Positions 1-64,000 of a stretch of DNA of 64,000 nt are shown one piece after another. The translations under genes and the position numbers were made by a program. The stretch spans positions 102,578 through 166,577 of the forward strand of contig MFDN01000015.1 of the NCBI GenBank assembly GCA_001776935.1, in the 5' to 3' direction. Numbering within the stretch: position 1 is the stretch's first letter; every line of letters starts with the position of its first letter. The notes beneath the pieces were generated by a model. That model ran no database searches. It had not been told where the DNA came from and worked only from the letters and a program-made list of their open reading frames with translations. Origin of the DNA: Candidatus Daviesbacteria bacterium RIFCSPLOWO2_01_FULL_39_23 (GTDB lineage Bacteria; Patescibacteriota; Microgenomatia; Daviesbacterales; UBA10151).

Positions 1-73
1 TACAGATGTTGAAACCCTGCCTTCCAGGATTCTAATCTACGGACACGAGGCTCTGGATTTAAAGGGGCATTTA

Positions 74-1720
74 TTGTCTTTCTCATGGATGTCAAAGCTT
101 TCGTTCCTGCATTTTCCCAAAATAGAGGTTTTAAATGATGATGTTGAAATTAAGAGTGTTTGTTTAGCCGGGGGATCAGAAATACAAAGCGGTGTTAAAT
201 TTGTTGAGCAGCCTATTCAGCAAACCAAAGTTGAATCAAAACCTTCGCACCCGATTGCTGCTCATGAAGAAAAAGAGGCAGCCGGCGAAGACTCCGGTTC
301 TGTTGATAAAACCGAAATACCGGCTGATCGGGTAGGTGCGTTTAACGAAAAGGAAGTAGTTAGCGGCGAAGATTTCGGTTTTATGGCAGGAGATGTATCC
401 GGTCAGATTAAAGAGGAAGATGAAATGAAAGAAGATGCGGTTATTCCTGTGGAAGAGTCATTATCAGAGATTGAAGACTTTGAATTTCAGCCACAGTCTC
501 CTGCGCCTCAGCGGCACGAGGCGATGAATGCATCTAAAGAAGGAAGCAGGATAAAGAAAAGGATTAAGTTTGGAAGTCTGGTCCCCAAAAATCTCACAGC
601 GGTCTTAGTTTTAATAGGAATAATATCCATTATAGCTTTAGCAGGAGGCGCTTATTTAATCCTTCCAAAAGCAGAAGTAAAGGTATTTGTAGAACCGAAA
701 ATTTTGGAAAAAGATGCAACTGTTATTGCTGATCCTAACCAAAAAACCATTAATGAGGAAGGTAAGATAATTCCCGGACAAATTATAGAAACAGAAGTAT
801 CAGGATCTGCAAAAGATCAGGCTTCCGGAAAAAGAAAGGTTGGCGATCCTGCTAAAGGAACTGTTGTAATTATTAACAATACCTCTGGGGGGCAAAATTT
901 TTCTGCGGGTACAATTCTTACATCTGCTTCGGGCATTAAATTTAAATTGGATAATACGGCTTCTGTTTCCGCCACTTTGCTTGATTCTGACTCAAAAAGC
1001 AAAGTCACTGCAATGGTGACTGCTTTAGAGATAGGAGCTGATGGCAATATTTCTTCTGAAACAAACTTAACTGTCGGTAATTTCTCTTCGTCGCAATTTG
1101 TTGCCAAGGCCCAGGGAAATTTTTCCGGGGGGAACTCTAAGGAAGTGGCGGTTGTTTCAGATGGCGATCAAAAAAGGCTTCTTGCCTCTTTAGCCTCAGA
1201 TTTACGAAAACAGGCGCAGCAAAAACTTCAGGAAAAACTATCCGGTCAGAAGATTTTGGAGGAAGCATTATCAGAAACTATTGTCAGTAAAAGCTATAAT
1301 AAAAATATAAATGATACTGCCAATGAATTCTCCTTGAATATGAAAATTCGCTACAAAGGTACTGCTTTTGAAGATAAGGATTTAAGATTGATTGTTTCCA
1401 AGTTAGTGGATACACAAGTGCCGGATGGTTTTATGCTGGATATTTCTGGCACAGAAACTCAGGCAGACGTTTCTAAGCTGGAAAAAGACGGTAAGCTTGT
1501 ATTTTTAGCAAAGTTTAAGGCAAAGATGCTTCCAAGTATTGATACTGAAAAAATCAAAAATCAGATTAAATTTAAAACTCCCCAAGAGGCTGAAAACCTG
1601 ATAAAGGGGATGAACAACGTTTTGGGTTCCGAGATTAAAATAACACCAAGCTTGCCAAAGATGCTTGAGCGCATACCCTATTTTTCCAAAAATATCCAGG
1701 TTGAAGTGGGACTTAAATGA
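74..1720 (+). CDS. hypothetical membrane-anchored protein with an acidic N-terminal region and one TM helix near aa 175-197. It is translationally coupled to the downstream sortase
   Basis: Long ORF with an acidic, E/D-rich N-terminus and a hydrophobic stretch LTAVLVLIGIISIIALAGGAYLIL. Its stop overlaps the sortase start in an ATGA at 1717-1720. No recognisable catalytic motif and no C-terminal LPXTG. Confidence 0.55.
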   Translation: MSFSWMSKLSFLHFPKIEVLNDDVEIKSVCLAGGSEIQSGVKFVEQPIQQTKVESKPSHPIAAHEEKEAAGEDSGSVDKTEIPADRVGAFNEKEVVSGEDFGFMAGDVSGQIKEEDEMKEDAVIPVEESLSEIEDFEFQPQSPAPQRHEAMNASKEGSRIKKRIKFGSLVPKNLTAVLVLIGIISIIALAGGAYLILPKAEVKVFVEPKILEKDATVIADPNQKTINEEGKIIPGQIIETEVSGSAKDQASGKRKVGDPAKGTVVIINNTSGGQNFSAGTILTSASGIKFKLDNTASVSATLLDSDSKSKVTAMVTALEIGADGNISSETNLTVGNFSSSQFVAKAQGNFSGGNSKEVAVVSDGDQKRLLASLASDLRKQAQQKLQEKLSGQKILEEALSETIVSKSYNKNINDTANEFSLNMKIRYKGTAFEDKDLRLIVSKLVDTQVPDGFMLDISGTETQADVSKLEKDGKLVFLAKFKAKMLPSIDTEKIKNQIKFKTPQEAENLIKGMNNVLGSEIKITPSLPKMLERIPYFSKNIQVEVGLK

Positions 1721-2346
1721 AGTTTGTGTCGCTTGGGCTTTTATCATTTGGAATTATTCTTCTGATGCAGGTTATTTCCCCGGTAATTTCATTCCAGATC
1801 TTTTCAATTGGCCAAAAGGCCAATAATCAAAGTTTAATAAGTCCCATGAGCGAAAGCGGAAGCATTTTAGGAGTTTCCGTTCAAAACCGGAATAATTTTC
1901 CTCTTTTTATTTCTTCTCTGGTAAGGCAGACTCAGGCAAATTATGACAGTTTTTATTTGACTATCCCCAAACTGAAAATGGAAAGAAATAATGTATATGT
2001 TGATAGCAATGATCTTTCTCAGGGTCTTATTCATCTTCCGGGTTCTGCATTACCGGGGGAGAAAGGTAATATGTTTATTTCCGGCCATTCCGCGGTTAAT
2101 GGGTTTTTGGCTGGTCAAAAAGCCCCTTTTGCAAAACTTACGGAATTAAAGAAAAATGATGAAATTTTAGTGGAAGCTGCAGAAAATAAATTCGTTTATC
2201 AAGTTGTGGAGATAAAAATTGTTGACCCAAGCGATGTAGCTGTTATTTCAGCGCCAGACCTTTTAGGAAGGTATATTTCTTTAATGACTTGTGTGCCTCC
2301 CGGATTAAACTTTAAAAGACTGGTAGTAATTGGTAAAATGATATAA
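1717..2346 (+). CDS. sortase family transpeptidase
   Basis: N-terminal TM helix. Conserved catalytic His (FISGHSAV), a Cys in a TLxTC-like motif (SLMTCVPPG) and a downstream Arg (KRLVVIG). Confidence 0.8.
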   Translation: MKFVSLGLLSFGIILLMQVISPVISFQIFSIGQKANNQSLISPMSESGSILGVSVQNRNNFPLFISSLVRQTQANYDSFYLTIPKLKMERNNVYVDSNDLSQGLIHLPGSALPGEKGNMFISGHSAVNGFLAGQKAPFAKLTELKKNDEILVEAAENKFVYQVVEIKIVDPSDVAVISAPDLLGRYISLMTCVPPGLNFKRLVVIGKMI

Positions 2347-2355
2347 ACATATCCC

Positions 2356-2493
2356 GTCATCCTGAGCAATTAGCGAAGGATCTCTGTTCTACGAAGTAGT
2401 TGCTCTGCAACACTTTTTTCAGACACGTCAATGTTACTTGCATTCGCAAGAGATTCTTCGTACGTTCATGAAACTGAACGTACTCAGAATGAC
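2356..2493. repeat. nested-palindromic intergenic repeat element, copy A. It is bounded by GTCATCCTGAGC and GCTCAGAATGAC and carries the inner pair GAAGGATCTCT and AGAGATTCTTC
   Basis: The terminal 11-mers are inverted repeats with one transition. The inner 11-mers are also inverted repeats. The same architecture recurs at 16271, 19618, 42388 and 45458. Confidence 0.8.
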
Positions 2494-2498
2494 AAATA

Positions 2499-2903
2499 TT
2501 GTATGATATTGTGATGAAATATCTGGGAATTGATTTTGGGCTCAGAAAAATTGGTTTGGCTGTTTCAGAAGGCGAGCTTGCTTCCCCTTGGCAGATCCTA
2601 GCAGTTAAAGGATTTTCTGATGCTATAGAAAAGACTTCCCAGATTATAAAAGAGGGAAATTTTGAGAAAATAATTATTGGTTTGCCGGAGGGTAAAATGG
2701 GACAGGTTGTTAAAGGTTTTGTAAATGCCTTGAAAAAAAACGGTATTGATGTAGAAACCGCAGATGAAACCTTATCTTCAAAAAAAGGTTTGAAGGCAAT
2801 GATTAAGGCAGGTATAGGCGTTAAAAACCGCAGGAATGAAGATGCTTTTTCTGCAGCAGGGATACTGCAGGATTATTTGGATTCCCGTGATTTGCCATTA
2901 TGA
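2499..2903 (+). CDS. ruvX: Holliday-junction resolvase-like YqgF/RuvX. The start may be the internal Met at 2514
   Basis: N-terminal LGIDFGLRKIGLAVSEG motif and an RNase H-like size (about 130 aa). It is followed by mltG, which is the conserved yqgF-yceG pair. Confidence 0.8.
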   Translation: MYDIVMKYLGIDFGLRKIGLAVSEGELASPWQILAVKGFSDAIEKTSQIIKEGNFEKIIIGLPEGKMGQVVKGFVNALKKNGIDVETADETLSSKKGLKAMIKAGIGVKNRRNEDAFSAAGILQDYLDSRDLPL

Positions 2904-3868
2904 AGAAAATAATTTGGTTAGCTATAATCGTTGTATTAATATTTTTTTTGGCAATGGGGTGGTGGAATAGGCAACTTTCTTTTGTTTCTTCAGATAAATC
3001 CGCCAAAGTATTTGTAATCGCAAAAGGAGCTGGGGTTTCGGAAATTGCCAAAAAGCTCAAAAGTGAAGGACTTATTAAATCAGAACTTGTTTTTAAAATC
3101 TATGTTAAACAAAATAACTTAACAAATAAACTTCAGGCAGGCTCGCATAAGCTTTCTCCTTCAATGACTGCGCAGGAAATACTCAAAACTTTGCAGAAAG
3201 GCAGTGAGGACAGCTGGATAACTTTGATTGAGGGCTGGCGGATAGAAGAAATGGCAACCGAGATAAATTCCAAATTCCAAATCCCAAATTCAAAATTTTT
3301 GGAACTGGCAAAAGAGGGATATATGTTTCCCGATACCTACCTTTTTCCTAAAGAAAGCACAGAAGAGCAAATAGTAAAAAAACTAAGAGAAACTTTTAAT
3401 ATAAGATACACAGATGAGATAAAAGCGAAAATAAAGAAATTGGGTTTAACAGAAGAAGAGGGGGTAATTTTGGCATCCATAGTAGAAAGAGAAGCCCGTT
3501 CTGATGGGGTAAGGCAAATGGTGGCCTCGATTCTTTTAAAAAGATTTAAAATCGGAATGGGTTTGAATGCGGATGCAACAGTTCAATATGCTTTGGTTCC
3601 AAAGGGGTCGAAAAATCCGCCAGCCGGCGGATGGTGGAAAAGACACTTGTCCAGAGAGGATCTTAAAATAGATTCCTCATATAATACTTATATTCACAGA
3701 GGTTTGCCTCCGGCACCGATTGCAAATCCGGGGGTTTCATCATTAAAAGCAGTAGCAGAGGCTGATTCTTCCACTCCTTATCTTTATTATTACCATGATT
3801 CAAAAGGAAATTCTTATTATGGTAAAACTTTAGAAGAGCATAATCAAAATATAGCTAGTTATCCATAA
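2900..3868 (+). CDS. mltG: endolytic murein transglycosylase MltG (YceG-like)
   Basis: N-terminal TM followed by the YceG-like signature SYNTYIHRGLPPAPIANPG. The 4-bp overlap with ruvX indicates coupling. Confidence 0.85.
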   Translation: MKKIIWLAIIVVLIFFLAMGWWNRQLSFVSSDKSAKVFVIAKGAGVSEIAKKLKSEGLIKSELVFKIYVKQNNLTNKLQAGSHKLSPSMTAQEILKTLQKGSEDSWITLIEGWRIEEMATEINSKFQIPNSKFLELAKEGYMFPDTYLFPKESTEEQIVKKLRETFNIRYTDEIKAKIKKLGLTEEEGVILASIVEREARSDGVRQMVASILLKRFKIGMGLNADATVQYALVPKGSKNPPAGGWWKRHLSREDLKIDSSYNTYIHRGLPPAPIANPGVSSLKAVAEADSSTPYLYYYHDSKGNSYYGKTLEEHNQNIASYP

Positions 3869-4074
3869 CTTTATTGACACTTTTGGTCGCAAAAGTGTCC
3901 AAAACTCCTGCAAGTGATGTTCGAGCTAAAAACTCTTCGCTCGTTAACGGGGGCTCACCCCCTCGGATATTCACTAATCGTTCAGTATCCGGTTCCCCCT
4001 GTTGCCTCGCTCCGAGTTTTTTTAACGCTCTCTGCATCAATTGCAGTAATAAATAAGCTATAATCCTAATAATT

Positions 4075-4488
4075 ATGAACAAATTTTGGGGTAAAGTTAG
4101 AAAACATAATCAAAGAGGAAAGAAGCTGGGTTTTCCTACTGCCAATGTAAATTTGAGGAAAAAAATCCCGGAAGGAATATATATTTCTCAAACTAAGATA
4201 GGACAAAATTTATTTCCATCACTTACTTTTATCGGCATTGCCAGGACTTTTGAAGAAAAAAACTTTCGTGCAGAAACCTATATTTTGGATTTTGAAAAAA
4301 ACATTTATGATAAATGGATTTCGGTTAAATTGATAAAAAAAATCCGGGATAATAAAAAATTTTCCTCTATCCCGGAGCTGATTGCTCAAATGGAAAAAGA
4401 TGAGCAGGTAGCCAGAAAATATTTTAAAATGAAAGAGGGTTTGTATGAATTAGGTATGAAAATACCAAAATTTGAAAGATTTGGTTGA
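4075..4488 (+). CDS. riboflavin kinase (monofunctional RibF C-terminal domain-like)
   Basis: GKKLGFPTANV motif (riboflavin kinase PTAN) and a C-terminal KIRDNKKFSSIPELIAQMEKD that resembles the RibF C-terminus. Confidence 0.7.
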   Translation: MNKFWGKVRKHNQRGKKLGFPTANVNLRKKIPEGIYISQTKIGQNLFPSLTFIGIARTFEEKNFRAETYILDFEKNIYDKWISVKLIKKIRDNKKFSSIPELIAQMEKDEQVARKYFKMKEGLYELGMKIPKFERFG

Positions 4489-4524
4489 AATTTCCTTCCC
4501 AATCACCTATAGTTTGATCTTTAT

Positions 4525-5691
4525 ATGTTCAAAAAACAGGAAAATATTTTAGAAAAAATTTATGATTCTGCGCTTAGATTTCTAACGCCGTTAAGCTTGG
4601 AAGAAACTTATGAGTTGATAATCAAAGAGGCTTTAAGGTTAGTTAAGGCAGAATTTGGCTCAATTTTCCTTCCTGAGGATGGGGAATTTAAAAGGGTATA
4701 TACTAACAATCCAGCGCTTCTCAACATCAAAGTCAGGAAAAAGGGGGTGACTTATAAAGTATTCCAAACCGGAATTCCCACAGTAGTTCATGCAGAGACT
4801 CTTCGCCGGGTTCATCCATATAAATCATTCGGGATTGAGGTAAGATCTGATGTGGTATTGCCGCTTTCGACCAAGGGCAAACCATTTGGAGCTTTAAGTT
4901 TAATGTCAGCTAAGGAACACAGTTTTACTGAGCAGGAATTAGAGTTGTTGAAATTTTTCGGGCCTTTTGCCAGTTTGGCTATAACTAAAGCCCGGCTTTA
5001 TCAGGAGACAAAAGAGGCTTTAGAGGCACGTTCTGTTTTTATTTCTATGGCTGCACACGAGCTTAGGACACCAATTACCACTATATATGGGTATGCTCAA
5101 TTATTAGAAAGGAAAACTAACGGCACAAAAGAAATTGAGGGAAAGTGGATAAAAGAGCTGCATACAGAGACTCATAGGCTGTCGCTGCTGGTAAATGATT
5201 TATTGGAAATCAATAGAATTAATTCTGGTCACTCCCATTATATTTTCAAAAGTTGTAACCTGAAAAATATTATCGATGAAGCTATTAAAACTTTTAATAA
5301 GGATCACCCTAATAGGGTAATGCTTGTGGAAGATGAAACTAAAGAAGAGAAATGTAATGTTATCGGAGATTTCAATAAATTGCTTCAGATGATTTTAAAT
5401 TTATTAGATAATGCAGAGAAATTCTCCGCTAAAAATATTATTCTTAAACTGAAATATCAAAAATCGGATTATATTATTCAAATTCAGGATAAAGGAGAAG
5501 GTATTGGAGAAAAAGATATCCCTAAGTTGTTTGAAGTTTATCAAAGGGGCAGCACTGACAGGGAAGGAATCGGATTAGGTTTGTTTTTGGCTAAAAATAT
5601 TATCGAAAGGCACAGGGGTTCAATCGATATAAAATCAAAACGGGGAAAAGGTACAATTGTAACATTAAGATTTCCGAGAATCCGTTTATAA
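4525..5691 (+). CDS. sensor histidine kinase with an N-terminal GAF-like sensor domain and a HisKA plus HATPase_c core. No response regulator is adjacent
   Basis: H-box MAAHELRTPITTIYGYAQLL. N-box LLDNAEKF. G-boxes DKGEGIGEKD and GIGLGLFLAKNII. Confidence 0.85.
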   Translation: MFKKQENILEKIYDSALRFLTPLSLEETYELIIKEALRLVKAEFGSIFLPEDGEFKRVYTNNPALLNIKVRKKGVTYKVFQTGIPTVVHAETLRRVHPYKSFGIEVRSDVVLPLSTKGKPFGALSLMSAKEHSFTEQELELLKFFGPFASLAITKARLYQETKEALEARSVFISMAAHELRTPITTIYGYAQLLERKTNGTKEIEGKWIKELHTETHRLSLLVNDLLEINRINSGHSHYIFKSCNLKNIIDEAIKTFNKDHPNRVMLVEDETKEEKCNVIGDFNKLLQMILNLLDNAEKFSAKNIILKLKYQKSDYIIQIQDKGEGIGEKDIPKLFEVYQRGSTDREGIGLGLFLAKNIIERHRGSIDIKSKRGKGTIVTLRFPRIRL

Positions 5692-5726
5692 CCACTTTGT
5701 TATGTTTTAATTTATTGTCTTGCTGT

Positions 5727-7157
5727 TTATGTGACTTCGTTTTTCTCTATTAAAGGGGGATTATTTAAGACAATAATTGTGTCTTCTTCGGGATTCTTTG
5801 TATAAGTTTTTCCAACCTTTTCCATTATTCGTCCAGAAGCGAGAATGATTAAAAAATCGTGAATTGATTTTACTAGTCCTCCGCCTAAAAGCCTGGTTGT
5901 TTCTATATTCTCTTCTATTAATTTTTTGAGTATAGGATTACCTATCTCGTTGATAAACTCAGATTCGATTTTTACAAACACCTGATCTGTTGCTTTTCTG
6001 CCTATTGTTGCGCCTACTGCTGCTATAGCATAAATATAGTTCAAAGCGTTAATTATTTCTTGAGGTATATTAAGATTCAATCTCTGATTTGTATCTCTGT
6101 ATTGGGATTTTAACACTGCTGCTATAGCTGTTATAGTTGCATCAACCTGTTCAACACTGCCCCCTTTGGGGGTTTCTTCCAATTTTTCATAAGAAGAAAA
6201 AGGGCGTAATCCCAGTGTTGATGCTAACCTATTACAGGTTTCTAAACCTGAACTATCCCTTGTTTTTATCGTTTCCTGCACTTGTTGACGGAGTTCCACA
6301 TATAGTTTCATTCTGGGGCCTGGTAACATGCCGACATAGCCAATATGTACAAACTTACTGATATCCTCAAAATCCAGCAATCCTTCACTTAAGCTTCTTA
6401 CCATGTCTACCCCAAATGTCCTATACCGTGTATTTGTAAATTCTGGTTCTTCTGTCTTTGTAAAGGGTTCGCTTAGCAGTTTTTTTAAACCGGCAGCTTG
6501 TTCTTCTTCTGGGGCAGTAATCCCGGGTTTATCAATGATAAGTAGCTTATACGGTGTTCTAGTTCTAAGTTCACGCGCTAAATCGATTTTAATAGCAACA
6601 TCGTTAACGCAAAGAAATTCCAGCGGATAAGGCTTATCGTGTTGAATTTGGCCGGGGAGCCTGAGTAAATTACCTACTATATTTGGTACATACTTTCCCC
6701 ATTCATCCATTGTTTTGAGCCCTGTCCATTTGGCTATACCGACAACCAAGGCGTTGAACTTTACTTTCAGTTCGTTAGGCAAATCATCGCCTACTTCGAT
6801 ACACTTTTGTACGTCTCTTATCATAGTTAATTCTCTTCTTTCTATTGCATCCCAACCGATCACTTTTATATCGGGTACATATGAATTTTCTATCTCCTGT
6901 GCTCTTAATTGTGCATAAGGCAAAATAAGGCTATTTGCCAGAGTGGTTTTGCCTGCACCTCCCGGACCTTCAATAAATAGGGCATGAGCAGTAGATTCTC
7001 CGGTTTGAATATAGCGATCCATGAACCTGCTCATAAAAACATCAAGTCCGGGCATTCCTGATGCATAGTAAATCCTTTCATAAACAGCCATTCTTTGTTC
7101 CAGATTTGTGCGCTCTGGGTGGCTGTCAATATGTTCAAGTTCAGGTTGTCTGCTCAT
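5727..7157 (-). CDS. uncharacterised P-loop protein. The N-terminal domain resembles thymidylate or deoxynucleoside kinases and the C-terminal domain of about 250 aa is unknown
   Basis: Walker A in FIEGPGGAGKTTLANSL, which is close to the TMK/dNK motif FEGxDGAGKTT. A possible Walker B in LLIIDKPG. The remaining 300 aa have no recognisable motif. Confidence 0.5.
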   Translation of the reverse strand: MSRQPELEHIDSHPERTNLEQRMAVYERIYYASGMPGLDVFMSRFMDRYIQTGESTAHALFIEGPGGAGKTTLANSLILPYAQLRAQEIENSYVPDIKVIGWDAIERRELTMIRDVQKCIEVGDDLPNELKVKFNALVVGIAKWTGLKTMDEWGKYVPNIVGNLLRLPGQIQHDKPYPLEFLCVNDVAIKIDLARELRTRTPYKLLIIDKPGITAPEEEQAAGLKKLLSEPFTKTEEPEFTNTRYRTFGVDMVRSLSEGLLDFEDISKFVHIGYVGMLPGPRMKLYVELRQQVQETIKTRDSSGLETCNRLASTLGLRPFSSYEKLEETPKGGSVEQVDATITAIAAVLKSQYRDTNQRLNLNIPQEIINALNYIYAIAAVGATIGRKATDQVFVKIESEFINEIGNPILKKLIEENIETTRLLGGGLVKSIHDFLIILASGRIMEKVGKTYTKNPEEDTIIVLNNPPLIEKNEVT

Positions 7158-7239
7158 AAATTAGAGTAATTTAAGGAATAATTTTAAACAGGAATTACTG
7201 GTTTTAATTTCGGCGCAAGTATACCATGTATGGATAAGT

Positions 7240-7959
7240 TTATCTAATGAAAAAGGTTGAGGAAGTTGAGCTTTGATGATTTAAAGAATCTAGGATTGGA
7301 GGAATCTCTCTGATATCTTTTACTACGTAATCTGCTAAAGAAAAATCCGCTGTCTTCCTATTATGGTCAGCTTCTAATGCAATAAGTGTCAGCTTGGCCT
7401 CTTTAGCTGCTTTAAACCCGGGAGTAGAATCTTCCACTGCTACACATTCTCTCGGATTAAGACCAAACCTTCTGGCCATTTTCTGGTAAATTGCAGGATG
7501 AGGTTTCCCGTTTCTAACATCATCTTTATACAAACAAACGTTAAAAAAACGTAAAAGATCATACCTTTTAAGAAAAGGTTCAGCATTTGTTCTTCTTTGA
7601 GAAGTTGTCAATGCAAGAGGATAACCGCTTGATGATAAAGTCTGTAACACTTCTTCAAGGTGCTCAACCGGTTGGATTGCACCCCCTTGGTAGGCTTCTG
7701 CTATTCGTCCTTTGTGAATTCTAAACATTTCTGATAGAGGACGTCCAAGTCCCTGTGCTGCGCAGATAGTTCTTGCTGAGTCCGTAAACCTGAAGCCGGT
7801 ATGTTGGGCCATAAAATCTTCATCGGCACGGATATCAAATTCAGTTAAAATGCCAGCTTCTATCTTTCCGATTACCTCTTCTGACCTAGCAGAAGTTCCA
7901 TCGAAATCAAAACCAACTCCGCATTTTTTCCTAGCAGAACAGCGCACTACTTCAGTCAT
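7240..7959 (-). CDS. HAD-superfamily hydrolase, subfamily IA (phosphatase or beta-phosphoglucomutase-like)
   Basis: Motif I GFDFDGT. Motif III K in NGKPHPAIY. Motif IV VAVEDSTPGFKAAKEA. Confidence 0.75.
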   Translation of the reverse strand: MTEVVRCSARKKCGVGFDFDGTSARSEEVIGKIEAGILTEFDIRADEDFMAQHTGFRFTDSARTICAAQGLGRPLSEMFRIHKGRIAEAYQGGAIQPVEHLEEVLQTLSSSGYPLALTTSQRRTNAEPFLKRYDLLRFFNVCLYKDDVRNGKPHPAIYQKMARRFGLNPRECVAVEDSTPGFKAAKEAKLTLIALEADHNRKTADFSLADYVVKDIREIPPILDSLNHQSSTSSTFFIR

Positions 7960-8083
7960 AATCGTAAATTATACCCTATAATCTTAGATATAGGAAACCC
8001 CTCCTTTTGTGGAATAAATTAAATTATGATAATAGAATAATAAATCAACCAGAGGAAGGTAAGAATCCTGTGAGATTGCCTCT

Positions 8084-8111
8084 TGACCTATATTTTTATT
8101 TGTGGTAAATT
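8084..8111 (+). promoter_or_regulatory. candidate sigma70-type promoter for rpoB (TTGACC, 17-nt spacer, TAAATT), followed by a leader hairpin at about 8136-8178
   Basis: cTTGACCtatatttttatttgtggTAAATTacc lies 85 nt upstream of the rpoB ATG. The leader contains gacagg...cctgtc inverted repeats. Confidence 0.45.
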
Positions 8112-8194
8112 ACCTTTAATTAAATAGAAAAAAAGACAGGCGTACGGATACGTATGCTTTCTTTTGTTGATCCTGTCCCAAGGCCATCTACAAA

Positions 8195-11100
8195 ATGCGA
8201 TCAAACTTAACTGAAACACAAAGCAATGTGCGTAAATATTTTAGCAAGCCTCCTGCTTCGCTTCCTCAGCTTAACTTAATTCAAATTCAACTTGACTCCT
8301 ATAACTGGTTTTTGGAAACCGGGATTAGGGAAGTCTTAGAAGAGATCTCCCCTGTTGAGGATTTCACAGGAAAAAATTGGACCCTAGAATTAGGGTCTTT
8401 TTATTTCGGCAAAGGCAAATATACTGCTGAGGAAGCCTCCAGCAAAGGGGTGACCTATGATGCGCCATTAAAAATCGAGGCGATTTTGACCAATAAACAA
8501 ACAGGTCAAAGATACAAACAGGATGTATTTTTAGGCGATATTCCCCAAATGACTGATAAAGGCACCTTTATCATAAATGGTGTAGAAAGAGTCATTATTA
8601 ATCAGTTGGTACGTTCGCCGGGAGTGTTTTTCCAGGCTTCTGATGATCCGATTACCGGCAGAAGATTATATTCTGCAGAAATCCGTCCATACCGTGGATC
8701 ATGGCTTGAATTCTCCGTTACGCGAGGCGGAGTTTTAACAGCAAAGATTGACAGAAGAAGAAAATTTGCTGCTACAACCTTACTTCGTGCTTTAGGGTTT
8801 TCCGATAATGAATCAATCCTGAAGCTTTTTGCAGATGTTGACACCGGAGCAGATAAATTTATCGATGCAACTTTAGCAAAAGACTCTACTGCCAATACTG
8901 ATGAAGCCTTGCTTGAAATTTTCAGAAAAATGCGCCCCGGGGATCCTGTTGTTTTGGAAAATGCCAAACAGCTTCTGGCTGGTATGTTTTTTAATTCAAG
9001 GCGCTACAATTTGATTAAGGTCGGAAGATATAAAATTAATAAAAGGTTAGGCTTAGATATACCCAACACTCCTGAAAACTGGATCTTAACCAAAGACGAT
9101 ATTATTGCTACCTTAAAATATCTTATTAAATTGTCTCATGGTGAAGGCAAGCTTGATGATATAGATCATCTTGCCAACAGGCGCGTGAGGTGTGCAGGGG
9201 AATTGGTACAGCAAAATGCATTCAGAATCGGAGTTTTAAGACTGGAACGCATCATTAAAGAAAGAATGAGTCTGACAGCAGCAGATCAGGAAGTTTCAGC
9301 AGGAGGACTTATAAATGCCAAACCGGTGATTGCCGCTATTAATGAATTCTTCAGGTCTTCTCAGCTTTCTTCTATTCTAGATCAGGTGAATCCTTTGTCT
9401 GAACTGGACCATTTAAGACGGCTTTCTGTTATGGGAACAGGTGGTATCACAAGAGACCGGGCTTCGTTTTCTGTTCGTGATATTAATCATTCTCAGTACG
9501 GAAGAATTGATCCTATCCGGTCTCCGGAAGGTCAAAATATTGGTTTGGTTACTTATCTTGCTTTGTATGCGCGTATAAATGAATATGGGTTTTTGGAGAC
9601 TCCGTATAAAAAAGTGGTGCTAAAAGGCGGTAAGCCGCAGGTTACTGATGAAATGATTTATTTTACAGCAGATGATGAGGAAGATTATCATATCACCGAG
9701 GCAACGGTTGCAGTTGATGATAAGGGTTTTATTTTAGATGAAAGGGTTCCAACCCGCTTCCGGGGAAGTTTTTTTGAAGGACCGGCAAAGGAAATTTCCT
9801 TAATTGATATCTCTCCGCAACAAATTTTTGGTACATCTGCCTCGCTTATTCCGTTTTTGGCAAATGATGATGCAAACAGGGCTCTGATGGGTACGCAAAT
9901 GCAGTGTCAGGCAGTTCCGCTGCTTAAGCCAACCGCGCCTATTGTCGGAACAGGGATGGAGGGGGTTGTTGGCGATAATATGGGAAGAGTTGTTCGGGCT
10001 GTGGATGATGGGGTAATAAAATATGCAGACGGCAAGAAAGTGATTTTAAAGACAGCACACCCCTCCTCCGGAGGTAAAGATACGGAATTAAAATATGAAA
10101 TCAAAAAATTCATCCATTCGCCGCAAGGGACTTGTTATTCCCAAAAAGCAGTAGTGACCGTAGATCAAAAAGTCAAAAAGGGAGATCTTTTAATTGATGG
10201 TGCAGCCTGCGATAACGGCGAGCTGGCGTTGGGTCAGAATTTGCTTATTGCTTATATGAGCTTTGAGGGTTTGGGGTATGAAGATGCTATTGTTATTTCA
10301 GACAGGCTGGTTAAAGATGATGTTTTAACTTCTATTCATATCGAAGAATATGAAGTGGATGTTGTTGAAACCAAGCTTGGACCGGAGGAATTAACCCGTG
10401 ATATTCCGAATGTGGCTGAAGATGCCCTGATTAATTTAGATGACGGCGGAATTGTCAGGATTGGAGCAGAAGTTGGGCCGAATGATATTTTAGTTGGCAA
10501 AGTACAGCCTAAGGGCGAAACTGAACTTACTGCAGAAGAAAGATTACTGCGCGCAATTTTTGGTGAAAAGGCTAAAGAAGTAAGAGATACATCCCTGCGG
10601 ATTCCTCATGGAGAAAGAGGTACTGTTATCGGGGTGCAAATTCTCGCGCGGGACGAAGGGGACGAATTGGATACCGGAACAATGATGAGGATTAAGGTTA
10701 AAGTGGCGCAAATGAGAAAAGTAACAGAAGGAGATAAGCTTGCAGGCCGCCACGGAAATAAGGGAGTTATCTCAAGAATCGTTCCGGCCTCAGACATGCC
10801 GCATCTTGAAGATGGGACACCGATTGATATAATTATTTCTCCTCTGTCAGTTCTTTCCAGGATGAATTTGGGACAGCTTTTGGAAACCCATTGGGGACAC
10901 GTGGCGAAGAGTTTGGGTTATAAAATAGCTGCACCTGTTTTTGAAAAGATTCCGGAAGAAAAAATGATTGAGGAGTTTAGAAGGGCAGGATTGCCTGTTG
11001 AAGGCAAAATGAAGCTTTTTGACGGAAGAACAGGTCAGCCGTTTGAGAATACCATTGTAGTAGGCAGGAATTACATCCTTAAGCTTATTCATATGGTTGA

Positions 11101-11593
11101 GGAAAAGATTCATGCGCGTTCTACAGGTCCTTACTCATTGGTTACTCAACAGCCATTGGGAGGAAAAGCCCAAATGGGAGGACAGCGGTTGGGAGAAATG
11201 GAAGTTTGGGCATTGGAAGCATATGGAGCAGCGCATATTTTACAAGAGTTATTAACTATTAAATCTGATGATGTGGTTGGCCGGGCAAAAGCTTTTGAGG
11301 CGATCGTTAAAGGGATTGAGATCCCTCAGGCTTTGATTCCTGAATCATTTAAGGTGTTGGTTAAAGAGTTGCAGGCTTTATCTATCTCTGTAGAAACACT
11401 TGGCGCAAAAATGGTGCAAAAAGCCTTGGAAAGTGAAGAAGGCAAAGTAATTGAGGAAGTAACCCAGCTTCAGGAAGTTTTAGAGATGAAACCTACTGCC
11501 GATAAGGGCGAATTAGAGGCTGAAAATAGTCCGTTTGAGGTGTTGGAAGCAAGCGCTCAAGAAGAGAAGGAAAAGGAGGAAAATAACGAGTAA
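8195..11593 (+). CDS. rpoB: DNA-directed RNA polymerase subunit beta
   Basis: 1132-aa ORF with canonical RpoB blocks, including GEMEVWALEAYGAAHILQELLTIKSDD and NRRVRCAGELVQ. Confidence 0.97.
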   Translation: MRSNLTETQSNVRKYFSKPPASLPQLNLIQIQLDSYNWFLETGIREVLEEISPVEDFTGKNWTLELGSFYFGKGKYTAEEASSKGVTYDAPLKIEAILTNKQTGQRYKQDVFLGDIPQMTDKGTFIINGVERVIINQLVRSPGVFFQASDDPITGRRLYSAEIRPYRGSWLEFSVTRGGVLTAKIDRRRKFAATTLLRALGFSDNESILKLFADVDTGADKFIDATLAKDSTANTDEALLEIFRKMRPGDPVVLENAKQLLAGMFFNSRRYNLIKVGRYKINKRLGLDIPNTPENWILTKDDIIATLKYLIKLSHGEGKLDDIDHLANRRVRCAGELVQQNAFRIGVLRLERIIKERMSLTAADQEVSAGGLINAKPVIAAINEFFRSSQLSSILDQVNPLSELDHLRRLSVMGTGGITRDRASFSVRDINHSQYGRIDPIRSPEGQNIGLVTYLALYARINEYGFLETPYKKVVLKGGKPQVTDEMIYFTADDEEDYHITEATVAVDDKGFILDERVPTRFRGSFFEGPAKEISLIDISPQQIFGTSASLIPFLANDDANRALMGTQMQCQAVPLLKPTAPIVGTGMEGVVGDNMGRVVRAVDDGVIKYADGKKVILKTAHPSSGGKDTELKYEIKKFIHSPQGTCYSQKAVVTVDQKVKKGDLLIDGAACDNGELALGQNLLIAYMSFEGLGYEDAIVISDRLVKDDVLTSIHIEEYEVDVVETKLGPEELTRDIPNVAEDALINLDDGGIVRIGAEVGPNDILVGKVQPKGETELTAEERLLRAIFGEKAKEVRDTSLRIPHGERGTVIGVQILARDEGDELDTGTMMRIKVKVAQMRKVTEGDKLAGRHGNKGVISRIVPASDMPHLEDGTPIDIIISPLSVLSRMNLGQLLETHWGHVAKSLGYKIAAPVFEKIPEEKMIEEFRRAGLPVEGKMKLFDGRTGQPFENTIVVGRNYILKLIHMVEEKIHARSTGPYSLVTQQPLGGKAQMGGQRLGEMEVWALEAYGAAHILQELLTIKSDDVVGRAKAFEAIVKGIEIPQALIPESFKVLVKELQALSISVETLGAKMVQKALESEEGKVIEEVTQLQEVLEMKPTADKGELEAENSPFEVLEASAQEEKEKEENNE

Positions 11594-11611
11594 AATACTC
11601 GTAGCGAAATT

Positions 11612-14600
11612 ATGAACGATTTACTGGATTTTGAAAGTCTAAGATTAACAGTTGCATCTCCTGAACAGATCCGCAGCTGGTCTTTCGGAGAAGTGACCAA
11701 ACCGGAAACTATAAATTATAGAACCTTAAAAGCAGAAAAAGACGGGCTTTTTTCTGAGAATATTTTTGGTCCCACTAAAGATTATGAATGTTACTGTGGT
11801 AAATATAAAAGAATTAGGTTTAGAGGAGTAATCTGCGACAAATGCGGAGTTGAAGTCACTCAAAGCAAGGTAAGAAGAGAAAGAATGGGTCATATTAACC
11901 TTGCCTCTCCTGTTGCACACTCATGGTTTATTAAAGGTGCGCCTTCCAAACTATCATTAATACTTGATGTTTCGCCTAAGAACTTAGAGGCAGTAATCTA
12001 TTTTGCTTCATACCTTGTAATAAGTGTTGATTCTGCCGGAAAAACTGCTGCTTTGGAGAAATTGGAAAAAGATTTGGAAAGTAAAGTTAAGCTTTCAAAA
12101 GAAGCTCTGGAAGGGAATATCGCAACTTTGGAAAATAATTTGAAGAAAGATTTTGTTTCTTTAAGGAAAAAACTGGAAAAAGAGAAATTTGAACTTGAAG
12201 TAGAAGAGCAGGAACTAAAAGGAAGAGCGGAAATACAAAAACTAAGAGATGCGCATGTTGCCGAAGTCGGCACCCTGGAGGGAATATTTAAGGCGATAGC
12301 GGATTTGGTTAAAAGTGTTACTCCGCTGAGACTTTTGTCAGAAGAGGAATATTCAAAACTTTTTGAATATGGAGTTTCAGATTTTGTAACTATTGGTATG
12401 GGCGCTGAAGCTCTTTTGGCAGTTTTAGAAAAGCTGGATTTAGACAAGCTTTCTGCTCAATTGCGGGATGAAGTAAGAAAATCTTCAGGACAAAAGCATA
12501 TCAAAGCCACAAAAAGACTGCGGGTGATCGAGGGGATGCGTTCATCCGGGATATCCTCTTCCTGGTTGATACTTCGGGTATTGCCTGTTTTGCCTCCGGA
12601 TCTACGGCCTATGGTACAGCTTCCGGGAGGAAGATTTGCAACCTCTGATTTAAATGATCTTTACAGAAGAGTAATCAACAGAAATAATCGTTTAAACAGG
12701 CTTATAAATTTAGGCGCTCCGGAAATAATTTTAAGAAATGAAAAAAGAATGCTTCAGGAAGCAGTGGATAGCTTAATTGATGCCTCGTCCCGCACCTCCA
12801 GACGGGGCGGACCGGCTGTTACGCACGTGCTCAGATCGCTTTCTGATATGTTGAGAGGAAAACAGGGAAGATTCAGGCAGAACCTTTTGGGTAAAAGAGT
12901 TGATTATTCAGGAAGATCAGTTATTGTGGTTGGACCAAAACTTAAACTGGATCAGGTCGGATTGCCAAAAGAAATGGCCCTTGAGATGTTTAAACCCTTT
13001 GTGCTTCGCGAAGTGATCGCCCGGGGATTGGCGTCTAATGTTAAGGGTGCGAAAAATGTTTTGGAAGCAAGACCTTCTGAGGTGTGGGATATCCTGGAAG
13101 AAATTATTACCGGGCACCCTATTTTGATCAACCGTGCTCCGACTTTGCACCGTTTGGGTATTCAGGCATTTTTCCCGGTGTTGGTTGATGGTAATGCGAT
13201 TGCTATACATCCTTGTATTTGCGCCGGGTTTAATGCTGATTTTGACGGGGATCAGATGGCTGTTCATGTACCCCTGTCAACCAAAGCTCAGGAAGAAGCT
13301 AAAGACTTAATGATGGCAAGGAATAATATCTTTGGTCCGGCTAATGCTCAGCCAATTACTGTTCCAAATAGGGAAATGGCACTCGGATGTTATTACATTA
13401 CCGTAATTGAAGAAGGGGGAAAAGAAGAAGAATTGCCTTTTTTTGATGCTAAGGAAGACGCAATAAGAGCCTATTCCCTGGGTAAAATCCGTGTCCAGCA
13501 AAAGATTAAAGTTAGATTAAGCAGGGAAGAAACCCTTGAAACATCTGTGGGAAGAATCCTTTTTAATCAGGTTTTGCCCGAGAGTATGCAGTTTATAAAT
13601 TCGGTTATTAAAGGGTTTACGATCCGTGACATAATCCTGCGGGCAATGGAGACTTTAGGCAGAGAACAGGTGACAGATCTCATTGACAGCATTAAAACTA
13701 TCGGTTTCTGGGGAGCAACAATTGCAGGTATTTCAATTGCCATCTTTGATGCTAAGGTTGTGCCGGATAAAAAGAAATATTTGGAAAAGGCCGGAGAAGA
13801 GATTGAAAAAATAGAGGCTAATACTAAAAAGGGCCTGATTACTGCTCAGGAGAAATCTCAGCTTTGTCAGATGGTTTGGATTAAAACAACAGAAGAGTTG
13901 GCAAATGCCACTTGGGAATATTTAGGTTCGAAAAACCCCATCAGGATGATGGTGGAAGCCGGAGCCCGGGGTTCCAGAGATCAGGCAAAACAGCTTTCTG
14001 CCATGCGTGGTTTATCCACTGATCCAACAGGTAAAATTGTGGAACTGCCGACTAAATCCAATTACAGAGAAGGATTATCCGTGTTTGAATACTTCACCTC
14101 AGCCAGGGGAGCCAGGAAAGGCGTTGCAGACAAAGCCTTAAAAACAGCTGACGCAGGATATTTAACCAGAAGACTTGTTGATGTAGCACATGATGTAATT
14201 ATCAGGATGGAAGATTGCGGTACATCCGAATGTTTAGAGTATGAGCTTACTAAAAATAGTTTTAATACGGCAAGGGAAAAGCTGTTGGGAAAAGTAGCTG
14301 CTGATAATGTTTTAGAGCCTAAAAGCAGGAAAGTGATTATCAAAAAGGGTGCTGTGTTTATAGAAGATGCAGTCACTGCAATCTTAAAAGCAGGAGTGAT
14401 AAAAGTATCTACACGTTCCCCCTTAACTTGTGAAGCGCGTTACGGCATCTGCAGCACTTGTTATGGTTTTGATCTTACCACCAGAGAAATGGTTAAAATT
14501 GGTACACCTGTGGGAGTGGTGGCTGCTCAGGCAATCGGAGAACCGGGAACCCAGTTGACAATGCGTACTTTCCATACCGGAGGAATTGTGGGACTTGATA

Positions 14601-15307
14601 TTACCCAAGGATTGCCAAGAGTGGAGGAGCTTTTTGAGGCAAGAACTCCTAAAGTAGCATCTCCGATGTCAGAGGTTGCCGGTAAAGTTTCGATTTTAGA
14701 AACTGATATGGGAATTAGAGTTAGAGTGAAAACTACTCAAAAGCCGCACGAAGAGAGGGAATACATTATTCCGGCCACTGCTACGCTTTTGGTGGAAGAA
14801 GGTCAACTTATTGATGCAGGAACGGTTTTGGCATCAGGGCATGTAGATGTAAAAGAGACTCTGCGAATTCAGGGGCTTCGAGCAGCTCAGCGTTATATTG
14901 TTGATGAGGTAAGGACAGTATATGAATCTCAGGGAGTGCCTATTAACGAGAAGCATTTTGAAGTAATTGTCAGGAAAATGTCGGATAAAGTCAGGATTGA
15001 ATCTCAGGGAGATACAAATCTTCTGCCAGGCGAGATCATTGACAGGATCCGGTTTGAAGAAGAAAATAAACGGGTTTTGGCAGGCGGCGGTGAACCTGCA
15101 ACAGCTGAGGTTGTAATTTTGGGAATCACAAGGGCAAGCTTGCAGACTGAAAGTTTCCTGTCTGCTGCTTCATTCCAGGAAACAACATCAATACTTTCAG
15201 ATGCTGCTATCTCCGGCAAAGAGGATAAGCTGATAGGACTTAAAGAAAATGTTATAATTGGCCGGCTTATTCCTACAAGTGTAGAAAGAGCAAAGATAGA
15301 AGGATAA
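11612..15307 (+). CDS. rpoC: DNA-directed RNA polymerase subunit beta' with a lineage-specific coiled-coil insertion
   Basis: Zn finger [19 protein letters not shown]. Catalytic [18 protein letters not shown]-terminal clamp. A coiled-coil insert at about aa 130-290. Confidence 0.97.
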
Positions 15308-15311
15308 ATAT

Positions 15312-15782
15312 ATGCCGACAATTAATCAATTGGTGCGAAAAGGCAGACACAAGATTACCAAAAAGATCAAAGCTACAGCTTTGCGCCGCGGTTTTAATGC
15401 CAAAGACAGAAGGTATACCCAAGATTTTAATCCGCAAAAGCGGGGAGTGGTTACTTTGGTGAAAACTATGACTCCAAAAAAACCAAATTCCGCACTTAGA
15501 AAAGTAGCCAGAGTCAGGCTTTCCAACAGAACTGAAGTAACGGCCTATATTCAAGGCGAGGGTCACTCTCTAGCAGAGCACGGAATAGTATTGGTGCGGG
15601 GTGGAAGGGTTAAAGATTTGCCCGGAGTTAAGTATCATTTAGTCAGGGGAAAATATGATTTAGCAGGAGTAGTTAACAGAAAACAAGGCAGATCAAGATA
15701 TGGTACCAAAAGAGGCGGAGGCGGTCCTGCTCCGAAAGCAGCAGCAAAACCGCAAGCAGCACCGGTTGGAGGAGGAGCATGA
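15312..15782 (+). CDS. rpsL: 30S ribosomal protein S12 with a Gly/Ala/Pro-rich C-terminal extension
   Basis: [12 protein letters not shown] with a conserved core, plus about 30 extra C-terminal residues [22 protein letters not shown]. Confidence 0.95.
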
Positions 15783-16255
15783 GAAGTAAAAAAGCACCAA
15801 AAAATCTTTTATCTCCTGATCCAATTTTTGGATCAAGACTGCTTACCCGTTTTATAAATAAAGTAATGGAAGATGGGAAGAAATCCATTGCTCAAAAATT
15901 GGTTTATCAGGCATTGGAAGAAATAAAAGAACAGTCCAAAGAGGAGCCTTTGGTTGTGTTCGAAAAAGCTATTAATAACGTTGCGCCAAAAATGGAAGTT
16001 AGACCCCGCCGCGTTGGGGGAGCTTCATATCAGGTTCCTGTTGAAGTAAGGGGAGACAGAAAAGAAGCCTTAGCGATCAGATGGATTCTTGCAGGCGCCA
16101 GATCCAAGTCTAATAGCCAGTATCATTCGTTTGCTAAAAAGCTGGCGGCAGAACTTATGGATGCAGCCAATAACGCCGGTATTGCCATCAAGAAAAAAGA
16201 AGATGTGCAAAAAGCAGCTGCAGCCAATAGGGCCTTCTCTCACTTCCGCTGGTAA
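15779..16255 (+). CDS. rpsG: 30S ribosomal protein S7
   Basis: Canonical S7 sequence. Overlaps the rpsL stop. Confidence 0.95.
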
Positions 16256-16270
16256 CCATCTCTTTTCCCT

Positions 16271-16371
16271 GTCATCCTGAGGCGATTGGCCGAAGGATCT
16301 CTGAACTTGTTTCAGTTGCATTAATGTAGCTTATATTCATAAGAGATTCTTCAGCTTTGCTTCAGAATGAC
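16271..16371. repeat. nested-palindromic repeat element, copy B, running from GTCATCCTGAGG through GAAGGATCTCTGAACTTGTTTCAG and AGAGATTCTTCAG to CTTCAGAATGAC
   Basis: Same architecture as copies A and E. Lies immediately 3' of rpsG and abuts the GIY-YIG gene. Confidence 0.8.
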
Positions 16372-16373
16372 AA

Positions 16374-16667
16374 TTAGGGGTTAGATAGATCTTTGAATTC
16401 AGGATTAATTGTTTTTATTAAGTCCATTTTCTTTCTTCTTGTCCAGCCTTTAATTTTCTTCTCTGCCGCTATTGCCTCATTAATAGCTGAAAACTCCTGA
16501 TAATAGATTAATTTATTTAACTTATATTTGGATGTAAAAGAAGATATGGCTTTGAATGAGTGCTCAGAAATTCTTCTTTCCAGATTATTTGTTACTCCAA
16601 CATATAAGTTGCTTGATTTGTTAGTCAGGATATATACAAAATAGAAGATGACTAAATTGTATCTCAA
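16374..16667 (-). CDS. GIY-YIG nuclease family protein (UPF0213/YhbQ-like, 97 aa)
   Basis: VYILTNKSSNLYVGVTNNLERRISEH matches GIY-(10)-YIG with catalytic Arg and Glu. Confidence 0.85.
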   Translation of the reverse strand: MRYNLVIFYFVYILTNKSSNLYVGVTNNLERRISEHSFKAISSFTSKYKLNKLIYYQEFSAINEAIAAEKKIKGWTRRKKMDLIKTINPEFKDLSNP

Positions 16668-16674
16668 ATGAATT

Positions 16675-16711
16675 GAGAGATCCTTCGTCGACTCTGTCTC
16701 CTCAGGATGAC
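16675..16711. repeat. half-copy (C) of the palindromic element: AGAGATCCTTCG...CTCAGGATGAC
   Basis: Matches the right-half pattern of copies A, B and E. It forms the right terminal inverted repeat of the GIY-YIG cassette. Confidence 0.7.
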
Positions 16712-17086
16712 AAAAAATAGTTAAAGCATCTTAAATGGCAGCCGGAATGGAAATATCTGTTGAAGTGGTATGGTAATATATAATAACTATGGCTGAAAGA
16801 GATATTGGGAAAGGGCCGTTAGAGAGGATAATAGGGAAAGATCTTGGTGGGTTTGATGTTCCAGATAAATTAGAGTCGGCTTGCAGGATGGATTCATCTG
16901 AGTTGGAAATTTTAGCAGGAGCGCAGCGCCTGCCTGATCCCGCTGATAGTCCGGATTTAACACTAACTTCCAGGCAAATTGCACATAAAAGAACCAGAAA
17001 TGCTGTGCCACCTTTGAGATTAGTGCCATATTGGCGCCATTAATTGATTTGACTTTTAGGATCGAAGAAGTATAATATTGACAGTT

Positions 17087-17114
17087 GCCTCCCGGAGAAT
17101 GAGGGAGGCTTTTT
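17087..17114 (+). terminator. Rho-independent terminator-like hairpin GCCTCCC-ggagaatga-GGGAGGC followed by a T5 run
   Basis: 7-bp GC-rich stem followed by TTTTT. It closes the unexplained 16713-17077 segment. Confidence 0.6.
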
Positions 17115-17122
17115 GGATAAAT

Positions 17123-17350
17123 ATGGATGATAAATTAAGACAAGAAAAATTAAAGATGTGGAAGGCTAATTTAGCTGATCTGGAAGAGCAGTTAAAAATT
17201 ATTGCGCAAAAAAAAGGCGCTGCTGCTGCAGAGGGAGATTTATCTGAAAATGCGGCTTATTCTATGGCTATTGAAGATGCAGAGACAACCAGAGTAAGAA
17301 TTGGGGAAGTGAAAAAGATAATAAGGGATTTAGAGAAAGGAAGCAAATAA
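17123..17350 (+). CDS. stand-alone GreA/GreB N-terminal coiled-coil domain protein (about 75 aa) with no C-terminal FKBP-like domain
   Basis: EGDLSENAAYSMAIEDAETTRVRIGEVKKII matches the Gre-factor coiled-coil tip motif GDLKENAEY. The ORF track's earlier start at 17078 would run through the terminator hairpin. Confidence 0.6.
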   Translation: MDDKLRQEKLKMWKANLADLEEQLKIIAQKKGAAAAEGDLSENAAYSMAIEDAETTRVRIGEVKKIIRDLEKGSK

Positions 17351-17470
17351 TTTTCAAGAATCAATTCTCAATTTTCAATCAAATCTCAATGTGACAATTT
17401 TCAAACATTGAAAATTAAGCAATTGAAAATTCATTGTAAATTGTAAACTGAAAATTGTAAATTTCTTATT

Positions 17471-19609
17471 ATGGCTATACAAAAAACCAAAAGAGATTTT
17501 CCGCTGGATAGGATCCGTAACATTGGTATTATTGCTCACATTGATGCCGGAAAAACCACCACCACTGAGCGGATTTTGTTTTATACCGGAAAAACTTACA
17601 AAATCGGCAATATTGACGAAGGAACTACTGTTACTGACTGGATGGAGCAGGAGCGCGAGCGCGGGATCACCATTGTCTCAGCGGCCATCACAGCTTTTTG
17701 GACTGTTAAAAAAGGTCAATTTGAAGGTGAAGAAATGAGAATCAATTTGATTGATACTCCGGGCCATGTTGATTTTACTGCAGAAGTAGAACGATCTTTA
17801 AGAGTTTTGGATGGGGCAGTAATTGTTTTGGATTCCTCTTCCGGCGTACAGTCTCAAACAGAAACAGTTTGGAGACAAGCGAATAAATATAATGTGCCTT
17901 TAATTGCTTTCTCTAATAAGATGGATGTGGTAGGCGCAGATTTTGTTGCTACTATCCAAAGCGCCCGGGATAGACTTGGGGCCAACGCTATTGCTTACAA
18001 TCTGCCGATAGGCAGGGAGAATGATTTTAAAGGGGTGGTCGATTTATTAACTGAAAAAGCCATAATTTGGGAAGGTGATGAAACAGGTGCTAAGTTTCAT
18101 GAAACAGAGATACCGGCTGATATGATTGATGCGGTTAAGGTTGCCCGGGAAAAATTAGTAGAAGAAATCTCCGGTACTGACGATGTATTGATGGAAAAAT
18201 ATTTAGGCGGAGAGGCAATTACGATTGAAGAATTAAAAATAGCTTTAAGAAAAGCTGTGATTGCCAATAAAATTGTGCCTGTCTTTGCGGGCTCCTCCCT
18301 TAGGAATAAAGGTGTCCAACCAATGTTGGATGCGGTTGTTGAATATTTGCCATCGCCTCAGGATATCTTTACAGTAACCGGTATAAACCCGAAAACAGGT
18401 GAAGCAGAAGAAAGAAAAGGTGAATCCAGCGCGCCTTTGGCTGCTTTGGCTTTTAAAATTCAGGTTGATCCGCATGTAGGAAAATTAACCTATATCAGAG
18501 TTTATTCAGGCACTTTAAAGAGTGGTTCTTATGTTTACAATGTGACCAAGCAACTCAGGGAAAGAGTCGGCAGACTGCTTTTGATGCATGCTAATGACAG
18601 GGAAGAGATTGATGAGGCATTTGCAGGAGAAATAGTGGCAGCAGTAGGTTTGAAGGATACTATTACCGGCAATACACTTTGTGATGAAAGCGCTCCAATT
18701 ATTTTAGAATCTATAAGTTTTCCGGATCCGGTAATTTCCCTGGCAATTGAACCTAAGACAAAGAGCGATCAGGAAAAATTAGGTTATGCGCTGCAAAGAC
18801 TGGCTGAGGAAGATCCGACTTTCAGGGTAAAATCCGATCCTGAAACCGGGCAAACTATTATTGCCGGGATGGGTGAGCTGCAGCTTGAAATTTTGGTTGA
18901 CCGGATGAAAAGAGAGTTTAAGCTGGAAGCGAATGTGGGACAGCCGCAGGTGGCTTACAAAGAAACAATTACTAAAATTGCAGAAGGTGAAGGAAAATAT
19001 ATCAGGCAGACAGGGGGCCGGGGCCAATACGGACATTGTTTACTGCGGATCGAACCTTTGCCGCGCGGAACCGGCAGGGAGTTTGTGTCGGAAATTGTGG
19101 GCGGCGCCATCCCCAGAGAATTTATTTCACCGATTGAAAAAGGTGTTATTGAAAAAGAAGACACAGGTATTTTGGCAGGTTATCCTGTAACTGATATTAA
19201 AGTGGCAGTATATGACGGGTCGTTCCATGATGTTGACTCTTCCGAGGTAGCATTTAAGATTGCTGCATCTTTGGGGCTTTCTGAGGCAGCTAAAAAAGCA
19301 GATATGATTTTGCTAGAACCTATTATGAAAGTGGAAGTTACTACCCCGGATGAGTTTTTGGGAGAAATTATTGGCGATCTTTCTTCAAAAAGAGCGCAAA
19401 TTCTTTCTTCTGAAACCCGCGGAAATGCCAGGGTTGTGGTAGCTTTGGTGCCTTTGGCAGAAATGCACGGTTATGCAACAGCTATAAGGAGCATGTCTCA
19501 AGGAAGAGCCACATATTATATGGAAGCAGATCATTATGAAACCGTTCCTCAAAACGTTACTCAAAAGATTATAGAATCCTCAGGCTTCACAGGACGCGTT
19601 GAGCATTAA
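17471..19609 (+). CDS. fusA: translation elongation factor G
   Basis: G domain [15 protein letters not shown] and DTPGHVDF, with full domain II-V conservation. Confidence 0.97.
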
Positions 19610-19617
19610 TCATCTAT

Positions 19618-19720
19618 CGTCATTGCGGGGAATTTTTATCTTTCTTCTTCCGTCATTCCGAACTTGTTTCGGAATCTCTTTTGGAATACTAGAGATCCTG
19701 AACTAAATTCAGGATGACGG
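19618..19720. repeat. degenerate palindromic element copy D, reading CGTCATTGCGGGG ... CGTCATTCCGAACTTGTTTCGGAATCTC ... AGAGATCCTGAACTAAATTCAGGATGACGG
   Basis: Shares the GTCAT-CCGA, CTGAACTTGTTTC and TCAGGATGAC motifs with copies B and E. Sits between the fusA stop and the second GIY-YIG gene. Confidence 0.65.
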
Positions 19721-19721
19721 T

Positions 19722-20009
19722 TTAAAGTAAGGAATCATGCAGATCGTTAAAGTCCGGATTATTTCTTTTAATCAAGTTAATTTTCCATTCTCTATGCCAA
19801 TTTTTTAGCTGCTTTTCTCTTTTGATAGCTTCAATAATATCTTCATAGATTTCATAGTAAACAAGTTTGTTTACGTTATATTTGGAAGTAAAACCGGAGA
19901 CCACTTTCATTTTGTGTTGATAGATTCGTTTAATTAAGTTATCAGTTACCCCAATATAGAGAACGGTATTTATCTCATTCGTAAGAATGTAAACATAGGA
20001 ATATCTCAT
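19722..20009 (-). CDS. GIY-YIG nuclease family protein (95 aa), second copy
   Basis: YVYILTNEINTVLYIGVTDNLIKRIYQHK. Paralogous to 16374-16667. Confidence 0.85.
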   Translation of the reverse strand: MRYSYVYILTNEINTVLYIGVTDNLIKRIYQHKMKVVSGFTSKYNVNKLVYYEIYEDIIEAIKREKQLKNWHREWKINLIKRNNPDFNDLHDSLL

Positions 20010-20020
20010 ACCTATATTGT

Positions 20021-20062
20021 AGAGATTGCTTCCCCGGGATCAAGTCCGGAGTCGTAATGACG
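20021..20062. repeat. degenerate right-half-like element D': AGAGATTGCTTC ... GGAGTCGTAATGACG
   Basis: Resembles the right half of copy F (AGAGATTGCTACGCTAATCGCTCGCAATGAC). Flanks the second GIY-YIG gene on its 5' side. Confidence 0.5.
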
Positions 20063-20137
20063 TTTTTAGCCTCAGACTTCACGGGCCGTGTTAAACATTG
20101 ACTTGACAATTAATTGTGACTCCTCCATCATAAATGT

Positions 20138-20359
20138 ATGAGCAAAATTTTGGAAATTATTGTTTCGCTAGGATTAATAGCATTTGGTTTAAGTTGTTTT
20201 TTAAATCCTAAATTTTATAAAGAGTTAGTAAAAGCGATAAATGCAGGTAAAGGTCTGAGGACCACAATTACCCCACAAACTACCCAGATAGGAAAAGGGG
20301 TAGGAATCATAGCAATTATTATTGGTACCATTATATTTCTTATTACACTTTCTAACTAG
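20138..20359 (+). CDS. small two-TM membrane protein, hypothetical
   Basis: 73 aa with two hydrophobic helices. No homology recognised. Confidence 0.4.
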   Translation: MSKILEIIVSLGLIAFGLSCFLNPKFYKELVKAINAGKGLRTTITPQTTQIGKGVGIIAIIIGTIIFLITLSN

Positions 20360-20411
20360 CTTTACATATTCCTTTTGACTATGGGGCTTTGAGCTAGTAT
20401 AATCGCCCTCT

Positions 20412-21482
20412 ATGGAGAGATTAAGGATTGCCGTTGTGCCTGGAGGTGGCGCTTTTGGAACAGCTTTATCAGTACCTCTTTCAGCTAATGGTCATGAAGT
20501 TACTCTTATATTTCGGGATAAAGGAAAAGCTCGGGTATTTGGTGAGACGCGCATGGTCGAGAGACTCTCGGGCATATTGATACCGGAAGAAAATGAGAAA
20601 AGCGGAGGCAGAATTGGTTTCAGTGCTGATGCAGAAAAAACAGTTAAAAATGCTGATGTGGTGATTATCGCTGTTCCTACCCCTTTTATGCTTCCTGCTT
20701 ACAGAGAATCGGTAATGCCTTTTAAAAAAGAAGAAACGCCGGTTATATCCGGAGCAAAAGGACTGGCAAGAATTGAGGGTAAATACCTGCGTCCTTCAGA
20801 AATAATCTCATTGACAGATCCTAAAGTTGCAAGACGTTTAATTGTTTTATCCGGTCCAAATTTAGCCCACGAGATTGCCCGGGGATTATTTTTTGTATCG
20901 GTTGCTGCATCGGAAGATACAAAACTGGCAGAGTATGTAGCTCATGATTTATTTGGATTGAACCCTTTCTCTCGAATATATGCTTCTGATGATGTTGCAG
21001 GAGTTGAGTTAGGAGGAGCGTTTAAAAATGTTATTGCCATAGCAGCAGGAGTTTGCGATGGCAGGCATTATGGAGAAAATGCCCGGGCAGCGTTAGTTCA
21101 GAGAGGCCAGGAAGAAATGATCCGCCTGGGGATTAGATTGGGAGGGCGGGATGAGACCTTAAGAGGGGTTGTTGGAAGCGATTTATGGATGACTTGTGTA
21201 AGTGAAGCCAGTAGGAATCATGAGTATGGGGTGGCTATAAGTCACGGAGAGGATCCTGTAGAAGTTTTAGCCAAGTTTGCAATGAATAAAAAAACAGTGG
21301 AAGGGTATACTACCACTAAGGTAGTTTGGGAATTGGTTCAGCGACTTGGGATAAAAGCACCGCTAACAGAGGCAGCCTATTCGGTACTTTTCTTAGGGGG
21401 TAGTATAGATGATGCCATTAAAGGATTGCTGGCACGAGAACGTGTTTATGAAAATGGCCAACCTTTAAATGGTAATAAATAA
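20412..21482 (+). CDS. gpsA: NAD(P)H-dependent glycerol-3-phosphate dehydrogenase
   Basis: N-terminal Rossmann VVPGGGAFGTALS and the GpsA central and C-terminal domains (GAFKNVIAIAAG). Confidence 0.85.
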   Translation: MERLRIAVVPGGGAFGTALSVPLSANGHEVTLIFRDKGKARVFGETRMVERLSGILIPEENEKSGGRIGFSADAEKTVKNADVVIIAVPTPFMLPAYRESVMPFKKEETPVISGAKGLARIEGKYLRPSEIISLTDPKVARRLIVLSGPNLAHEIARGLFFVSVAASEDTKLAEYVAHDLFGLNPFSRIYASDDVAGVELGGAFKNVIAIAAGVCDGRHYGENARAALVQRGQEEMIRLGIRLGGRDETLRGVVGSDLWMTCVSEASRNHEYGVAISHGEDPVEVLAKFAMNKKTVEGYTTTKVVWELVQRLGIKAPLTEAAYSVLFLGGSIDDAIKGLLARERVYENGQPLNGNK

Positions 21483-21652
21483 GATAATGCTCAATGTAAA
21501 TTTAGCCTCTTGCATTCTTGGCAGGTTTATTGTATATTTTATTTACCAGCTTGACAGAGGCTGGATTTTAATGTCTTAATTGTGATTATTGCATAAATCT
21601 AGATTTTGTTTTAAACTATTCACTAATCACTTAAGACTAATAACTAACTAAA

Positions 21653-22837
21653 ATGGCAGACGTAAAAAAATTTGATAGAAGCAAACCGCACGTTAACGTT
21701 GGAACCATGGGTCATGTTGACCACGGTAAAACAACCTTAACTGCTGCAATCACCAAAGTATTGGCCGGCAAAGGCTTGGCTGAAGCGCGATCGGTTGATC
21801 AAATCGATAACGCTCCGGAAGAAAAAGCCCGCGGTATCACCATTAATATTTCTCATCAGGAATACGAAACAGAAAAAAGACATTACGCTCACATCGATAT
21901 GCCGGGTCACGCTGATTACATCAAAAACATGATCACCGGTGCCGCACAAACAGACGGCGCTATTTTGGTGGTATCTGCACCGGATGGTCCGATGCCACAA
22001 ACCAGAGAACATCTTTTATTAGCCAGACAAGTGGGAGTTCCGGCAATCGTTGTTTATCTTAATAAATGCGATATGGTTGATGACCCGGAGCTTTTGGATT
22101 TAGTAGAAGAAGAAGTGCGGGACTTACTTAAAAAATATGAGTATGATGCAAATTCTCCTATAATCCGCGGCAGCGCTAAAAAAGCTCTGGAAGGTGATGC
22201 TGAGGCAGTTAAATCCATTGAAGAGTTGATGAATAAAGTAGATGAGTGGATTCCAACTCCGGTTAGGGATACAGACAAGCCGTTCCTGATGGCTGTGGAA
22301 GATGTTTTCTCCATCAAGGGTAGAGGAACTGTGGTAACCGGAAGAATAGAAAGAGGCAAGGTTAAGGTTAACGAAGAAATAGAAATTGTCGGTATCAGGC
22401 CTACTAAAAAAAGCGTTGTTACCGGAATTGAAATGTTTCACAAAATGCTTGATGAAGGTCAGGCCGGAGATAATGCCGGAATTTTGCTCCGGGGTATTGA
22501 AAAAGATGATGTTGAGCGCGGACAGGTTCTTGCCAAGCCGGGTTCAATTACTCCTCATTCGGAGTTTGATGCCGAAGTTTATATATTAAGCAAAGAAGAA
22601 GGTGGAAGACACACCCCATTTTTTAAAGGCTACAGACCGCAATTCTACGTTAGAACCACAGATGTGACCGGTGAAGTGACGCTTCCGGAAGGTGTTGAAA
22701 TGGCTATGCCGGGAGATACAGTTAAGGTTAAGGGAAAACTGATTACTCCGGTTGCTATGGAAGAAGGTTTAAGGTTTGCAGTCAGAGAAGGCGGTAAGAC
22801 TGTTGGAGCCGGAGTGATTACTAAAATTATCGCCTAA
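21653..22837 (+). CDS. tuf: translation elongation factor Tu
   Basis: [41 protein letters not shown] and the rest of the canonical EF-Tu sequence. Confidence 0.98.
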
Positions 22838-22860
22838 AGCTTTAAAGTGAGAGTGTTTTA

Positions 22861-22884
22861 AGGGCCCAAAGTGGCCCTTTTTTG
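22861..22884 (+). terminator. Rho-independent terminator after tuf (AGGGCC-caaagt-GGCCCT followed by T6)
   Basis: GC stem plus a TTTTTT run, 24 nt after the tuf stop. Confidence 0.7.
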
Positions 22885-22930
22885 ATGGTTAAGGTATAAT
22901 GCACTTTAACAAGGAAGGAATATTTAAATT

Positions 22931-23239
22931 ATGCCAAGAGGACGTATTCGTGTTAAATTAAAAAGTTATGACCACAGGGTACTGGATAACACCTGTGAAT
23001 CCCTATTGGATACAGCTCTCCGAACAGGCGCCAAAATAGCCGGTCCTGTGCCCCTTCCTACAAAAACAGAAAGAATTACAGTTTTAACTTCTCCTCACAC
23101 AGACAAAGATAGCAGAGAAGCCTTTGAAATAAAGACCCACAAAAGAATGATTGATATTATAGAGCCTACCCAAAAAACCATAGATTCCCTGATGCACCTT
23201 GAGATCCCAGCTGGAGTTGATATAGAAGTTAAAATGTAA
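22931..23239 (+). CDS. rpsJ: 30S ribosomal protein S10
   Basis: [19 protein letters not shown] is canonical S10. Confidence 0.95.
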
Positions 23240-23261
23240 TTTTACCTCATAATTGTTTGGC

Positions 23262-23290
23262 TTGCATTTGAGCTCACCCTTTGTTACAAT
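23262..23290 (+). promoter_or_regulatory. candidate internal promoter between rpsJ and rplC (TTGCAT, 17-nt spacer, TACAAT)
   Basis: The hexamers and spacing are near-consensus. It lies in an unusual 190-bp S10-L3 intergenic gap. Confidence 0.45.
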
Positions 23291-23384
23291 TCCCTTACAT
23301 GATAGCATCAGGTTAAATTATTTAACCTAAAATTTCAGTAGATTGTGCGTCCGCGAGGATACGGCAATTGAAGGCACATTTACT

Positions 23385-23417
23385 GAGTGATCCGCCTTTG
23401 GCGAGATCACTCTTTTT
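23385..23417 (+). promoter_or_regulatory. terminator/attenuator-like hairpin 13 nt upstream of the rplC start (GAGTGATC-cgcctttggcga-GATCACTC followed by T5). Candidate r-protein leader regulatory structure
   Basis: 8-bp stem followed by TTTTT inside an operon. It is preceded by a second hairpin, AGGTTAAAT-t-ATTTAACCT, at 23311-23329. Confidence 0.45.
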
Positions 23418-23429
23418 AATGCTTTAATT

Positions 23430-24230
23430 ATGGTTAATACACTTTTAGGTATAAAAAAGAATATGACAGCAACTTATGACTCTCGGGGCAGAAGGGCAGG
23501 AGCTACTGTTGTGCAGATTCAGTCTAATTTTGTAACTGCAGTAAAAACTTCTGATGGTAAGGATGGTTATAATGCTATTCAGTTAGGCTATGGAACCAAA
23601 AAATCCGTCAAAAAACCTCAGCTTGGGATTGGAAAAAAAGCAGGGATTGAGCAACCGCTTCGTTGGTTTAAAGAAGTTAGAATCAAGGGTAAAGGGGAAA
23701 GCGTAAAAGGGGAAGTAGAAAATTTAAAGCCTGGAACAGAAATCAAACTGGACCAGGTTTTTTCAATAGGAGATGCGGTTAAAGTTACTGGTACCTCCAA
23801 AGGTAAAGGTTTTCAGGGTGGAGTAAGACGTCATGGATTTCACGGTGGTCCTAAAACTCACGGTCAATCAGATAGATTACGTGCTCCTGGTGCCATTGGG
23901 TCTGGTACTACCCCGGGAAGAGTTTATAAAGGTAAGAAAATGGCAGGTCATATGGGTGCAAGTCAGTTTACTGTTAGGAATTTGGAGATTGTCGGCATAG
24001 ATAAAGGAAAAGGTTTATTAATAGTTAAAGGCGGCATTCCCGGTCCTGAAGGGTCTCTTGTGACGATTACGAAATTAGGCAGAATAAAAGGTTATACCCC
24101 GCCGCCTGAAGAGAAGCCATCAGAGGAAGAAGAACAAGTAGAATCAAGCAGCGAGAATCAAGGACCAAGCAAGGAAATTACAGAGCAGAAGCCGGAACAA
24201 TCGCAGGAGGAAAATAAAAATGCCAGTTAA
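23430..24230 (+). CDS. rplC: 50S ribosomal protein L3 with an acidic C-terminal extension
   Basis: Conserved L3 core with about 50 extra E/S/Q-rich residues at the C-terminus. Confidence 0.93.
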   Translation: MVNTLLGIKKNMTATYDSRGRRAGATVVQIQSNFVTAVKTSDGKDGYNAIQLGYGTKKSVKKPQLGIGKKAGIEQPLRWFKEVRIKGKGESVKGEVENLKPGTEIKLDQVFSIGDAVKVTGTSKGKGFQGGVRRHGFHGGPKTHGQSDRLRAPGAIGSGTTPGRVYKGKKMAGHMGASQFTVRNLEIVGIDKGKGLLIVKGGIPGPEGSLVTITKLGRIKGYTPPPEEKPSEEEEQVESSSENQGPSKEITEQKPEQSQEENKNAS

Positions 24231-25002
24231 GAAAATAGCAGTTAAAAAAACTGTTCGGGGTCCTGCCGCCTCGGTATCCCGTCGTGCATCCTCACTCTCC
24301 GGTTCCACCGGATCGCTGCGGCTACGCGCCGGGACTCCCTCCTCGGCGTCACCCCTCACATCTCGTCCGCGGAGCTTATCTGTGCCTGTTTATTCTTTAG
24401 CGGGACGAGCTGTTGGAACATTGGCTTTACCAAAAGAAATTTTCGGTCAAAAAGTTAACAAAAAACTTCTAGCGCAAGCAGTCAGGGTTTATACAACTAA
24501 CCAAAAAGTTTTGCTTGGTTCCACTAAAACCAGGGGCGAAGTGGAAGGTTCGACTGCTAAAATCTACAGACAAAAAGGGACAGGGAGAGCAAGGCATGGT
24601 GCAATCAGGGCGCCGATATTTGTGGGTGGAGGAATAGTTTTTGGTCCCAAACCCCGTAAGGTGCAACTTGAGCTGCCGCAAAAAATGAAAAAGGCTGCGC
24701 TTATTGGGGCTTTGTCATCAAAGCTTTTAGATAAAAACATAATAGGGCTTGATATTGAAAAAATCTCCGGTAAGACAAAGGAAATGGCAAATTTGGTTAA
24801 AGAGCTGAAATTGAGGACTGCCTTGATCGTAACTGATAAAAAGGTGGAGAGTATAGTTCGTGCTGCGAGAAATATCCCGGGCTTAACTGTCATACCCGCT
24901 AGCCAATTAAATGCATATGAAATTTTACGCCACCGGTCTGTGATTTTAAGCAAAGCTGCAATAGAAGCTTTAGGTAAAAAGGAGGCTGTTTCAGCTCTAT
25001 GA
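24220..25002 (+). CDS. rplD: 50S ribosomal protein L4. The ORF as drawn includes a 50-aa S/R/P/A-rich N-terminal segment encoded by an anomalous GC-rich stretch. The conserved core begins near the GTG at 24373
   Basis: Core L4 motifs KIYRQKGTGRARHGAIRAPIFVGGG. The start is ambiguous, either 24220 or 24373 (see findings). Confidence 0.85.
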   Translation: MPVKKIAVKKTVRGPAASVSRRASSLSGSTGSLRLRAGTPSSASPLTSRPRSLSVPVYSLAGRAVGTLALPKEIFGQKVNKKLLAQAVRVYTTNQKVLLGSTKTRGEVEGSTAKIYRQKGTGRARHGAIRAPIFVGGGIVFGPKPRKVQLELPQKMKKAALIGALSSKLLDKNIIGLDIEKISGKTKEMANLVKELKLRTALIVTDKKVESIVRAARNIPGLTVIPASQLNAYEILRHRSVILSKAAIEALGKKEAVSAL

Positions 25003-25427
25003 TTATTTTGAAAAGACCTATTATTACTGAAAAGTCGATGAAGCTTGCCCAAATGGGATTATATGTTTTTGAAGTTGATAAAAATGCAACTAAACCTATG
25101 ATTGCAAAGAAGGTTGCAGAAAAATTCAACGTTAATGTTTTAGGAGTTAGAGTGATAAATATTAAGGGAAAAGAAAAGTCTCAAAAAAGAGTCAGAAAAG
25201 TTTACGAGACCGGTGGTTTTAAGAAAGCTTTAGTACAAGTCAGTAAAGGTCAGCAAATTGCTATTTTCGAAACTCCCAAAGAAGAGGCAGTGGTAACCAC
25301 AGCTGGAGATGAGCCAATCCAAATAAAAGAGAAGAAAAATATCTTGGGAAGAACTAAAGTTAAAATTGAAAAAGGAGCGGTGGGAGCCGCGCCGACAACC
25401 CAAAGAAAGGTAATTACAGGAAAGTAA
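24999..25427 (+). CDS. rplW: 50S ribosomal protein L23 with a C-terminal extension
   Basis: L23 core with about 45 extra residues. Confidence 0.9.
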   Translation: MIILKRPIITEKSMKLAQMGLYVFEVDKNATKPMIAKKVAEKFNVNVLGVRVINIKGKEKSQKRVRKVYETGGFKKALVQVSKGQQIAIFETPKEEAVVTTAGDEPIQIKEKKNILGRTKVKIEKGAVGAAPTTQRKVITGK

Positions 25428-25431
25428 AATT

Positions 25432-26196
25432 ATGAATAAGCAGTTAAATTCTAAAAATACAAAAGGTTTAAAGAAGTTATTGAAAAAACATTCGGGTAGG
25501 TCATCTGGCGGCATGGTTACGGTCAGAAGTCAGGGAGGAAGACACAAAAGATACTACCGTGAGGTAGATTTTAAAAGGAATAAATTTGGAGTCTTAGGTG
25601 AGGTTGTGGCTTTGGAATATGATCCGAATAGAAACATTGATATTGCTCTTGTTAAATATTCAGACGGGGAATACAGGTATATTTTGGCTCCTAAAGGGAT
25701 AAAAGCAGGAGATAAAATTACATCGGGAGACAAAGTAGAGGCAAAAACAGGGAATGCTATGAGGTTGAGGAATATTACGGTAGGAACATTAATTCATAAT
25801 GTAGAACTTATGCCGGGCAAAGGCGGGCAATTAGGGCGCAGCGCAGGGATGGCTTTACAACTTCTTGCCAAAGAAGGAGATTTTGCCCATTTGAAATTGC
25901 CCTCAGGAGAGGTTAGAATGATACCTTTGGAAAGCTTGGCTACAATTGGCACTTTGGGTAATGAAGATATCAGGCAGGAAGTTTTGGGTAAAGCAGGTCG
26001 GTCCAGACATATGGGAATTAAGCCAAATGTCCGTGGTGTGGCTCAGGATCCTGATTCTCATCCACACGGAGGAGGAGAGGGCAGGTCGGGAATAGGCAGA
26101 AAAAAACCAATGACCAAATACGGCAGACCGGCTGTTGGTAAAACCAGAAATAAGAAAAAGCAGAGCAGCAGGTATATAGTTAAGAGGAGAAAATAA
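25432..26196 (+). CDS. rplB: 50S ribosomal protein L2
   Basis: Canonical L2 with a [11 protein letters not shown]-terminal motif. Confidence 0.96.
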
Positions 26197-26480
26197 TGGC
26201 AAGATCAACTAAAAAAGGACCATATATTGATGAAAAATTGATGAAAAAAGTGCAAGTCCAAAAAGCTGGTGGCGCCAAAAGCCCGATTAAAACCTGGGCC
26301 AGGAATTCGCAAATTCCCCCGGAATTCGTGGGCCATACTTTTTTGGTTCATCAGGGTAAAAATTTTGTGACAGTATTTGTTACTGAATCAATGGTGGGAC
26401 AGAGACTGGGAGAGTTTGCGCCAACAAGACTATTTAGAGGTCATGGAAAGGTGACGGAAAAATCTACGTCAAAGACGTAA
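26196..26480 (+). CDS. rpsS: 30S ribosomal protein S19
   Basis: [14 protein letters not shown] is canonical S19. Confidence 0.95.
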
Positions 26481-26495
26481 TTTTAAGGATCTAAT

Positions 26496-26987
26496 ATGGA
26501 AATACAAACTATACAAAAATATATTCATACCAGTCCCCGGAAACTCCGGCTGGTTACTGATATGATTCGCAAGATAGCACCCGCTCAAGCCCTTAGCGTT
26601 TTGAAAGTGGTTCCTAAGGATGCAGCAAAGGATTTGGAAAAAGCTTTGCAAACTGTATTGGCAAATGCAAAAGTTGCAGGGATGGATGAGTCGAAATTGG
26701 CTTTCGCAAAAATTGAAATCAATGAAAGTATGAAAATGCGCCGTTTCAGAGCAGGTACAAGAGGAAGAGTAAGGCCATATAAAAAAAGAATGAGCAATAT
26801 TAAAATCGTCCTGTCGGACGATTTTAATCTCAAATCTCCCGCTTCGCCGCGAGGCGAGAAGCGAGGTGAGCAAATATCAAATGGTTCGCAAAAGCGAATT
26901 TCGCAAGCGAAAACCAAAACTGAAGATGTAAGATCGGAAAAGAAAATAGAGAAAAAAGAAGGAGGCAGGGCGGAATCGTCCGAATAA
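26496..26987 (+). CDS. rplV: 50S ribosomal protein L22 with a K/E-rich C-terminal extension
   Basis: L22 core plus an extension of about 50 aa. Confidence 0.9.
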   Translation: MEIQTIQKYIHTSPRKLRLVTDMIRKIAPAQALSVLKVVPKDAAKDLEKALQTVLANAKVAGMDESKLAFAKIEINESMKMRRFRAGTRGRVRPYKKRMSNIKIVLSDDFNLKSPASPRGEKRGEQISNGSQKRISQAKTKTEDVRSEKKIEKKEGGRAESSE

Positions 26988-26990
26988 AAA

Positions 26991-27632
26991 ATGGGAAAAA
27001 AGATTCATCCGGTTGGTTTTAGAATGGGCATTGGAGCTACCTGGAAATCACGTTGGTTTGCCCGGGGGGCAAAATACCAGCAATATGTTTCCGAGGATAT
27101 AAAAATACGCGAGCTTTTAATGAAAAAACTGAAGACAGCAGGAGTGGCAAATGTGGAAATTGAAAGGGCTGTTAACAAATTGAAAGTGATAATTTTTGTT
27201 TCCCGTCCCGGAGTCTTAATTGGTCGCGGAGGGACAGGTTTAACAGAGATCAAAAAGTTTTTAATGGGTGAGCTTAAAATAAAAAATGAAAATGGTTTGG
27301 AAATTGCTCCGATGGAGCTTCGTTTTTCAGATCTGTCTGCTTATCTTGTAGCTTTGTCTGTTGCTGAACAACTTGCGCGGAGACTGCCTGCGCAAAGAGT
27401 GATGAATCAGGCGATAGAGCGGACAATGAGGGCAGGCGCAAAAGGAGTGAGGATAGTTTTATCCGGAAGAATTGGCGGAGCGGAAATTGCCCGGAGAGAA
27501 TGGAAGGCTGCGGGGACTATGCCGCTGCATACCTTAAGAAGCGATATAGATTTTGCAATTTATCCGGCTTTAACAAAATCCGGATATGTTGGAGTAAAAG
27601 TCTGGATTAACAAAGGGGAGGTAGAGATATAA
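26991..27632 (+). CDS. rpsC: 30S ribosomal protein S3
   Basis: KH domain and canonical S3 C-terminal domain. Confidence 0.96.
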
Positions 27633-28042
27633 TGGCATTACTTCAACCAAAAAGGACTAAGCATAGAAAAACATTCAGAGGCAAAAGAGGCGGGGTGGCA
27701 ACAAGAGGCAATAGTTTATCTTTCGGGACTTTTGGATTAAAGTCTATGGAAGCGGGTTGGATTACCGCAAGACAGCTGGAGGCGGCAAGAAGAGCTATGG
27801 CTCATTTCACACAAAGGGGTGGCCGTATTTGGATCAAGATTTTTCCGGACAAGCCTATTACCAAGCATCCGGCAGAATCTAGGATGGGTTCCGGTAAAGG
27901 TGATGTAGAAGGATATGTGGCAGTTGTAAAGCCGGGACAATTGATTTTTGAAATGGGTGCTGTTGAAAAAATAACAGCAGCGGAGGCATTTCGTTTGGCC
28001 GCTCACAAGCTGCCGCTTGGTACCAAATTTGTGGAGAAATAA
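27632..28042 (+). CDS. rplP: 50S ribosomal protein L16
   Basis: Canonical L16. Confidence 0.96.
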
Positions 28043-28044
28043 AT

Positions 28045-28380
28045 ATGAAAAAAAACGATTTTGTGCAAATAAAAGGTATGGATTTAAAGGAATTGGCGGG
28101 TAAAGATAAGGATCTGAAAAAAGAAATAGCAGACTTGACTTTGGATAAAAATATGAAAAAATTAAAAGATTTAAAAATTATAGCGAAAAAGAAAAAAGAC
28201 AGAGCACAAGTTCTGACTGTGATTAAACAAAAAGAACTGCTCAAGCAGTTAGAATCAATCGTCGGTAATTCTGCCAAAGACCAAAAGAACGAGCTTCGTC
28301 AAGCACAACAAGAGCAAGGTAAAAAAGTGTCAAAAGAAGAAGAAATATCAGACAAAAGAAAGGAGAAAACTAGTTCCTAG
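28045..28380 (+). CDS. rpmC: 50S ribosomal protein L29 with a C-terminal extension
   Basis: L29 core with an extended K/E-rich tail. Confidence 0.85.
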   Translation: MKKNDFVQIKGMDLKELAGKDKDLKKEIADLTLDKNMKKLKDLKIIAKKKKDRAQVLTVIKQKELLKQLESIVGNSAKDQKNELRQAQQEQGKKVSKEEEISDKRKEKTSS

Positions 28381-28404
28381 AGTCTAGTAACTAGTCGCAA
28401 ATTA

Positions 28405-28788
28405 ATGATAGGTAGAGTTGTTTCAATAAAAACAGATAAAACTGCTACGGTTATAGTCAGCAGGATAGCAAAGCATCCTTTATATAAGAAAACCTTTATC
28501 AGAACTAAAAAATATCTGGTTGATGCAGATACAGGAGTACAGGAAGGGGATATGGTGGAAATGATTAAAGTGAGGCCAATCTCCAAAAATAAACATTGGA
28601 AAATTACTAAAGTAGTCGGAAAGAATTTGGAGGAAATTACAAAAGAAAAATTAAAAAGCGAGGCTGAGAAAATAATTGCAGAAGTAATGCCGGAAGAGAA
28701 GAAAGAAGTGCAAACTGATGAGGGAAAAGTGATAAGTCAGAAAAAAGAAGATTCAAAAGAGAAAAAGGAGAAAAAAGGGAAAGAATAG
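28405..28788 (+). CDS. rpsQ: 30S ribosomal protein S17 with a C-terminal extension
   Basis: IGRVVSIKTDKTATVIVSR is canonical S17. An extra K/E tail is present. Confidence 0.92.
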   Translation: MIGRVVSIKTDKTATVIVSRIAKHPLYKKTFIRTKKYLVDADTGVQEGDMVEMIKVRPISKNKHWKITKVVGKNLEEITKEKLKSEAEKIIAEVMPEEKKEVQTDEGKVISQKKEDSKEKKEKKGKE

Positions 28789-28827
28789 ACTTTGCACTTA
28801 GCACTATTCACTATTCCCTAATTTTTT

Positions 28828-29196
28828 ATGGTACAACACAGGACAAGATTGACGGTAGCAGATAATAGCGGCGCAAAATCGATTCAAGTGATTCAGCCTC
28901 TTGGCGGATCAGGTAAAAGAAAAGCGAGCCTTGGGCAGGTGGTTGTGGCAGTGGTGAAAGGCGCAGATCCTAATGGCCAGGTTAAAAATCACGAGGTCAT
29001 TAAAGTGGTGATTGTCAGGACTAAAAAAGAGGTAAGGCGTGATGATGGTTCGTATATAAAATTTGACGATAACGCAGGGGTGGTTATAGACAATGACGGA
29101 AATCTACGAGCTACCCGGATATTCGGACCTATTGCAAGAGAAGTACGGGATGCCGGATATACAAAAATTATTTCGTTAGCACAGGAGGTTTGGTAG
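28828..29196 (+). CDS. rplN: 50S ribosomal protein L14
   Basis: Canonical L14. Confidence 0.96.
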
Positions 29197-29212
29197 TTCG
29201 ACTACGCTCACT

Positions 29213-29533
29213 ATGAAAATACAAAAAGGTGATAAAGTCAAAATACTTTTGGGTAAAGACCGCGGCAAAGAAGGCAAGGTTGAGTATGTTTTGGGTAAAG
29301 AAAGTAAAGTCTTTGTCGGCGGAATAAATTTAAGCAAAAGACACGTAAGAAAGCATGGAAATATGGAAGGCGGGATTATTGAAATACCTAAACCTTTGAA
29401 TGTGTCAAATGTAGCTTTGATTTGCCCAAACTGCAATAAAATTACAAGGATAGGGTTTAAGACAACGGCAGATACTAAAGTGAGAATATGCAGGAAATGT
29501 GATAAGGAGATTAAATCAAATGCAAAGGCTTAA
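29213..29533 (+). CDS. rplX: 50S ribosomal protein L24 carrying a C-terminal CxxC...CxxC zinc-ribbon
   Basis: KOW motif at the N-terminus. C-terminal CPNCNK...CRKCDK. Confidence 0.9.
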   Translation: MKIQKGDKVKILLGKDRGKEGKVEYVLGKESKVFVGGINLSKRHVRKHGNMEGGIIEIPKPLNVSNVALICPNCNKITRIGFKTTADTKVRICRKCDKEIKSNAKA

Positions 29534-30059
29534 AGAAAAATATATTAAAGAAATAAAAGGTAAATTACAACAGGACCTAGGCTTAAAAAACAGCATGGCT
29601 ACGCCCAAAGTAACCAAAATTGTTATAAATATTGGTTTAGGTGAGGCAAAAGATAATAGCGGCATTTTGGACAAAGTGAAAGTTTACTTTTCTCAATTGG
29701 CTGGACAATCTCCTGTTGTAACGCTGGCAAAAAAGTCTATAGCATCATTTAAAGTCAGCCAGGGACAAGCGATTGGTATGATGGTAACCTTAAGAGGTGA
29801 TAAAATGTATGCTTTCTTGGATAAGTTAGTAAGTATTGTTTTGCCGAAGGTAAGAGATTTTAAAGGAATATCTGCAAATTCTTTTGATAGTTTTGGGAAT
29901 TTAAATATCGGCTTAAAAGAGCAGATTATTTTCCCGGAAGTGGATTATAAGAGCGTAGACAAAACAAGGGGTTTGGCAGTGACTATTACAACCAGTGCCA
30001 AAAATAAAGAAGAAGGTAAAAAATTATTGGAATATTTAGGGATGCCCTTTAGGAGTTAG
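29520..30059 (+). CDS. rplE: 50S ribosomal protein L5
   Basis: Canonical L5. The start is taken at the internal Met MQRLKEKY, which gives a short overlap with rplX. Confidence 0.93.
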   Translation: MQRLKEKYIKEIKGKLQQDLGLKNSMATPKVTKIVINIGLGEAKDNSGILDKVKVYFSQLAGQSPVVTLAKKSIASFKVSQGQAIGMMVTLRGDKMYAFLDKLVSIVLPKVRDFKGISANSFDSFGNLNIGLKEQIIFPEVDYKSVDKTRGLAVTITTSAKNKEEGKKLLEYLGMPFRS

Positions 30060-30062
30060 GTT

Positions 30063-30242
30063 ATGGCTAAAGTATCAAACATTGTAAAAAAGAAATTTAA
30101 ATATGATATACAAATAAGAAACCGATGTATGCGGTGCGGCCGTCCGCGGGCATATATTAGGAAATTTGGGCTTTGCAGATTGTGTTTTAGAGAGTTTGCA
30201 CATATGGGATTACTTCCCGGAGTCAAGAAAGCGAGTTGGTAA
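30063..30242 (+). CDS. rpsN: 30S ribosomal protein S14 type Z (zinc-binding, 59 aa). It is below the length threshold of the ORF track
   Basis: [59 protein letters not shown] carries the CxxC...CxxC motif. It sits in the expected position between rplE and rpsH. Confidence 0.9.
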
Positions 30243-30243
30243 T

Positions 30244-30618
30244 ATGGATCCAGTAGCAGATGCATTAATCAGAATAAAAAACGGTTATTCGGTTGGTAAA
30301 GTTTCTGTGGAGGTAAGGTTCTCCAAACTTATATGGAAACTTTTAAAACTGCTTTTGGAAAAAGGATATCTTTCCGGCGTTGAGCAAAAGGAAAGAGAAA
30401 TTTTAGTGACTTTAAAGTATGATTCCCGAATCCCGGCTATAACTTCTGTTCAAAGAGTGTCGAGGCCTTCTTTAAGAGTTTACAAAGGCGCTAAGGACCT
30501 GCCGCATGTATTAAACGGTTTAGGTATAGCGGTTATTTCAACGCCTAAAGGTTTGATGACTGATAAAGATGCGCGTAAGATTGGCCTGGGAGGGGAGGTA
30601 TTGGCGCTGGTTTGGTAG
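30244..30618 (+). CDS. rpsH: 30S ribosomal protein S8
   Basis: MDPVADALIRIKNG is canonical S8. The ORF-track start at 30166 is spurious upstream read-through. Confidence 0.93.
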   Translation: MDPVADALIRIKNGYSVGKVSVEVRFSKLIWKLLKLLLEKGYLSGVEQKEREILVTLKYDSRIPAITSVQRVSRPSLRVYKGAKDLPHVLNGLGIAVISTPKGLMTDKDARKIGLGGEVLALVW

Positions 30619-30631
30619 TCCAAAATAAAAT

Positions 30632-31195
30632 ATGAGCAGAATTGGAAATGCACCTATTATAATACCGTCCGGTGTGACTGTTGAAAAAAACGGCAGTACT
30701 GTTAGTGTGAATGGGCCAAAAGGCACCTTGTCGGTAGAATTGGATGCAAATATTTCCCTGGAGATTGAAGGGGATAAAATTATTGTTAAGAGAAAAAACG
30801 ATCTAAAGAAAGTTAAGGCCATGCACGGTTTGATAAGAAGTTTAATTGCCAATATGATAACAGGAGTAAACAGCCTTTGGAGTAAAGACTTGGAATTGGT
30901 TGGGGTTGGATTTAGAGCGCAGGCTCAAGGCAGTAAATTGGTACTTAATGTTGGTTTCTCGCACCCGGTAGAAATTGTGGCACCGGAAGGAATTTCTTTT
31001 GAAGTAGTAGATAATACCAAGATTAAGGTTTCGGGAATAGATAAGCAATTGGTCGGGCAAATTGCAGCCGATATTAAAAAGGTTAGAATTCCGGATGTGT
31101 ATAAAGGTAAAGGAATAAGGTATAAGGACGAATATATAAGGAAGAAAGTAGGAAAGAGCGCAAAGGTCGGAGCAACCGGAGCAGGAGGTAAGTAA
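30632..31195 (+). CDS. rplF: 50S ribosomal protein L6
   Basis: Canonical L6. Confidence 0.95.
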   Translation: MSRIGNAPIIIPSGVTVEKNGSTVSVNGPKGTLSVELDANISLEIEGDKIIVKRKNDLKKVKAMHGLIRSLIANMITGVNSLWSKDLELVGVGFRAQAQGSKLVLNVGFSHPVEIVAPEGISFEVVDNTKIKVSGIDKQLVGQIAADIKKVRIPDVYKGKGIRYKDEYIRKKVGKSAKVGATGAGGK

Positions 31196-31198
31196 ACT

Positions 31199-31534
31199 AT
31201 GAAAAGACAATCGAGAATAAGCAGACATAATAAAATAAGAAAAGAAGTTATAGGTACGAAAGACCGGCCCAGGTTATCTGTATTCCGTTCAAATCAGCAT
31301 ATATATGCTCAGATTATAGATGATGCTACCGGGAAAACATTAGCAGCGGCAGCAGACTTTAAAATGGAAAAAATACAAAAAAGTAAAAAGGCCTATGAGG
31401 TGGGAAAAGAATTGGCGAAAACTGCGCAAAAGCTCAAAATTAAAAAAGTGGTATTTGACAGAGGTGGATTTTTATATCATGGCAGAGTGGCAGAGCTTGC
31501 AAAAGGCGCAAGAGAAGGAGGATTAGAATTTTAA
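31199..31534 (+). CDS. rplR: 50S ribosomal protein L18
   Basis: Canonical L18. Confidence 0.94.
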
Positions 31535-31546
31535 TCTAAATAATTT

Positions 31547-32038
31547 ATGAATAATAGAAATAGAAGACCAGAGCATAAAATGGAGCAACCCGGCGGAGAA
31601 GAATTTTTTGAACGGGTTGTTAAAGTAAACCGCGTTTCCAAAAAAACAAAAGGCGGAGATAAAAGATCCCTATCTGTTTTGGTAGTGGTTGGAGATAAAA
31701 AAGGTAAAGTGGGGGTAGGTTTAGGCAAGGCTGTTGAAGTTCAGTCTGCTGTTAGAAAAGCTACGTCTTATGCACGAAAGCATTTAATTGAGGTATCCTT
31801 AAAAGGCAGAACCATACCTCATCAGGTGTTCGTTAAAAGCGGAGCAGCAAAAGTGCTTTTAAAGCCGGCGCCGCTGGGGACCGGTGTGATTGCAGGCGGA
31901 GCAATAAGGATAGTAGCTGAAGCAGCAGGCATTCATGATATTGTTGCTAAGATCTTAGGCACCAAAAATCAGGCATCGAATGTTTATGCAACACTTGAAG
32001 CGTTAGGGAAACTTAAAAATGTAAATGGAGGCAAATAA
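31547..32038 (+). CDS. rpsE: 30S ribosomal protein S5
   Basis: Canonical S5. Confidence 0.95.
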   Translation: MNNRNRRPEHKMEQPGGEEFFERVVKVNRVSKKTKGGDKRSLSVLVVVGDKKGKVGVGLGKAVEVQSAVRKATSYARKHLIEVSLKGRTIPHQVFVKSGAAKVLLKPAPLGTGVIAGGAIRIVAEAAGIHDIVAKILGTKNQASNVYATLEALGKLKNVNGGK

Positions 32039-32045
32039 GCTTAAT

Positions 32046-32480
32046 ATGAAATTGAATGAACTAATAAAAATTAATGCCCGGTCTAATAAGCGGTTAGGGC
32101 GCGGAGTGGGGTCGGGTAAAGGAAAGACTGCAGGACGGGGCACCAAGGGGCAAAAGGCCAGAGGTAAAATCCCGGCCACTTTTACCGGCAGTCTTGCTTT
32201 CTTTAAAAAATTACCTCTAAAAAGAGGAAAAGGAAATTTGAATCTGTCAGAAAAAATTAAAGTAATAAATCTTTCACAGCTTACCGGTTTTAAAGCAAAA
32301 GAAATTGTGGATACAGAGAAGCTTATCCTGGCAAAAATTATTTCAAAAAAAGATGCCAAAAAAGGAGTGAAGGTTTTGGGAGGCGGAGACATAGAGACTG
32401 CATTAATTATTAAACTTTCCGTCTCCGATGCTGCCCGCAAGAAGATCGAAAAAGTGGGCGGAAAGGTTATGGATGCCTAG
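32046..32480 (+). CDS. rplO: 50S ribosomal protein L15. No L30 gene lies between rpsE and rplO
   Basis: [29 protein letters not shown] is canonical L15. The start is taken at the internal Met. Confidence 0.92.
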
Positions 32481-33765
32481 TATATTGTCCCCGATTATTA
32501 GTGCGTTTAAGATTAAAGAACTTCGAAGAAAAATCATTATCACAACAATATTGGTAATAATTTTTAGAATTTCTGCGCATATTCCCGTTTCTGGAGTAGA
32601 TTTACAAGGACTCCAGCAGCTTTTTTCCTCCAATCAATTCCTGGGACTTTTAGACATTTTCTCCGGCGGAACTTTAGCCAATTTTTCCATTATTTCTCTT
32701 GGCCTTAATCCTTATATTAATGCCTCAATAATATTTCAATTATTAACAATGATAAGTCCTAAGCTGGAGGCTTTATCTAAAGAAGGTGAGACGGGCAGGC
32801 AAATGATAAATCAGTATACAAGATACTTAACCGTACCCCTTGCAATATTGCAGTCAATTGGAATGTTTGTGCTCTTAAAAAACCAGGGAATAATTACTCA
32901 GACATCTCCACTGCAGATAGCTTCTATTATTGTTGGAATGACTGCCGGGACAATTTTTTTGATGTGGATTGGAGAATTGATTACAGAATACGGTATTGGC
33001 AACGGTATATCGCTGTTAATTTTTGCAGGGATTGTTTCGCGTGTTCCGGTAGTGTTGACACAGACCGTTTCCGTCGTAGACCAAACACAGATTATCAATA
33101 TTCTTCTCTTTCTGATTCTGGGGATATTAACTGTGGCAGGAGTAGTTTTTATTAATGAAGGAAGAAGGCAGATAGCTGTGGCGTATGCCAGAAGGTTTGC
33201 AAACGGTAAAGGCTCAGACAGCGGCGCTCAGACTTACTTGCCTCTGCGAGTTAATCAAGCAGGAGTTATCCCTATAATTTTTGCCGTTTCTTTAGTATTG
33301 GTTCCCTCTTTTGCAGGTTCTTATCTTGCAGGATTGCCTAATCCGGGGTTAGCGTCTATAGGCAGGCTCTTGGCGGCGAATTTCAATCCGGGAAGTCTTG
33401 TTTATAACCTGGTTTATTTTATTTTGGTGGTAGGTTTCACCTTTTTCTATACTGCTGTGATATTTAATCCTACTAAAGTTGCAGAAGAAATTAAAAAATA
33501 CGGAGGATTTATTCCGGGGATACGCCCGGGTGTTCAGACAGCGGCCTTTCTAAATTATATTATGGTTAGAATTACTTTAGCAGGAGCATTATTTTTAGGT
33601 GCAATTGCGGTTTTACCTTCGCTTGCCTCCTCTGTAACAGGGATTCAGACTTTAATCATAGGAGGAACAGGGCTTTTAATCGTAGTCTCAGTCATTTTGG
33701 ATACTGCTAAACAATTTGAAAGTAAACTGATAGAGCGAAGTTATGATGTGTTTGCAAGAAAATAA
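32473..33765 (+). CDS. secY: preprotein translocase subunit SecY
   Basis: 10-TM topology and SecY signature regions. The start is taken at MPSILSPII. Confidence 0.95.
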
Positions 33766-33773
33766 AAAATATT

Positions 33774-34298
33774 ATGAAAATATTACTAATTGGACCGCAG
33801 GGATCAGGTAAATCAACACAGGCAGAACTTCTTGCCCAGCATTTGGGTCTGTCAAAAATTTCCACAGGAGATATTTTCAGAGAGTTGTCAAAAGAAAACT
33901 CAGAAGAGGGTATGCGGATAAGGCAAATTGCAAATGAAGGAAAATTAGTTGATGATGAAACAACGGCAAAGATTGTGGAACAAAGACTTAAAAAGGAAGA
34001 CTCAAGTAATGGATTTATTTTAGACGGCTATCCGAGGAATATAAGGCAAAAACAAATTTTTGATCCTGGTTTTGATAAAGTTATTTTTCTTAAAGTTTCT
34101 GATGAAGAAGTTATTAAAAGGCTTACAGCAAGAGGACGGGCAGACGATAGTCCGGAGGCAATTAAAACCCGTCTAAATTTATATTACGGGCAAACTGTAC
34201 CGCTTTTAGATGATTATAAAAATAAGGGGTTATTGATTGAGATAGATGGTGCCGGCAGTATCGAAGATGTTCAAAATGAAATTCGGAAAGCATTTTAA
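33774..34298 (+). CDS. adk: adenylate kinase (short form)
   Basis: GPQGSGKSTQAELLA P-loop and a conserved Adk core. Confidence 0.92.
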   Translation: MKILLIGPQGSGKSTQAELLAQHLGLSKISTGDIFRELSKENSEEGMRIRQIANEGKLVDDETTAKIVEQRLKKEDSSNGFILDGYPRNIRQKQIFDPGFDKVIFLKVSDEEVIKRLTARGRADDSPEAIKTRLNLYYGQTVPLLDDYKNKGLLIEIDGAGSIEDVQNEIRKAF

Positions 34299-34333
34299 AA
34301 TATACTTTCCGGAGGAATTTATTTTAATCAATT

Positions 34334-35083
34334 ATGAAGGTGAGAAATGTTTATGAGCAGGGGTTGATGAGGAAGTCTGGGGTGATTGCCGCAAAAGCCC
34401 TTAAACGCGCCATAGAGGCGATTAAGGTTGGCGTTAGCGAGATTGAGGTGGATAAAGAAGTTTGTGAAGAAATTTACAGATTGGGCGGGGATTTATCTTA
34501 TAAAACCGTTCCGGGATATAAATATGCAACATGTATTACAGTAAATGAACAAGTGGTGCATGGTATACCTACCGGCAGAAAGTTTGAGGATGGTGATTTA
34601 GTAAGCGTAGATTTGGCAGTCATGTATAAGGGTTGGCACACGGATTGCGCCTGGAGCATATTAGTCGGTAAAGATCCGCAGAAGGAAAGGTTTTTGCAAA
34701 TTGGAGAACAGGCTTTATGGGAAGGGATAAAACAGGCCATTGATAATAATAGGGTTGGGGATATATCATATGCTATTCAAACAGAAGTTGAAAAGGGCGG
34801 GTATCAAGTAGTCAGAAGTTTGGTAGGTCATGGAGTAGGCAGGAAATTGCATGAAGAACCGGAAATACCGGGCTTTGGTACAAAAGGCGCGGGACCTCTT
34901 TTGAAAAGAGGCAATACGCTGGCAATTGAAGTAATTTATACGCAAGGGGGGAAAGATGTAGTTTTAGATACAGATGGGTGGACTTTTAAAACAGCGGATG
35001 ACTCATGGGGAGGGCTTTTTGAGATGAGCGTGATTGTAGATAAACAGAAAGCTGAGATCTTAACAGACTGGCGAAATGTTTAA
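34334..35083 (+). CDS. map: methionine aminopeptidase type I
   Basis: Metal ligands in DLVSVDLAV, HGVGRKLHEEP and ExxxTxxGW. Confidence 0.93.
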   Translation: MKVRNVYEQGLMRKSGVIAAKALKRAIEAIKVGVSEIEVDKEVCEEIYRLGGDLSYKTVPGYKYATCITVNEQVVHGIPTGRKFEDGDLVSVDLAVMYKGWHTDCAWSILVGKDPQKERFLQIGEQALWEGIKQAIDNNRVGDISYAIQTEVEKGGYQVVRSLVGHGVGRKLHEEPEIPGFGTKGAGPLLKRGNTLAIEVIYTQGGKDVVLDTDGWTFKTADDSWGGLFEMSVIVDKQKAEILTDWRNV

Positions 35084-35131
35084 CCCCATAGTGGGTTGAC
35101 GGTTTGTGCGTAATCTGCTAAAATCGATTGA

Positions 35132-35413
35132 TTGATTAATATGATGAATACAAATAAGTTTGCTGCCGGCGTGATAAAGGATGTTATTGAAGTAGAAGGA
35201 AAGGTTAGGGAGGTGTTGCCGAATACTTTATTTAGGGTTGAAATTGATAGAAGTGTTTCGGTGCCCGAGTTGATTGGAAGGATTATTTTGTGTCATATTT
35301 CGGGAAAAATGAGAATGCATTACATCAGGCTTTTGGAAGGCGATCGGGTGAAGATTGAAATGAGTCCAAAATATGATTTGGATAAGGGAAGGATAACGTT
35401 TAGACTAAAATAA
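35132..35413 (+). CDS. infA: translation initiation factor IF-1
   Basis: S1-like fold with [19 protein letters not shown]. The N-terminal start is ambiguous (Mets at aa 1, 4 and 5). Confidence 0.88.
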
Positions 35414-35460
35414 TTGTTATTAACAATTATAACAGTTATAAACATTATAAAAAGTATAGT

Positions 35461-35577
35461 ATGAAAGTACAAGCAAGTATAAAAGCACGTTGTAAATTTT
35501 GTAAAGTCGTTAAACGCGAGGGTATGTTGTATATTATTTGCTCTCGTGACCCGAGACATAAACAAAAACAAGGATAA
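35461..35577 (+). CDS. rpmJ: 50S ribosomal protein L36 (38 aa), below the ORF-track threshold
   Basis: [38 protein letters not shown] carries the canonical L36 zinc ribbon. Confidence 0.92.
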
Positions 35578-35587
35578 AAATAAAAAT

Positions 35588-36001
35588 ATGGCACGTATTG
35601 CTGGTGTTGATCTGCCGGAAAATAAAAGAGTTGATATTGGATTAACTTATATCTTTGGTATCGGTCGTTCAAATGTGGCCAAAGTTATAAAAGTTGCACA
35701 AGTGGCACCGGATAAGAGGATTAAGGATTTAACTGAGGAGGAGATTGGTAAATTGCAAAAAAGCGTTGAGCAGTTTAAGGTAGAAGGAGATCTTAGGCAG
35801 GAAATTGAACAAAACATAAAAAGACTTGAGGAGATTGGAAGCTATAGAGGTACAAGACATAGAAAAGGACTGCCCTCAAGAGGACAGAGAACTAGAAGCA
35901 ATGCAAGAACTAAACGGGGTAAGAGAAAAACTGTTGGTACTGTCAGGAAAGAAGTTGTTGCAAAGACTGGCGGAGAAACCGGAGGAGAAGCTAAGAAATG
36001 A
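35588..36001 (+). CDS. rpsM: 30S ribosomal protein S13
   Basis: [15 protein letters not shown] is canonical. The ORF-track start at 35546 overlaps rpmJ and is rejected. Confidence 0.94.
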
Positions 36002-36393
36002 CAAAAAAACAGATAAAAACTAAAGTGATAAAAAAAGTGGAAAAAAGGGTCACAAGCGGCAGAGTATATGTTACTGCGACTTTTAATAATACTCTCGTTA
36101 CTTTAACAGATATCTCTGGTAATGCTTTGGCTTGGGGCACTTCCGGAACAGCAGGTTTTAAAGGGGCTAGGCGCGCAACGCCGTATGCCGCTATTTCTGC
36201 TATGGAAAAAGTTACACAAAAAGCCAAAGGTTTTGGAATGAATACAGTCGAAGTATATATTAAAGGTCCTGGCTCAGGGAGAGACGCTACAATTAAGGCA
36301 CTCCGGAGCGCAGGAATAAATATCACTATGATTGCCGATGTAACGCCGATACCGCACAATGGCCCCAGACCTAAAAAAAGGAGGAGGGTTTAA
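35998..36393 (+). CDS. rpsK: 30S ribosomal protein S11
   Basis: Canonical S11. Confidence 0.95.
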
Positions 36394-36995
36394 TGGCAAG
36401 ATATACAGGACCTAAACGTAGGTTATCCAGAAGAGAGGGTTTTGCTCTTTTTGCCAAAGATGCAAAGGCTTTAGAGAAAAAAGGAGCAGTACCGCCAGGA
36501 CAGCACGGAATTGGCAGAAGAAGACGGATATCGGAATATGGTGTACAACTTAGGGAAAAACAAAAAGCTAAAAGAATTTTCGGGTTACTGGAAAAACAAT
36601 TCAAGCGATACTTTGAGCAAGCCTCTAAAGTAAAAGGTGCAACTGGGCTTGCATTGCTTCAGGTTTTAGAAACCCGGCTAGATAATGTAGTTTATCGTTT
36701 AGGTTTTGCCAAGAGCCGGGATGGCGCAAGACAATTGGTTAGTCATGGACATATTAAAGTAGATGATAAAAAAGTGGCTATTCCTTCTTATCAAGTGGGC
36801 ATAAATCAAACTATTGCAATCTCAGACAAATTAAGAGATAATACTCAGATCAAAAAGAGTTTAGAGGAATCTGAAACCTTGCCGGAGTGGCTTGAAAAAC
36901 GCGCCACAGTGGGCAAGGTTTTAAGAAATCCTGCTAGAGAAGAAATGGAGCAGTCGATTGACGAACAACTTATCGTAGAGTTTTATTCTAGATAA
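36393..36995 (+). CDS. rpsD: 30S ribosomal protein S4
   Basis: [16 protein letters not shown] is canonical S4. Confidence 0.95.
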   Translation: MARYTGPKRRLSRREGFALFAKDAKALEKKGAVPPGQHGIGRRRRISEYGVQLREKQKAKRIFGLLEKQFKRYFEQASKVKGATGLALLQVLETRLDNVVYRLGFAKSRDGARQLVSHGHIKVDDKKVAIPSYQVGINQTIAISDKLRDNTQIKKSLEESETLPEWLEKRATVGKVLRNPAREEMEQSIDEQLIVEFYSR

Positions 36996-37013
36996 TTTGT
37001 TAAAATTTATATT

Positions 37014-37919
37014 ATGTTTAAAATTAAAACAGAACAAGAGTCAGAAAATTTTGCCCGTATTGCTATTGAACCACTTGAGGTGGGTTTTGGTCACACCTTA
37101 GGAAACAGTTTAAGACGGGTGCTTTTAACTTCTCTGCCGGGCGCTGCTGTAACTTCCATTAAAATTGATGGAATTTCTCATAGATTTTCAACAATAGACG
37201 GAGTGTTGGAAGATGTTATTGAAATTATTTTAAATATTAAAAAGATTCGTTTAAATGTTAATTCTGAAAAAGGAATTAAATTGATTCTTAAAGCATCTGG
37301 CAAGAAAGAAGTTAAGGCCTCAGATCTACAATTAGAAGGTGATGGAGAGATTGTAAATGGCGATCAATGCATTGCAACTTTAACAGATGCAAAATCCAAA
37401 CTTAATATAGAAATGGAAGCTCATGCAGGTAAAGGATACTCAACTGCAGATGAGAGAAAAGGAAGTGAAATTGGAGTGATTGCAGTAGATGCTTTATTCA
37501 GCCCGGTGGTATCAGTCAATTACGGCGTTGAACCAACCCGTGTGGGGCGGAGAACGGACTTTGATAAACTAATGCTAGATGTGACAACGGACGGGACAAT
37601 AACTCCGGTTGAGGCTATGAATTCAGCTGCAAAAATTTTGTCAGAAACTTTCCGTAAAGTCTACGAACCAGATCTTGCAGAAGAGGTAGTAGAAGGGGAA
37701 TCCAAAATCTCCGACGAAGTTTTGAAATTGACTATTGAAGAACTTGATTTGCCTGTAAGAATTACTAATGCTTTAAAGGCGATAGAAATTAATACAATTG
37801 AAGATTTATTGAGTACTCAAAGACAACATCTTTTAAAAGCTAAAAACTTAGGTGTTAAGTCTATAAATTTGATATCGGAGAAGTTAGCTGAGAGGGGGTT
37901 GTCTTTGGGTGAGGCATAG
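37014..37919 (+). CDS. rpoA: DNA-directed RNA polymerase subunit alpha
   Basis: N-terminal dimerisation domain and C-terminal domain are conserved. Confidence 0.95.
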   Translation: MFKIKTEQESENFARIAIEPLEVGFGHTLGNSLRRVLLTSLPGAAVTSIKIDGISHRFSTIDGVLEDVIEIILNIKKIRLNVNSEKGIKLILKASGKKEVKASDLQLEGDGEIVNGDQCIATLTDAKSKLNIEMEAHAGKGYSTADERKGSEIGVIAVDALFSPVVSVNYGVEPTRVGRRTDFDKLMLDVTTDGTITPVEAMNSAAKILSETFRKVYEPDLAEEVVEGESKISDEVLKLTIEELDLPVRITNALKAIEINTIEDLLSTQRQHLLKAKNLGVKSINLISEKLAERGLSLGEA

Positions 37920-38418
37920 AGTTTATGGTAAGCACTTCGGAAGAAATATAGATGAGCGCAAAAGTCTTTTTAAAGGACTTGTGCATTCTTTGATTATTTC
38001 CGGTACTATTTTGACTTCTGAGACAAAAGCCAAAGCGGTTAAAGGATTAATCGATAAGGTGATTAATTTGGCAAAAAATAAGAAAGCAGAAAATAGATTT
38101 CAATCTTTCCTAACTGATAAAACTTTACAAGAGAGATTAATAGGGGAGATTATCCCAAAGCTGGGAACAAGAACCTCAGGATATACCCGTACGGTAAGAA
38201 TAGGACCACGCTTAGGAGATCAAACAACTATGGTTAAGATGAGCCTGATTGGGACAGAAGATTTAAAGCCTTTTGACAAAATGTCAAGTGTCAAGAGACC
38301 AGAGTCAAGCAAAAAAGAAGTTAAAAAAGATACTGTAGAATTGAAACAAAAAATAAGCAAACCGGTTAAAAAAACAAGAATAACCAAGAACGCTAAAAAA
38401 GGAGTAATAAAATCCTAG
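37909..38418 (+). CDS. rplQ: 50S ribosomal protein L17 with a K-rich C-terminal extension
   Basis: L17 core plus an extension of about 50 aa. Confidence 0.9.
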   Translation: MRHRVYGKHFGRNIDERKSLFKGLVHSLIISGTILTSETKAKAVKGLIDKVINLAKNKKAENRFQSFLTDKTLQERLIGEIIPKLGTRTSGYTRTVRIGPRLGDQTTMVKMSLIGTEDLKPFDKMSSVKRPESSKKEVKKDTVELKQKISKPVKKTRITKNAKKGVIKS

Positions 38419-38449
38419 TCTCTAGATTCTAGCGACTGGCCACTTATTT

Positions 38450-38845
38450 ATGGGCACCAATAAATTATCAGCAAAAGATATTAAGCGGGAAAAGCATATT
38501 GTAGATGCAAGCGGAAAAGTATTAGGAAGGCTTGCAACAGAGATAGCAACTATGCTGATGGGGAAAAATAAGCCGCAATTTGTTCCTTACTTAGACACGG
38601 GAGATTCGGTTGTGGTGACCAATGCCAGCAAAGTTAAGGTGACAGGTAAAAAATCAAAAGTAAAAACTTATACCCGTCACTCCGGATACCCAGGCGGACT
38701 GAAAGTGGAAACTTTCGATAAAATGATTGTCCGGAAGCCGGAATATGTGATAGAGCATGCAGTAAAAGGCATGCTTCCTCAAACAAAATTGGGCAGGCAA
38801 ATGATAAAAAAGCTTAAAGTTTTTTCCGGCGAGGAGACCAAATGA
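38450..38845 (+). CDS. rplM: 50S ribosomal protein L13
   Basis: Canonical L13. Confidence 0.94.
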
Positions 38846-39237
38846 CACAAACCGCAACAAATGTAGTAGGTAGAAGAAAAGAATCAAAAGCTCGTGTAAG
38901 AGTAAATCCTGGTAATGGACAGATGACGGTTAATGGTAAACCAATTGTAGAGTATTTCAGCGGACCTATAATGCAGAGAATTTATTCCAGACCTTTAGAA
39001 ATTACTAAATCGGCAGGCAAATACGCAATCTCTATAAAAGTTGAAGGCGGGGGTAAAGTCTCGCAACTCGGAGCAGTTGTTCACGGGATAGCAAGGGTTT
39101 TAGCAAAAACAGATCCATCTTTGCGGACTATCCTAAAAAAAGAAGGTTTTCTTACCCGTGATGCCAGGGCCAAAGAACGAAGAAAATACGGCAATGCCCA
39201 AAAAGCCCGAGCCAAGAAGCAGTCCCCAAAGAGGTAA
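38842..39237 (+). CDS. rpsI: 30S ribosomal protein S9
   Basis: Canonical S9 with the C-terminal [11 protein letters not shown]. Confidence 0.94.
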
Positions 39238-39317
39238 TTTCTATTTACATTTTGAAAAACCTGGGCAGTTGAATTTAATTTAAAAATTCTGTATAGTAAA
39301 AACTCTCCGCCAAGATT

Positions 39318-40712
39318 ATGCCAATACTTAAAAAAACAATGTTTCGCGAATACGACATGCGCGGTCGCGAAGCAGACGATGAACTTAACGATGAATCAAT
39401 GTACCATGTCGGCAGAGGGTTTGGCACCTTCCTTATTAAAAGGGGTGTCACAGAAGCGGTTGTTGGTCATGATGCAAGAGCTACATCTGAAAGCTTTCAT
39501 GCAAATGTGATCAAAGGTTTAATAGAATGCGGTGTTAATGTAATTGATATAGGAATAATTACCACCCCAATGGGCTATTGGGCGCAATATTACTTAAAAG
39601 TTAAAGGCTTAGTCACAGTTACTGCTTCTCATAATCCGGTTGGATGGAACGGCGTTAAACTCGGTTCAGATCTTTCCTATACTTTGCTTACTGATGATCT
39701 GCAGGAAGTCTACAACATAATTGCAAAAGAAGATTATGTTAATGGTAAAGGTACAATCAAAAAAGAAAATATTTTAGAAGCCTATATGAAAGATCTTCTT
39801 TCCCGGACAAAAATTACTAAAAAATTTAAAATACTGATTAATACCGGCAATGGTACAGCTGGGATAGTGGAACCGGAAATATTTAGAAGAGCCGGATGTG
39901 AGGTGATTGAGCATTTTACCAATATAGATCCAACTTATCCTAATTACACTGCAAATCCTGATGGAACCGCTATGATGGAAGATACAGGGGAGCAAACTGT
40001 TGCAAATGAGTGTGATTTAGGATTTGCCTTTGACGGGGATGGAGACAGGTTGGGTCTGGTTGATGAAAAGGGACAAACAATCTGGCCGGACAGGTATATC
40101 ATTTTACTTGGCCGTTTAGTTCTTTCAAAAGAGCCCGGAGCCAAGATTATTTTTGATGTGAAAGTATCAGAGGCTTTACCTGAAGATATTAGAGCGCACG
40201 GCGGAACGCCAATTATGTGGAAAACGGGTCATTCACATATTAAAGCTAAAATGCTTGAGGAAAAAGCTGCTATGGCAGGAGAGATGAGTGGACATGTATT
40301 TTTTAAACAGGATTTTTATGGTTTTGATGATGCGACTTTTGCGGCTTTGAAATTACTTGAGTATTTATCAGCACAAGAAGAATCATTATCTGGAGTTATC
40401 GCTACAACGCCTTATTATGTTTCAACTCCAACAATTCAAGTGAAGGCTACTGATGAAGATAAATATGAGGTGGTGAAAGAGTTGACTGAGGAATTTAAAA
40501 AGGATAATTACAAGGTCATAGATATTAATGGGGCAAGGGTTTACACCAGGAATGGTTGGGGATTGGTCCGGGCCTCCTCTAATACTCCTACTTTAGTTTT
40601 AAGATTTGAAGCCAAAACACAAGAAGATTTAGAAAAAATCCAAAAAATATTTAAAGATAAACTGGATAAATTTCCTGTTGTTTCAAAGGAATGGGATAGC
40701 AGTGGTCATTAA
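39318..40712 (+). CDS. phosphoglucomutase/phosphomannomutase family (alpha-D-phosphohexomutase)
   Basis: Active-site TASHNPVGWNGVK, metal-binding DGDGDR and sugar-binding GEMSGH. Confidence 0.88.
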   Translation: MPILKKTMFREYDMRGREADDELNDESMYHVGRGFGTFLIKRGVTEAVVGHDARATSESFHANVIKGLIECGVNVIDIGIITTPMGYWAQYYLKVKGLVTVTASHNPVGWNGVKLGSDLSYTLLTDDLQEVYNIIAKEDYVNGKGTIKKENILEAYMKDLLSRTKITKKFKILINTGNGTAGIVEPEIFRRAGCEVIEHFTNIDPTYPNYTANPDGTAMMEDTGEQTVANECDLGFAFDGDGDRLGLVDEKGQTIWPDRYIILLGRLVLSKEPGAKIIFDVKVSEALPEDIRAHGGTPIMWKTGHSHIKAKMLEEKAAMAGEMSGHVFFKQDFYGFDDATFAALKLLEYLSAQEESLSGVIATTPYYVSTPTIQVKATDEDKYEVVKELTEEFKKDNYKVIDINGARVYTRNGWGLVRASSNTPTLVLRFEAKTQEDLEKIQKIFKDKLDKFPVVSKEWDSSGH

Positions 40713-40759
40713 ACGTTTTTGAGGACTTGCCAAAGTAGGCAAGTTATGGTTTACTAGAG

Positions 40760-40907
40760 AATACATCAAGAGAGCCGCCCCAGGAGGCGAGCCGGCAACC
40801 TTAAAGCCTAAGGTGCCAGATCCGAGAGAGGATGATGTGGCCTGAGTCCTGAGCTTGTCGAAGGATCGAAGGCAAACTTTTAACCTCTCGTCTTGAGAGG
40901 TTTTTTT
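40760..40907 (+). ncRNA. SAM riboswitch (SAM-I clan, reduced I/IV-like aptamer) with a terminator expression platform upstream of metK
   Basis: P1 ACAUCA...UGAUGU encloses the S-box core AUCAAGAGAG, CCGGCAACC and AAGGUGCCA. The downstream terminator AACCUCUC-gucuu-GAGAGGUU followed by U7 lies 7 nt before the metK ATG. GAGAGG inside the aptamer can pair with CCUCUC as an anti-terminator. Confidence 0.6.
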
Positions 40908-40913
40908 AAACAT

Positions 40914-42029
40914 ATGATAAAAACAAACGGTATAACAACTTTTACTTCAGAATCAGTCTGTGCCGGTCATCCGGACAAAATCTGTGATCAAATTTCCGAT
41001 GCAATTTTGGATGCAGTGCTGGCTCAAGATCGTCAAGGCAGGACTGCGATAGAATGTTTAGCAGGACATAATAAACTTATCATTGCAGGAGAAGTAGGGG
41101 CAAATGCTAAAGTAGATTACGCCTCGGTTGCAAAAGATCAAATAAGGCGTCTTGGGTATACAGATCCTAAATTTAATTTTTGTGATAAATCCTCCATAGA
41201 GGTATATGTTCATGAGCAATCACCGGAAATAGCAGTTGGTGTAAAGAAAAAAGGAGCCGGTGATCAGGGGATGATGTTTGGTTTTGCCTGCCGTGAAACA
41301 GACAGCTTAATGCCGCTGCCTATAACTATGGCTAATGCTTTAGTTAAAAGGATGGATCAAGTGAGGGAAGAAAAGATTGTTAAATATTTGCGTCCGGATG
41401 GAAAATCTCAAGTGACTATCGAATACAAAGACGGAAAACCCCGGAAAATCTTGCAAGTAGTTGTAGCTATTCCTCATGAGGAATCAGTTAATTTAAATCA
41501 GGTAAAAGAAGACATATATGAATTTGTAGTAATACCGGTTTTGGAAAGGTTTGGTTTTAAGATTAAAATAGATGATTTGGTGGTTAACGGCACAGGCATT
41601 TGGCATAACGGCGGCCCGGCCTCTGATTGCGGTTTAACCGGTAGAAAGATTGTGGTTGATACGTACGGTGGGTATGCCAGAGTTGGAGGGGGAGCCTTTT
41701 CTGGAAAAGAGCCCTCTAAGGTAGATAGAGGAGGAGCATATGCTGCAAGGTTTTTAGCTAAAAATATTGTGGCTCATGGCTTAGCAGACAGGGCAGAAGT
41801 CAGACTTGCCTATTTTATCGGGGCAAAAAAACCTACCATGCAGGATGTGGAAACTTTTGGCACCAATAAAAAATCCCACAAAGTAATTCTTTCTTTTATG
41901 GAGAAAATCTTAGATACTTCTGTTTCCGGAATAATAAATGGTTTGGATTTACAAAGGCCGATATATCTGCCAACAGCAGCTTATGGTCACTTCGGCCGCG
42001 ACGAATTCCCCTGGGAAAAGATAGTTTAA
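40914..42029 (+). CDS. metK: S-adenosylmethionine synthetase
   Basis: ESVCAGHPDKICDQISDAILDA and GAFSGKEPSKVDRGGAYAARF. The start is taken after the riboswitch terminator. The ORF-track start at 40893 lies inside the hairpin. Confidence 0.95.
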   Translation: MIKTNGITTFTSESVCAGHPDKICDQISDAILDAVLAQDRQGRTAIECLAGHNKLIIAGEVGANAKVDYASVAKDQIRRLGYTDPKFNFCDKSSIEVYVHEQSPEIAVGVKKKGAGDQGMMFGFACRETDSLMPLPITMANALVKRMDQVREEKIVKYLRPDGKSQVTIEYKDGKPRKILQVVVAIPHEESVNLNQVKEDIYEFVVIPVLERFGFKIKIDDLVVNGTGIWHNGGPASDCGLTGRKIVVDTYGGYARVGGGAFSGKEPSKVDRGGAYAARFLAKNIVAHGLADRAEVRLAYFIGAKKPTMQDVETFGTNKKSHKVILSFMEKILDTSVSGIINGLDLQRPIYLPTAAYGHFGRDEFPWEKIV

Positions 42030-42099
42030 GCAAAACTTTAGTTATTTGGAACGATCGGACAGTTTACGTAAAGTTTAAAGAATTTCTTTTGAACAAAGT

Positions 42100-42369
42100 C
42101 TAATTTACTTTAAACTTCTTAAAATCTTTTAAAGGACCATCGGAAACTTCAACTTTTTCCACCCGGGCCATATTTGAACCGGTGTGACACCAATGCAGGA
42201 ATTTTTCTAAATTATCTTTTTCTCCTTCTGCTTCAATATAGACTGAGCCGTCCGGCTGGTTTTGGGCAAAACCTTTAATGTCTAAATCATCAGCTTGTTC
42301 TTTGGCATTGGCTCTGAAAAATACCCCTTGGACCAAACCAGAGATCTTGATATTAAGATGTATATTCAT
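42100..42369 (-). CDS. acyP: acylphosphatase
   Basis: GLVQGVFFRANAKEQADDLDIKGFAQNQPDGSV is canonical AcyP. The 30 N-terminal residues in the ORF track read through repeat F and are rejected. Confidence 0.85.
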   Translation of the reverse strand: MNIHLNIKISGLVQGVFFRANAKEQADDLDIKGFAQNQPDGSVYIEAEGEKDNLEKFLHWCHTGSNMARVEKVEVSDGPLKDFKKFKVN

Positions 42370-42387
42370 AATTTCTCCGTAATTGCG

Positions 42388-42457
42388 AGGAGTCTTACGA
42401 CGAAGCAATCTTGAGTAATAATTAATAGAGATTGCTACGCTAATCGCTCGCAATGAC
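42388..42457. repeat. palindromic element copy F. The right half is intact (AGAGATTGCTACGCTAATCGCTCGCAATGAC) and the left half is degenerate
   Basis: The right half differs from copy E (AGAGATTCTTCGCTAATCGCTCAGAATGAC) at only 3 positions. Confidence 0.65.
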
Positions 42458-42469
42458 AATTAAAAGATT

Positions 42470-43255
42470 TTAGGAAAACTCCAATATCATTGGTAAATGA
42501 TCGGATATTTCCAGATGAGGAACCTGAAAATTTTTGATTTGGATATCTTTTGAAGTAAATGCATAATCAGCGTATTTTTGAAATTCTGGTTTTCCGTAAA
42601 AAGGACTTAGACTACTTCTAGTTAGTTCAATTTGAAATTCTTTTATTAGGTTTTTCATATTGTTCTCAACAATTTTGATACATTCGGTGTGCGGCAATAA
42701 ATTAAAATCACCAATCAATATTTTTGAGTCGTTTTCAGCATCCACAATTTGTTTTACTCTTTCTGTTTCCAAAAGCCGCCTTTTCGTATCAAGTTTATTT
42801 CCCGGAAAAGGCGTTCCATGGAAATTAAAAACTGAAAAATTTTTACTCTCTGTATTAAAATTTATATATTGCAAAGGGGTTGAGAGGTTTGAAAAATCCT
42901 TTTTTAAAGGTTGAGTATCATCGTTTTTAAAAATGAAGAAGTCTTTTTTGGATATAATTTTGATATCATTTTTAACAAATATTGCCAGTCCATAAGTTAA
43001 ATCAAAATCTACAGGAACAGCGTTGTCATCAAATCCGCTTTTTGTTGGAAAATAGAACTCTTGAAAATTTGGTAAGATATTTTCTATTTCCGAAAGTAGA
43101 TTAGCCCTAATCCCCCTGCATGTTTTGATATTAGATTTTGTGTCATAGATTTCCTGGAAACAGAAAATATCAGTATCTTGTGAATGGTTTTTTATAAAAT
43201 CCATCAAGGGCTCAAATATTTTCCCGCCCCAGGTATTTAGAGAAATAAGTTTCAT
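42470..43255 (-). CDS. endonuclease/exonuclease/phosphatase (EEP) family protein
   Basis: N-terminal LNTWGG, CFQE, GDFN and C-terminal SDHLP match the EEP catalytic motifs. Confidence 0.75.
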   Translation of the reverse strand: MKLISLNTWGGKIFEPLMDFIKNHSQDTDIFCFQEIYDTKSNIKTCRGIRANLLSEIENILPNFQEFYFPTKSGFDDNAVPVDFDLTYGLAIFVKNDIKIISKKDFFIFKNDDTQPLKKDFSNLSTPLQYINFNTESKNFSVFNFHGTPFPGNKLDTKRRLLETERVKQIVDAENDSKILIGDFNLLPHTECIKIVENNMKNLIKEFQIELTRSSLSPFYGKPEFQKYADYAFTSKDIQIKNFQVPHLEISDHLPMILEFS

Positions 43256-43445
43256 AATTGAACGTAGTGAAATTATAAGTCCACGTCTATGAATAGTATT
43301 CTACGAGGCTGAATGGTAAAATACAACAAGCACCGGAGATTAGTTCATCGGGTTAAAGTCGTAAATCGACTTTAACGGGATAACTACAATCAAATCCGCA
43401 TTTAGCGGATATTTTAAAATCATGCTTATCCCAGGAAGACCGCGA

Positions 43446-43519
43446 CGGGGAGTAGTATAGTGGTAACACGCCGCGCTGGGGGTGCGGCATCGGGAGTTCG
43501 ATTCTCCCCTCCCCGACCA
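43446..43519 (+). tRNA. tRNA-Pro (anticodon GGG), CCA-encoded
   Basis: Acceptor stem CGGGGAG/CTCCCCG. T-arm GGGAG-TTCGATT-CTCCC. Anticodon stem CCGCG/TGCGG with loop CTGGGGG. Discriminator A followed by CCA. The D-stem has one A:C mismatch. Confidence 0.85.
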
Positions 43520-43585
43520 ATATAGTACATTTTGGGGTATTGACCTTTGGGATATATTTGGTAACCTATAAAGTAGTATAAAATT

Positions 43586-44653
43586 ATGGCACAAACAAAT
43601 AACGATGCCAGAAAAGCTGCAATTTCTGCAGCTATGGCTCAAATTCAAAAGCAGTATGGCACAGGTTCTATAATGCGTTTGGGCGAGCGGGTTGAAAAAT
43701 TTACTACAGAAGTTATCCCTACAGGTTCTCTGGCATTAGATTTAGCATTAGGTGTTGGGGGTTTGCCAAAAGGAAGAATTATAGAAGTTTACGGACCTGA
43801 AGCAGGCGGGAAGACCAGTGTATGCTTGCATGTAATCGCTGAAGCTCAAAAAAAAGGCGGAGTGGCAGCATTTATAGACGCAGAGCATGCCTTGGATCCT
43901 CAGAGAGCGCAAAAGATCGGAGTAAATTTGGACGATCTGTTGATCTCCCAGCCGGATACCGGCGAGCAGGCTTTGGAAATTGCCGAGGCCTTAATCCGTT
44001 CAGGCGGAGTAGATGTTTTGGTAATAGATTCTGTGGCAGCGCTGGTACCAAGGTCAGAGCTGGAGGGCGAAATGGGTGAATCTTCAATGGGTGTACAGGC
44101 TAGACTAATGTCTCAGGCTTTACGAAAATTAACCGGCGCAGTTTCCAACACCAACACTATTGTAATCTTTACTAATCAGTTAAGACAAAAAATCGGGATT
44201 ATGTTTGGCAATCCAGAAACCACAACAGGAGGCCTTGCATTGAAATTTTATTCCTCTATCCGCTTGGATATCCGGAAGATTGAAAATATTAAAGATGGGG
44301 ATTTGGTTATTGGTTCAAGACACAGGGTTAAGGTGGTTAAAAATAAAGTCGCTCCCCCGTTTAGAATTGCGGAATTTGATATGGACGAGAATGGAATATC
44401 TCATGAAGGAGAGCTTTTAGATGTAGGGATAGAACTTGGGATTTTAACCAAATCAGGAGCTTTCATAAGATGGGGAGAAAAAATGCTGGGTCAGGGGCGA
44501 CAGGCAAGCATTGCATACTTAAAAGAAAATAAAAAAGAGGCACAAGTTTTGGAGAAGGATATCAGGGAAGCTTGGGGCAAGCAAAAAGAAGGTAAGGAAA
44601 AACTTGTAGTCGGGAAAGAAGAAGATAAGGGAGTGTTAGAAGAGGTTGTATAA
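43586..44653 (+). CDS. recA: recombinase RecA
   Basis: [12 protein letters not shown] Walker A and canonical L1/L2 loops. Confidence 0.97.
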
Positions 44654-44660
44654 TTGATGC

Positions 44661-45323
44661 ATGCCTAAAATTACCTCGGTAGAACCTCAGAAAAAAAATC
44701 TTCGCCGGTTTAATGTTTATCTGGATGGAGAATTTGCCTTTGGGGCAGATGAAGATCTGGTGGTTAACAAGAGATTGGTAGTTGGAAAAGAAATTTCAAA
44801 AGAAGATTTAGAAAAAATTTTATTTGAGGCAGAGGTGGGGAAATTAATGGAGCGGATGTATGGGTGGTTTTCTTTAAGGCAGCATTCAGAAGCAGAGGTT
44901 AGGCAATATTTTAGAATCAAGAATCAAGAATCAAGAATAAAAGATAAAGAACCAATAAGCCAGCTGGTGATTGATGCTACGATAGAAACTTTAAAGAAAA
45001 AAGGCATGGTAAATGATTTGGAATTTGCCAAGGCCTGGGTAGAGGCAAGAAGAAAAAGCAGGCAAAAAGGCATTCGGGCTATAAAATCAGAGCTTTTTCA
45101 AAAAGGGATTGATAAGGAAATTATAGAAAAAGTGATAAGTGATACGCGATACGAGATAAGTGAAGAAGAGTTGGCAAAGCAGGCTTTGGAGAAAAAAATA
45201 AAATATTGGAAAAATTTAGATCCCAAAAAGCTCTATCAAAAATCAATTGAATTTTTGCTCAGAAAAGGATTTGATTATGAGGTTGTTAAGTCTGTAATTG
45301 AAAAAGTAATAAAAAAAGAGTAA
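44661..45323 (+). CDS. recX: regulatory protein RecX
   Basis: Three-helix-repeat RecX architecture located immediately downstream of recA. Confidence 0.8.
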   Translation: MPKITSVEPQKKNLRRFNVYLDGEFAFGADEDLVVNKRLVVGKEISKEDLEKILFEAEVGKLMERMYGWFSLRQHSEAEVRQYFRIKNQESRIKDKEPISQLVIDATIETLKKKGMVNDLEFAKAWVEARRKSRQKGIRAIKSELFQKGIDKEIIEKVISDTRYEISEEELAKQALEKKIKYWKNLDPKKLYQKSIEFLLRKGFDYEVVKSVIEKVIKKE

Positions 45324-45457
45324 AATAGTTCTAGAGAATCAGAAAGAGTGGATTTATCTATGAAAAAATTAATTCTCAAAACCAAGTCAGACTTGGTCAA
45401 AAAATTAATACTCCCTCTAAGCTTCGAGTAATCGGAGTCTTTTCTGATTCTGTTAAT

Positions 45458-45547
45458 GTCATCCTGAACATAGTGAAGGATCTCTGAACTTGTTTCAGAT
45501 GGATCTAGAATAAATCTAGAGATTCTTCGCTAATCGCTCAGAATGAC
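45458..45547. repeat. nested-palindromic repeat element copy E (90 bp), reading GTCATCCTGAAC ... GAAGGATCTCTGAACTTGTTTCAG ... AGAGATTCTTCGCTAATCGCTCAGAATGAC
   Basis: Full copy. It shares 24 consecutive nt (GAAGGATCTCTGAACTTGTTTCAG) with copy B. Confidence 0.8.
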
Positions 45548-45560
45548 CAGAGAGAATATT

Positions 45561-46901
45561 ATGCAACGATCATTTGGTCCAATTAAAACTAATCAGCAAT
45601 CTCCATCATCTGATGGAGATTTTATCAAACGTGAAGCAGAGCTTGCCAAAAGAGAAGGGGTTTTAGAAGAAAGAGAAAGACAGATTACTCAAAAACAAAT
45701 ACTTCTGGATGAGAAATTGGAATCTTTGGAAAAAGTCCGTAAAGATTTAGTTTCCAAGCTGGAGAAAGTTTCTTCTATTTCCAAAGACGAAGCTCAAAAA
45801 ATTCTTTTAGAAAATGTTGATAAAGATTTATCTTCAGAAATATCCAAAAAAATAAAAGAGGCAGAAGAAGAAATAAAGCTGGCAGCAGATGAGAAGGCTA
45901 AAGAAATTTTAGCCAGCGCAATGCAACACGGCGTGACAGATTATATTTCAGAATTTACGACTTCAAAAGTAAAGCTTCCGGATGAGGAAATGAAAGGCAG
46001 GATTATCGGTAAAGAAGGCAGAAATGTCAGAACGTTTGAACAAGTGACAGGGGTTGATGTAGTGATGGATGATGAGATTCCGGATACTTTGATTTTATCT
46101 TCATTTGATCCGGTAAGGAGGGAAATAGCTAAAGTTTCTTTGGAAAGACTTATGGAGGATGGGAGGATTCAACCGCAAAGAATTGAAGAAATTGTTCAAA
46201 AGACCAAGGAAGATATAAATAAAATCATGAGAGCGGCAGGCGAAAAGTTGTGTCATGATGTCGGGGTTTATAACTTGCCTGTGGAGTTGGTGGATATCAT
46301 CGGCAGGTTTAAATACCGTTATTCATATGGACAAAATTTAATCATGCACACACAGGAGGAAACACAAATCGGAATTGTTTTAGCAAAAGAAATCGGAGCA
46401 GATGTTAACGTAGTGCGCTTGGGGTGCTTATTGCATGATATTGGAAAAGTGGTAACAGAGGGTGATGAGGGTACGCATGTGGAAAAAGGAGTACAGCTTG
46501 CAAAAAAATTCGGGATATCTGAAAAAGTTATCAATTGCATCGCAGAGCATCATGAAGATAAGCCTTTTTCAGCAGTTGAATCAATCCTTGTATACATTGC
46601 TGATGCAATATCCGGAGGCAGGCCTGGTGCCAGACATGAAAATGTCGGAGATTATATAAAGAGGATGGATGATATTGAAAAAATTGCCACATCTTTTGAA
46701 GGTGTTGAAAAAGCTTTTGCAGTGCAAGCTGGACGAGAAGTCAGGGTGATTGTAATTCCGGAAAAGGTTCCTGATGATGAGCTGCCGAAATTAACTCATG
46801 AAATAGCTGATAGGATTTCCAAAGAAGTGATGGTTCCCGGAGCTGTTAAGATAACTGCAATTAGAGAAACGCGCTATTCTGAGTCTACTTTGACAACCTA
46901 A
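45561..46901 (+). CDS. rny: ribonuclease Y (KH plus HD domain). No N-terminal TM helix is evident
   Basis: KH motif IIGKEGRNVRTFEQVTG and HD motif LLHDIGK. The start is taken at MQRSFG, which has a GAGAG Shine-Dalgarno. The upstream ATG at 45543 is the ATGAC terminus of repeat E. Confidence 0.9.
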   Translation: MQRSFGPIKTNQQSPSSDGDFIKREAELAKREGVLEERERQITQKQILLDEKLESLEKVRKDLVSKLEKVSSISKDEAQKILLENVDKDLSSEISKKIKEAEEEIKLAADEKAKEILASAMQHGVTDYISEFTTSKVKLPDEEMKGRIIGKEGRNVRTFEQVTGVDVVMDDEIPDTLILSSFDPVRREIAKVSLERLMEDGRIQPQRIEEIVQKTKEDINKIMRAAGEKLCHDVGVYNLPVELVDIIGRFKYRYSYGQNLIMHTQEETQIGIVLAKEIGADVNVVRLGCLLHDIGKVVTEGDEGTHVEKGVQLAKKFGISEKVINCIAEHHEDKPFSAVESILVYIADAISGGRPGARHENVGDYIKRMDDIEKIATSFEGVEKAFAVQAGREVRVIVIPEKVPDDELPKLTHEIADRISKEVMVPGAVKITAIRETRYSESTLTT

Positions 46902-48296
46902 TTATCTTCTTTGGAAAATAATTAAACTTCTGTCTTCAAGCTTAATTTTCCAATAATTGGATTTTTTGAAAGTAGCTATTCTCTCTTTTAGGCTGTCGGG
47001 GTTCATCGGATAACTGCTTAAAGAGCTGTCTAAAACGATGTATTCTGCACCAAATACTTCCGGAAAAAAAAAGATCTGTTCCCTGTTTGCAAGATGTGGA
47101 ATTATTGGTGATTGTGCGGAAACTGAAGCAGAGGAAGAGATAGTTTGCAGGGATTTTTGTATGTACTGTAAATGCGAAATATCCTGAATGGGGTTTTTTA
47201 TTACTCCCCAGACCAAGCCGTTTGGCGCAAGTCCCCCGGTAAAGAGGAAAAATATAAAAAGAATAATTACGGGACGCAAAGGAATATTGAATTTGCTTAG
47301 GGCAAAGATTGAGCTGACTGCAAGGAAAGGTATTAGGTTGGCGCTATGATGAAAGTTATTAGTCCATGTTTGAATGTAAGTGGAGGAAAATCTAAGGAAT
47401 AGGGATGGGAAAACAGTAAGCCAGCTTAATATGGATAATACAGGTAAGAAATCAAACGAACGGTATAGCTCATCAACTGTTTGCATTTTTATGGGAGAGT
47501 TGAAAAGTTGATCAGTAAATATAGAAGGGCGGGTAAGGATTAGCAAAATTAAATCGAGAGGCTGATTTATAGGAAGGATAGAGGCAGATAAATAAGCTGA
47601 GCTGGCTCCTGCCCAAAGGAATGGCATTATTTGAAACTTGATAATATATACGCTTACCAGCGCAAAGATTACAGTCAGTAAGCCTAACTTTATTTCACGT
47701 TTAATTATTTGAAATAAACCCAGTCCCAGAATAAATATCGGGATATCTTCTTTGAAAGTTAAGCTTAAAGCAAGAATAATCCAATACATTCTCCATTTTT
47801 TAAAATACCAGAAGTAAAGTATTAAAGATAAAGGCAATACAGAAATAGTTGCTAAATGGAAATCGAAATTTACAGCGGATATGATCCCCTGTGAGGTTAG
47901 ATAAGATAAGGCAATTAAAAAACTAACTAAAGTATTTTTTAACCTGTCTTGGGCGATTGCATAAATAGGAATACAGCTTAATGCTACGAAAATTGCTTGT
48001 AGGATGAGAAGAGTTGAGGCATCGGGAAAGAGTTTGTAGAGAGGGGAAATCAAAAGCAGGATTAAGCCAAAATGATCGGCTAATATTAGCATATGTTTTA
48101 ATGTGCTAAACGGAGTCAGGCCTTGGCTGTAAAGATATGTCGCCTGAGTATGAATTCCTAAATCAAATGCATGGGAATTAAAACTGAAGTGTCTATTGAG
48201 AGTATGAAGTGAAAATATAACTATAAATAGTGCTGCCAAAAGAGAAGGGATGATAATTCTTTGCGCCATAAGGAGGGCAGAAAAATATTTTAACAT
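46902..48296 (-). CDS. polytopic membrane protein, DUF2079-like (putative GT-C-fold glycosyltransferase)
   Basis: More than 10 predicted TM helices. The N-terminal region has the loop motifs HAFDLGIHTQA...LADHFGLILL. The start is trimmed to MLKYF to avoid overlap with hup. Confidence 0.55.
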   Translation of the reverse strand: MLKYFSALLMAQRIIIPSLLAALFIVIFSLHTLNRHFSFNSHAFDLGIHTQATYLYSQGLTPFSTLKHMLILADHFGLILLLISPLYKLFPDASTLLILQAIFVALSCIPIYAIAQDRLKNTLVSFLIALSYLTSQGIISAVNFDFHLATISVLPLSLILYFWYFKKWRMYWIILALSLTFKEDIPIFILGLGLFQIIKREIKLGLLTVIFALVSVYIIKFQIMPFLWAGASSAYLSASILPINQPLDLILLILTRPSIFTDQLFNSPIKMQTVDELYRSFDFLPVLSILSWLTVFPSLFLRFSSTYIQTWTNNFHHSANLIPFLAVSSIFALSKFNIPLRPVIILFIFFLFTGGLAPNGLVWGVIKNPIQDISHLQYIQKSLQTISSSASVSAQSPIIPHLANREQIFFFPEVFGAEYIVLDSSLSSYPMNPDSLKERIATFKKSNYWKIKLEDRSLIIFQRR

Positions 48297-48350
48297 ATTA
48301 TTATTTTGGGGCTTGATAAAAGGTAAAACATCTGGTAATTTATCCCTGTT

Positions 48351-48623
48351 ATGACGAAAAATGAACTGATTGAAAAGGTTGCTAAAAAAGCAAACCTGAC
48401 CAAAAGAGCTGCAGCTGATGCTGTAAATCAAACATTTAATTTAATTAAGGATGGATTAGTCAGGGGAGAAAAAGTTGTTATCACAGGATTTGGAACCTTT
48501 CTGATAAGATCTCGCGCAGCAAGACGGGGAAGGAACCCGCAAACCGGGGAAACTATTCAAATCCCCAATAAAAAGACTCCGGGCTTTACTTCCGGCAAAA
48601 CCCTTAAGAGATTAATCAAGTAA
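48351..48623 (+). CDS. hup: DNA-binding protein HU
   Basis: MTKNELIEKVAKKANLTKRAAADAV...RNPQTGETIQIPNKKTPGFTSGKTLK matches the canonical HU beta-arm. Confidence 0.93.
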   Translation: MTKNELIEKVAKKANLTKRAAADAVNQTFNLIKDGLVRGEKVVITGFGTFLIRSRAARRGRNPQTGETIQIPNKKTPGFTSGKTLKRLIK

Positions 48624-49254
48624 TTAAATAAATTACTGCTAAGAAATGGCAAAAGCTCCCGGCGATTGTAAATAAATGCCAAACCCCATGACTGAAAGGT
48701 AATTTTTGCCATAAGTAAAAAATAGTCCCCGCACTATAAAGAAGTCCCCCGGTAATAAGCAACTGTAATCCAATTAAAGGGAAATCCGGTAGCAATGATC
48801 CACTGGTAACAACTGCCAGCCATCCCATTGCAAGATAAACAAATAAGAAAACCTTTCTTTTGCCTGCGGGGCGGATAGCTTTAAGAATAATTCCAGTAAT
48901 AGCCAATCCCCAAATAAATAGTAGTAATGTCCAGCCTGTCTTGGGAGGCATGGCAAGCAAGGCAAAAGGAGTATAAGTTCCGGCAATAAGCAGAAAAATA
49001 GAGGTATGATCCAAAATTTGGAATACTTTTTTTGCACCGGTAAAAGATAAACTATGGAAAAGGGTTGAAAAAAGGAAAGAGATAATCAAAGCTCCTTCAA
49101 ACGCAATAATAGCTGGAATATTTTCAGCTTTGTGGTTTTTAAACGCCAAAGACAAAAGTATCACAAGTCCACTTAATCCAAGTAATACTCCTATACCATG
49201 GGTTACGCTGCTAAATATTTCTTCTCCGATTATTAAACCTTTACTCTTTTTCAT
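48616..49254 (-). CDS. hemolysin III / PAQR family 7-TM protein
   Basis: Seven hydrophobic helices, HxxxH and SVTHGIG-type motifs, and a C-terminal HLFTIAGSFCHFLAV. Confidence 0.8.
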   Translation of the reverse strand: MKKSKGLIIGEEIFSSVTHGIGVLLGLSGLVILLSLAFKNHKAENIPAIIAFEGALIISFLFSTLFHSLSFTGAKKVFQILDHTSIFLLIAGTYTPFALLAMPPKTGWTLLLFIWGLAITGIILKAIRPAGKRKVFLFVYLAMGWLAVVTSGSLLPDFPLIGLQLLITGGLLYSAGTIFYLWQKLPFSHGVWHLFTIAGSFCHFLAVIYLIT

Positions 49255-49309
49255 ATACACATTATCGCATAGCCTTGTTAAAGTATTTATCAAGATGTAA
49301 GATTTCTTT

Positions 49310-50266
49310 ATGAGAAAAGAGCTGGAGGCTTTTAAAATAAAAATAGGTAATAGAATTTTGGATTATAGATTAGGTCAAAAATTAGATTTAAATAAAATAA
49401 TTAGCTTTTTTGAAAAAAAATATAAGGTTAAGAAAATCTGGTCAGGCGACCGGCATATATTAGGAATCTTAGAAAAATTTCAAAAAGAATATTTTTTAAA
49501 ATTATCAACAAGTGAAGGTATTAGTTTTTTCGGCAAAAGGGAATACAAGTGGAACGAAATTTTTAACAATAAGATTTCTCATAGCGAATTTCAAGTACCC
49601 CGTAATCTTGAAAGCGGATACTTTGAGAAGCTGTTTTATCAGATTACTGAAAAATTTGATGGTGAACTTTTATGCGATAGAGTCGCTTCCAAAGATCAGT
49701 CAAATCGGATAATTGATGATATTGAGAAGATAATAAGTTTATCAAGATTAATTGAGAGTATAAAAGTAGATAACTTAGAATATCCTGTTTCCAAGGTAGA
49801 AGATAACTTCAGGAATTATTTTATTGCAAAAACGAAAAGTTGGTATAAGAGTATTCCTTTGGAGATTGCTAAAAAATTTGACGTCTTAAGTTTGTTGGAG
49901 TTAGTTGAATCGGATAGCATTAAGCTTTCCAAAAAGCCACGTCATGGAGATTTTGCTCCCTGGCACATTTTTAGACTAAGCAATAATAAATTGGGGCTGA
50001 TAGACGGGGAGCACTTTTTATCTCAGGGAGTGGCGGGATATGATATTGGTTATTTTCTACAAAGGGTATTTAGTGTCCTTAAAAATTCGGATGTTTCTCA
50101 AATGATTTTAAATCATTTAATTAAATATGGTTATGATTTACAAAAATTAAAAGTGATTTTAGCTGCGCGGGCTATTGGCGGTTATCTTGACGAGTCGCTG
50201 GCTCCTTTGCCAAATTACGATTATGCTGTCAGGTTCCAAAATTGGATTATGCATTTGAAAGCATAG
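49310..50266 (+). CDS. phosphotransferase (APH/choline-kinase-like) family protein
   Basis: Brenner-like motif HGDFAPWHIF and LIDGEHF (catalytic D...D). Overall size is about 320 aa. Confidence 0.55.
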   Translation: MRKELEAFKIKIGNRILDYRLGQKLDLNKIISFFEKKYKVKKIWSGDRHILGILEKFQKEYFLKLSTSEGISFFGKREYKWNEIFNNKISHSEFQVPRNLESGYFEKLFYQITEKFDGELLCDRVASKDQSNRIIDDIEKIISLSRLIESIKVDNLEYPVSKVEDNFRNYFIAKTKSWYKSIPLEIAKKFDVLSLLELVESDSIKLSKKPRHGDFAPWHIFRLSNNKLGLIDGEHFLSQGVAGYDIGYFLQRVFSVLKNSDVSQMILNHLIKYGYDLQKLKVILAARAIGGYLDESLAPLPNYDYAVRFQNWIMHLKA

Positions 50267-50273
50267 TAAGGAT

Positions 50274-51491
50274 CTAGAAAGGATTTTTTGATAAATTAGT
50301 CAGAAAAAATAACTTAATCCATTCTTTGGAAATAGGTACTCCTGTTAGAAATGGAAAAATTAAAATAAAACTGATAATAAATAAAAGTAAAATTATAAAT
50401 GCTAATTTTCTTTTTTCCTTATCCTCAAGTAGCGCATTAAGCATGTGACCTAATACAAGACTTAAGAAGGGTACAGACGGGCTAAAATGGTACAGAAACA
50501 TAATTCGGGGAGATGCAGCCCATGGTAGCCAGAAAGCAAAAAATCCCAGTAAAATTATTGCTAAATTTACAGCTTTTTTTCTAATTGCCTCTAAAACAGT
50601 CAAAATTATCGCAATTCCACCTGCCCAAAAAACTGCCGGATTGCCTGAGGTGAAAATATTGGCCATGGTGTCTTTTTGGTAATCTACAAAATACCAGACT
50701 GGATATAAATTAAGGGGCCATGACCACCAGGGCGATGCATAGCCGTGTGTGGCTTTTAGTCCGGTATGATACCACCACATTTGCTGCTGCAGCTGGATAA
50801 ATTGATCAATAGTATGTCCCAGCAGAAAAAAAGGCAAATAACTAATCAGATAGATAATAGGTGGAATAAAAACAAAAAACAAAATCTTTAAGTATTGTTT
50901 ACTAAACAGTAATAAAGGTATAAAAATGAGGTAGGAATAAACAGCTGCCCATTTGCTGGATAAAGCCAGCCCTAAAACGATTGCAGAAAGCAAAAATCGT
51001 TTATTTAAAAAACAATAGATTGACCCCAGTAAAAAAGTGACAAAATAAATATCATTCATGCCGGTGCGGGATTGGACAAAATTAAGACCGTCTAAAGAAA
51101 ACACAAAAGCGGAAAGCAAGGAAGCAGTTTGATTTTTTAAAAGCTTTAACCCCAAAAGATAAATTAAATAGACTGATAAAACTCCAAGCAAGGCTCCCGG
51201 TAATCTGTATGCCCAGGCATTTTCTGTTTTGAAAATAAACATGGAGACAGTCATTATTTCTTTAGCAAGAGGCGGGTGGGTCCATTCATAAGCTACTCCC
51301 GGGGGAGGTGTAGTCCACCATTCCCATGCTTCTTTTGAGCCTTTTAAATATTCTTTTGCAGTAAATGCATGATAAACCTCATCAAAAACATATTTGTTTG
51401 GGTAATCAAGTCGAAACAAACGTAAGAAGGCAGTTAAAAGTAAAATGATTATTAAGATATGTTTTGGTTTAAGTTTCGGAAGATATGGCAT
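50274..51491 (-). CDS. PMT/GT39-like (ArnT/PMT_2 family) membrane glycosyltransferase
   Basis: First-loop FDEVYHAFTAKEY (the DE motif of PMT/ArnT-type GT-C enzymes) and 10 or more TM helices. Confidence 0.65.
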   Translation of the reverse strand: MPYLPKLKPKHILIIILLLTAFLRLFRLDYPNKYVFDEVYHAFTAKEYLKGSKEAWEWWTTPPPGVAYEWTHPPLAKEIMTVSMFIFKTENAWAYRLPGALLGVLSVYLIYLLGLKLLKNQTASLLSAFVFSLDGLNFVQSRTGMNDIYFVTFLLGSIYCFLNKRFLLSAIVLGLALSSKWAAVYSYLIFIPLLLFSKQYLKILFFVFIPPIIYLISYLPFFLLGHTIDQFIQLQQQMWWYHTGLKATHGYASPWWSWPLNLYPVWYFVDYQKDTMANIFTSGNPAVFWAGGIAIILTVLEAIRKKAVNLAIILLGFFAFWLPWAASPRIMFLYHFSPSVPFLSLVLGHMLNALLEDKEKRKLAFIILLLFIISFILIFPFLTGVPISKEWIKLFFLTNLSKNPF

Positions 51492-52680
51492 AATTTTTTA
51501 TTATACTAATAACGATTAGGATAAAGAGAATCGTTGAAACTAACGATAACCCTTTGCTGTTGGTATCTAGAAAATTATATATGATTGGATTATAGAGCAC
51601 CTTAGGTAATTTAAAATAGAATTCGTTGTAATAAACATAGACATAATACAAGTTTAAGAAATGTAGTAAACTCAATATTCCGGTTAACACCAGTAACAAT
51701 TTAGATTTATATGTAACAGCCACAAGTATCAGAAAAACTAATCCAGGATAGAGATATCTTTCATGGACACGAGTTGGTAAAAAGAAAAACCCCAGTGTTG
51801 CAAGAGCTGCCAATACATAAACGGATAACTGTTTCTTAAGGTATAAATACCCGATTATTATCCAATAGCCTGCCAATAAGATATATCCCCAGCTTTGGTA
51901 GGATATGTCATTCCAAAGTGTGACATCGGGAATCCAAAAGCCTACTGCCCCCCAGAAATTATAAGCAAATAAAGAAGTAACAGTATATTGGCTTGCGGTA
52001 GTTATTATCAAATTAATAAGACCGATTAAGGAATAAGTAAAAAAAGGTAAAGAGAATATAAAGAGAATAATTAAAAAGGGCAGAACTATTTTAATTATAT
52101 TTCTGGTAGAAAAATTGGCTATACTAAATAAAAAATAGACAGGTATTATCGCGATTGTTTGCGGTTTTATTAACAGAGATATCCCAAGCAGTAAGGATGA
52201 AAGAATTAATTTTTTATTTTGAAGAAAATCAATCGTCAGAAAAAGAGAAAGAGCGAGGATGCTGTCAATTTGTCCCCAAATAGAACTATTAAATATTAAA
52301 GCCGGATTTAGAAAAATTAAAAAAGCTGCTAATTTTGCGTAAAACCCCGGTACAATTTGTTTTAATTTTAAATATATTAGTGCACCTAAAATTATTTCAG
52401 CAAAAATCGCGGGGAGTTTAAGTATTAAATAAAAAGTCGGATTATCTATTTGTAGCAAGTTTTTTACAAATACCAATAAACTTAGGATATACATATAACC
52501 AGGGGTATAATCGCTAAAAACCTGATTACTGTAAAACTTACTAAAACCCACTTCGTCAAGCCTTAGAGCCCAGGCAAACCAATCATCAGTATCTATTTTA
52601 AACCCGGGTACATTGGCTAATACCAGCCTGATAGTCAGCCCCCCTATCACCAGAAAAAAAAGGAAGCGATATTTTCTCAT
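51469..52680 (-). CDS. polytopic membrane protein, GT-C-like (DUF2029/mannosyltransferase-like)
   Basis: 11 or more TM helices. A first extracytoplasmic loop with D-rich DTDDWFAWALRL. Overlaps the upstream gene by 23 bp. Confidence 0.5.
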   Translation of the reverse strand: MRKYRFLFFLVIGGLTIRLVLANVPGFKIDTDDWFAWALRLDEVGFSKFYSNQVFSDYTPGYMYILSLLVFVKNLLQIDNPTFYLILKLPAIFAEIILGALIYLKLKQIVPGFYAKLAAFLIFLNPALIFNSSIWGQIDSILALSLFLTIDFLQNKKLILSSLLLGISLLIKPQTIAIIPVYFLFSIANFSTRNIIKIVLPFLIILFIFSLPFFTYSLIGLINLIITTASQYTVTSLFAYNFWGAVGFWIPDVTLWNDISYQSWGYILLAGYWIIIGYLYLKKQLSVYVLAALATLGFFFLPTRVHERYLYPGLVFLILVAVTYKSKLLLVLTGILSLLHFLNLYYVYVYYNEFYFKLPKVLYNPIIYNFLDTNSKGLSLVSTILFILIVISIIKNYAISSET

Positions 52681-54614
52681 CTTACTTTATAAATACTATA
52701 ATTTCCGCTGTCCAATATTATTGGATATTGATTTAAGAAAGCTCTATTAATATACATATCTTGCGGATCGCTAGATTCCACGACTATGTAATCGATACTA
52801 TTTTTTTCAATTAATGGTTTGGCATTATCAGCACCTGCAAATATCTCGTTGATATCTTTCTCCCGGTCTTGATAATTGATCCCATGTACCCAAAGAAGGC
52901 CCGGATAGCCCATCATTATGGATCTGCCAGCCAAATTACTGACAGGAGAATTATGTAGTTTATATGTTAGAAAAATACTGTCTCTTGGGGTAATTTCTTT
53001 AAGTTTTTCGCCTGTTTCTACTGCCTCTTTGGAAAAAAGAAGATATGTAACATTTATTTCCCTCCATATGGATAGTAAAGCTGATGAAATCATAGTGATT
53101 ATGATGAGTACTGTAGCAATTTTAAAAGACAAGTATTTGAATTTAAATAAATATGTAAAAAAAGAGGCTGCGCTAACAGAAAAAAACAGTCCTGCCCAGA
53201 AAAGAAATTTTACATTATCCCAATTATAAGGTGAAAATAGAGCAAGATTGATTATTACTAATAAAATTAAAGCATTAACTTGTAATATCTTTACCCATTT
53301 AGTGGCTAGCGGGAATATCAGAATAATTAAAGACAACGGGATAAAAAGATATGTATTTTTAAACCAAAACCATATTATGGATTCGTTCTCGCTTTTCATC
53401 CACCAAAGATGAGGTTTAAAAAAACTTTCCGATCCGCTGATATGATTTAAAAATACAGGAATATGGGGCAATGCAAATATTACTGTCAAAAACATTACAA
53501 AGATATAATTTCTCAGTTGGATTTTCCAGTATTGTCTGGCTAGGGTTAACAATCCTATAAGAGGAAGTGTGATTGCCATCGCCAATACTGTGTGGGTATG
53601 CATTAGAGGCATTAATGATATTAAAAGTGCAGCCAGGACTAAATCAAAAATACTGTGATGTCTGTCGGTATTTTTAAAAAATAGCAGTCGTAGAATAATA
53701 ATTCCTGCCGGAATTCCGAAAAGCAAAGACCTTTCAGGAATTATCATCCTGGAAAGAAAATTACCCCATTGGATATTTTGTTCAAACAGATGGGAATACT
53801 CTTTGAGCATGGTAGGGTTTAGTAAAGCCTGGATAATTGATGTTAGATTGAATGAATAATCGCTTAAGAAAAATATAAATCCTAATCCTCCGTTAAAAAA
53901 GTAAAGAAGCACAGCAAAGAAGCTTTTCAGCCCATCCCTTGTTAAATTATAAGTAAAGTCATAAATTAAACCGATTAGACTTAAGGAAAGCATAAGACCG
54001 GGTATGATAATCGACAGACGTAGCGACCAGCCTTCAAAAACTAAAATTGCTGAAAAAAAATTTATTAAATAAGGATATGCAAGTTGAGCATTTGCATAGA
54101 ATGGATTATCCGGAGGAAATTTGTAACCGTAAGCGATATGGGAAATTATACTTAAATGAAATGGCAGATCACCATATGTACTTTCACCTGTTTGTAAATT
54201 TCCTTTGACTGAAGGAATAATATGATGATTAAAAAGTGTAAAAAGTATCAGTCCGATTACGATTGTTAAAATAAATAATAATTTTTCTTTAAAAAGGTTT
54301 TGTAAACAAGGCAAGAAATTTAAATTAATTTTATATTTTAAAAAATAAAATATTTCAAATAATATAACTATAAAGTGGGCTATATAAATACCCGTGGGAA
54401 ATGAAAAGATGATGCTGCTAAAATAATTGATTGCAGTAAATAAAATAATTCCCAAAGAAACAATATAAGAAATTTCCGAAAATTTTGGTATGGTAATTGA
54501 CAACCTTTTTGTTACAATTACTCCCAATATTAAGCTTATAAAAAGGCTGAAAAACGGAAGGATAAATGACATTAATAAATAATACCAGATTAGTAGTAAT
54601 TTTAGGTCCGACAT
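52677..54614 (-). CDS. large polytopic membrane protein (645 aa) with a C-terminal soluble domain. Putative oligosaccharyl/glycosyl-transferase-like
   Basis: About 13 TM helices followed by a 130-aa C-terminal periplasmic-type domain. The 4-bp overlap with the downstream gene suggests an operon of three membrane proteins. Confidence 0.5.
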   Translation of the reverse strand: MSDLKLLLIWYYLLMSFILPFFSLFISLILGVIVTKRLSITIPKFSEISYIVSLGIILFTAINYFSSIIFSFPTGIYIAHFIVILFEIFYFLKYKINLNFLPCLQNLFKEKLLFILTIVIGLILFTLFNHHIIPSVKGNLQTGESTYGDLPFHLSIISHIAYGYKFPPDNPFYANAQLAYPYLINFFSAILVFEGWSLRLSIIIPGLMLSLSLIGLIYDFTYNLTRDGLKSFFAVLLYFFNGGLGFIFFLSDYSFNLTSIIQALLNPTMLKEYSHLFEQNIQWGNFLSRMIIPERSLLFGIPAGIIILRLLFFKNTDRHHSIFDLVLAALLISLMPLMHTHTVLAMAITLPLIGLLTLARQYWKIQLRNYIFVMFLTVIFALPHIPVFLNHISGSESFFKPHLWWMKSENESIIWFWFKNTYLFIPLSLIILIFPLATKWVKILQVNALILLVIINLALFSPYNWDNVKFLFWAGLFFSVSAASFFTYLFKFKYLSFKIATVLIIITMISSALLSIWREINVTYLLFSKEAVETGEKLKEITPRDSIFLTYKLHNSPVSNLAGRSIMMGYPGLLWVHGINYQDREKDINEIFAGADNAKPLIEKNSIDYIVVESSDPQDMYINRAFLNQYPIILDSGNYSIYKVR

Positions 54615-55570
54615 CGACAGGTAAAACAGATTTGGCCTTAAACCTTGCTAAAAAATTTAACGGAGAATTATTATCTTGCGACTCAAGGCAGGTTTATCGG
54701 GGGCTGGATATTGGGACTGGAAAATATCCAAATTTAAATATCAAATATCAAATATCAAATATCAAAAAGAGGAAAGCGCATTGGGAAATAGAGGGGGTTA
54801 AAATCTCGATGTATGATGTGGCTGATCCAAAAAAACAATATACGGTTTATGATTTCATAAAAGACGCAACCCCAATCATTGATGATATTTTAAAAAGAGG
54901 AAAACTTCCTATTATAGTAGGGGGTACTGGGTTGTACTTAAAAGCTTTACTTGAGGGTATTCCTAATTTGGGAATCCCGGTTTCGGAGAAATTAAGGATG
55001 CAGCTGCAAAAACTTTCTAAAGATGAGCTGCAGGGAAAATTACAACAAATAGCTCCTGATAGATGGGAGCGTATGAATTACTCGGACAGACAAAACCCCA
55101 GAAGGTTAATCAGGGCAATAGAGATTGTCATTCAGCTCACTGTAAACAAGCTCAGGACTCAGGATGACAAAGGTAGAAGTCAAAATGACACTTACGTTTT
55201 AAAAATCGGATTAACTGCACCGCGCGATATTTTATATCAAAGAATCGATAAGCGGGTTATCATCAGGGTTAATCAGGGGATGATTGATGAAGCACAGCAG
55301 TTACATAAGAGGGGCCTGAGTTTAAAAAGAATGAGACAATTGGGGCTTGAGTATGGAGTTTTAGCTGATTTTCTGGAGGGCAAAATTAAAAGTAAGGAGG
55401 AATTGATTAAAGTATTGCAGGGCAAAATTCATGGTTTTGCCAGAAGACAGCTTACTTGGTTTAAGAAAGAGAAAAATGTATCTTGGGTTGATACAGAAGG
55501 TAGAAATTATTTCCAAAAAGTAGAGAATTTGATTTGTAAATGGTATGATAATCCTATAAATGTCGCATAA
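54566..55570 (+). CDS. miaA: tRNA dimethylallyltransferase with a lineage-specific insert that contains a perfect 7-bp x4 tandem repeat
   Basis: P-loop GPTSTGKTDLA and SCDSRQVYRGLDIGTGK, with a conserved C-terminal half. An insert NLNIKYQISNIKKRKAHWEIEGVKIS is present. Confidence 0.9.
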   Translation: MTLINNTRLVVILGPTSTGKTDLALNLAKKFNGELLSCDSRQVYRGLDIGTGKYPNLNIKYQISNIKKRKAHWEIEGVKISMYDVADPKKQYTVYDFIKDATPIIDDILKRGKLPIIVGGTGLYLKALLEGIPNLGIPVSEKLRMQLQKLSKDELQGKLQQIAPDRWERMNYSDRQNPRRLIRAIEIVIQLTVNKLRTQDDKGRSQNDTYVLKIGLTAPRDILYQRIDKRVIIRVNQGMIDEAQQLHKRGLSLKRMRQLGLEYGVLADFLEGKIKSKEELIKVLQGKIHGFARRQLTWFKKEKNVSWVDTEGRNYFQKVENLICKWYDNPINVA

Positions 55571-56528
55571 AATTGATATTTCGCATAAAACAATAATTTT
55601 TGTTGCTTTATTCATCCTATCTTTATGGATAATATTTTTAATCCGTGATCTTTTGATAATTTTATTTATTGCGGTAATTTTTGTATCTGCTTTATCGCCT
55701 TTGGTAAAATTTTTTATTAAATTAAAACTTCCGAAAGTTTTAAGCATTGCTCTAACGTACATTATTATAATAGCAATAGTAACGGGTTTAATTGTAAGCA
55801 TAGTGCCGCCGCTTATTGAGCAAAGCAGTAAACTGGTGGTTGCATCTCCGGCACTTGTGGCTCAATTTTTTAATGTTACTAATCTTGACAGATCAATATT
55901 TTCCCAGGAATTAACAAATATTTCAAAAAATTTATTCTCAATTACCTTGTCTATATTCGATAACTTGGTTACAATAATATTTCTCCTGGTTTTAAGTTTT
56001 TATATGCTTTTAGAAAAAGAAAAGCTTGAAACCCGCTTAGCTTCATTATTTGGCAGCAAAGAAGAAAGAGTTAAGTTATTAATTGTGAAGATCGAAGAAA
56101 AACTAGGCGCATGGCTGCAGGGTCAGTTAATACTGAGTCTTGTAATAGGCATCCTTTCATACATCGGACTTACTCTTCTAAATATTCCCTATGCTTTGCC
56201 TCTTGCTATGATAGCCGGCATTATGGAGGTTATTCCGGTTATCGGACCGATAATTTCAGCATTGCCTGCAATTTTTCTGGCGCTGACAATATCCCCGTTT
56301 TTAAGTATTGCAGTTGCAGTTATGTATCTTGTGATTCAACAGCTGGAAAATAATTTGATTGTGCCTCAGGTAATGAAAAGAGCGGTTGGCTTAAACCCTT
56401 TGATAGTTATTCTGGCCATTGCTATAGGAAGCAGATTGCTGGGTATAGCAGGCGCTTTATTGGCAGTTCCGTTGGCAGTTGTGATACAAATAATTGCTGC
56501 TGAAATAATTGAGGAAAAAAAGATATAG
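55560..56528 (+). CDS. AI-2E family transporter (PerM/UPF0118)
   Basis: 8-TM topology. Central AGIMEVIPVIGPIISALPAIFLAL motif. Confidence 0.8.
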   Translation: MSHKIDISHKTIIFVALFILSLWIIFLIRDLLIILFIAVIFVSALSPLVKFFIKLKLPKVLSIALTYIIIIAIVTGLIVSIVPPLIEQSSKLVVASPALVAQFFNVTNLDRSIFSQELTNISKNLFSITLSIFDNLVTIIFLLVLSFYMLLEKEKLETRLASLFGSKEERVKLLIVKIEEKLGAWLQGQLILSLVIGILSYIGLTLLNIPYALPLAMIAGIMEVIPVIGPIISALPAIFLALTISPFLSIAVAVMYLVIQQLENNLIVPQVMKRAVGLNPLIVILAIAIGSRLLGIAGALLAVPLAVVIQIIAAEIIEEKKI

Positions 56529-56540
56529 TTGTATAATATA

Positions 56541-56838
56541 GGGGCCTGGGAAGAAGGATAATCGGTCCGCCTTTGGCGGACAGGAAAGTCCAGACAGCAA
56601 AAAGCAGGGTGATCTGCGTAAGCAGGTAGCCGTAAGGCCTAGTTAGAGTAACAGAAACGATCTGGGTGACGCCAGCTGAAACGACCAAGTGACTGGGTAT
56701 CCCGCCTTAAGGCGGGAGGACAATCCTCCCCGCTGCAATCCTAGAATCAACAGAGCCGCTTGCTCAATTGTTGTAATCAGGAGCATTAGATAAATGATTA
56801 TCTTGAAACAGAATCTGGCTTACTATCTTCCTAGGCAA
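56541..56838 (+). ncRNA. rnpB: RNase P RNA, bacterial type A, reduced in size (about 300 nt)
   Basis: P4 5' strand AGGAAAGUCCAGAC and P4 3' strand ACAGAAUCUGGCUUAC. P2 is GAUAAUC/GAUUAUC. P3 hairpin GUCCGCC-uuu-GGCGGAC. P1 is GCCUGGGAAGA/UCUUCCUAGGC. P5 region GCAGGGUG. A TATAAT lies at 56531-56536. Confidence 0.75.
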
Positions 56839-56870
56839 ATTTTTCTTCCCCTATAGTATACTAATTATAG

Positions 56871-58397
56871 ATGCTTGCAAAGATAATTTCAGGAGCTAAT
56901 ATAGGCCTTGATGCGGTTTCTATTACAGTGGAGGTTGATGTAAGCGGCCAATCTTTACCTTCTTTTACTATTGTGGGGTTAGGAGACAGGGCAGTTGAAG
57001 AGAGTAAAGAAAGAGTCCGGGCTGCATTCAGGAACACCGGCGTAGATTTTCCTTTGCATAGGATTGTTGTTAATTTGGCGCCGGCTGATTTACCAAAAGA
57101 AGGACCATCCTACGATCTGCCTATTGCTTTGGGTTTGCTCTTGGCATCGGGTCAAATAACTGCGGGAAAAACAGATTTGTCTAAAACTTTAATTGTAGGA
57201 GAATTATCATTGGATGGTTATCTTAGGAAAATCAATGGAGTATTGCCTTTGGCAATTCTAGCAAAAAATAGCGGCATAAATAAGATGATAGTTCCAAAAG
57301 AAAATGGGGCAGAAGCGGCAATTGTTGAGGGCTTAGAAGTAATGGCTCCTCAGGATCTGCGGCAGCTCGTGAGAGTTCTATTAGGACAGGAAGTTTTGGA
57401 ACCTGAGAAAAGGAATACTTCAAATTTAGAAGATAATATAAACTATGAATATGATTTTTCCCAAATTAAAGGACAGGAGCAGGCAAAACGCGCATTGGAA
57501 ATATCTGCTGCCGGCGGACACAATATCCTGCTTAAAGGTCCTCCCGGAGCAGGAAAAACTTTACTCGCCAGAGCTTTTCCGTCGATTTTACCACCTCTTG
57601 TTCTGGATGAGGCAATAGAAATAACTAAAATTTATTCAATAGCGGGCCTTATTCCGGATGGCAGATCGCTAATTACCAAGCGTCCGTTCAGGTCGCCGCA
57701 TCACAGTGCTTCATATGTGGGGTTATTGGGAGGAGGGGTTAATGTCAGGCCGGGAGAAATTTCGCTTGCTCATAGGGGAGTTCTATTTTTGGATGAGGTG
57801 GCAGAATTCCCACGCCAAAGCCTGGAAAGCTTGCGTCAGCCGCTTGAGGATCGAGTTATTACAATTTCAAGAGCGTCAGGATCTATTAATTTACCGTCAC
57901 GGTTTATTCTGTTTGCTGCTCAAAACCCTTGTCCCTGCGGATTTCTGGGAGATAAGAAGAGAAGTTGTTCTTGTATGCCCGGCCAGATTGCCAAATACAA
58001 AAGAAAGATTTCCGGACCATTTTTGGACAGGATAGATATTTATCTTGAGGTTCCTCCGGTGGAGGTAGATAAACTGGCATCGGATTTAAAAGTTGAAAGC
58101 TCCTTTGAAATCAGAAAAAGAGTAATTGAAGCAAGAAAGATTCAGGAAAAGAGATTCAAAAATAAAATTCTTACTAACGCTGAGATGAGAAACGAGGATA
58201 TTAAAGAGTGCTGTACTGTTACAAGCGAAGGTTTGGAGCTTTTAAAGATGGCTATTTCTTCCCTTAATCTTTCGGCCAGAGGTTATCACCGGGTCCTAAA
58301 ATTATCAAGGACTATTGCAGATTTATCCGCTTCCGAAAATATTCAGGCTGAACATATAGCAGAAAGCTTGCAGTACCGTGCAAGAGAAGAGAGCTGA
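56871..58397 (+). CDS. YifB/ComM family Mg-chelatase-like AAA+ ATPase
   Basis: N-terminal Lon-like domain (GLDAVSITVEVDVS), Walker A LLKGPPGAGKT and Walker B VLFLDE. The C-terminal domain is conserved. Confidence 0.9.
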   Translation: MLAKIISGANIGLDAVSITVEVDVSGQSLPSFTIVGLGDRAVEESKERVRAAFRNTGVDFPLHRIVVNLAPADLPKEGPSYDLPIALGLLLASGQITAGKTDLSKTLIVGELSLDGYLRKINGVLPLAILAKNSGINKMIVPKENGAEAAIVEGLEVMAPQDLRQLVRVLLGQEVLEPEKRNTSNLEDNINYEYDFSQIKGQEQAKRALEISAAGGHNILLKGPPGAGKTLLARAFPSILPPLVLDEAIEITKIYSIAGLIPDGRSLITKRPFRSPHHSASYVGLLGGGVNVRPGEISLAHRGVLFLDEVAEFPRQSLESLRQPLEDRVITISRASGSINLPSRFILFAAQNPCPCGFLGDKKRSCSCMPGQIAKYKRKISGPFLDRIDIYLEVPPVEVDKLASDLKVESSFEIRKRVIEARKIQEKRFKNKILTNAEMRNEDIKECCTVTSEGLELLKMAISSLNLSARGYHRVLKLSRTIADLSASENIQAEHIAESLQYRAREES

Positions 58398-58457
58398 CTA
58401 TAATAGACTTCCCCGGGATAACTATCATTTTAAGCTATCCGCTTTAACCTACAAAAA

Positions 58458-58506
58458 ATCCCACTTTCCCCAGCGAAGCTGGATTTTGCGGGATTTTTTG
58501 AAACGG
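58458..58506. terminator. bidirectional terminator between convergent genes (AAAAAATCCC...inner hairpin CCAGC-gaa-GCTGG...GGGATTTTTT)
   Basis: 10-bp outer stem flanked by an A-run on the left and a T-run on the right, so it can terminate both strands. Confidence 0.5.
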
Positions 58507-58541
58507 CGATCCATCGGCTTGTGCCTCAGGATACCAATTTT

Positions 58542-58679
58542 TTAGCCACCGATTTTAAACATGGAGGTTCCACAAACCGGGCAAGTGCCTTTTGAGGCTT
58601 TTTTACCATTTTTCATAGTTACCTCTTGTACATTTTCGGCGTCTCTTTTTTGGCGGCATTTTACACAATACATTTGCAT
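58542..58679 (-). CDS. small zinc-ribbon protein (45 aa), below the ORF-track threshold
   Basis: Minus-strand translation MQMYCVKCRQKRDAENVQEVTMKNGKKASKGTCPVCGTSMFKIGG with CxxC...CxxC. This resembles widespread small Zn-ribbon proteins of the DUF5679 type. Confidence 0.6.
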   Translation of the reverse strand: MQMYCVKCRQKRDAENVQEVTMKNGKKASKGTCPVCGTSMFKIGG

Positions 58680-58701
58680 AATTAAGTATTTCACCCCCTT
58701 T

Positions 58702-59022
58702 CTAAAATATTCTTAAATTCAGAAGATTGTTTTTTAAGAGAAAAAATAATGAAATTTGCGCTCCGATAGCCATAGAGGAAAGTATTAAAATTTTTGCCAA
58801 GTCGTGGCGTAGGTAAGCGAAATCGGTTCGGAACGACTCGGAATGACTCGGTGCGCCAGAGTATTGGTGTGTTAGAATTCCAGTTCCGGTTAACTGATTC
58901 TCCGATTTAACTGGTTCTCCGATTCTTTCTGAGTTTTCTGAATTCTTCCCATAGACTTGTCTGCGCAGTATTTGTAAGCGTTTTTCCAGGTCTGAAAGTT
59001 TTGCAGTTTGTTGGTATGCCAT
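58702..59022 (-). CDS. hypothetical small protein with a C-terminal hydrophobic helix. The coding status is uncertain
   Basis: The ORF contains low-complexity direct repeats (a 17-bp x2 repeat at 58890-58923). No homology recognised. Confidence 0.25.
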   Translation of the reverse strand: MAYQQTAKLSDLEKRLQILRRQVYGKNSENSERIGEPVKSENQLTGTGILTHQYSGAPSHSESFRTDFAYLRHDLAKILILSSMAIGAQISLFFLLKNNLLNLRIF

Positions 59023-59151
59023 GCTAAGTTTTAGATCGAGCGTGCGAAATGAGCCTAGCACGAACAGTTGAGGCTGTCAAGCACCAGTTGTATTGTCGAA
59101 TATTGTAGTTGACAATATTTGCATTCATAAAGTATATTGAAAGAGTAACTT

Positions 59152-59625
59152 ATGTATCCGGATTGGTTCGTCATTGCCTTGCCTGCAATGGCGGTAATTT
59201 TTCTTTGGCTTGGATTTTTAAGTTTTTTTATTGGGAGGCAAAATAAATTTCTAAAATCACTTTTTCCTAAATCAGGAGAAAGGGATATAAGGAAAAAGTT
59301 TGAAGAGATACGAGAAACGGTGGAAGGATTTCAAAAAGAGTTATTCGGTATAAGCAAGAAGATAGAAACGGTTGAAGAAGAGGGGTTTCAGCACATACAA
59401 AGAGTTGAACTTATGCGGTTTAACCCTTATGATGATACAGGAGGAGACCAAAGCTTTACTGTAGCATTATTAAATAACGAAGGGTCTGGTATTGTTGTAA
59501 GTAGCTTGCATGCAAGATCAGGAACAAGGGTATTTGCAAAGGATGTAAAAGAGGGAAAGGGCGGCAAGTATCAGCTCTCTAAAGAGGAAGAGCTGGTTAT
59601 TAAGAAGGCAATGGAAGATAAATGA
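59152..59625 (+). CDS. DUF4446 family protein (N-terminal TM helix)
   Basis: RFNPYDDTGGDQSFTVALLNNEGSGIVVSSL matches the DUF4446 signature. Confidence 0.65.
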   Translation: MYPDWFVIALPAMAVIFLWLGFLSFFIGRQNKFLKSLFPKSGERDIRKKFEEIRETVEGFQKELFGISKKIETVEEEGFQHIQRVELMRFNPYDDTGGDQSFTVALLNNEGSGIVVSSLHARSGTRVFAKDVKEGKGGKYQLSKEEELVIKKAMEDK

Positions 59626-60821
59626 AAAAAATAATAGATACATTTCAGACTTTAACTAATCTGCAAAGAGTTTTAGTTTTAATAATTTTAGGAGTGGTAG
59701 TGTATGGCGCTTCCACAAGCTTATCGTATTCTTTATTCAGCCGGTTTATTTCAACTCCTTCGGTTAAAGAAGGCGGTACGTCTTCACTGCCAACTGCGAC
59801 AACAGCTTTTGTTGAGGATCCGAACGAGCCAAGGACAGAAATTTGCCCGTTAAACGGTAATAAACATACCAAAAAAGCCAAAGAATTCTGGGAAAAGAGA
59901 CGCCCTCTGGCAGTTATGATTGAAAACCACACAGAAGCAAGGCCCCAGTCCGGGTTATCCTCTGCAGATGTAGTATATGAGGCTGTGGCAGAAGGCGGAA
60001 TTACCAGATTCATGGCTTTGTTTTATTGTAATCTTGCAGACACTCAGGTGGGTCCTGTCAGATCAGCAAGAACGTATTTTCTGGATCCGCTTGCAGAGTA
60101 TGATGCTTCGTACGCTCATGTAGGAGGAGCTAATACTCCCGGCCCCGCTGATGCATTGTCACAGATTATTAAATACGGAGTTAAGGATTTGAACCAATTC
60201 AGTATAGGATTTCCTGTTTTTTGGAGAGATTATCAGCGATTGGGTCATTCTGTCGCTACAGAACATACAATGTATTCAACCACCGCAAAACTTTGGGAGG
60301 TTGCAGCAAAACGTGGATTTTTGGCTACAGATTCAGCCGGGATACGATGGGATAAAAACTTTAAGCCATGGACCTTTAAAGATGATGAGCAAAGCTCTTC
60401 TACGAATAAAGCCGGAGGTGCAACCGCTAAGATTGCAGTTAATTTTTGGGAAAGCCAGCCTTCATACAGGGTAGAATGGAATTATGATGCTGCTACAAAT
60501 TCATATAAAAGGAAAAACGGTGAGTCTCATCTAGATTTAAACAATAAAAAGCAGCTTGATGCAAAAGTTGTTATTGTGCAATTCCAAAAGGAATCTAATG
60601 CTAACGACGGCTATCCGGGGAATGTGCACCTGTTATACGGGACAACAGGTACCGGCAAAGCATTAATTTTCCAGGATGGGAATGTTTTGGAAGGGAAATG
60701 GGTTAAGACCTCAAGAACTGCAAGAAGTAAGTTTGTGGATAAATCAGGTAAGGAAGTGGAATTAAACAGAGGCCAAATTTGGATCCAAACTGTCCCGGAA
60801 GGATCCAAAGTAAGCTACTGA
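59622..60821 (+). CDS. DUF3048 (YerB-like) domain secreted/lipoprotein-type protein
   Basis: N-terminal TM/signal anchor. RPLAVMIENHTEARPQSGLSSADVVYEAVAEGGITRFMALF matches the DUF3048 N-terminal domain. Overlaps the upstream gene by 4 bp. Confidence 0.65.
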   Translation: MKKIIDTFQTLTNLQRVLVLIILGVVVYGASTSLSYSLFSRFISTPSVKEGGTSSLPTATTAFVEDPNEPRTEICPLNGNKHTKKAKEFWEKRRPLAVMIENHTEARPQSGLSSADVVYEAVAEGGITRFMALFYCNLADTQVGPVRSARTYFLDPLAEYDASYAHVGGANTPGPADALSQIIKYGVKDLNQFSIGFPVFWRDYQRLGHSVATEHTMYSTTAKLWEVAAKRGFLATDSAGIRWDKNFKPWTFKDDEQSSSTNKAGGATAKIAVNFWESQPSYRVEWNYDAATNSYKRKNGESHLDLNNKKQLDAKVVIVQFQKESNANDGYPGNVHLLYGTTGTGKALIFQDGNVLEGKWVKTSRTARSKFVDKSGKEVELNRGQIWIQTVPEGSKVSY

Positions 60822-60846
60822 TGAGTGATTGCCTGCCTGAAAGGAG

Positions 60847-61446
60847 GTGGCAATGTTAGAGGAATTATTTGTTTCAAGAGTCCGGGTAAAAATACTACAA
60901 CTTTTTTTGTCTTTACCTGTTGATACGCTTTTTCATGTCCGGGAAATTGTGAGACGTGTCTCGGAAGAAATCAATGCTGTTAGACGAGAGCTTGCAAGAA
61001 TGGAAAAATATGGGATGGTCTCGTCAGAATGGCGCGCCAACAGAAGATTATATAGATTCAAAAAAGACTATATTTTTTATGGAGAATTATTAGCTTTAGT
61101 GGCTAAAACTACTGGTTTAGGCGGAAACTTAATTAAAAATAAGAATAAACTTGGAAAGATTAAGTTTGCTTTTGTATCAACAAAATTTTTTAAAGGAAAA
61201 AAGCTTGAAGAGAGCGATAATGTTGATATTTTAGTAGTGGGGAGTATCGTACTTCCGCAGTTGCAAGCTATTATTTCCGACGAGCAGGCAAAAAGAGAAG
61301 CGGAGATAAATTATTCGTTTATGGATGAGGCAGAATTTAAATTTAGGGTTAAAAGAAGAGACCCATTTATTCTAAAAGTATTAATCCAACCGAAAATTAT
61401 GCTAATTGGAGATGAGGATGAAATACTGGAAGGGATAATTGTTTAG
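60847..61446 (+). CDS. putative winged-helix transcriptional regulator
   Basis: N-terminal wHTH-like segment (FHVREIVRRVSEEINAVRRELARMEKYGMV). The C-terminal domain is unknown. Confidence 0.45.
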   Translation: MAMLEELFVSRVRVKILQLFLSLPVDTLFHVREIVRRVSEEINAVRRELARMEKYGMVSSEWRANRRLYRFKKDYIFYGELLALVAKTTGLGGNLIKNKNKLGKIKFAFVSTKFFKGKKLEESDNVDILVVGSIVLPQLQAIISDEQAKREAEINYSFMDEAEFKFRVKRRDPFILKVLIQPKIMLIGDEDEILEGIIV

Positions 61447-61455
61447 ACTAAAGTT

Positions 61456-62760
61456 ATGAAGCCGCGGGCTGTGTTGTGGATTATTGTTTTTATTACTATA
61501 ATTTCGCTCTTTTTTAATCTTCCTGCATTTCCTAAAGTTAAAATATTGGGCAGAAGTGTAAACATAGATTTTCCTTTGAAATTAGGACTTGATTTGCAGG
61601 GAGGGACTCAGGTTGTTTTAGAAGCTCAAATGGATAAGATAGATCCGCAGAACAGGGATGCGGCGCTTGAGTCTGCTAAAAATGTTATAGAAAAAAGGGT
61701 TAATTTGTTTGGCGTATCTGAAGCTTTGGTCCAGTCTTCAAAGATAGGCGATCAAAGAAGAATTTTGGTTGAATTGCCGGGTTTAAAGGATGCCTCAGCA
61801 GCAGCGGCCATGATTGGCAAAACTGCACAGTTGGATTTTAGGGAACAGATTGCAACCCCCTCATCTGAGGCAACCCGATCCGCGCAGGCATTATTTGATA
61901 GTTTTAGACCAACCGGGTTAACGGGGGCGGATTTAAAAAAGGCTCAGGTGACATTCGGAAGTGGAAATGGAAAAACAGGACCGCAAGTATCGATTGAGTT
62001 TACCCAGGAAGGGGCTTCCAAGTTTGCAGAAGTTACAAAAAGAAATATTAACAAGCCGTTGGCTATGTTTTTAGATAATGCACCTATCAGTTGGCCTCCT
62101 CCTGTTGTTCAACAGGAAATTATTGGCGGAAATGCCGTTATAACGGGCAACTTTACAACAGATGAGGCGAAAAACTTGGCCATTCAGCTTAACGCGGGAG
62201 CATTGCCTGTGCCGATTAAGATTTTGGAACAAAGATCCATCGGTCCAACGCTGGGAGCAGAATCGGTGAATAAAAGTTTGGTCGCGGGAATAATAGGGCT
62301 TGCCATTGTTGCCGTATATATGGGAGCATATTATGGTGTTTTGGGGCTGATTGCAGACGTTGCTTTAATTATTTATACGATTTTGATTCTTGCAATATTT
62401 AAAACAGGTCTTTTTATTCTGCCGCCTGTAACTTTAACATTAGCAGGAATTGCCGGATTTATCTTATCGATCGGGATGGCAGTTGACGCAAATATTTTAA
62501 TTTTTGAAAGAATGAAGGAAGAAATCCGCTGGGGAAAGGGCAAAACTACAGCATTAGAATTGGGTTTTAAAAGAGCTTGGTCTTCCATTTGGGCTTCTAA
62601 TGTTTCCTCTCTCATTACGGCTGCAATTTTATATGGAATGGGCACTTCCCTTATACGGGGTTTTGCCATAACTTTAGCAATAGGAGTGATGGTTTCGATG
62701 TTTACAAGTTATGTGGTGACCAGAACATTTTTGAGATATGTAATAAGTGAAAAAAGATAG
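61456..62760 (+). CDS. secD: protein translocase subunit SecD
   Basis: GLDLQGGTQVVLEA signature, a periplasmic P1 domain and 6 C-terminal TM helices. Confidence 0.9.
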   Translation: MKPRAVLWIIVFITIISLFFNLPAFPKVKILGRSVNIDFPLKLGLDLQGGTQVVLEAQMDKIDPQNRDAALESAKNVIEKRVNLFGVSEALVQSSKIGDQRRILVELPGLKDASAAAAMIGKTAQLDFREQIATPSSEATRSAQALFDSFRPTGLTGADLKKAQVTFGSGNGKTGPQVSIEFTQEGASKFAEVTKRNINKPLAMFLDNAPISWPPPVVQQEIIGGNAVITGNFTTDEAKNLAIQLNAGALPVPIKILEQRSIGPTLGAESVNKSLVAGIIGLAIVAVYMGAYYGVLGLIADVALIIYTILILAIFKTGLFILPPVTLTLAGIAGFILSIGMAVDANILIFERMKEEIRWGKGKTTALELGFKRAWSSIWASNVSSLITAAILYGMGTSLIRGFAITLAIGVMVSMFTSYVVTRTFLRYVISEKR

Positions 62761-62768
62761 GTTTCAAG

Positions 62769-63644
62769 ATGAAATTTATAAGCAGAAAGCCTCATTATGA
62801 ATATTTAAGAAATAAATGGACTTTGCGCAATCAGGCTATCCAAAATAATTTTTGGGAAAAACATAGCGAAGCCTTAAAGCATTTTGCAGTTGGTTCTTTA
62901 GGAGGGTTAATGTTATTATCTGCGCCTTCTCATCCGCGGTTGTCGGCTGCTTCGGAATATGCGCTAAGCCGCGACGATGTCTTAAAAAGTTATGACCGCA
63001 ATGTCTTATTGGCTCAGGAATTATTGGATAAAATACCCAAAGAGGTTAGACCCTTGGAGCAGACAGAAGAAAAAGATATAACTGAGATATTATCCCGCAA
63101 TTTCGATATAAAAATAACGGCACAGCTGAATGACATCAGGCTTAATAGGAATTATGGTTTAATTGGAGGAGAGCAGCACCTATACCGTTATCCTGGTGAT
63201 AATTTGTCTGCTCATGCATATAATGCGTCTGATTTTGCAAAGTACGCTGATGCCGGTATTGCGCCGGGACTTGGAGCATGGGGCTATTTTGCGCCTTCGC
63301 AAAAGGATTTCGGAGAAGTTAATAAGGAAAGGGAAAGGTATTACCTGGCAATTCAAACTTTTAAAGCGCCGGGTTTTGCAGAGAATTTTATAAAATACAG
63401 GGATTTTTTTAAGTTTCGGAAGATGCTGGTGGTGAATCCTAAAACCGGACAGACTGTTGTGGCAGTAGTTGGCGATGCAGGTCCTTCCGAATGGACAGGT
63501 AAGCACTTGGGCGGTTCACCAGAGGTGATGGATGAGTTGGGGCTTGCCTCGGGTCCAAGAAAAGGGCCGGTGCTGTATTTTTTTATTGATGACCCGGAAA
63601 ATAAAATTCCTTTGGGTCCGCTTAAAGTTAGGAGTGATGCATGA
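62769..63644 (+). CDS. RlpA-like double-psi beta-barrel (DPBB) domain protein, putative peptidoglycan-binding/lytic
   Basis: C-terminal VVNPKTGQTVVAVVGDAGPSEWTGKHLGGSPEVMDELG resembles the RlpA/expansin DPBB core (xVxVNDRGP...IDLSxxA). An N-terminal signal anchor is present. Confidence 0.45.
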   Translation: MKFISRKPHYEYLRNKWTLRNQAIQNNFWEKHSEALKHFAVGSLGGLMLLSAPSHPRLSAASEYALSRDDVLKSYDRNVLLAQELLDKIPKEVRPLEQTEEKDITEILSRNFDIKITAQLNDIRLNRNYGLIGGEQHLYRYPGDNLSAHAYNASDFAKYADAGIAPGLGAWGYFAPSQKDFGEVNKERERYYLAIQTFKAPGFAENFIKYRDFFKFRKMLVVNPKTGQTVVAVVGDAGPSEWTGKHLGGSPEVMDELGLASGPRKGPVLYFFIDDPENKIPLGPLKVRSDA

Positions 63645-63964
63645 AAACTTTTTATTCTCATTTAATCGAAATAGAGTCTGTAAATGTGGAACTTTATAAG
63701 TTAGATTTATCAAAAGAACAAGCTTTGCACCTTGCGGGATTAATTGATTCGAGTCTGCATCACACGATTTTGGATACTATTTTATCAAAACTTTCGTCAA
63801 GCGATAAAAGAGTTTTTTTGAACCATTTAAAAGAAGATGATCATGATAAGATATGGCGGTTTTTAAATGAAAAAGTTGATAAAATTGAAGTTGAAATTAA
63901 AAAAGCAGCAAAGGATTTAAAAGACCAGCTGCAGAAGGATTTAATGGAGGCAAAAAGAAAGTAA
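63641..63964 (+). CDS. hypothetical protein (107 aa, helical, K/E-rich C-terminus)
   Basis: ORF only. Its 4-bp overlap with the upstream gene suggests it is co-transcribed. Confidence 0.35.
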   Translation: MKTFYSHLIEIESVNVELYKLDLSKEQALHLAGLIDSSLHHTILDTILSKLSSSDKRVFLNHLKEDDHDKIWRFLNEKVDKIEVEIKKAAKDLKDQLQKDLMEAKRK

Positions 63965-64000
63965 CTATGAATCTGATGAAATATAAGACCTGGTACTTTG

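Follow-up and report, generated by a model that had tools for sequence, protein, structure and literature searches.

Inverted hairpin repeats and two probable ssn genes of the GIY-YIG type in a Daviesbacteria genome

The window (the whole 64-kb stretch of Daviesbacteria DNA that was analysed) carries a family of intergenic palindromic repeats. Seven copies (A, B, C, D, D', F and E) were listed in the initial annotation, and all of them were found; two minus-strand GIY-YIG open reading frames, one between B and C and one between D and D', had been overlooked. The element had been taken to be a palindrome of 90-140 bp. The true unit is instead a single arm of 28-45 nt, consisting of GTCAT, a hairpin and ATCTCT, which occurs in both orientations. 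In its anatomy, a Y-GTC head is followed by a hairpin whose first pairs are A-T and T-A, and then by C-T-C. Ten clean arms and three degenerate arms are present in the window.

Two classes of arm can be distinguished. Class 1, with a stem of 8 bp and a CTTGW loop, is represented in the window only by the two arms of doublet D. Class 2, GTCAT-NNN-GA-[stem-loop]-GA-NNN-ATC, is 28-45 nt long; its outer stem of 5 bp leads to a tandem GA/GA internal loop and, beyond it, to a distal stem-loop that varies. Seven window arms belong to it with the ATTGC variants counted extra, and eight of the ten clean arms with the variant included. A, E, F and the D doublet are heads-out doublets without an open reading frame. 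The arms, doublet centres and genes are as follows.

2356..2385, plus strand: doublet A, left arm (clean); class 2, GTCAT-CCT-GA-GC[AATTA]GC-GA-AGG-ATCTCT; covariance model 23.3 bits, E=0.0012
2386..2448, no strand: centre of doublet A; runs collinear with those of B and E, plus a 24-nt insert
2449..2493, minus strand: doublet A, right arm (clean); class 2, ATTCT/AGAAT; 9-bp distal stem GTACGTTCA/TGAACGTAC; covariance model E=0.59
16271..16302, plus strand: doublet B, left arm (clean); class 2, ATCCT/AGGAT; doubles as the outer arm at the stop-codon end of the ssn-1 unit
16301..16315, no strand: doublet B, central headless hairpin CTGAACTTGTTTCAG; common to E (30 nt, 93%)
16342..16371, minus strand: doublet B, right arm (clean); class 2, ATTCT/AGAAT; ends 2 nt from the ssn-1 stop codon
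16374..16667, minus strand: ssn-1; 97 aa, single-domain GIY-YIG, TTG start; PF01541 E=8e-18, residues 9-81
16676..16711, minus strand: arm C (clean); class 2, ATCCT/AGGAT; 8 nt ahead of the ssn-1 start; same orientation as the gene
19619..19650, plus strand: truncated arm GTCATTGCGGGG... (degenerate), read directly in the sequence; probably the remnant of the inverted partner of D'
19652..19679, plus strand: doublet D, left arm (clean); class 1, canonical CGTC-REP/NTS-like, CGTCAT-TCCGAA-CTTGT-TTCGGA-ATCTCT; covariance model 47 bits, E=1e-9
19691..19718, minus strand: doublet D, right arm (clean); class 1; 3 nt from the ssn-2 stop codon; covariance model 39.3 bits, E=1e-7
19722..20009, minus strand: ssn-2; 95 aa, single-domain GIY-YIG, ATG start; PF01541 E=2.9e-18, residues 4-78
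20021..20061, minus strand: arm D' (degenerate); ATTAC...GCAAT with one A·C mismatch on its own strand; long inner hairpin CCGGACTTGATCC; weak partial covariance-model match
42379..42412, plus strand: doublet F, left arm (degenerate); class-2 variant ATTGC/GCAAT; head GTA, not GTC; an insert relative to four relatives
42427..42457, minus strand: doublet F, right arm (clean); ATTGC/GCAAT; covariance model E=0.0028
45458..45485, plus strand: doublet E, left arm (clean); class 2, ATCCT/AGGAT; covariance model 33.2 bits
45484..45498, no strand: doublet E, central headless hairpin CTGAACTTGTTTCAG
45518..45547, minus strand: doublet E, right arm (clean); class 2, ATTCT/AGAAT; 13 nt upstream of the homology-supported rny start (45561)

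Several copies look different at the level of the arm. The exact 11-mers said to be common to all copies are shared by A, B, E and the single arm C, whereas D, D' and F are variants (ATTCC/GGAAT, ATCCTGAA/TTCAGGAT and ATTGC/GCAAT). Copy F is present, but its true start is 42379 (GTAATTGCGAG...) rather than 42388. What had been described as one copy at 19618-19720 breaks down into a truncated arm (19619-19650) and, after it, a complete doublet (19652-19718). The CTGAACTTGTTTCAG hairpin, reported as central to B, D and E, is so in B and E, but in D the related CCGAACTTGTTTCGG is the arm's own hairpin. The gene context had been read correctly, with copies after sortase, rpsG and fusA and another between recX and rny. 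Overall, the arms are spread over five separate loci and 43 kb, and sit 9-15 nt past stop codons or just ahead of start codons.

Both 11-mers are enriched in the window. With at most one mismatch, the outer 11-mer GTCATYCTGAR has 11 matches against 3.2 expected, and none of 100 shuffles gave as high a count; the inner 11-mer GAAGRATCTCT has 11 against 2.7 expected, and a gapped arm pattern joining the two has 6 against 0.00 expected. A covariance model trained on 104 arms from other genomes plus two from the window retrieved nine arms in the window at E<0.01, with one more at E=0.59. A naive finder of GTC, any hairpin and C, which we used only for positional enrichment around open reading frames, gave 38 window matches against 48.8 expected from shuffles. 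All ten clean arms begin with GTCAT, and all window arms end in ...AT-C-TCT, with a C directly after the palindrome; as this C was fixed by the search anchor in the arm alignment, the evidence for it is confined to window arms found by other patterns. The unusual density of REP/MITE-like intergenic palindromes was borne out, at about 10 arms per 64 kb against only 3 weak covariance-model matches in the equivalent regions of relatives (86 control loci, 536 kb). The REP/MITE-like reading of the initial annotation is supported, being right "in spirit", and its interpretation as a whole is partly supported.

It is the associated GIY-YIG genes that explain the arm family. Arm C (16676-16711) and the left arm of B (16271-16302) enclose ssn-1 in a repeat-gene-repeat order with inverted arms, while ssn-2 lies between D' (20021-20061) and the remnant at 19619-19650, with the D doublet in between. 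Each gene is thereby flanked by inverted arms whose heads point outward. Arm D', 11 nt upstream of the ssn-2 ATG, also holds a promoter-like TTGATC-16-TACAAT.

The two proteins are 52% identical to each other, and a Pfam search of both returned no domain other than PF01541. The ssn-1 gene, with its TTG start, has no obvious ribosome-binding site and is uncalled in the public record (L081), and its product retains every column that is invariant in the family alignment. For ssn-2, 5119 homologues were found, and its residues Y7, Y18 and E65, compared by position only, lie one residue off the published catalytic Y6, Y17 and E64. Neither protein matched PDB sequences or NCBIfam, the scores against TIGR01453 being 17.8-21.9 bits with a cut-off of 56. 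The ssn-2 protein is identical to ACD_38C00165G0019; this identical protein was found only in the same genomic context and gives no sign of recent mobility.

The association of arms with ssn genes extends across phyla. One genome per species was scanned, giving 80 loci with proteins 50-69% identical to ssn-2 from Proteobacteria, Campylobacterota, Bacteroidota, Cyanobacteria, Spirochaetes, Actinobacteria, Elusimicrobia, CPR and other groups. Inspected by eye, most of these loci show GTCAT-hairpin-ATCTC a short way upstream of the gene and its inverse just downstream. Within 200 nt of the open reading frame, GTC...C hairpins in the 80 genomes number 57 in forward orientation upstream and 48 in reverse orientation downstream, against about 3 per 200-nt bin elsewhere. 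Among the 73 loci with full flanks, a forward arm lies within 200 nt upstream in 44 and a reverse arm within 200 nt downstream in 41, with both in 35 and at least one in 54. An anchor-only pattern that left the inner bases unconstrained, GTCAT-N16-18-ATC, matched 155 times in 60.6 kb near the open reading frames and 63 times in 297.6 kb elsewhere; all six unconstrained pairs were Watson-Crick in 103 of the 155 matches near the genes, which comprised 26 different stems. A scan of viral contigs produced 40 arm matches, 34 of them perfect and hence without usable stem variation, and no ssn gene was found at these 34 loci.

The conserved structure is the hairpin inside each arm, as established by covariation among separated arms. 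In an alignment of 106 distinct arms with the consensus Y-GTC-AT-N6-CTTGW-N6'-AT-C-Y-M, 96.8% of cells are paired (79.8% when shuffled) and 164 are double-change cells (43.9 when shuffled), and all slid registers are at most 50% paired. The GTC head is invariant, with a Y before it in 93 of the 106 arms, and the 5' flank is unconserved. Compensatory changes preserve the hairpin across phyla, with the head, the CTTGW loop and the first base of the tail unchanged. The same holds within the window, where left arms read ATCCT...AGGAT and right arms ATTCT...AGAAT, with ATTGC/GCAAT as a further form, and the differences pair within the arm.

In class-2 arms the three variable pairs covary, and the GA/GA step stands in a Y-GA-R context, which favours tandem sheared G·A pairs in DNA. 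Such arms also flank ssn genes in Moraniibacteriota, Christensenellaceae, Omnitrophota, Latescibacteria and Elusimicrobia. Across the 80 loci, class 1 alone was seen at 47, class 2 alone at 15, and both at none. Proteins from class-2 loci are closer to ssn-1 (Mann-Whitney p=0.001 for identity and p=6e-5 for bit-score difference, with kinship among loci uncorrected). That arm class tracks protein subfamily suggests cognate enzyme/site pairs.

Collinearity of doublets A, B and E extends from end to end and takes in the central headless hairpin, from which it follows that the composite unit was copied whole. Comparison with relatives gives a view of the sites before these units arrived. At the rpsG junction, relative L083 (79% nucleotide identity) has a spacer of 58 nt, where the window has 533 nt containing B, ssn-1 and C. 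At the acylphosphatase/exonuclease junction of four Daviesbacteria the acylphosphatase start overlaps the stop codon of the upstream gene (ATGA), while the window has a 104-nt insert containing doublet F; the same four Daviesbacteria lack doublet E in the recX-rny spacer. At the sortase-ruvX junction the genes of four relatives overlap or nearly touch, and 152 nt containing doublet A separate them in the window. As four of four tested sites are empty in close relatives, the units entered the lineage by insertion at tight gene junctions. Gain by insertion is well supported by these alignments; the mechanism of insertion set out below is a proposal only. The relatives' fusA and recA regions (87 control loci, 540 kb) contained no ssn homologue. 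Doublet A has the 7-nt direct repeat ATGATAT close to each of its ends (2338-2344 and 2503-2509), and B/C have a 5-6-nt repeat close by; at E and F nothing convincing was found as a target-site duplication, and there is no consistent duplication overall.

A system of this kind has been characterised in N. meningitidis, where SsnA, a 94-aa single-domain GIY-YIG protein (CDD cd10448), binds the NTS hairpin repeat (CGTCATTCCCGCGMAVGCGGGAATCYRG) as ssDNA only, and not as dsDNA, RNA or the reverse strand, and cleaves a few nucleotides upstream of it (Chenal et al., Nat Commun 2025, PMC11893778). The three bases ahead of the NTS palindrome matter for cleavage, and the C behind it is the most critical for binding (PMC11893778). 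Ssn homologues have an SRM nearby in 71% of cases and on both sides in 42%, and the NTS-ssnA-NTS layout was called IS-like and compared to REP/RAYT, with mobility as a hypothesis only (PMC11893778). The window has much in common with this system: single-domain GIY-YIG proteins of about 95 aa, inverted arms in repeat-gene-repeat order, an oriented (C)GTCAT head, an AT-opening stem with a C right after the palindrome, a mostly intergenic location of the arms, and homologues in hundreds to thousands across phyla. Among the 80 loci, the L032 and L047 homologues (57-59% identity) are flanked by GTCATTCCCGCGMAVGCGGGAATC, the exact Neisseria NTS core.

There are also differences from the published description. 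The host, which its RecA and sortase homologues assign to Candidatus Daviesbacteria, is a CPR organism outside the RefSeq-based surveys. A GA/GA internal loop with a 5-bp outer stem, present in most window arms, is unlike any tested Ssn substrate, and the arms occur in ORF-less heads-out doublets copied as units as well as beside the genes. The published degenerate SRM pattern, HGTCWYN(0-2)YYVSBRHN(0-5)WNVSBRGN(0-2)RNCYNB, has 0 matches in the window and matches in 10 of the 80 ssn loci, because it admits only G/C-rich inner stems and loops no longer than 5 nt; the window arms escape it because their stems are AT-rich. This pattern serves as an operational search string and does not define the element biologically; with no match in the window the membership of the arms rests on shared anatomy rather than on the published operational definition. 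An SRM-like 11-mer in miaA (55158-55168) was rejected as chance, with no protein insertion visible by eye, a silent covariance model and a match count that fits chance, and the match at 58837 was set aside likewise.

CGTC-tagged REPs have a CGTC or TGTC head, stems of 8-9 bp opening with AT and loops of 4-5 nt; they form the families CGTC-1 to -4, in a set that includes dRS3 of Neisseria and RPE-4/-6 of Rickettsia, and were concluded to be without a dedicated enzyme (Di Nocera et al., BMC Genomics 2013, PMC3733652). The class-1 arms at 19652-19679 and 19691-19718 conform to this description in head, stem, loop and short unpaired tail, as do most arms in the 80 loci, and inverted dimers are frequent in both. 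The eight class-2 window arms fit in their head and AT opening, but not in stem and loop lengths; GA-loop arms fall outside the four CGTC families, in a survey where the CPR phylum was unsampled (PMC3733652). CGTC-REP tails are mostly CCA, whereas the window tails are CTC(T).

REP or REPIN elements with their RAYT combine an oriented-tag hairpin, inverted doublets that give a longer hairpin, a gene between inverted repeats and an enzyme with ssDNA hairpins as its substrate. The enzymes differ, the GIY-YIG fold being unrelated to the Y1 HUH (IS200/IS605-type) fold of RAYT, and so do the tags, GTCAT in the window and GTAG in RAYT-type REPs. Cleavage by GIY-YIG nucleases is hydrolytic and is not known to pass through an HUH-type covalent strand-transfer intermediate, and no transposition chemistry is known for Ssn. 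In layout, the window nevertheless resembles REP/RAYT in its tagged hairpins, its inverted doublets and a single gene flanked by inverted repeats, an analogy also made in PMC11893778. Free-standing GIY-YIG homing endonucleases (Seg, I-TevI type) are similar in their catalytic domain and in their insertion between conserved genes, but they add a DNA-binding domain and cut dsDNA, unlike the single-domain ssn proteins; an Rfam search found no intron at the ssn loci.

On the basis of sequence, the window elements are very probably Ssn-related motifs, that is, NTS-like hairpins equivalent to CGTC-tagged REPs, accompanied by two resident ssn genes. Following the published homologue, an Ssn of about 95 aa would bind the folded arm in the ssDNA state, on the GTCAT strand only, and would nick a few nucleotides 5' of the head, leaving dsDNA and RNA untouched. 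The inverted placement of the asymmetric head, loop and tail lends this strand preference indirect support; a strand-specific wobble test in the stems gave 9 G·T against 4 A·C, below significance. With the heads pointing outward, two nicks would fall just outside the unit on opposite strands. By analogy with REPIN/RAYT, repair or copying from these nicks could spread both ssn units and ORF-less doublets. As in Neisseria, scattered arms may also render incoming or exposed ssDNA cleavable and so affect recombination. The spreading role and the ssDNA-cleavage role are compatible with each other.

A different reading is that the nested palindromes are structured RNA, transcribed as UTR hairpins that act in processing, stability or termination and tolerate G:U wobbles. 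The initial annotation leaned this way, taking left/right transitions that still pair as G:U as a hint that a folded RNA is the selected form. The placement of the elements 9-15 nt past stop codons or just before starts agrees with such a role, as do the good folding of the doublets (z -2.2 to -6.2) and the arm after fusA (19652-19679), which has a T-run next to it and was flagged as terminator-like. However, most arms are without a T-run behind them, and the wobble argument covers only half of the left/right differences: a cross-arm duplex on either strand has one G·T wobble and one C·A mismatch, whereas compensation within the arm is complete for these bases. Since the arms of an ssn unit are inverted, with the conserved head, loop and tail on opposite strands at its two ends, one transcript cannot carry both in the conserved sense. 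At the gathering threshold, Rfam reported only RNase P and tRNA-Pro in the window, and nothing appeared in 16200-20150 even at E<=1. Minimum-energy folds are split between a long cross-arm hairpin (A, B, E and F) and a cloverleaf (doublet D), so that thermodynamics alone cannot choose. The characterised Ssn does not bind RNA (PMC11893778). Of the fold prediction and covariation analysis that the initial annotation had proposed, it is covariation that decides, in favour of the within-arm hairpin and not a cross-arm RNA. Selection for a folded RNA is accordingly unsupported, and we consider a structured RNA highly improbable. The null view, that the copies are functionless, decaying remnants of a single local duplication, could draw on the degenerate copies at 19619-19650 and D' and on the GTA head of F. 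It would be expected to go with a lack of conserved secondary structure, and we found structure conserved across loci. Head, hairpin and tail recur beside homologous genes in dozens of phyla with compensatory changes, and the copies occupy five separate loci across 43 kb; this null is refuted and has virtually no chance of being correct.

As to how the units reached their sites, ordinary MITEs mobilised in trans by a transposase, of DDE type or other, that is encoded elsewhere, with the GIY-YIG genes as passengers or favoured neighbours, would also present terminal inverted repeats, non-coding doublets and presence/absence polymorphism, and the ATGATAT repeat near both ends of A could be read as their footprint. 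Against this, E and F are without a consistent target-site duplication, plain terminal repeats have no need of internally palindromic hairpins with covariation, arms and ssn genes are associated across 80 genomes and many phyla, and arm class tracks protein subfamily; we regard this origin as very unlikely. We tentatively propose, by analogy, that the ssn unit and the doublets may be an actively mobile, GIY-YIG-driven counterpart of REPIN/RAYT, in which hairpin subtypes and nuclease subfamilies would evolve together (GA/GA-loop arms paired with ssn-1-like proteins, and simple CTTGW-loop arms with ssn-2-like ones). The empty sites, the copying of doublets as whole units and the correlation of arm class with subfamily are consistent with active mobility. 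Alternatively, Ssn and its arms might, as has been suggested for Neisseria, be a domesticated host system that restricts or shapes recombination of incoming ssDNA near certain genes during transformation, with arms that no longer move. A transformation phenotype is published for N. meningitidis (PMC11893778), the arms lie around core genes (rpsG, fusA, recX/rny and ruvX), the copies are moderately diverged, and the identical ssn-2 gene occurs in one genomic context only. Four sites that are empty in the closest relatives, together with the absence of ssn from the same regions, point instead to gain by insertion, and doublets were copied as whole units; domestication therefore seems rather unlikely to us, and it is compatible with the mobile reading.

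The Ssn/NTS-SRM system was already described in 2025, and the window is a further example of it in a CPR genome rather than a new kind of element; with the finding explained by that system, no new question is raised. What it does is extend Ssn/SRM to a streamlined CPR (Daviesbacteria) genome. As the published pattern misses AT-rich and GA-loop arms, the spread of the family is probably underestimated. The window also offers candidate enzyme/site pairs with a different hairpin architecture, which may be of interest for the use of Ssn as ssDNA tools, and its clean empty sites and whole-unit copying of doublets provide comparative evidence on the question of mobility. If active mobility proved true, the ssn units and doublets would parallel REPIN/RAYT in function while relying on an unrelated enzyme.

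The minus-strand gene ssn-1 (16374-16667), one of two window genes for small single-domain GIY-YIG proteins, lacks an ATG start, and we infer that translation begins at a TTG codon. Its predicted product has lost one residue ahead of the YxG motif and retains all of the family-invariant residues; in the gene calls of the public record L081, the 534-nt interval that holds it is empty. Ahead of its counterpart, ssn-2 (19722-20009, minus strand), a promoter-like site lies within D', a degenerate copy of the hairpin repeat (the arm):

20016-20043, minus strand: TTGATC-16-TACAAT, a match to consensus only, inside arm D'

The -35-like hexamer of this site comes from the conserved arm loop (CTTGAT), and the second hexamer ends 7 nt ahead of the ssn-2 ATG.

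The covariance model, built mainly from arms of other genomes, also reported this site in the window:

51899-51940, plus strand: arm-like hairpin GTCATTCCAAAGTGTGACATCGGGAATCC, E=0.14

This hairpin lies antisense within a 403-aa ORF (51469-52680, minus strand) and could be either a chance match or an intragenic arm. Among contigs classified as viral (L174-L207, IMG/VR), 34 stretches together hold 40 copies of the class-1 arm (8-bp stem, CTTGW loop) GTCATCCTGAACTTG...ATC. Complementarity of the 3' half is perfect in 34 of these copies, and none of the 34 stretches encodes an ssn homologue. The window also carries two structured RNAs, which are unrelated to its repeats:

56546-56838, plus strand: class A RNase P RNA of the bacterial type (112.7 bits; the match, at 293 nt, is short for a model of 367 positions)
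43446-43519, plus strand: tRNA-Pro(GGG)

Doublet A, a pair of inverted arms with no ORF between them, is flanked by a 7-nt direct repeat, ATGATAT, at 2338-2344 (11 nt before the doublet) and 2503-2509 (9 nt after it). Where the window has this doublet, relatives have overlapping sortase and ruvX genes, and the ATGATAT pair may represent a target duplication; doublet sites E and F have no equivalent of the repeat.

At the fusA locus the last codons of the gene are present twice in the window (20068-20100 vs 19577-19609), the second copy lying downstream of the inserted block as an 11-codon relic, with a stop of its own, after D'. A relative with 79% nucleotide identity (L083) carries a 63-nt second copy of the fusA end (5862-5924 vs 4577-4639). 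Unlike the window's block, the insert ahead of this copy is a different one of 1.2 kb, holding a 115-aa ORF and a DUF433-like/PIN-like pair. Eleven positions distinguish the L083 copy from the functional end of fusA, and every one of these differences is synonymous. These duplications suggest either that a foreign 3' end of fusA came in along with the cargo or that the end of the gene serves as an attachment-like site.

Another contig, L082 (ERZ4903055 k141_3274231), matches the window at 99.5% identity between 24009 and 17519, the latter position lying within the 5' end of fusA. Past 17519 its sequence is wholly unlike the window, with different rpsG/rpsL alleles and a 133-aa ORF, and the break marks either a site of recombination or a chimeric assembly. 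In many relatives among L084-L162, EF-G matches of ~700 residues span 2.5-3.1 kb of DNA, vs 2.14 kb in the window, which suggests that the fusA genes of other lineages carry insertions such as inteins, introns or extra domains.

Two Daviesbacteria relatives carry other insertions near recA and the acylphosphatase gene:

L168 and L169, 3622-4470: HNH_repeat ORF, between an exonuclease-family gene and recA

In both, a PspC-like gene and one further ORF separate the acylphosphatase gene from the exonuclease-family gene. The HNH_repeat and PspC-like insertions thus indicate that different lineages gain different insertions in one neighbourhood.

Follow-up and report, generated by a model that had tools for sequence, protein, structure and literature searches.

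Within the window, as the whole 64-kb stretch of Daviesbacteria DNA analyzed here is called, rpsG and fusA are separated by a gap of 1215 bp (Table 1). Following rpsG, this gap contains a doublet of hairpin-forming repeats, here termed arms, an ORF encoding a GIY-YIG nuclease, a single arm, an ORFan and finally a short gene with similarity to the GreA N-terminal domain (greA_N-like gene). An earlier description of this DNA, made from its letters only (the sequence-only reading), had assumed a spacing of 441 bp between rpsG and the next gene. This has to be corrected, since the true rpsG-fusA gap is the larger one and further genes are located inside. The greA_N-like gene is kept between rpsG and fusA in nearly all Daviesbacteria loci fetched, the usual order being rpsG, greA_N-like gene, fusA.

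The nuclease gene is bounded by an inverted repeat. Here, the 11-mer GTCATCCTGAG at 16271-16281 on the plus strand has its exact reverse complement, CTCAGGATGAC, at 16701-16711, as had been described before. The perfect 11-bp repeat is thus real, but its true extent is longer (16 nt at 94%), and it belongs to structured arms of ~30-36 nt, of which it forms the outer portion. Allowing up to one mismatch, the 11-mer is present in eight copies in the window in comparison to 0.45 expected, and none of 100 shuffles reached eight.

Table 1. Coordinates of the genes, arms and doublets in the window (R1, covariance model built from arms of other loci).
Feature	Position	Strand	Evidence or remark
rpsG stop	16255		
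3'-side arm (SRM variant), contains left 11-mer	16270-16301	+	R1 29.5 bits, E 5e-4
Inner small hairpin TCTGAActtgtTTCAGt adjoining arm	16300-16316	+	sequence, DNA folds
Extra arm, ATTCT/AGAAT type	16343-16372	-	R1 28.0 bits, E 1e-3
ssn-like gene, 97-aa single-domain GIY-YIG nuclease, TTG start	16374-16667	-	Pfam PF01541 8e-18
5'-side arm, contains right 11-mer	16677-16712	-	R1 29.1 bits, E 6.5e-4
Lineage-specific DNA outside the repeat-bounded unit	16713-17045		contains 84-aa ORFan
ORFan, 84 aa	16789-17043		
Small gene resembling GreA N-terminal domain	17078-17350		Pfam GreA_GreB_N, 4e-8
fusA start	17471		
Decayed arm head	19619-19640		
Gene-less doublet directly 3' of second gene	19651-19719		fold -16.7 kcal/mol, z -5.2; R1 matches weak
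First arm of this doublet, stem ATTCCGAA/TTCGGAAT	19651-19678	+	
Second arm of this doublet, stem ATCCTGAA/TTCAGGAT	19692-19719	-	
Second ssn-like gene, 95-aa GIY-YIG paralogue, just after fusA	19722-20009	-	
5' arm of second unit, head CGTCAT, stem ATTAC/GCAAT with one mismatch	20022-20063	-	
Gene-less doublet between two + strand genes	2355-2494		fold z -4.0
Gene-less doublet, ATTGC/GCAAT type	42368-42458		R1 match 42428-42458; fold z -4.3
Gene-less doublet with two inner hairpins, intergenic	45457-45547		

The minus-strand gene for a 97-aa GIY-YIG protein, recognized already from the sequence, was confirmed by Pfam. The GIY-YIG domain spans residues 9-81 and its catalytic residues are intact, with G24, R32, H36, E69 and N88 being invariant in an alignment with 22 homologues (A1). 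Besides GIY-YIG, only the related T5orf172 reached its Pfam cut-off, and no DDE, HUH, serine or tyrosine recombinase did so. An AlphaFold2 model of the protein was obtained with a pLDDT of 82. By sequence and fold, the best matches among solved structures are UPF0213/YhbQ proteins (1zg2, 1ywl), with Slx1, also as a complex with 5'-flap DNA, in second place (7cq2 and 4xm5 being further matches of this set). However, the identity to these proteins is only 19-28%, and Slx1 furthermore contains a RING domain and depends on Slx4. The UPF0213 proteins, although structurally closest, are presumably filed by CDD in a different subfamily. For the prokaryotic Slx1-like proteins, inverted repeats are not mentioned in Dunin-Horkawicz (2006).

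In total, 889 homologues were found at E <= 1e-5, and those with names are mostly from Patescibacteria. No phage homologues were found, and defence-system models gave no significant match. The sequence-only reading had pointed to homing nucleases, to which the catalytic fold and the association with inserted DNA would fit. The protein is however not of the I-TevI type: it consists of a single domain and scores 22 bits against TIGR01453 (group I intron endonucleases), far under the cut-off of 56, while it matches the general GIY-YIG family of Pfam. Endonucleases of the I-TevI type bind DNA via additional modules, cleave double-stranded target alleles and are found in introns or phage genomes, none of which applies here.

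The arms follow a general plan of ~30 nt, consisting of the head TGTC, a 5-bp stem, tandem G·A, a variable tip and a C. In the 3'-side arm (16270-16301) this layout is represented by TGTC, the stem ATCCT/AGGAT, tandem G·A and the tip GGC..GCC, followed by C. What had been noticed as a complete nested palindromic element of ~100 bp is in fact a doublet of two inverted arms, 16270-16301 (+) and 16343-16372 (-). Together they form a complete gene-less doublet directly 3' of the nuclease stop codon, which folds as DNA at -15.4 kcal/mol (z -3.0). The gene-less doublet 45457-45547 and a further Daviesbacteria genome (L010) have counterparts of the small inner hairpin TCTGAActtgtTTCAGt adjoining their arms. 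The half-element on the other side of the gene was likewise identified correctly; according to a covariance model from arms of other metagenomes it is one arm, 16677-16712 on the minus strand, which ends 9 nt upstream of the nuclease start codon. Folded in isolation, this 5' arm is weak (-2.8 kcal/mol, z +1.0). In all three arms, GTC is present 5' of the palindrome and a C directly 3' of it.

The structure of the arms is also visible at the level of covariation. For this, 49 equal-length arms of other loci were picked by the spacing of the unpaired GA..GA alone and complementarity was ignored, and due to this the alignment is ungapped and independent of pairing. Here, T1 G2 T3 C4 A5 are invariant and the consensus at column 26, right after the stem, is C. 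Within the stem, 89% of the cells are paired in comparison to 77% in shuffles, and compensatory changes occur at six of the seven stem pairs, the variants being ATCCT/AGGAT, ATTCT/AGAAT, ATTGC/GCAAT, ACCCT/AGGGT and others. The covariation score of 0.454 (0.205 in shuffles) was reached by none of 500 shuffles, and slid controls remained at or below 0.14. As folded DNA the doublets display z-scores of -3 to -5, and the variable tip is often a GCGAAGC mini-hairpin. The covariance model R1, built from these 49 arms and none from the window, recovered six window arms at E < 0.01, three of them at the first gene.

Within a unit, a single covarying pair often distinguishes one arm from the other (ATCCT vs. 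ATTCT), which was observed in 15 of 48 units (loci L018-L097). Since such arms differ at a covarying pair, each is self-complementary while the pairing between them is imperfect, and this imperfect inter-arm pairing might limit the formation of long palindromes. A co-evolution of the protein with the stem type of its arms was also considered; this was dropped, as the mean identities were only 60% vs. 57% and are confounded by GC content and phylogeny.

A search of the window for more repeat-bounded GIY-YIG units, as had been recommended, yielded a second unit, although no near-identical second copy. The two GIY-YIG ORFs are the only ones in the 64 kb, and the 95-aa paralogue is 53% identical to the 97-aa protein. 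The second unit copies the layout of the first one, with a 5' arm and a 3' doublet, and both units bracket fusA. The arms of its doublet (19651-19719) are of a continuous-stem type, unlike the tandem-G·A arms. In L116 the site of the second unit is empty, as gpsA lies directly after fusA (tblastn coordinates 6863 and 6868). Beside the second unit, CGTCATTGCGGGGAAT (19619-19640) resembles a decayed arm of the canonical GC-stem type known from the Neisseria NTS. This suggests that the genome has hosted repeats of more than one type.

At least three further doublets are present in the window at places without a nuclease gene. R1 matches lie at 2355-2384 (E 4e-3) and 2461-2494 in the first of them and at 45457-45484 (39 bits, E 6e-6) and 45519-45547 (E 3e-3) in the last, while in the doublet 42368-42458 the left head is mutated to GTAAT. 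It had been cautioned that the 11-mer could turn out to be a generic repeat irrespective of the gene. In part this applies, since it also occurs without the gene in these three doublets (2355-2494, 42368-42458 and 45457-45547), but it is nevertheless the cognate repeat of the gene.

This association was seen in a scan of metagenomes, which revealed 77 distinct loci with a homologous gene in organisms ranging from AT-rich to GC-rich. Both flanks were available for 68 loci. Under a strict rule, 48 of the 68 have arms on both sides, and 63 have at least one, so that the suggested tie between the GIY-YIG gene and a palindromic repeat is supported; the loci without arms under the strict rule mostly contain variant arms which the rule missed. 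Elsewhere in these loci the arm density is ~0.46 per kb. The units are 338-532 bp in length and their ends read T|GTCA...TGAC|A, at one end in 45 and at the other in 40 of 52 units. Near the genes the arms cluster and nest, and solo as well as tandem arms are common.

The closest counterpart is L010, where a 79-81% identical gene is present at the same place and convergent with rpsG, framed by TGTCATCCTGA..GAAGGATCTCT and AGAGATTCTTCG..CTCAGAATGACA. A relative with the gene at the same place could have lacked repeat termini; L010 has them, and the reading as an insertion unit is therefore not refuted by this comparison. In L016, a 70-72% identical gene lies between recR and ybaB and is framed like that of L010. 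In this locus, a motif-positive SRM (7592-7620) is found beside arms of the CTGA type.

Homologues are also present in cultured bacteria. On plasmid p3 of Azospirillum lipoferum 4B (L180), a homologue (41% identical, E 4e-25) lies between sufB and sufC and is flanked by four arms matching the published SRM motif. In S. meliloti (L179), a homologue (48% identical, E 6e-29) with one motif-matching arm lies between gltA and lpxB; here, two units are arranged in tandem. On plasmid p1 of Planktothrix agardhii (L178, NZ_LR882964.1), the GIY-YIG gene is located between an MmeI-type restriction-modification gene and the DISARM gene drmA and is surrounded by tandem gene-less doublets. Doublets were also observed inside annotated MmeI and BREX PglX coding sequences of Planktothrix plasmids (H21, H22).

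A system of this kind has been characterized in N. meningitidis, where SsnA is a 94-aa single-domain GIY-YIG protein (CDD cd10448). SsnA binds the NTS hairpin repeat CGTCATTCCCGCGMAVGCGGGAATCYRG (CGTCATTCCCGCG..GCGGGAATC) as single-stranded DNA only and cuts a few nucleotides upstream of the hairpin. For cutting, the three bases before the palindrome (GTC) are needed, and for binding the C after it. Homologues of Ssn across phyla have been reported with Ssn-related motifs (SRMs), 71% of them with one nearby and 42% with SRMs on both sides. The authors noted a likeness to insertion sequences and to REP/RAYT and raised mobility as an idea; Patescibacteria are not mentioned (Chenal et al., 2025, PMC11893778).

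Several features of the rpsG locus resemble this system: a single-domain GIY-YIG protein of ~95 aa, inverted and oriented hairpin repeats on both sides which start with (C/T)GTCAT, end with ATC and have a stem starting at A, and further copies of the repeat dispersed without the gene. Differences are the host, which is a patescibacterium (Daviesbacteria), the AT-rich arms with a 5-bp base, tandem G·A and a variable mini-hairpin tip in contrast to a continuous GC stem, and the two paralogous units bracketing fusA. The link to Ssn was drawn via the homologues of A. lipoferum and S. meliloti with their motif-positive SRMs (41 and 48% identity over the whole domain), which serve as a proxy for SsnA itself. 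Taken as a sequence-based assignment, the locus is very probably an Ssn/SRM system, i.e., a GIY-YIG gene flanked by inverted cognate hairpin repeats, with a variant of the SRM. The earlier view of an undescribed element has to be given up, because the repeat-gene-repeat architecture, the likeness to insertion sequences and the enzymology have already been published for Ssn (PMC11893778).

The published SRM motif, HGTCWYN(0-2)YYVSBRHN(0-5)WNVSBRGN(0-2)RNCYNB, is a search tool and no definition. It has four matches around the Azospirillum gene and one at the S. meliloti gene, in comparison to none in the window, L010, L111 and the Planktothrix locus, which shows that the arms of the latter represent a divergent repeat variant. 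The motif misses a large and widespread class of cognate repeats of the type TGTCAYYCTGA...GAAGRRTC, which is found in Planktothrix and many soil and groundwater metagenomes as well. Biochemically, Ssn/SRM has so far been characterized in Neisseria and Wolbachia only, and the assignment made here would extend it to the ultra-small Patescibacteria. Every such protein-repeat pair may offer a new specificity for tools that cut single-stranded DNA.

Other known systems share only part of these features. REP/REPIN-RAYT resembles the locus in that inverted hairpin repeats with a short conserved head lie on both sides of one nuclease gene, doublets are dispersed over the genome and inheritance is mostly vertical. 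In contrast, RAYT is an HUH/Y1 protein related to the TnpA of IS200/IS605 whereas the protein here is GIY-YIG, and the head is TGTC instead of GTAG or CGTC, so this is an analogy of architecture only. Elements of the IS200/IS605 type likewise are very small, create no target-site duplication and have subterminal hairpins recognized as single-stranded DNA. However, their end hairpins lie on the same strand while they are inverted here, their HUH transposase cuts and joins, and their copies are usually multiple and near-identical.

In analogy to SsnA of N. meningitidis, the arms would fold into hairpins when the DNA becomes single-stranded, as during replication, repair or DNA uptake. The protein would then bind the hairpin in one orientation only, via the conserved GTC that precedes the stem and the C that follows it, and the strand would be nicked a few nucleotides upstream, just outside the TGTCA head. 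Since the two arms are inverted, the predicted cuts lie on opposite strands, one at each outer end of the unit. The dispersed gene-less doublets may be further substrates.

That the unit had been inserted at this site, as suspected, was borne out by a comparison with related genomes, in which empty sites were found (L103, L116, L117, L171, L106 and L102). In the first three, no more than ~30 bp separate the rpsG stop from the start of the greA_N-like gene, and in the other three the rpsG stop is directly followed by the equivalent of the promoter/leader region at 17046-17105 of the window. L128 has a solo arm 6 nt after the rpsG stop, L111 a gene-less doublet, and L010 and the window have the gene plus arms. 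The right flanks of L111 and L010 match, which demonstrates that these sites are orthologous. Among 80 str-operon loci of species-representative genomes no GIY-YIG gene was present after rpsG. On the RpoC tree the empty, solo-arm, doublet and gene states are interleaved, and this requires repeated gain or loss. Because the intergenic site is empty in many Daviesbacteria, the unit was acquired there; with relatives that are empty or contain a lone arm, a doublet or the orthologous gene, the rpsG 3' site is an insertion with turnover. Inside the L111 doublet only one 21-nt match was found in the search for a remnant of the gene, barely above the shuffled maximum (27 vs. 26). The four states at one orthologous site represent a concrete system in which the mobility of the unit can be tested.

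Compared with empty sites, the extra DNA of the window comprises 16256-17045 and includes ~330 bp outside the unit. This segment (16713-17045) has no similarity to any fetched locus. Its ORFan, named hypothetical protein ACD_38C00165G0016 of an uncultured bacterium at NCBI, had no match but itself in a search of 5.8 billion proteins and is possibly no genuine gene. The segment was also considered as a remnant of the neighboring His_Phos_1 (histidine phosphatase) gene, of which no trace was detected.

Within the population the locus does not vary. All 15 contigs with a 99%-identical protein represent the same locus, and no presence/absence variation was observed across 39 contigs (15 + 24) of the same population. 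In comparison to the positional orthologue of L010, dN/dS is 0.09 with dS near saturation. The 97-aa protein is under purifying selection in this population and the unit is fixed. The proposed search for target-site duplications gave none: 44 of 52 units lack them and the remainder fit chance. Some IS families also lack target-site duplications.

One possible reading of the unit is an autonomous, IS-like transposon which moves via single-stranded DNA with the GIY-YIG nuclease as transposase, the doublets being derivatives similar to MITEs or REPINs. Such a reading extends the Ssn/SRM explanation rather than excluding it, and it is possible, if somewhat doubtful. The unit is compact with defined TGTCA...TGACA ends, one intergenic site is found empty or with a solo arm, a doublet or the gene in a patchy distribution across the phylogeny, the arms cluster and nest near the genes, homologues sit inside operons of cultured bacteria (sufB|sufC of Azospirillum, gltA|lpxB of S. 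meliloti), and the missing target-site duplication matches single-strand transposition of the IS200/IS605 type; moreover, the authors of the Ssn study raised the same idea (PMC11893778). On the contrary, no two near-identical gene-bearing copies were found, the two genes of the window having diverged as given above, and the 39 contigs of the population display no polymorphism. The positional orthologues (79% aa) have diverged to a similar degree as the housekeeping proteins RpoC (87%) and S7 (77%), which fits vertical inheritance, and a nuclease alone would lack a strand-joining activity. A GIY-YIG transposase is not known from bacteria. That the arm-gene-arm unit mobilizes itself with the doublets as passengers, and that the rpsG 3' end in Daviesbacteria has been repeatedly colonized followed by decay, is therefore rather unlikely in our view; if true, this would be the first class of bacterial transposable elements driven by a GIY-YIG enzyme. 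Acquisition at rpsG could have occurred by self-mobilization or by recombination between repeats, and mobility of the unit as such is plausible.

A homing endonuclease gene could instead have invaded the center of a pre-existing palindromic repeat as its target, with the doublets as uninvaded alleles. Indeed, the same arms are present at one orthologous site in L010 with the gene and in L111 without it, the GIY-YIG fold is classical for homing endonucleases, and the 95-aa paralogue has a weak match to a PHROG 'homing endonuclease'. Nevertheless, this is very improbable, since a DNA-binding domain is missing, the score lies well under the cut-off for group I intron endonucleases, and the doublet centers vary in length and sequence and thus offer no fixed target. 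Solo and tandem arms are common, the characterized relatives cut single-stranded DNA outside the hairpin and not double-stranded DNA at its center, and neither phage homologues nor an intron RNA (Rfam) were detected. Hardly conceivable is finally a coincidental adjacency of a housekeeping repair nuclease and unrelated REP-like terminators. It would account for doublets in intergenic regions, where terminators are expected, and for a conserved protein under purifying selection. Against this, 63 of the 68 genes are flanked by arms, in organisms ranging from AT-rich Patescibacteria to soil bacteria with GC-rich genomes, at a background of ~0.46 per kb; the arms have an oriented invariant head, needless for a terminator, and no terminator-like sites scored in 16100-17500.

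Some minor features of the window were also observed. Rfam searches over the window (gathering thresholds) and over 16200-16760 (E up to 10) gave only RNase P, a tRNA and noise; the ordinary RNAs are an RNase P RNA of class A (56546-56838, 112.7 bits) and a tRNA gene (43446-43516). A hammerhead-like reading of CTGA..GAA was dropped. An element inserted in-frame in miaA (55148-55190) was rejected as well, because the protein aligns with solved MiaA structures without an additional segment at this position. The fragment CGGAACGACTCGGAATGACTCGG (58820-58850) resembles the tail of an arm; it is part of a questionable ORF of 119 aa on the minus strand and is probably a decayed repeat which is spuriously translated. 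Upstream of the greA_N-like gene a near-consensus promoter is present (TTGACT, 16 nt, TATAAT; 17049-17076), followed by a conserved GC hairpin and a T-run (~17084-17110) resembling a leader or attenuator. Just upstream of fusA, an AT-rich block (17349-17463) contains repeated units of TTGAAAATT / AATTTTCAA, which form an imperfect inverted repeat of 56 nt with 71% complementarity.

Follow-up and report, generated by a model that had tools for sequence, protein, structure and literature searches.

Organization of the str region

The window, a 64-kb stretch of a Candidatus Daviesbacteria genome (Microgenomates, CPR; 39% GC; the best genome match, fusA 78% identical, is to Daviesbacteria, and the source names of homologues agree), contains the genes rpoB-rpoC-rpsL-rpsG, followed by (i) a GIY-YIG cassette, an 84-aa ORF and a GreA-N mini-gene, here called greN; (ii) fusA; (iii) a second GIY-YIG cassette, a 73-aa membrane ORF and gpsA; and (iv) tuf, an order claimed in an earlier note and borne out by the ORFs and Pfam matches. 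The genes rpsL (15312-15782, plus strand; Pfam Ribosom_S12_S23, E 8.5e-34) and rpsG (15779-16255, plus strand; Pfam Ribosomal_S7, E 4.8e-58) close the rpoB-rpoC-rpsL-rpsG transcription unit, fusA (17471-19609, plus strand) encodes a 712-aa EF-G in which Pfam detects all EF-G domains, and tuf (21653-22837, plus strand), a 394-aa ORF encoding EF-Tu, precedes rpsJ (22931-23239). The identical arrangement is found on 23/23 public contigs read with exactly this fusA, taken from the 23 of 47 index blocks with the longest contigs, with 21 places collapsed as similar; since all of them share it, a one-off assembly error is excluded. The description of the str operon as universally conserved proves overstated, since among 160 fusA loci of diverse bacteria the rpsG-fusA gap exceeds 300 nt in 20/145 and the fusA-tuf gap in 43/117.

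Predicted transcription units and accessory genes

The 365-bp stretch between the first cassette and greN (16713-17077) had been called unexplained, which holds insofar as it has no Pfam, NCBIfam or Rfam match; nevertheless, it probably contains a small ORF with positional counterparts in four relatives. This 84-aa ORF (16789-17043, plus strand) was an orphan in a search of 1.84 billion representatives, and its region shows no sign of RNA structure (z +0.3). In L171, L172, L179 and L180 the same position is taken by small ORFs of 66-68 aa, and the 84-aa ORF matches their profile (hhalign probability 82%, E 1e-5) and the L172 ORF individually (BLASTP E 2e-5), so that it probably encodes a fast-evolving small protein.

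Immediately downstream, a promoter-like site TTGACT-16-TATAAT (17049-17076, plus strand; 11/12 consensus matches) lies within a block, TTTGACTTTTAGGATCAAA..TATAAT, conserved in L082, L173, L180 and L001. The interval between this site and greN includes a leader hairpin (GCCTCCC..GGGAGGC, then a T-run; 17087-17114, plus strand), which is conserved in L082, L172, L173, L001 and L180 with substitutions in the stem. The greN product is a 75-aa GreA N-terminal coiled-coil mini-protein (17123-17350, plus strand; PF03449, GreA_GreB_N only, E 4e-8; N-terminal part of TIGR01462), initially counted as accessory DNA. That assignment was not borne out: greN lies directly upstream of fusA in 7/7 relatives checked (L001, L082, L171, L172, L173, L179 and L180) and has 302 homologues of ~74 aa, all of those with a source name being from Daviesbacteria, a distribution that marks it as a fixed, clade-specific partner of fusA. 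In L082, L171, L172, L173 and L001 greN abuts fusA; here the two genes are separated by a 120-nt AT-rich imperfect palindrome with 56-nt arms (17351-17470; hairpin z -3.2), common to L179 only.

The fusA-tuf interval carries two accessory genes with promoter-like sites of their own. The first comprises TTGACA-17-CATCAT (10/12) and the 73-aa membrane ORF (20103-20359, ORF 20138-20359, plus strand), which has no Pfam or NCBIfam match and no homologue at its position in the relatives. The second comprises TTGACT-17-TATAAT (11/12) and gpsA (20375-21482, gpsA 20412-21482, plus strand), with both the N- and C-terminal NAD_Gly3P_dh domains of Pfam. gpsA is accessory in this position: it is only 32% and 51% identical to the same-position gpsA of L082 and L171, versus 86-96% for the flanking fusA and tuf, and it does not occupy this position in L172 and L173. 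Upstream of tuf, a promoter-like site TTGCAT-17-TATATT and the leader hairpin CCAGCTTGACAGAGGCTGG, followed by a T-run (21510-21564, plus strand), are conserved in L082, L171, L172 and the compact L173. The conservation of promoter and leader hairpin for both greN-fusA and tuf suggests that the region was already divided, and the str region of this clade is predicted to comprise three separately promoted units, namely rpoB-rpoC-rpsL-rpsG, greN-fusA, and tuf-rpsJ onward.

Architecture of the GIY-YIG cassettes

Both insertion sites had been said to carry a GIY-YIG gene bracketed by palindromic elements, and the units could indeed be mapped on both cassettes. Cassette 1 (16270-16712, minus strand), after rpsG, comprises an outer unit, the short palindrome CTGAACTTGTTTCAG, an extra inner unit, an ssn-like gene and a second outer unit, its ends forming a 16-nt inverted repeat (16270-16285/16697-16712) that is 94% complementary. 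The first outer SRM-like unit, TGTCATCCTGAGGCGATTGGCCGAAGGATCTC (16270-16301, plus strand), folds as ssDNA into a stem preceded by four unpaired nt and followed by a CTC tail, in the register of the other units; its inverted-repeat partner (16677-16712, minus strand) is degenerate and a poor ssDNA hairpin. The extra unit inside the cassette, also SRM-like (16341-16372; TGTCATTCTGAAGCAAAGCTGAAGAATCTC on the minus strand), adopts a hairpin fold and is missing from the cassettes of L174 and L178, otherwise collinear with cassette 1. The gene, GIY1 (16374-16667, minus strand; full PF01541 domain, E 8e-18), encodes 97 aa from a TTG start, compared with 90-92 aa in its homologues (885 at E<=1e-10), and is not annotated in the ENA record.

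Cassette 2 (19618-20062, minus strand), after fusA, displays in gene sense SRM-a, the ssn gene, SRM-b forward, SRM-c reverse and a partial SRM-a', with repeat units at 19618-19632, 19651-19678, 19692-19719 and 20022-20062. The SRM-like unit CGTCATTCCGAACTTGTTTCGGAATCTC (19651-19678, plus strand; ssDNA hairpin z -3.8) and the Neisseria NTS, whose consensus was taken from PMC11893778, have CGTCATTCC...GGAATC in common; the same unit is also terminator-like after fusA (listed at 19655-19675). The SRM-like unit CGTCATCCTGAATTTAGTTCAGGATCTC on the minus strand (19692-19719; ssDNA hairpin z -5.4) is conserved in L162 and L166, and the outer unit, CGTCATTACGAC...GGGGAAGCAATCTC on the minus strand (20022-20062), aligns with CGTCATTGCGAG...GCAATCT upstream of the ssn gene in these two loci. 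The gene itself, GIY2 (19722-20009, minus strand; PF01541, E 3e-18), encodes 95 aa and has >5000 homologues.

The 64-kb window contains 13 copies of the core motif GTCATYSYGR, compared with 0.73 expected and at most three in any of 100 shuffles, and 6/8 repeat units fold as ssDNA in the same register, the outer units being degenerate in both cassettes. A search of the window with the published degenerate SRM pattern gave no match, because the stems are AT-richer and many contain internal or longer loops; the repeats are thus SRM-like in architecture but fall outside the published definition. Neither cassette shows a target-site duplication.

GIY1 and GIY2 are single-domain GIY-YIG proteins according to Pfam, with no DNA-binding domain. 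GIY2 is 52.9% identical (E 5e-20) to the ssnA locus of N. gonorrhoeae, which is flanked by the canonical NTS CGTCATTCCCGC..GCGGGAATC, and the catalytic positions are kept in both genes, with Tyr, Tyr, Gly, Arg, His, Glu and Asn invariant relative to that locus. By sequence, both proteins belong to the Ssn family of nucleases associated with NTS/SRM repeats (Chenal et al. 2025, Nat Commun, PMC11893778) and are predicted single-strand-DNA nucleases. GIY1 and GIY2 are only 51-52% identical, which points to separate arrivals, and their repeat variants differ; the two cassettes are therefore assigned to different subfamilies and read as independent arrivals.

Distribution of the cassettes and of the interrupted junctions

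Cassette 2 is alignable from CGTCAT to ATGACG with a cassette that follows topA in L162 and another that separates sufC from pflD in L166, the flanking DNA being unrelated, so that modules of this type align end to end across three unrelated contexts. Cassette 1, minus its inner unit, is alignable over its length with cassettes after rpsG in L174 and inside the atp operon in L178; its type is thus found after rpsG in two lineages and in the atp operon. This recurrence in unrelated genomic contexts is the behavior of mobile DNA. The suggestion that the same mechanism struck twice survives in part: the same kind of element occupies both junctions and is not found there in close relatives, but the two belong to different subfamilies and do not represent one event repeated. 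Cassette 1 was not found in L082, L171, L172 or L173 (rpsG 78-84%, rpoC 85-87% identical to the window), cassette 2 was not found at the fusA-tuf site of any close relative (fusA 86-93% identical), and none of the closest GIY2 homologues adjoins fusA.

Contrary to what had been supposed, the arrival of cassette 1 may not be recent. The closest GIY1 homologue (79-81%) belongs to L174, a second Daviesbacteria lineage, where it lies after rpsG in the same place and antisense orientation. Its divergence is close to that of rpsG (77%) and rpoC (85%) between L174 and the window, a pattern compatible with vertical inheritance and loss from other lineages, and cassette 1 may have resided here for long instead of having arrived as mobile DNA. 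One explanation extends this to both cassettes as old domesticated residents, with hairpins serving as terminators or insulators at unit boundaries and the pair possibly restricting the recombination of incoming ssDNA around essential genes, as proposed for Neisseria NTS clusters. The shared site and housekeeping-like divergence of cassette 1, the terminator-like unit directly after fusA and the intact catalytic positions agree with it, as does the modulation of transformation by NTS/SsnA and the clustering of NTS repeats around particular genes (PMC11893778). We nevertheless consider domestication rather unlikely, given the absence of cassette 1 from four relatives and of cassette 2 from all those with fusA 86-93% identical, the degenerate outer units of both cassettes, the TTG start required by GIY1, uncalled in one annotation, and the same modules in unrelated contexts.

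Comparison with relatives, in which fusA is 93% (L082 and L173) or 78% (L001) identical to the window and tuf 95-96%, indicates that the two junctions are permissive to diverse cargo. L173 is compact (rpsG-92 nt-greN-fusA-160 nt-tuf); L171 contains a small ORF, then a 78-aa ORF, gpsA and UbiA; L172 and L179 contain Gp49/HTH toxin-antitoxin pairs, L172 also HTH_17/PIN_3; L082 contains DUF433/DUF5615 and the 32% identical gpsA; and L001 and L083 carry multi-kb inserts. None of these has a GIY-YIG gene or the repeat motif in the slots, and yet in most close relatives (fusA 86-93%) other cargo interrupts the gene order at these same junctions. The cassettes thus occupy the split and are not its cause, contrary to the view that they divided the operon; the same interruption without repeats, named in the earlier note as the observation that would tell against a recent insertion, was largely found by synteny comparison.

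These observations bear on the possibility that the rpsL-rpsG-fusA-tuf operon was intact and co-transcribed until a site-specific GIY-YIG homing element recently cut into it at two places, the rpsG and fusA 3' ends. Both cassettes begin 9-15 nt past a stop codon, the closest GIY1 homologue again lies antisense right after rpsG, and the atp-operon cassette of L178 is flanked by a stretch matching the rpsG 3' end (21/30 nt), all in favor of homing. Against this, the proteins are 95-97-aa single domains, GIY2 resembles Neisseria SsnA (53% identity), which reportedly leaves double-stranded DNA uncut (PMC11893778), the closest GIY2 homologues lie away from fusA, in relatives the same junctions are interrupted although no GIY-YIG gene is present, and the downstream units keep conserved promoters even in the compact genome. 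Homing is accordingly judged improbable, also in light of the fusA remnants described below.

A displaced copy of the fusA 3' end

Cassette 2 exactly fills the interval from the fusA stop codon to a 33-nt, in-frame, stop-terminated sequence (20069-20101, plus strand; ASDFTGRVKH*), a displaced and decayed copy of the fusA 3' end. The copy matches the fusA tail at 25/33 nt, versus 20/33 for the next best match in 128 kb, and is the top match in a window-wide scan of all ORF tails. Comparable remnants follow other insertions in L082 (54/66), L083 (31/37), L001 (42/52) and L028 (70/73), scoring 30-62 where the background reaches 27 at most; in the L082 alignment, the 11 coding differences are read as all synonymous. 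No remnant was found in L171, L172 or L173. Remnants in the window and four relatives point to recombination anchored in fusA, and those in L082, L083 and L001 flank cargo without an Ssn gene or repeat, so that the window remnant could predate cassette 2 and be unrelated to its arrival.

Two fusA 3'-end copies bracketing cassette 2 are also what an element with a replacement gene end would leave; fusA remnants found with toxin-antitoxin, membrane-protein and kinase cargo, however, weigh against homing. The source being a metagenome-assembled genome, and strain mixtures being able to give diverged short repeats, the arrangement and especially the duplicated fusA end might be an assembly chimera between strains; the agreement of every contig read with this exact fusA and the analogous remnants in independent assemblies of other species make this scarcely credible.

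Proposed explanation

The reading that we regard as probable combines a three-unit region, permissive slots, two independent Ssn-type cassettes and entry via a fusA anchor. The slots would be the boundaries just upstream of the greN and tuf promoters, where different lineages have gathered different accessory DNA and where, in this genome, each slot also holds one Ssn-type cassette, comprising a 95-97-aa GIY-YIG gene and its cognate hairpin repeats (YGTCAT, stem-loop, ATCTC), a putative low-GC equivalent of Neisseria ssnA with NTS/SRM. Experiments on the Neisseria and Wolbachia Ssn homologues have shown that the repeat forms a hairpin on ssDNA, which the nuclease binds, cutting the single strand just 5' of the hairpin (PMC11893778); GIY1 and GIY2 may bind and cut their repeats likewise. 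The repeat-gene-repeat module and solo repeats might spread in the manner of an IS200/IS605-REP system, and/or the nucleases might cut incoming ssDNA during transformation. Cassette 2 would have entered on DNA recombined through the fusA anchor, the incoming DNA supplying a replacement fusA 3' end and displacing the resident one.

Comparison with known systems

The cassettes resemble the Ssn/NTS system in (i) a single-domain GIY-YIG protein of ~94 aa, with GIY2 53% identical to the gonococcal counterpart; (ii) oriented hairpin repeats on both sides of the gene, with a CGTCAT start and an ATCY end; (iii) extra solo repeats in intergenic DNA elsewhere in the genome; and (iv) an IS-like repeat-gene-repeat layout. 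They differ in their host, a 39% GC CPR bacterium, in their AT-richer stems, many with internal or longer loops, and in the presence of two diverged paralogues with mixed repeat variants 3 kb apart. Ssn mobility has been raised only as a hypothesis (PMC11893778), to which the present analysis adds comparative presence/absence data and whole-module reuse in different contexts. The same study names the analogy with IS200/IS605 transposases and RAYT with REP/BIME, which likewise display a small nuclease gene between hairpin-forming repeats with solo intergenic copies, no target-site duplication, and ssDNA hairpins as presumed substrate; the cassettes, however, encode a GIY-YIG fold and not an HUH/Y1 transposase, and their transposition is putative.

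Free-standing GIY-YIG homing endonucleases (I-TevI, Seg type) similarly lie beside highly conserved genes. Mitochondrial mobile ORFs insert at a gene 3' end, where the C-terminal coding part is then present in duplicate, as in the Allomyces atp6 case; this resembles the functional fusA 3' end, element and displaced, diverged 3'-end copy seen here. Unlike these systems, GIY2 comprises only 95 aa with no DNA-binding domain, its nearest homologues are not at fusA, and similar fusA remnants accompany cargo encoding no nuclease. Islands at tRNA/tmRNA-type att sites also duplicate the target 3' end around variable cargo, with the upstream copy keeping the gene intact, but no integrase was found in or near any insert examined, the repeats range in length from 30 to 73 nt, and most differences between the diverged copies are synonymous.

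A further parallel comes from the ribosomal supercluster, whose operons can be separated by multigene insertions (Brandis et al. 2019, PMC6735719): accessory genes gather at unit boundaries of the rpoBC-str-S10 cluster while the units stay intact. The boundaries in Daviesbacteria (rpsG/fusA and fusA/tuf), however, fall between genes that in E. coli belong to one and the same str operon, and the clade-specific greN has joined one of the units.

Gene Order of the str Region

An ORF map and Pfam scans place rpsL (15312-15782) and rpsG (15779-16255) after rpoB and rpoC, followed by (i) a minus-strand GIY-YIG gene (GIY1, 16374-16667); (ii) a 365-bp family-less stretch and a mini-gene encoding a GreA_GreB_N domain only (greN, 17123-17350); (iii) fusA (17471-19609); (iv) a second minus-strand GIY-YIG gene (GIY2, 19722-20009); and (v) a 73-aa membrane ORF, gpsA, tuf, and rpsJ, in that order. 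The rpoB-rpoC-rpsL-rpsG..fusA..gpsA-tuf order claimed in the earlier note is borne out by this map, as are, by reading of the flanks and inverted-repeat analysis, the palindromic units said to bracket both GIY-YIG genes. The arrangement is identical on 23/23 public contigs read with this exact fusA. Since the ORF and Pfam order, the bracketing units, the count of the core repeat motif GTCATYSYGR (13 in the window, 0.73 expected), and the agreeing contigs all concur, the observation stands confirmed, and its interpretation is supported in part. The description of the split operon as universally conserved is too strong: in a set of 160 fusA loci drawn from diverse bacteria, gaps above 300 nt separate fusA from tuf in 43 of 117 and rpsG from fusA in 20 of 145.

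Assignment of the GIY-YIG Genes to the Ssn Family

Ssn proteins have a single GIY-YIG domain and ~94 aa; they bind an oriented hairpin repeat and make sequence-specific cuts in the single-stranded DNA beside it, without acting on dsDNA or RNA. The repeat, known as NTS in Neisseria (CGTCATTCCCGCGMAVGCGGGAATCYRG) and more generally as SRM, flanks most ssn homologues; the family corresponds to cd10448, and homology to Neisseria SsnA is defined by a tblastn E < 1e-10 (Chenal et al. 2025, PMC11893778). GIY1 comprises 97 aa, with PF01541 over residues 9-81, and GIY2 95 aa, with PF01541 over residues 4-78, the Pfam search disclosing no second credible domain in either. GIY2 shows 52.9% identity to the N. 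gonorrhoeae ssnA locus over residues 6-90 (E 5e-20), below that threshold, and canonical NTS repeats occupy the flanks of that locus. When GIY1, GIY2, and close homologues of both are aligned with the Neisseria sequence, seven positions (Tyr, Tyr, Gly, Arg, His, Glu, and Asn) do not vary, so that GIY1 shares the conserved set. A PDB sequence search with GIY2 as the query returned no match. By sequence comparison both genes are assigned to the Ssn family, with nuclease activity predicted, and the window cassettes extend the Ssn/SRM kind with new members from the CPR.

The Neisseria reference locus was taken from a chromosome mislabelled as a plasmid in a plasmid collection, a 2.17-Mb N. gonorrhoeae record carrying the plasmid label in PLSDB (NZ_CP119142.1 1881119-1882573), where the ssnA-like frame is out of frame with the nearest ATG and may be frameshifted or start elsewhere. 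GIY1 lacks an ATG start, its longest ORF beginning at a TTG six codons 5' of the point where its 90-92-aa homologues begin, and ENA's annotation of this contig does not call the gene (16374-16667). A homing endonuclease is unlikely: free-standing GIY-YIG homing enzymes combine an N-terminal GIY-YIG domain with a C-terminal DNA-binding domain in ~200-270 aa, whereas GIY1 and GIY2 comprise only 95-97 aa, and TIGR01453 covers only residues 4-55 at 18-22 bits versus a cut-off of 56.

Hairpin Repeats Flanking the Cassettes

The flanking units are built like NTS, with YGTCAT leading into a stem-loop and then ATCTC, and the unit at 19651-19678 (CGTCATTCCGAACTTGTTTCGGAATCTC) has CGTCATTCC...GGAATC in common with it. 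Each gene carries on both sides an oriented repeat comprising a 5' CGTCAT, a 20-50 nt hairpin, and a 3' ATCY tail, with extra copies besides. Folded as single-stranded DNA, 6/8 units share one register, and two of these reach z-scores of -3.8 and -5.4. The published SRM pattern, HGTCWYN(0-2)YYVSBRHN(0-5)WNVSBRGN(0-2)RNCYNB, has 0 matches on both window strands, random sequences averaging 0.17, because the window stems are AT-richer or interrupted by internal loops; the repeats are therefore not SRMs by formal definition and are filed as SRM-like. Our own strict hairpin scan recovered only two perfect units and performed no better than random overall (5 versus a random mean of 2.6). The core-motif count and the alignments are therefore relied on.

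Three intergenic positions hold solo inverted pairs of SRM-like units unaccompanied by a nuclease gene: (i) 2355-2495, between a sortase gene and ruvX; (ii) 42376-42458, between the genes of an acylphosphatase and an Exo_endo_phos-family protein; and (iii) 45457-45548, between recX and rny. Their inverted layout resembles that of a miniature element. Two lone core matches lie within ORFs, at 55120-55170 (ORF 54566-55570) and 58820-58850 (minus-strand ORF 58702-59061), each a candidate unit only. In L162, a Daviesbacteria locus with a related cassette, the topA frame traverses an SRM-like unit at 4960-5004 (CGTCATTGCGAGCGAAGCGAAGCAATCT) and stops at a TGA overlapping the ssn start codon, the repeat therefore encoding the final residues of topoisomerase I there.

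Probable Mobility of the Ssn Modules

The role of the Ssn family outside Neisseria and the mobility of its modules were left open when the family was characterised, only in 2025 (PMC11893778), and the present locus and its relatives provide comparative evidence on mobility from an uncultured CPR lineage. GIY1-type genes lie after rpsG in the window and in another Daviesbacterium (L174), where the closest homologue (81%) is antisense and directly follows rpsG, and inside an atp operon (L178), which holds the next closest (77%). GIY2-type genes lie after fusA in the window, after topA (L162), and between sufC and pflD (L166), the latter two, both from Daviesbacteria, being the closest homologues (73-75% identity). 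The L162 and L166 cassettes share the layout of cassette 2 (19618-20062), with one unit upstream and forward and reverse units downstream, and the three align from CGTCAT through ATGACG, their flanks being unrelated. The L174 and L178 cassettes are collinear with cassette 1 (16270-16712) but lack its inner unit, 16341-16372. The cassette ends are inverted, over 16 nt at 94% in cassette 1 and as CGTCAT...ATGACG in the cassette 2 type, and reading of the flanks revealed no short direct repeat at either cassette boundary.

Since the modules are shared across differing contexts and GIY1 and GIY2 are only 51-52% identical, the Ssn modules behave as units, and the two in the window are independent arrivals, contrary to the earlier proposal that the same mechanism struck the operon twice. 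For cassette 1, the divergence from the L174 copy (79-81%) resembles that of rpsG (77%) and rpoC (85%), and because of this resemblance the cassette may have been inherited vertically, with losses. By comparative evidence the module is probably mobile, or at least gained and lost: as a whole it is present or absent at a given site between genomes with fusA 86-93% identical, intact copies of it reappear in unrelated contexts, and the repeats spread on their own as solo units.

Boundaries of the str Cluster in Daviesbacteria

Daviesbacteria relatives, which form a graded series, were found by fusA scans of genomes and metagenomes and by context look-ups through the GreA-N protein, and they argue against the cassettes as the cause of the split, as genomes with neither a GIY-YIG gene nor the repeat motif are interrupted by other cargo at the same two slots, rpsG|greN-fusA and fusA|tuf. 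Both features are absent from the slots of all seven relatives compared: (i) L173 (fusA 93%) is compact, with 92 nt between rpsG and greN-fusA and 160 nt between fusA and tuf; (ii) L171 has a small ORF before greN, and a 78-aa ORF, gpsA, and UbiA between fusA and tuf; (iii) in L172, greN is preceded by a Gp49/HTH toxin-antitoxin pair and one small ORF, and tuf by HTH_17/PIN_3 and other ORFs; (iv) L179 has the same kind of Gp49/HTH pair and small ORF before greN; (v) L082 (fusA 93%) carries one small ORF ahead of greN, and fusA there is followed by a 115-aa ORF, an ORF resembling a zinc ribbon, the pair DUF433/DUF5615, a membrane ORF, and a gpsA with only 32% identity to that of the window; and (vi) L001 and L083 carry multi-kb inserts.

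Two sequence blocks are conserved through this variation. The block preceding greN, TTTGACTTTTAGGATCAAA..TATAAT followed by a GC-rich hairpin and a T-run, is kept in the window, L082, L173, L001, and L180, another related locus, and L172 keeps its hairpin part; the ~100 nt 5' of tuf (TTGCAT-17-TATATT, hairpin CCAGC..GCTGG, T-run) are kept in 5/5 genomes compared, the compact L173 included. From these conserved blocks, the str cluster in Daviesbacteria is read as three promoter-led units, the promoters being predicted, and it is just 5' of those promoters that accessory DNA accumulates, the Ssn cassettes being one kind of it. The split is an older property of Daviesbacteria with flexible boundaries, and not the product of GIY-YIG insertion. 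A cautionary note for synteny studies follows: what counts as a "universally conserved operon" may, in a given clade, already consist of several transcription units, and accessory DNA at the boundaries of such units then requires no special mechanism.

Before the start codons of both greN (17049-17114) and tuf (21510-21570), a conserved promoter-like site leads into a GC-rich hairpin and a T-run in an attenuator-like layout, and the leader hairpin stems differ between relatives with pairing kept. The gpsA genes in the fusA-tuf slot (window 20412-21482; L082:9924-11012; L171:10735-11784) are mutually only 32-51% identical, and the fusA and tuf genes flanking them are 86-96% identical, which suggests that gpsA was replaced there by transfer and did not descend vertically. 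A third slot, rpsJ|rplC, holds Sigma70_r4 and DUF3276 proteins in L172:13569-14253 and L173:12117-12807, the window having only 190 nt there.

Displaced fusA 3' Ends

The least expected result is the recurrence of displaced fusA 3' ends. To the right of cassette 2, positions 20069-20101 contain an in-frame copy of the last ten fusA codons and the stop, reading ASDFTGRVKH* in the remnant and matching the fusA tail at 25/33 nt, the next best match on both window strands being 20/33. When each of the 140 long ORFs of the window has its tail compared with the DNA downstream of it, this remnant again ranks first, and the interval from the fusA stop codon to the remnant is wholly occupied by cassette 2. 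Comparable fusA-tail copies occur beyond different cargo at (i) L082:9362-9427 (54/66 nt), after 1.2 kb including a toxin-antitoxin pair; (ii) L083:8049-8085 (31/37 nt), after a 115-aa membrane ORF; (iii) L001:12285-12336 (42/52 nt), after 4.7 kb including a histidine kinase; and (iv) L028:9265-9337 (70/73 nt), in a more distant Patescibacteria genome, after 146 nt of non-coding DNA. The copies in relatives score 30-62, versus a background maximum of 27 in 60,704 comparisons; L171, L172, and L173 contain no fusA remnant.

By our reading of the alignments, the 11 coding differences of the L082 copy are all third-position and synonymous, and those of the L028 copy, also synonymous, cluster in the last six codons. 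Such purely synonymous divergence argues that both copies once ended functional fusA genes, from which it would follow that imported DNA bearing its own fusA tail recombined in, displacing the resident tail. The duplicated gene end resembles that of islands at tRNA gene ends, but an integrase is lacking here: no site-specific recombinase was found in or next to the inserts of the window, L082, L083, and L001. Mitochondrial GIY-YIG mobile ORFs also carry a duplicated gene end, a situation similar to that at fusA.

The copies suggest that foreign DNA has been imported repeatedly with fusA as the anchor. The small genes 3' of the remnants show no homology to one another across genomes, and a single ancestral duplication is therefore indistinguishable from repeated events. 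Because remnants also occur without Ssn cassettes, cassette 2 may either have come in together with the replacement tail or have landed later between two copies already there. No fusA-like remnant accompanies the cassette-2-type copies in L162 and L166, and no rpsG 3'-end remnant above background lies to the right of cassette 1. Beside the cassette-1-type module in the atp operon, L178:3331-3370 (minus strand) matches the rpsG tail at 21/30 nt, a level reached anywhere in that locus by only 8/300 random 30-mers and at that position by chance with a probability we estimate at ~1e-4, for a comparison noticed after the fact. The stretch, now the C-terminus of a 242-aa ORF in a different frame, may be a carried-along rpsG tail, parallel to the fusA case. 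It is rather unlikely, in our judgment, that the Ssn cassettes are autonomous mobile elements of CPR bacteria settling at essential-gene 3' ends (rpsG, fusA) with a replacement gene end, the fusA tail and the rpsG-like tail of the atp operon being footprints of a pathway undescribed in bacteria, with the fusA 3' end acting separately as a recurrent anchor for the import of foreign DNA in Daviesbacteria. The displaced ends suggest a route by which streamlined, probably naturally competent bacteria might gain foreign genes beside conserved anchors.

greN, the 365-bp Segment, and a Further RNA Gene

The GreA-N gene had been counted as accessory DNA, a view that its context contradicts: in all contexts checked, greN immediately precedes fusA, often abutting or overlapping the fusA start, and its product has 302 homologues, nearly all of 73-75 aa, with all those bearing source names coming from Daviesbacteria. 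It is a clade-specific gene fixed in the fusA unit. GreN (17123-17350; L173:8001-8225; L001:5255-5485) comprises the ~74-aa N-terminal coiled coil of GreA alone, keeping the GDLSENAAY tip motif, and thus represents the GreA finger without the RNA-polymerase-binding domain. Between greN and fusA, 17351-17470 forms a 120-nt AT-rich imperfect palindrome with 56-nt arms (RNA hairpin z -3.2), common to the window and L179 only, greN abutting fusA in five other relatives; it resembles one more small insertion of the MITE type, here within the greN-fusA unit.

For the 365-bp segment, a structured RNA was rejected, Rfam being empty at gathering and permissive thresholds and folding giving z +0.3 (+0.55 for the L082 counterpart), and ARAGORN found no tRNA or tmRNA in it; a small ORF is therefore preferred. 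The segment contains an 84-aa ORF (orf84), and 66-68-aa ORFs, several beginning MTVEN, occupy the same position in L171, L172, L179, and L180. A profile of these ORFs matches orf84 at 82% probability (E 1e-5), and BLASTP relates orf84 to the L172 ORF at E 2e-5. Searched in full with HMMER, a library of 1.84 billion representatives yielded no match to orf84 other than itself, and the L082 ORF in the same position has no detectable relatedness to it. With moderate confidence, orf84 is a fast-evolving small protein gene. Elsewhere in the window, 56546-56838 encodes an RNase P RNA of bacterial class A (112.7 bits) that falls ~75 nt short of the 367-position Rfam model.

Follow-up and report, generated by a model that had tools for sequence, protein, structure and literature searches.

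A putative Ssn/SRM module, a GIY-YIG nuclease gene among hairpin repeats, in the str operon of a Candidatus Daviesbacteria genome

Introduction

Why would a bacterial str operon harbor two small nuclease genes, each set between palindromic repeats? The question is raised by a 64-kb stretch of DNA (hereafter the window, meaning the whole stretch analyzed) from a low-GC (39%) bacterium. The window holds the ribosomal str operon in the order rpoC, rpsL, rpsG, a small GreA_N-like gene, fusA, gpsA, tuf and rpsJ, and this series is broken by two short minus-strand open reading frames, one after rpsG (16374-16667) and the other after fusA (19722-20009). Together with their flanking repeats, we refer to these as unit 1 and unit 2, respectively. 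A previous sequence-only reading of this DNA proposed that the 95-aa GIY-YIG gene of unit 2 is bracketed by palindromic elements, and that this association is not coincidental.

A small nuclease with cognate hairpin repeats has been described by Chenal et al. (2025, Nat Commun 16:2388; PMC11893778). SsnA, a 94-aa single-domain GIY-YIG enzyme, binds hairpins that are termed NTS in Neisseria and SRM in general, and cuts single-stranded DNA only, in one orientation, a few nucleotides (~3 nt) 5′ of the CGTC-tagged repeat, while duplex DNA is not cut. The tag, the AT-initiated stem and the 3′ C are the features most important for binding, and specific repeat binding was shown for four homologs. An SRM lies near the gene in 71% of SsnA homologs and on both sides of it in 42%; in Neisseria, the proposed role is the modulation of natural transformation (PMC11893778).

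Here we present protein comparisons, repeat statistics and locus alignments which indicate that the fusA-gpsA locus is very probably an Ssn/SRM module in a Candidatus Daviesbacteria (Candidate Phyla Radiation, Microgenomates) genome. The link between the GIY-YIG gene and the palindromes is real, and it is already published and biochemically explained (PMC11893778). New beyond that work are the CPR host, a repeat variant that is invisible to the published pattern, a four-repeat module that occurs in several contexts but is absent in close relatives, and one unexplained flank duplication.

Results and Discussion

Both proteins are predicted single-domain Ssn nucleases

The fusA-side protein matches the Pfam GIY-YIG family over residues 4-78 (E 2.9e-18) and the 97-aa rpsG-side protein over residues 9-81, and neither carries a further Pfam domain above cut-off. 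The reference for comparison was the 94-aa ssnA ortholog of N. gonorrhoeae, taken from a chromosome filed in a plasmid collection and used in place of the meningococcal sequence. This ortholog has Y6, Y17 and E64 as reported in PMC11893778, and an NTS, CCGTCATTCCCGCTCAGGCGGGAATCC, directly follows its stop codon.

Against this gonococcal reference, tblastn aligns the fusA-side protein with 52.9% identity and an E value of 5e-20, which lies below the limit of E < 1e-10 to N. meningitidis SsnA used to recognize homologs in PMC11893778. Pairwise BLASTP gives 53% identity (E 1e-33) for the fusA-side protein and 38% (E 4e-20) for the rpsG-side protein. The SsnA residues Y6, Y17 and E64, whose mutation abolishes cleavage (PMC11893778), align with Y7, Y18 and E65 of the 95-aa window protein, and five positions (Y6, Y17, R27, H31 and E64 in SsnA numbering) are invariant across the alignment. 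The family of homologs is large, with 4542 representatives at the 50% identity level (E ≤ 1e-10), and has been delimited by the CDD model cd10448 (GIY-YIG_unchar_3) (PMC11893778). NCBIfam has no specific model for the window proteins, and a search of the PDB by sequence returned no meaningful match; the Pfam match and the SsnA alignment settle the predicted fold.

With 51% protein identity, the two window proteins are old paralogs and not recent copies, and theirs are the only two ssn genes in the 64 kb. The 95-aa protein has an exact record, ACD_38C00165G0019, from an uncultured groundwater bacterium, and nearly every EF-G relative at 85-95% identity carries the name Candidatus Daviesbacteria.

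Table 1. Positions of ssn genes, repeat copies and associated features in the window. A dot marks features listed without a strand.
Feature	Position	Strand	Remarks
Unit 2 ssn gene, between fusA and gpsA	19722..20009	-	95 aa, predicted single-domain GIY-YIG nuclease, Ssn family
Unit 2 truncated outer repeat (SRM-a′), CGTCATTGCGGGG...	19618..19645	+	3′ half of hairpin lost; inverted partner of 20021-20062
Unit 2 SRM hairpin, CGTC-ATTCCGAA-CTTGT-TTCGGAAT-CTC	19651..19679	+	perfect 8-bp stem, z -3.6; terminator-like score directly after fusA
Unit 2 SRM hairpin, CGTC-ATCCTGAA-TTTAG-TTCAGGAT-CTC (minus-strand reading)	19691..19720	-	perfect 8-bp stem, z -4.4; directly after ssn stop codon
Unit 2 upstream outer repeat (SRM-a), CGTCATTACG...GAAGCAATCTC (minus-strand reading)	20021..20062	-	G-to-A change weakens stem
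Promoter-like TTGATC-16-TACAAT	20016..20043	-	consensus scan; overlaps upstream repeat; -10 box ~7 nt before ATG
Functional fusA 3′ end, left copy of direct repeat flanking unit 2	19578..19609	+	C-terminus agrees with the consensus of 120 Daviesbacteria EF-G relatives
Orphan duplicate of fusA 3′ end	20070..20101	+	in-frame ..SDFTGRVKH*
Unit 1 paralogous ssn gene, just after rpsG	16374..16667	-	97 aa; Pfam GIY-YIG E 8e-18
Unit 1 outer SRM, TGTCATCCTGAGGCGATTGGCCGAAGGATCTC	16270..16302	+	flanks paralogous ssn
Unit 1 SRM	16342..16372	-	directly after paralogous ssn stop codon
Unit 1 SRM upstream of paralogous ssn	16676..16712	-	
Gene-less SRM dimer	2355..2494	.	spacer between 209-aa ORF and next gene
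Gene-less SRM dimer, ATTGCG type	42381..42458	.	left half GTAAT in place of GTCAT
Gene-less SRM dimer upstream of 452-aa ORF	45457..45548	.	GATCTCTGAACTTGTTTCAG common with unit 1

An oriented hairpin repeat recurs between genes

The palindromes at both units, and others elsewhere in the window, share an oriented structure in which (C/T)GTC precedes a hairpin with an AT-initiated stem and CTC(T) follows it. The sequences quoted in the sequence-only reading are all located where it placed them: CGTCATTCCGAACTTGTTTCGGAATCTC at 19651-19678, AGAGATCCTGAACTAAATTCAGGATGACGG at 19691-19720, and AGAGATTGCTTC...GTCGTAATGACG spanning 20021-20062. Well-formed copies lie on the plus strand at 2356, 16271, 19652 and 45458 and on the minus strand at 2493, 16371, 16711, 19718, 20061, 42457 and 45547, and degenerate copies are found at 19618 and 42382. 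Copy number is modest, with about 10 well-formed copies, or 12-13 including degenerate ones, per 64 kb. A string within miaA (55121-55168) was considered as a further copy and rejected, the closing stem being absent; in comparison with E. coli MiaA, moreover, the window MiaA shows no extra residues at this string.

Folding as single-stranded DNA gives perfect 8-bp stems with 5-nt loops for two copies, at 19652 and 19718, which are the best formed in the window; most other copies have a shorter stem of 5 bp that leads through a GA/GA internal loop to an inner stem. A strict scan for hairpins of at least 7 pairs detected the two perfect copies and no others, and the definition was therefore relaxed to a 5-bp closing stem. 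The resulting structural definition (GTC, a 5-bp stem starting with AT, its closing stem, then C) was written after the window repeats had been seen, and gives 12 matches in the window; the corresponding figure for 200 dinucleotide shuffles is 0.96 (maximum 5). The consensus is YGTCAT-YCTGA-(inner hairpin)-GAAG-RATCTCT, and YGTCAT-YCTGA...GAAG-RATCTC is common to 10 of the 12 matches.

Covariation was assessed on 34 copies defined by sequence alone. Twenty-nine of these are fully paired, and the set comprises seven stem types, with covariation at the three variable positions of the stem. These positions are paired in 89 of 102 cases compared to 47 after partner shuffling, and none of 5000 shuffles reached the observed value.

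The published SRM pattern, HGTCWYN(0-2)YYVSBRHN(0-5)WNVSBRGN(0-2)RNCYNB, has no match in the window although it found the canonical NTS control. Since this pattern misses all of the window repeats, their SRM status holds only under the looser structural definition. The latter also recovers Neisseria NTS copies, so that the tag, the AT-initiated stem and the 3′ C are common to NTS and window copies. By these features, the window repeats are classed as a divergent SRM variant. Searches against Rfam (the whole window at gathering thresholds, and 16200-20200 at E ≤ 10) returned nothing on the repeats.

The repeats accompany ssn genes in other genomes

Both window GIY-YIG genes carry the element on both sides, and so do all five distinct homolog loci obtained from other genomes. 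Homologs at 72-75% identity reside in varied surroundings: after topA (L002 and L092), between sufC and pflB (L088), and beside a YCII gene (L091). Structural matches number 11 in 10.3 kb at L002, 6 in 6.3 kb at L088, 5 in 4.0 kb at L091 and 4 in 4.2 kb at L092. As a control, 80 fusA loci fetched with EF-G, which contain no ssn gene, yielded 27 matches in 687 kb. The repeat tail reads CCA or CTA in some homolog loci.

A broader comparison used 40 independent ssn loci from IMG/VR, none of which had been used in designing the definition. Within 200 nt of ssn the density of structural matches is 3.2 per kb, compared to 0.16 per kb beyond, a 20-fold enrichment. Under this definition, 11 of the 40 loci have repeats on both sides and 22 have no hairpin. 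The usual layout across phyla places an SRM(+) that starts 50-70 nt before the ATG and an SRM(-) that lies 24-37 nt after the stop codon. The proposal that the association is not coincidental is thus upheld by the two window genes, the five homolog loci and the IMG/VR enrichment. Because only 71% of homologs have a recognizable SRM (PMC11893778), paralogs that lack the element would not overturn the link; moreover, the published pattern misses an entire repeat variant, and this reported association is probably an underestimate.

A four-repeat module absent from close relatives

Alignment of the GIY-YIG units with their flanks, a comparison suggested by the sequence-only reading, revealed a four-repeat layout common to the window and homolog units. 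Read in the direction of the gene, it opens with an ATTGCG-type outer SRM and continues with a TAAAAT/TACAAT box, ssn, an SRM(+) of the ATCCTGAA type, an SRM(-) of the ATTCCGAA type and an outer repeat ending in ...CGCAATGACG. The box keeps its position about 7 nt before the ATG in homolog units. In unit 2, the SRMs at 19691-19720 and 19651-19679 constitute the inner dimer. The two outer repeats stand in inverted orientation, as terminal inverted repeats do, and the right-hand one of unit 2 (gene orientation) is truncated. Among units in unrelated gene contexts, the outer CGTCAT tags delimit the similarity on both sides.

The earlier description of unit 2 as a more decayed version of the unit at 16271-16711 is correct only in part. 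The outer pair of unit 2 is damaged, with a G-to-A change in the 20022-20061 stem and a copy at 19618 that lacks its 3′ half, but no hairpins of the window are better formed than its inner two.

Three relatives whose EF-G is 93-94% identical (L094, L095 and L097) lack both modules and have compact str operons of the form rpsG-greA_N-fusA-gpsA/tuf. In L097, 24 nt separate rpsG from greA_N and a single nucleotide separates fusA from gpsA. At the rpsG site of L094, the place of the module is taken by two genes, one of the Gp49 family (PF05973) and one of the HTH type, which we interpret as a toxin-antitoxin pair. The native spacer between rpsG and greA_N picks up again at ~17047 of the window, from which it follows that each insertion comprises ~800 nt, namely a module plus ~340 nt of orphan DNA. 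An empty fusA-gpsA junction would read ...GTTAAACATTGACTTGACA directly after fusA.

Gene-less dimers are polymorphic too. One is located in the tuf-rpsJ spacer of L097; the window carries a GC-rich intrinsic terminator at that place. Judged against these close relatives, unit 2 is read as an insertion just after the fusA stop codon, and a diverged second module follows rpsG. The filled and empty sites are compared between species and not between strains, so that loss and gain are indistinguishable at the level of a single event.

The 73-aa ORF downstream of unit 2 has no homolog but itself, and therefore provided no intermediate “empty” site. A metagenome scan with GpsA recovered an identical fragment only, and a scan of a genome collection with EF-G recovered mostly distant phyla and one useful relative, in which synteny differs. 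One further record (L098) is the same locus with one SNP.

The 3′ end of fusA is duplicated beyond unit 2

Unit 2 is flanked by a direct repeat of the fusA 3′ end, in which 20070-20099 matches 19578-19607 at 24 of 30 positions (80%), a score reached by none of 2000 shuffles. The left copy reads ..SGFTGRVEH and the right copy reads SDFTGRVKH followed by an in-frame TGA. All 120 closest EF-G relatives share the C-terminus encoded by the left copy, which marks the right copy as the orphan, and this orphan is present in every strain variant examined. A corresponding comparison of the flanks of unit 1 and of the three gene-less dimers found no significant direct repeat. A duplicated rpsG 3′ end after unit 1, which had been suspected by eye, proved not significant (p ~0.35).

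The duplication could have originated by a Campbell-type single crossover of a circular intermediate with a fusA end on board, by homology-facilitated illegitimate recombination, or by break repair at the hairpins, and the data do not discriminate among these possibilities.

Proposed activity and alternative explanations

In gene orientation, the parts of the module come in a fixed order: an SRM(+), a spacer of ~15-25 nt with a -10 box, ssn, an SRM(+), an SRM(-) and an outer SRM(-). The flanking palindromes, with their CGTC tag, AT-start hairpin and C, are very probably the cognate repeats of the nuclease. By analogy with the characterized Neisseria and Wolbachia enzymes, Ssn is expected to bind the hairpin in single-stranded DNA, in one orientation only, and to nick the strand that carries it at a point a few nucleotides 5′ of the tag, and is predicted to be inactive on duplex DNA or RNA. 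Such an activity may serve in the restriction or trimming of incoming or exposed repeat-bearing single-stranded DNA, in self-propagation of the module, or in both.

Self-propagation is where this Ssn/SRM reading overlaps with the strongest alternative, namely that SRM-ssn-SRM is an autonomous, insertion-sequence-like element in which Ssn is the nuclease or “transposase” and from which the gene-less dimers derive as non-autonomous, MITE-like forms. The idea was raised by the authors of PMC11893778 themselves for NTS-ssnA-NTS. Several observations presented above agree with it, including the presence or absence of modules at orthologous sites between species (L094, L095 and L097 being without them), the L097 dimer at a site where the window has an ordinary terminator, and the same SRM(+)/SRM(-) layout across phyla. 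Moreover, similarity across contexts stops at the CGTCAT tags of the inverted outermost repeats, and the Neisseria enzyme cuts ~3 nt outside the tag; with outer repeats in this orientation, cuts would fall just outside each module end and on opposite strands, as an insertion-sequence-like element needs.

However, near-identical copies are missing: the 64 kb hold two ssn genes, in modules that are 51% identical at the protein level. There is no regular target-site duplication, the 30-nt one at unit 2 being both atypical and the only example, and both insertions carry ~340 nt of unrelated DNA beside the module. The filled and empty sites also come from comparisons between species only. In addition, GIY-YIG enzymes are hydrolytic nucleases that are not known to have strand-transfer, ligation or other DNA-rejoining activity. 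Although the evidence favors a discrete inserted module that is probably mobile, we consider full autonomy of this kind a real possibility that is nevertheless somewhat doubtful.

A more specific proposal can be offered, slightly more tentatively still. The four-repeat SRM-ssn module may be a discrete mobile element that depends on its GIY-YIG single-stranded DNA nuclease and lands past the stop codons of essential genes, with the dimers as miniature derivatives. The 30-nt fusA duplicate might then be an integration fossil, left for example by a Campbell-type single crossover of an excised circle that had brought along a fusA end from a previous host.

It is also conceivable that the palindromes are ordinary REP-like terminators or mRNA-stabilizing hairpins, and that their adjacency to a GIY-YIG gene is incidental. 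All window copies are intergenic, several come right after stop codons, the hairpin at 19655-19675 is terminator-like for fusA, and L097 has an SRM dimer where the window has an intrinsic terminator. We nevertheless judge this explanation very improbable. T-runs are missing from most copies, which are also poor in G-C pairs. The 20-fold enrichment beside ssn extends over 40 independent loci, and in all phyla compared the repeat upstream of ssn is found at a constant spacing from the start codon and in a constant orientation. Specific binding has moreover been demonstrated for four homologs (PMC11893778). Termination may still be a secondary effect.

Marginally less credible still is a free-standing homing endonuclease of the phage Seg/I-TevI kind that targets conserved str-operon genes and lies among unrelated REP-type terminators. 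In its favor, both copies directly follow highly conserved genes (rpsG and fusA), the duplicated fusA end superficially resembles a co-converted flank, and TIGR01453 (group I intron endonuclease) gives weak matches (E 0.0027 and 1.2e-4 for the proteins beside fusA and rpsG, respectively) whose 18-22 bits are below the cut-off of 56. Against it, the 95 aa amount to the nuclease domain alone, in a chromosomal intergenic context, with neither the linker nor the DNA-binding domain on which homing GIY-YIG enzymes depend. SsnA, to which the protein is 53% identical, leaves duplex DNA uncut, the closest homologs of the protein reside in unrelated contexts and not beside fusA or rpsG, and the repeats travel with the gene.

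The Ssn/SRM assignment, if correct, extends this system to the Candidate Phyla Radiation. The compact str operons of the relatives, set against the same operon with two modules, offer a clean comparison for the mobile-element question, and each new pair of an Ssn protein and its repeat is a candidate sequence-specific reagent for cutting single-stranded DNA.

Comparison with known systems

GIY-YIG homing endonucleases such as I-TevI and the phage Seg enzymes share with the window proteins the catalytic fold and a site beside conserved genes. They differ in having a separate DNA-binding domain, in cutting duplex DNA, and in having no tie to hairpin repeats.

A closer resemblance in organization is found in RAYT (TnpA-REP) genes with their REP and BIME sequences and in IS200/IS605 TnpA, where a small nuclease gene is likewise bracketed by single-stranded DNA hairpins that its own product recognizes, and many gene-less copies exist. 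RAYT and IS200/IS605 TnpA belong to the HUH/Y1 transposases, which work through covalent intermediates and rejoin DNA, whereas the fold of Ssn is the unrelated, hydrolytic GIY-YIG.

The repeats themselves resemble the “CGTC-tagged REPs” of Di Nocera et al. (2013; PMC3733652), a group that includes Neisseria dRS3 and Rickettsia RPE-4/6 and is characterized by 8-9 bp AT-start stems, 4-5 nt loops and a predominance of inverted dimers. These REPs were noted to “apparently lack a dedicated transposase”, and no associated enzyme was reported (PMC3733652); binding of SsnA to repeats of this group was shown later (PMC11893778). The terminal CGTC/TGTC tag, the AT-start stems, the inverted dimers and the intergenic location after coding regions are common to both, while the 8-bp stem with a 5-nt loop is shared by only two window copies (19652 and 19718). 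Most window copies instead have a 5-bp closing stem with an internal loop, and the tail of all well-formed copies is CTC(T) rather than CCA.

The closest counterpart is the Ssn/SRM system. The window host is a CPR bacterium (Daviesbacteria), and a search of the text of PMC11893778 found mention of neither CPR nor Patescibacteria. The window repeats also depart from the described ones in their ATCCT, ATTCT or ATTGC stems, GA/GA internal loops, variable inner hairpin and CTCT tail. The two systems are otherwise alike in a single-domain GIY-YIG protein of ~94 aa (53% identity) with the same Tyr/Tyr/Glu residues, in oriented hairpins on both sides of its gene, and in gene-less copies scattered elsewhere.

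Duplicated end of fusA beside the second module

The module that follows fusA (unit 2; ssn gene at 19722-20009) is the only repeat unit in the window with a duplication of this kind in its flanks, in that the last codons of the preceding gene recur on its far side. Over 20070-20099 the duplicate matches the fusA end at 24 of 30 nucleotides, and no comparable flank duplication was found at the window's other repeat units.

Features of the window discussed in this part
Feature	Window position	Remarks
Orphan 84-aa ORF	16789-17043	Adjoins module in its insertion; directed away from ssn
greA_N, stand-alone GreA/GreB N-terminal coiled coil protein with nothing else in it	17099-17350	At ~2275-2500 in L094, L095 and L097
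Orphan copy of final ten fusA codons	20070-20101	Far side of unit 2; still in-frame; compare 19578-19609
Orphan 73-aa ORF	20138-20359	Adjoins module in its insertion; directed away from ssn
tRNA (one)	43446-43516	Rfam
RNase P RNA, bacterial type A	56546-56838	Rfam, 112.7 bits

The metagenomic contig L086 was compared with the window (L086:1-1381 against positions 16138-17518). An identity of 99.5% begins 48 nt into fusA and continues onward, and the upstream part of the contig, an rpsL-rpsG-133-aa-ORF segment that lacks unit 1 (the module after rpsG), is entirely unlike the window. Two readings fit this switch point: a recombination breakpoint lying within the 5′ end of fusA, or a chimeric assembly.

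Genes around the modules

Of the two orphan ORFs, the 84-aa ORF had no Pfam match, and the 73-aa ORF found no homolog except itself among 5.8 billion proteins. The neighboring greA_N gene, whose product is 74-90 aa long, lies immediately upstream of fusA, a placement that is kept in every Daviesbacteria relative examined. Among these relatives, the operon L094 carries in its rpsG-greA_N spacer (L094:198-2142) a Gp49-family (PF05973) gene, an HTH gene and three small ORFs, with no ssn module. We read the Gp49-family and HTH genes as a HigB/HigA-type toxin-antitoxin pair, and this spacer looks like a hotspot of gene insertion.

Many representatives of the Ssn family (P0242-P0391) are annotated with an N-terminus that extends 30-70 aa beyond the core of ~95 aa. 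Our guess is that gene callers placed the starts of these proteins within the 5′ repeat or ahead of it.

Repeats at other gene ends and in other genomes

A Rfam search of the window gave no matches beyond the RNase P RNA and the one tRNA. A string inside miaA (55121-55168) resembles the SRM repeat at its start and end. However, it lacks the closing stem and, by comparison with E. coli MiaA, presumably brings no extra residues, and we therefore rejected it as a genuine repeat copy and judged it a chance match.

In two relatives with ssn homologs after topA, the topA frame continues through the inserted SRM copies (L002:4960-5004 and L092:2829-2927), giving C-terminal tails that are repeat-encoded, such as ..VIASEAKQSSE*. 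The relative represented by L097 has an SRM dimer (L097:6960-7035) in its tuf-rpsJ spacer; the orthologous site of the window (22838-22900) is occupied by a GC-rich stem with a T-run after it. Canonical copies resembling the NTS of Neisseria (GTCATTCCCGCGCAGGCGGGAATCCA) also occur near fusA in the control set fetched with EF-G (L008:833, 6197 and 8104; L014:6131), where the carriers are an uncultured gammaproteobacterial MAG and a Patescibacteria MAG.
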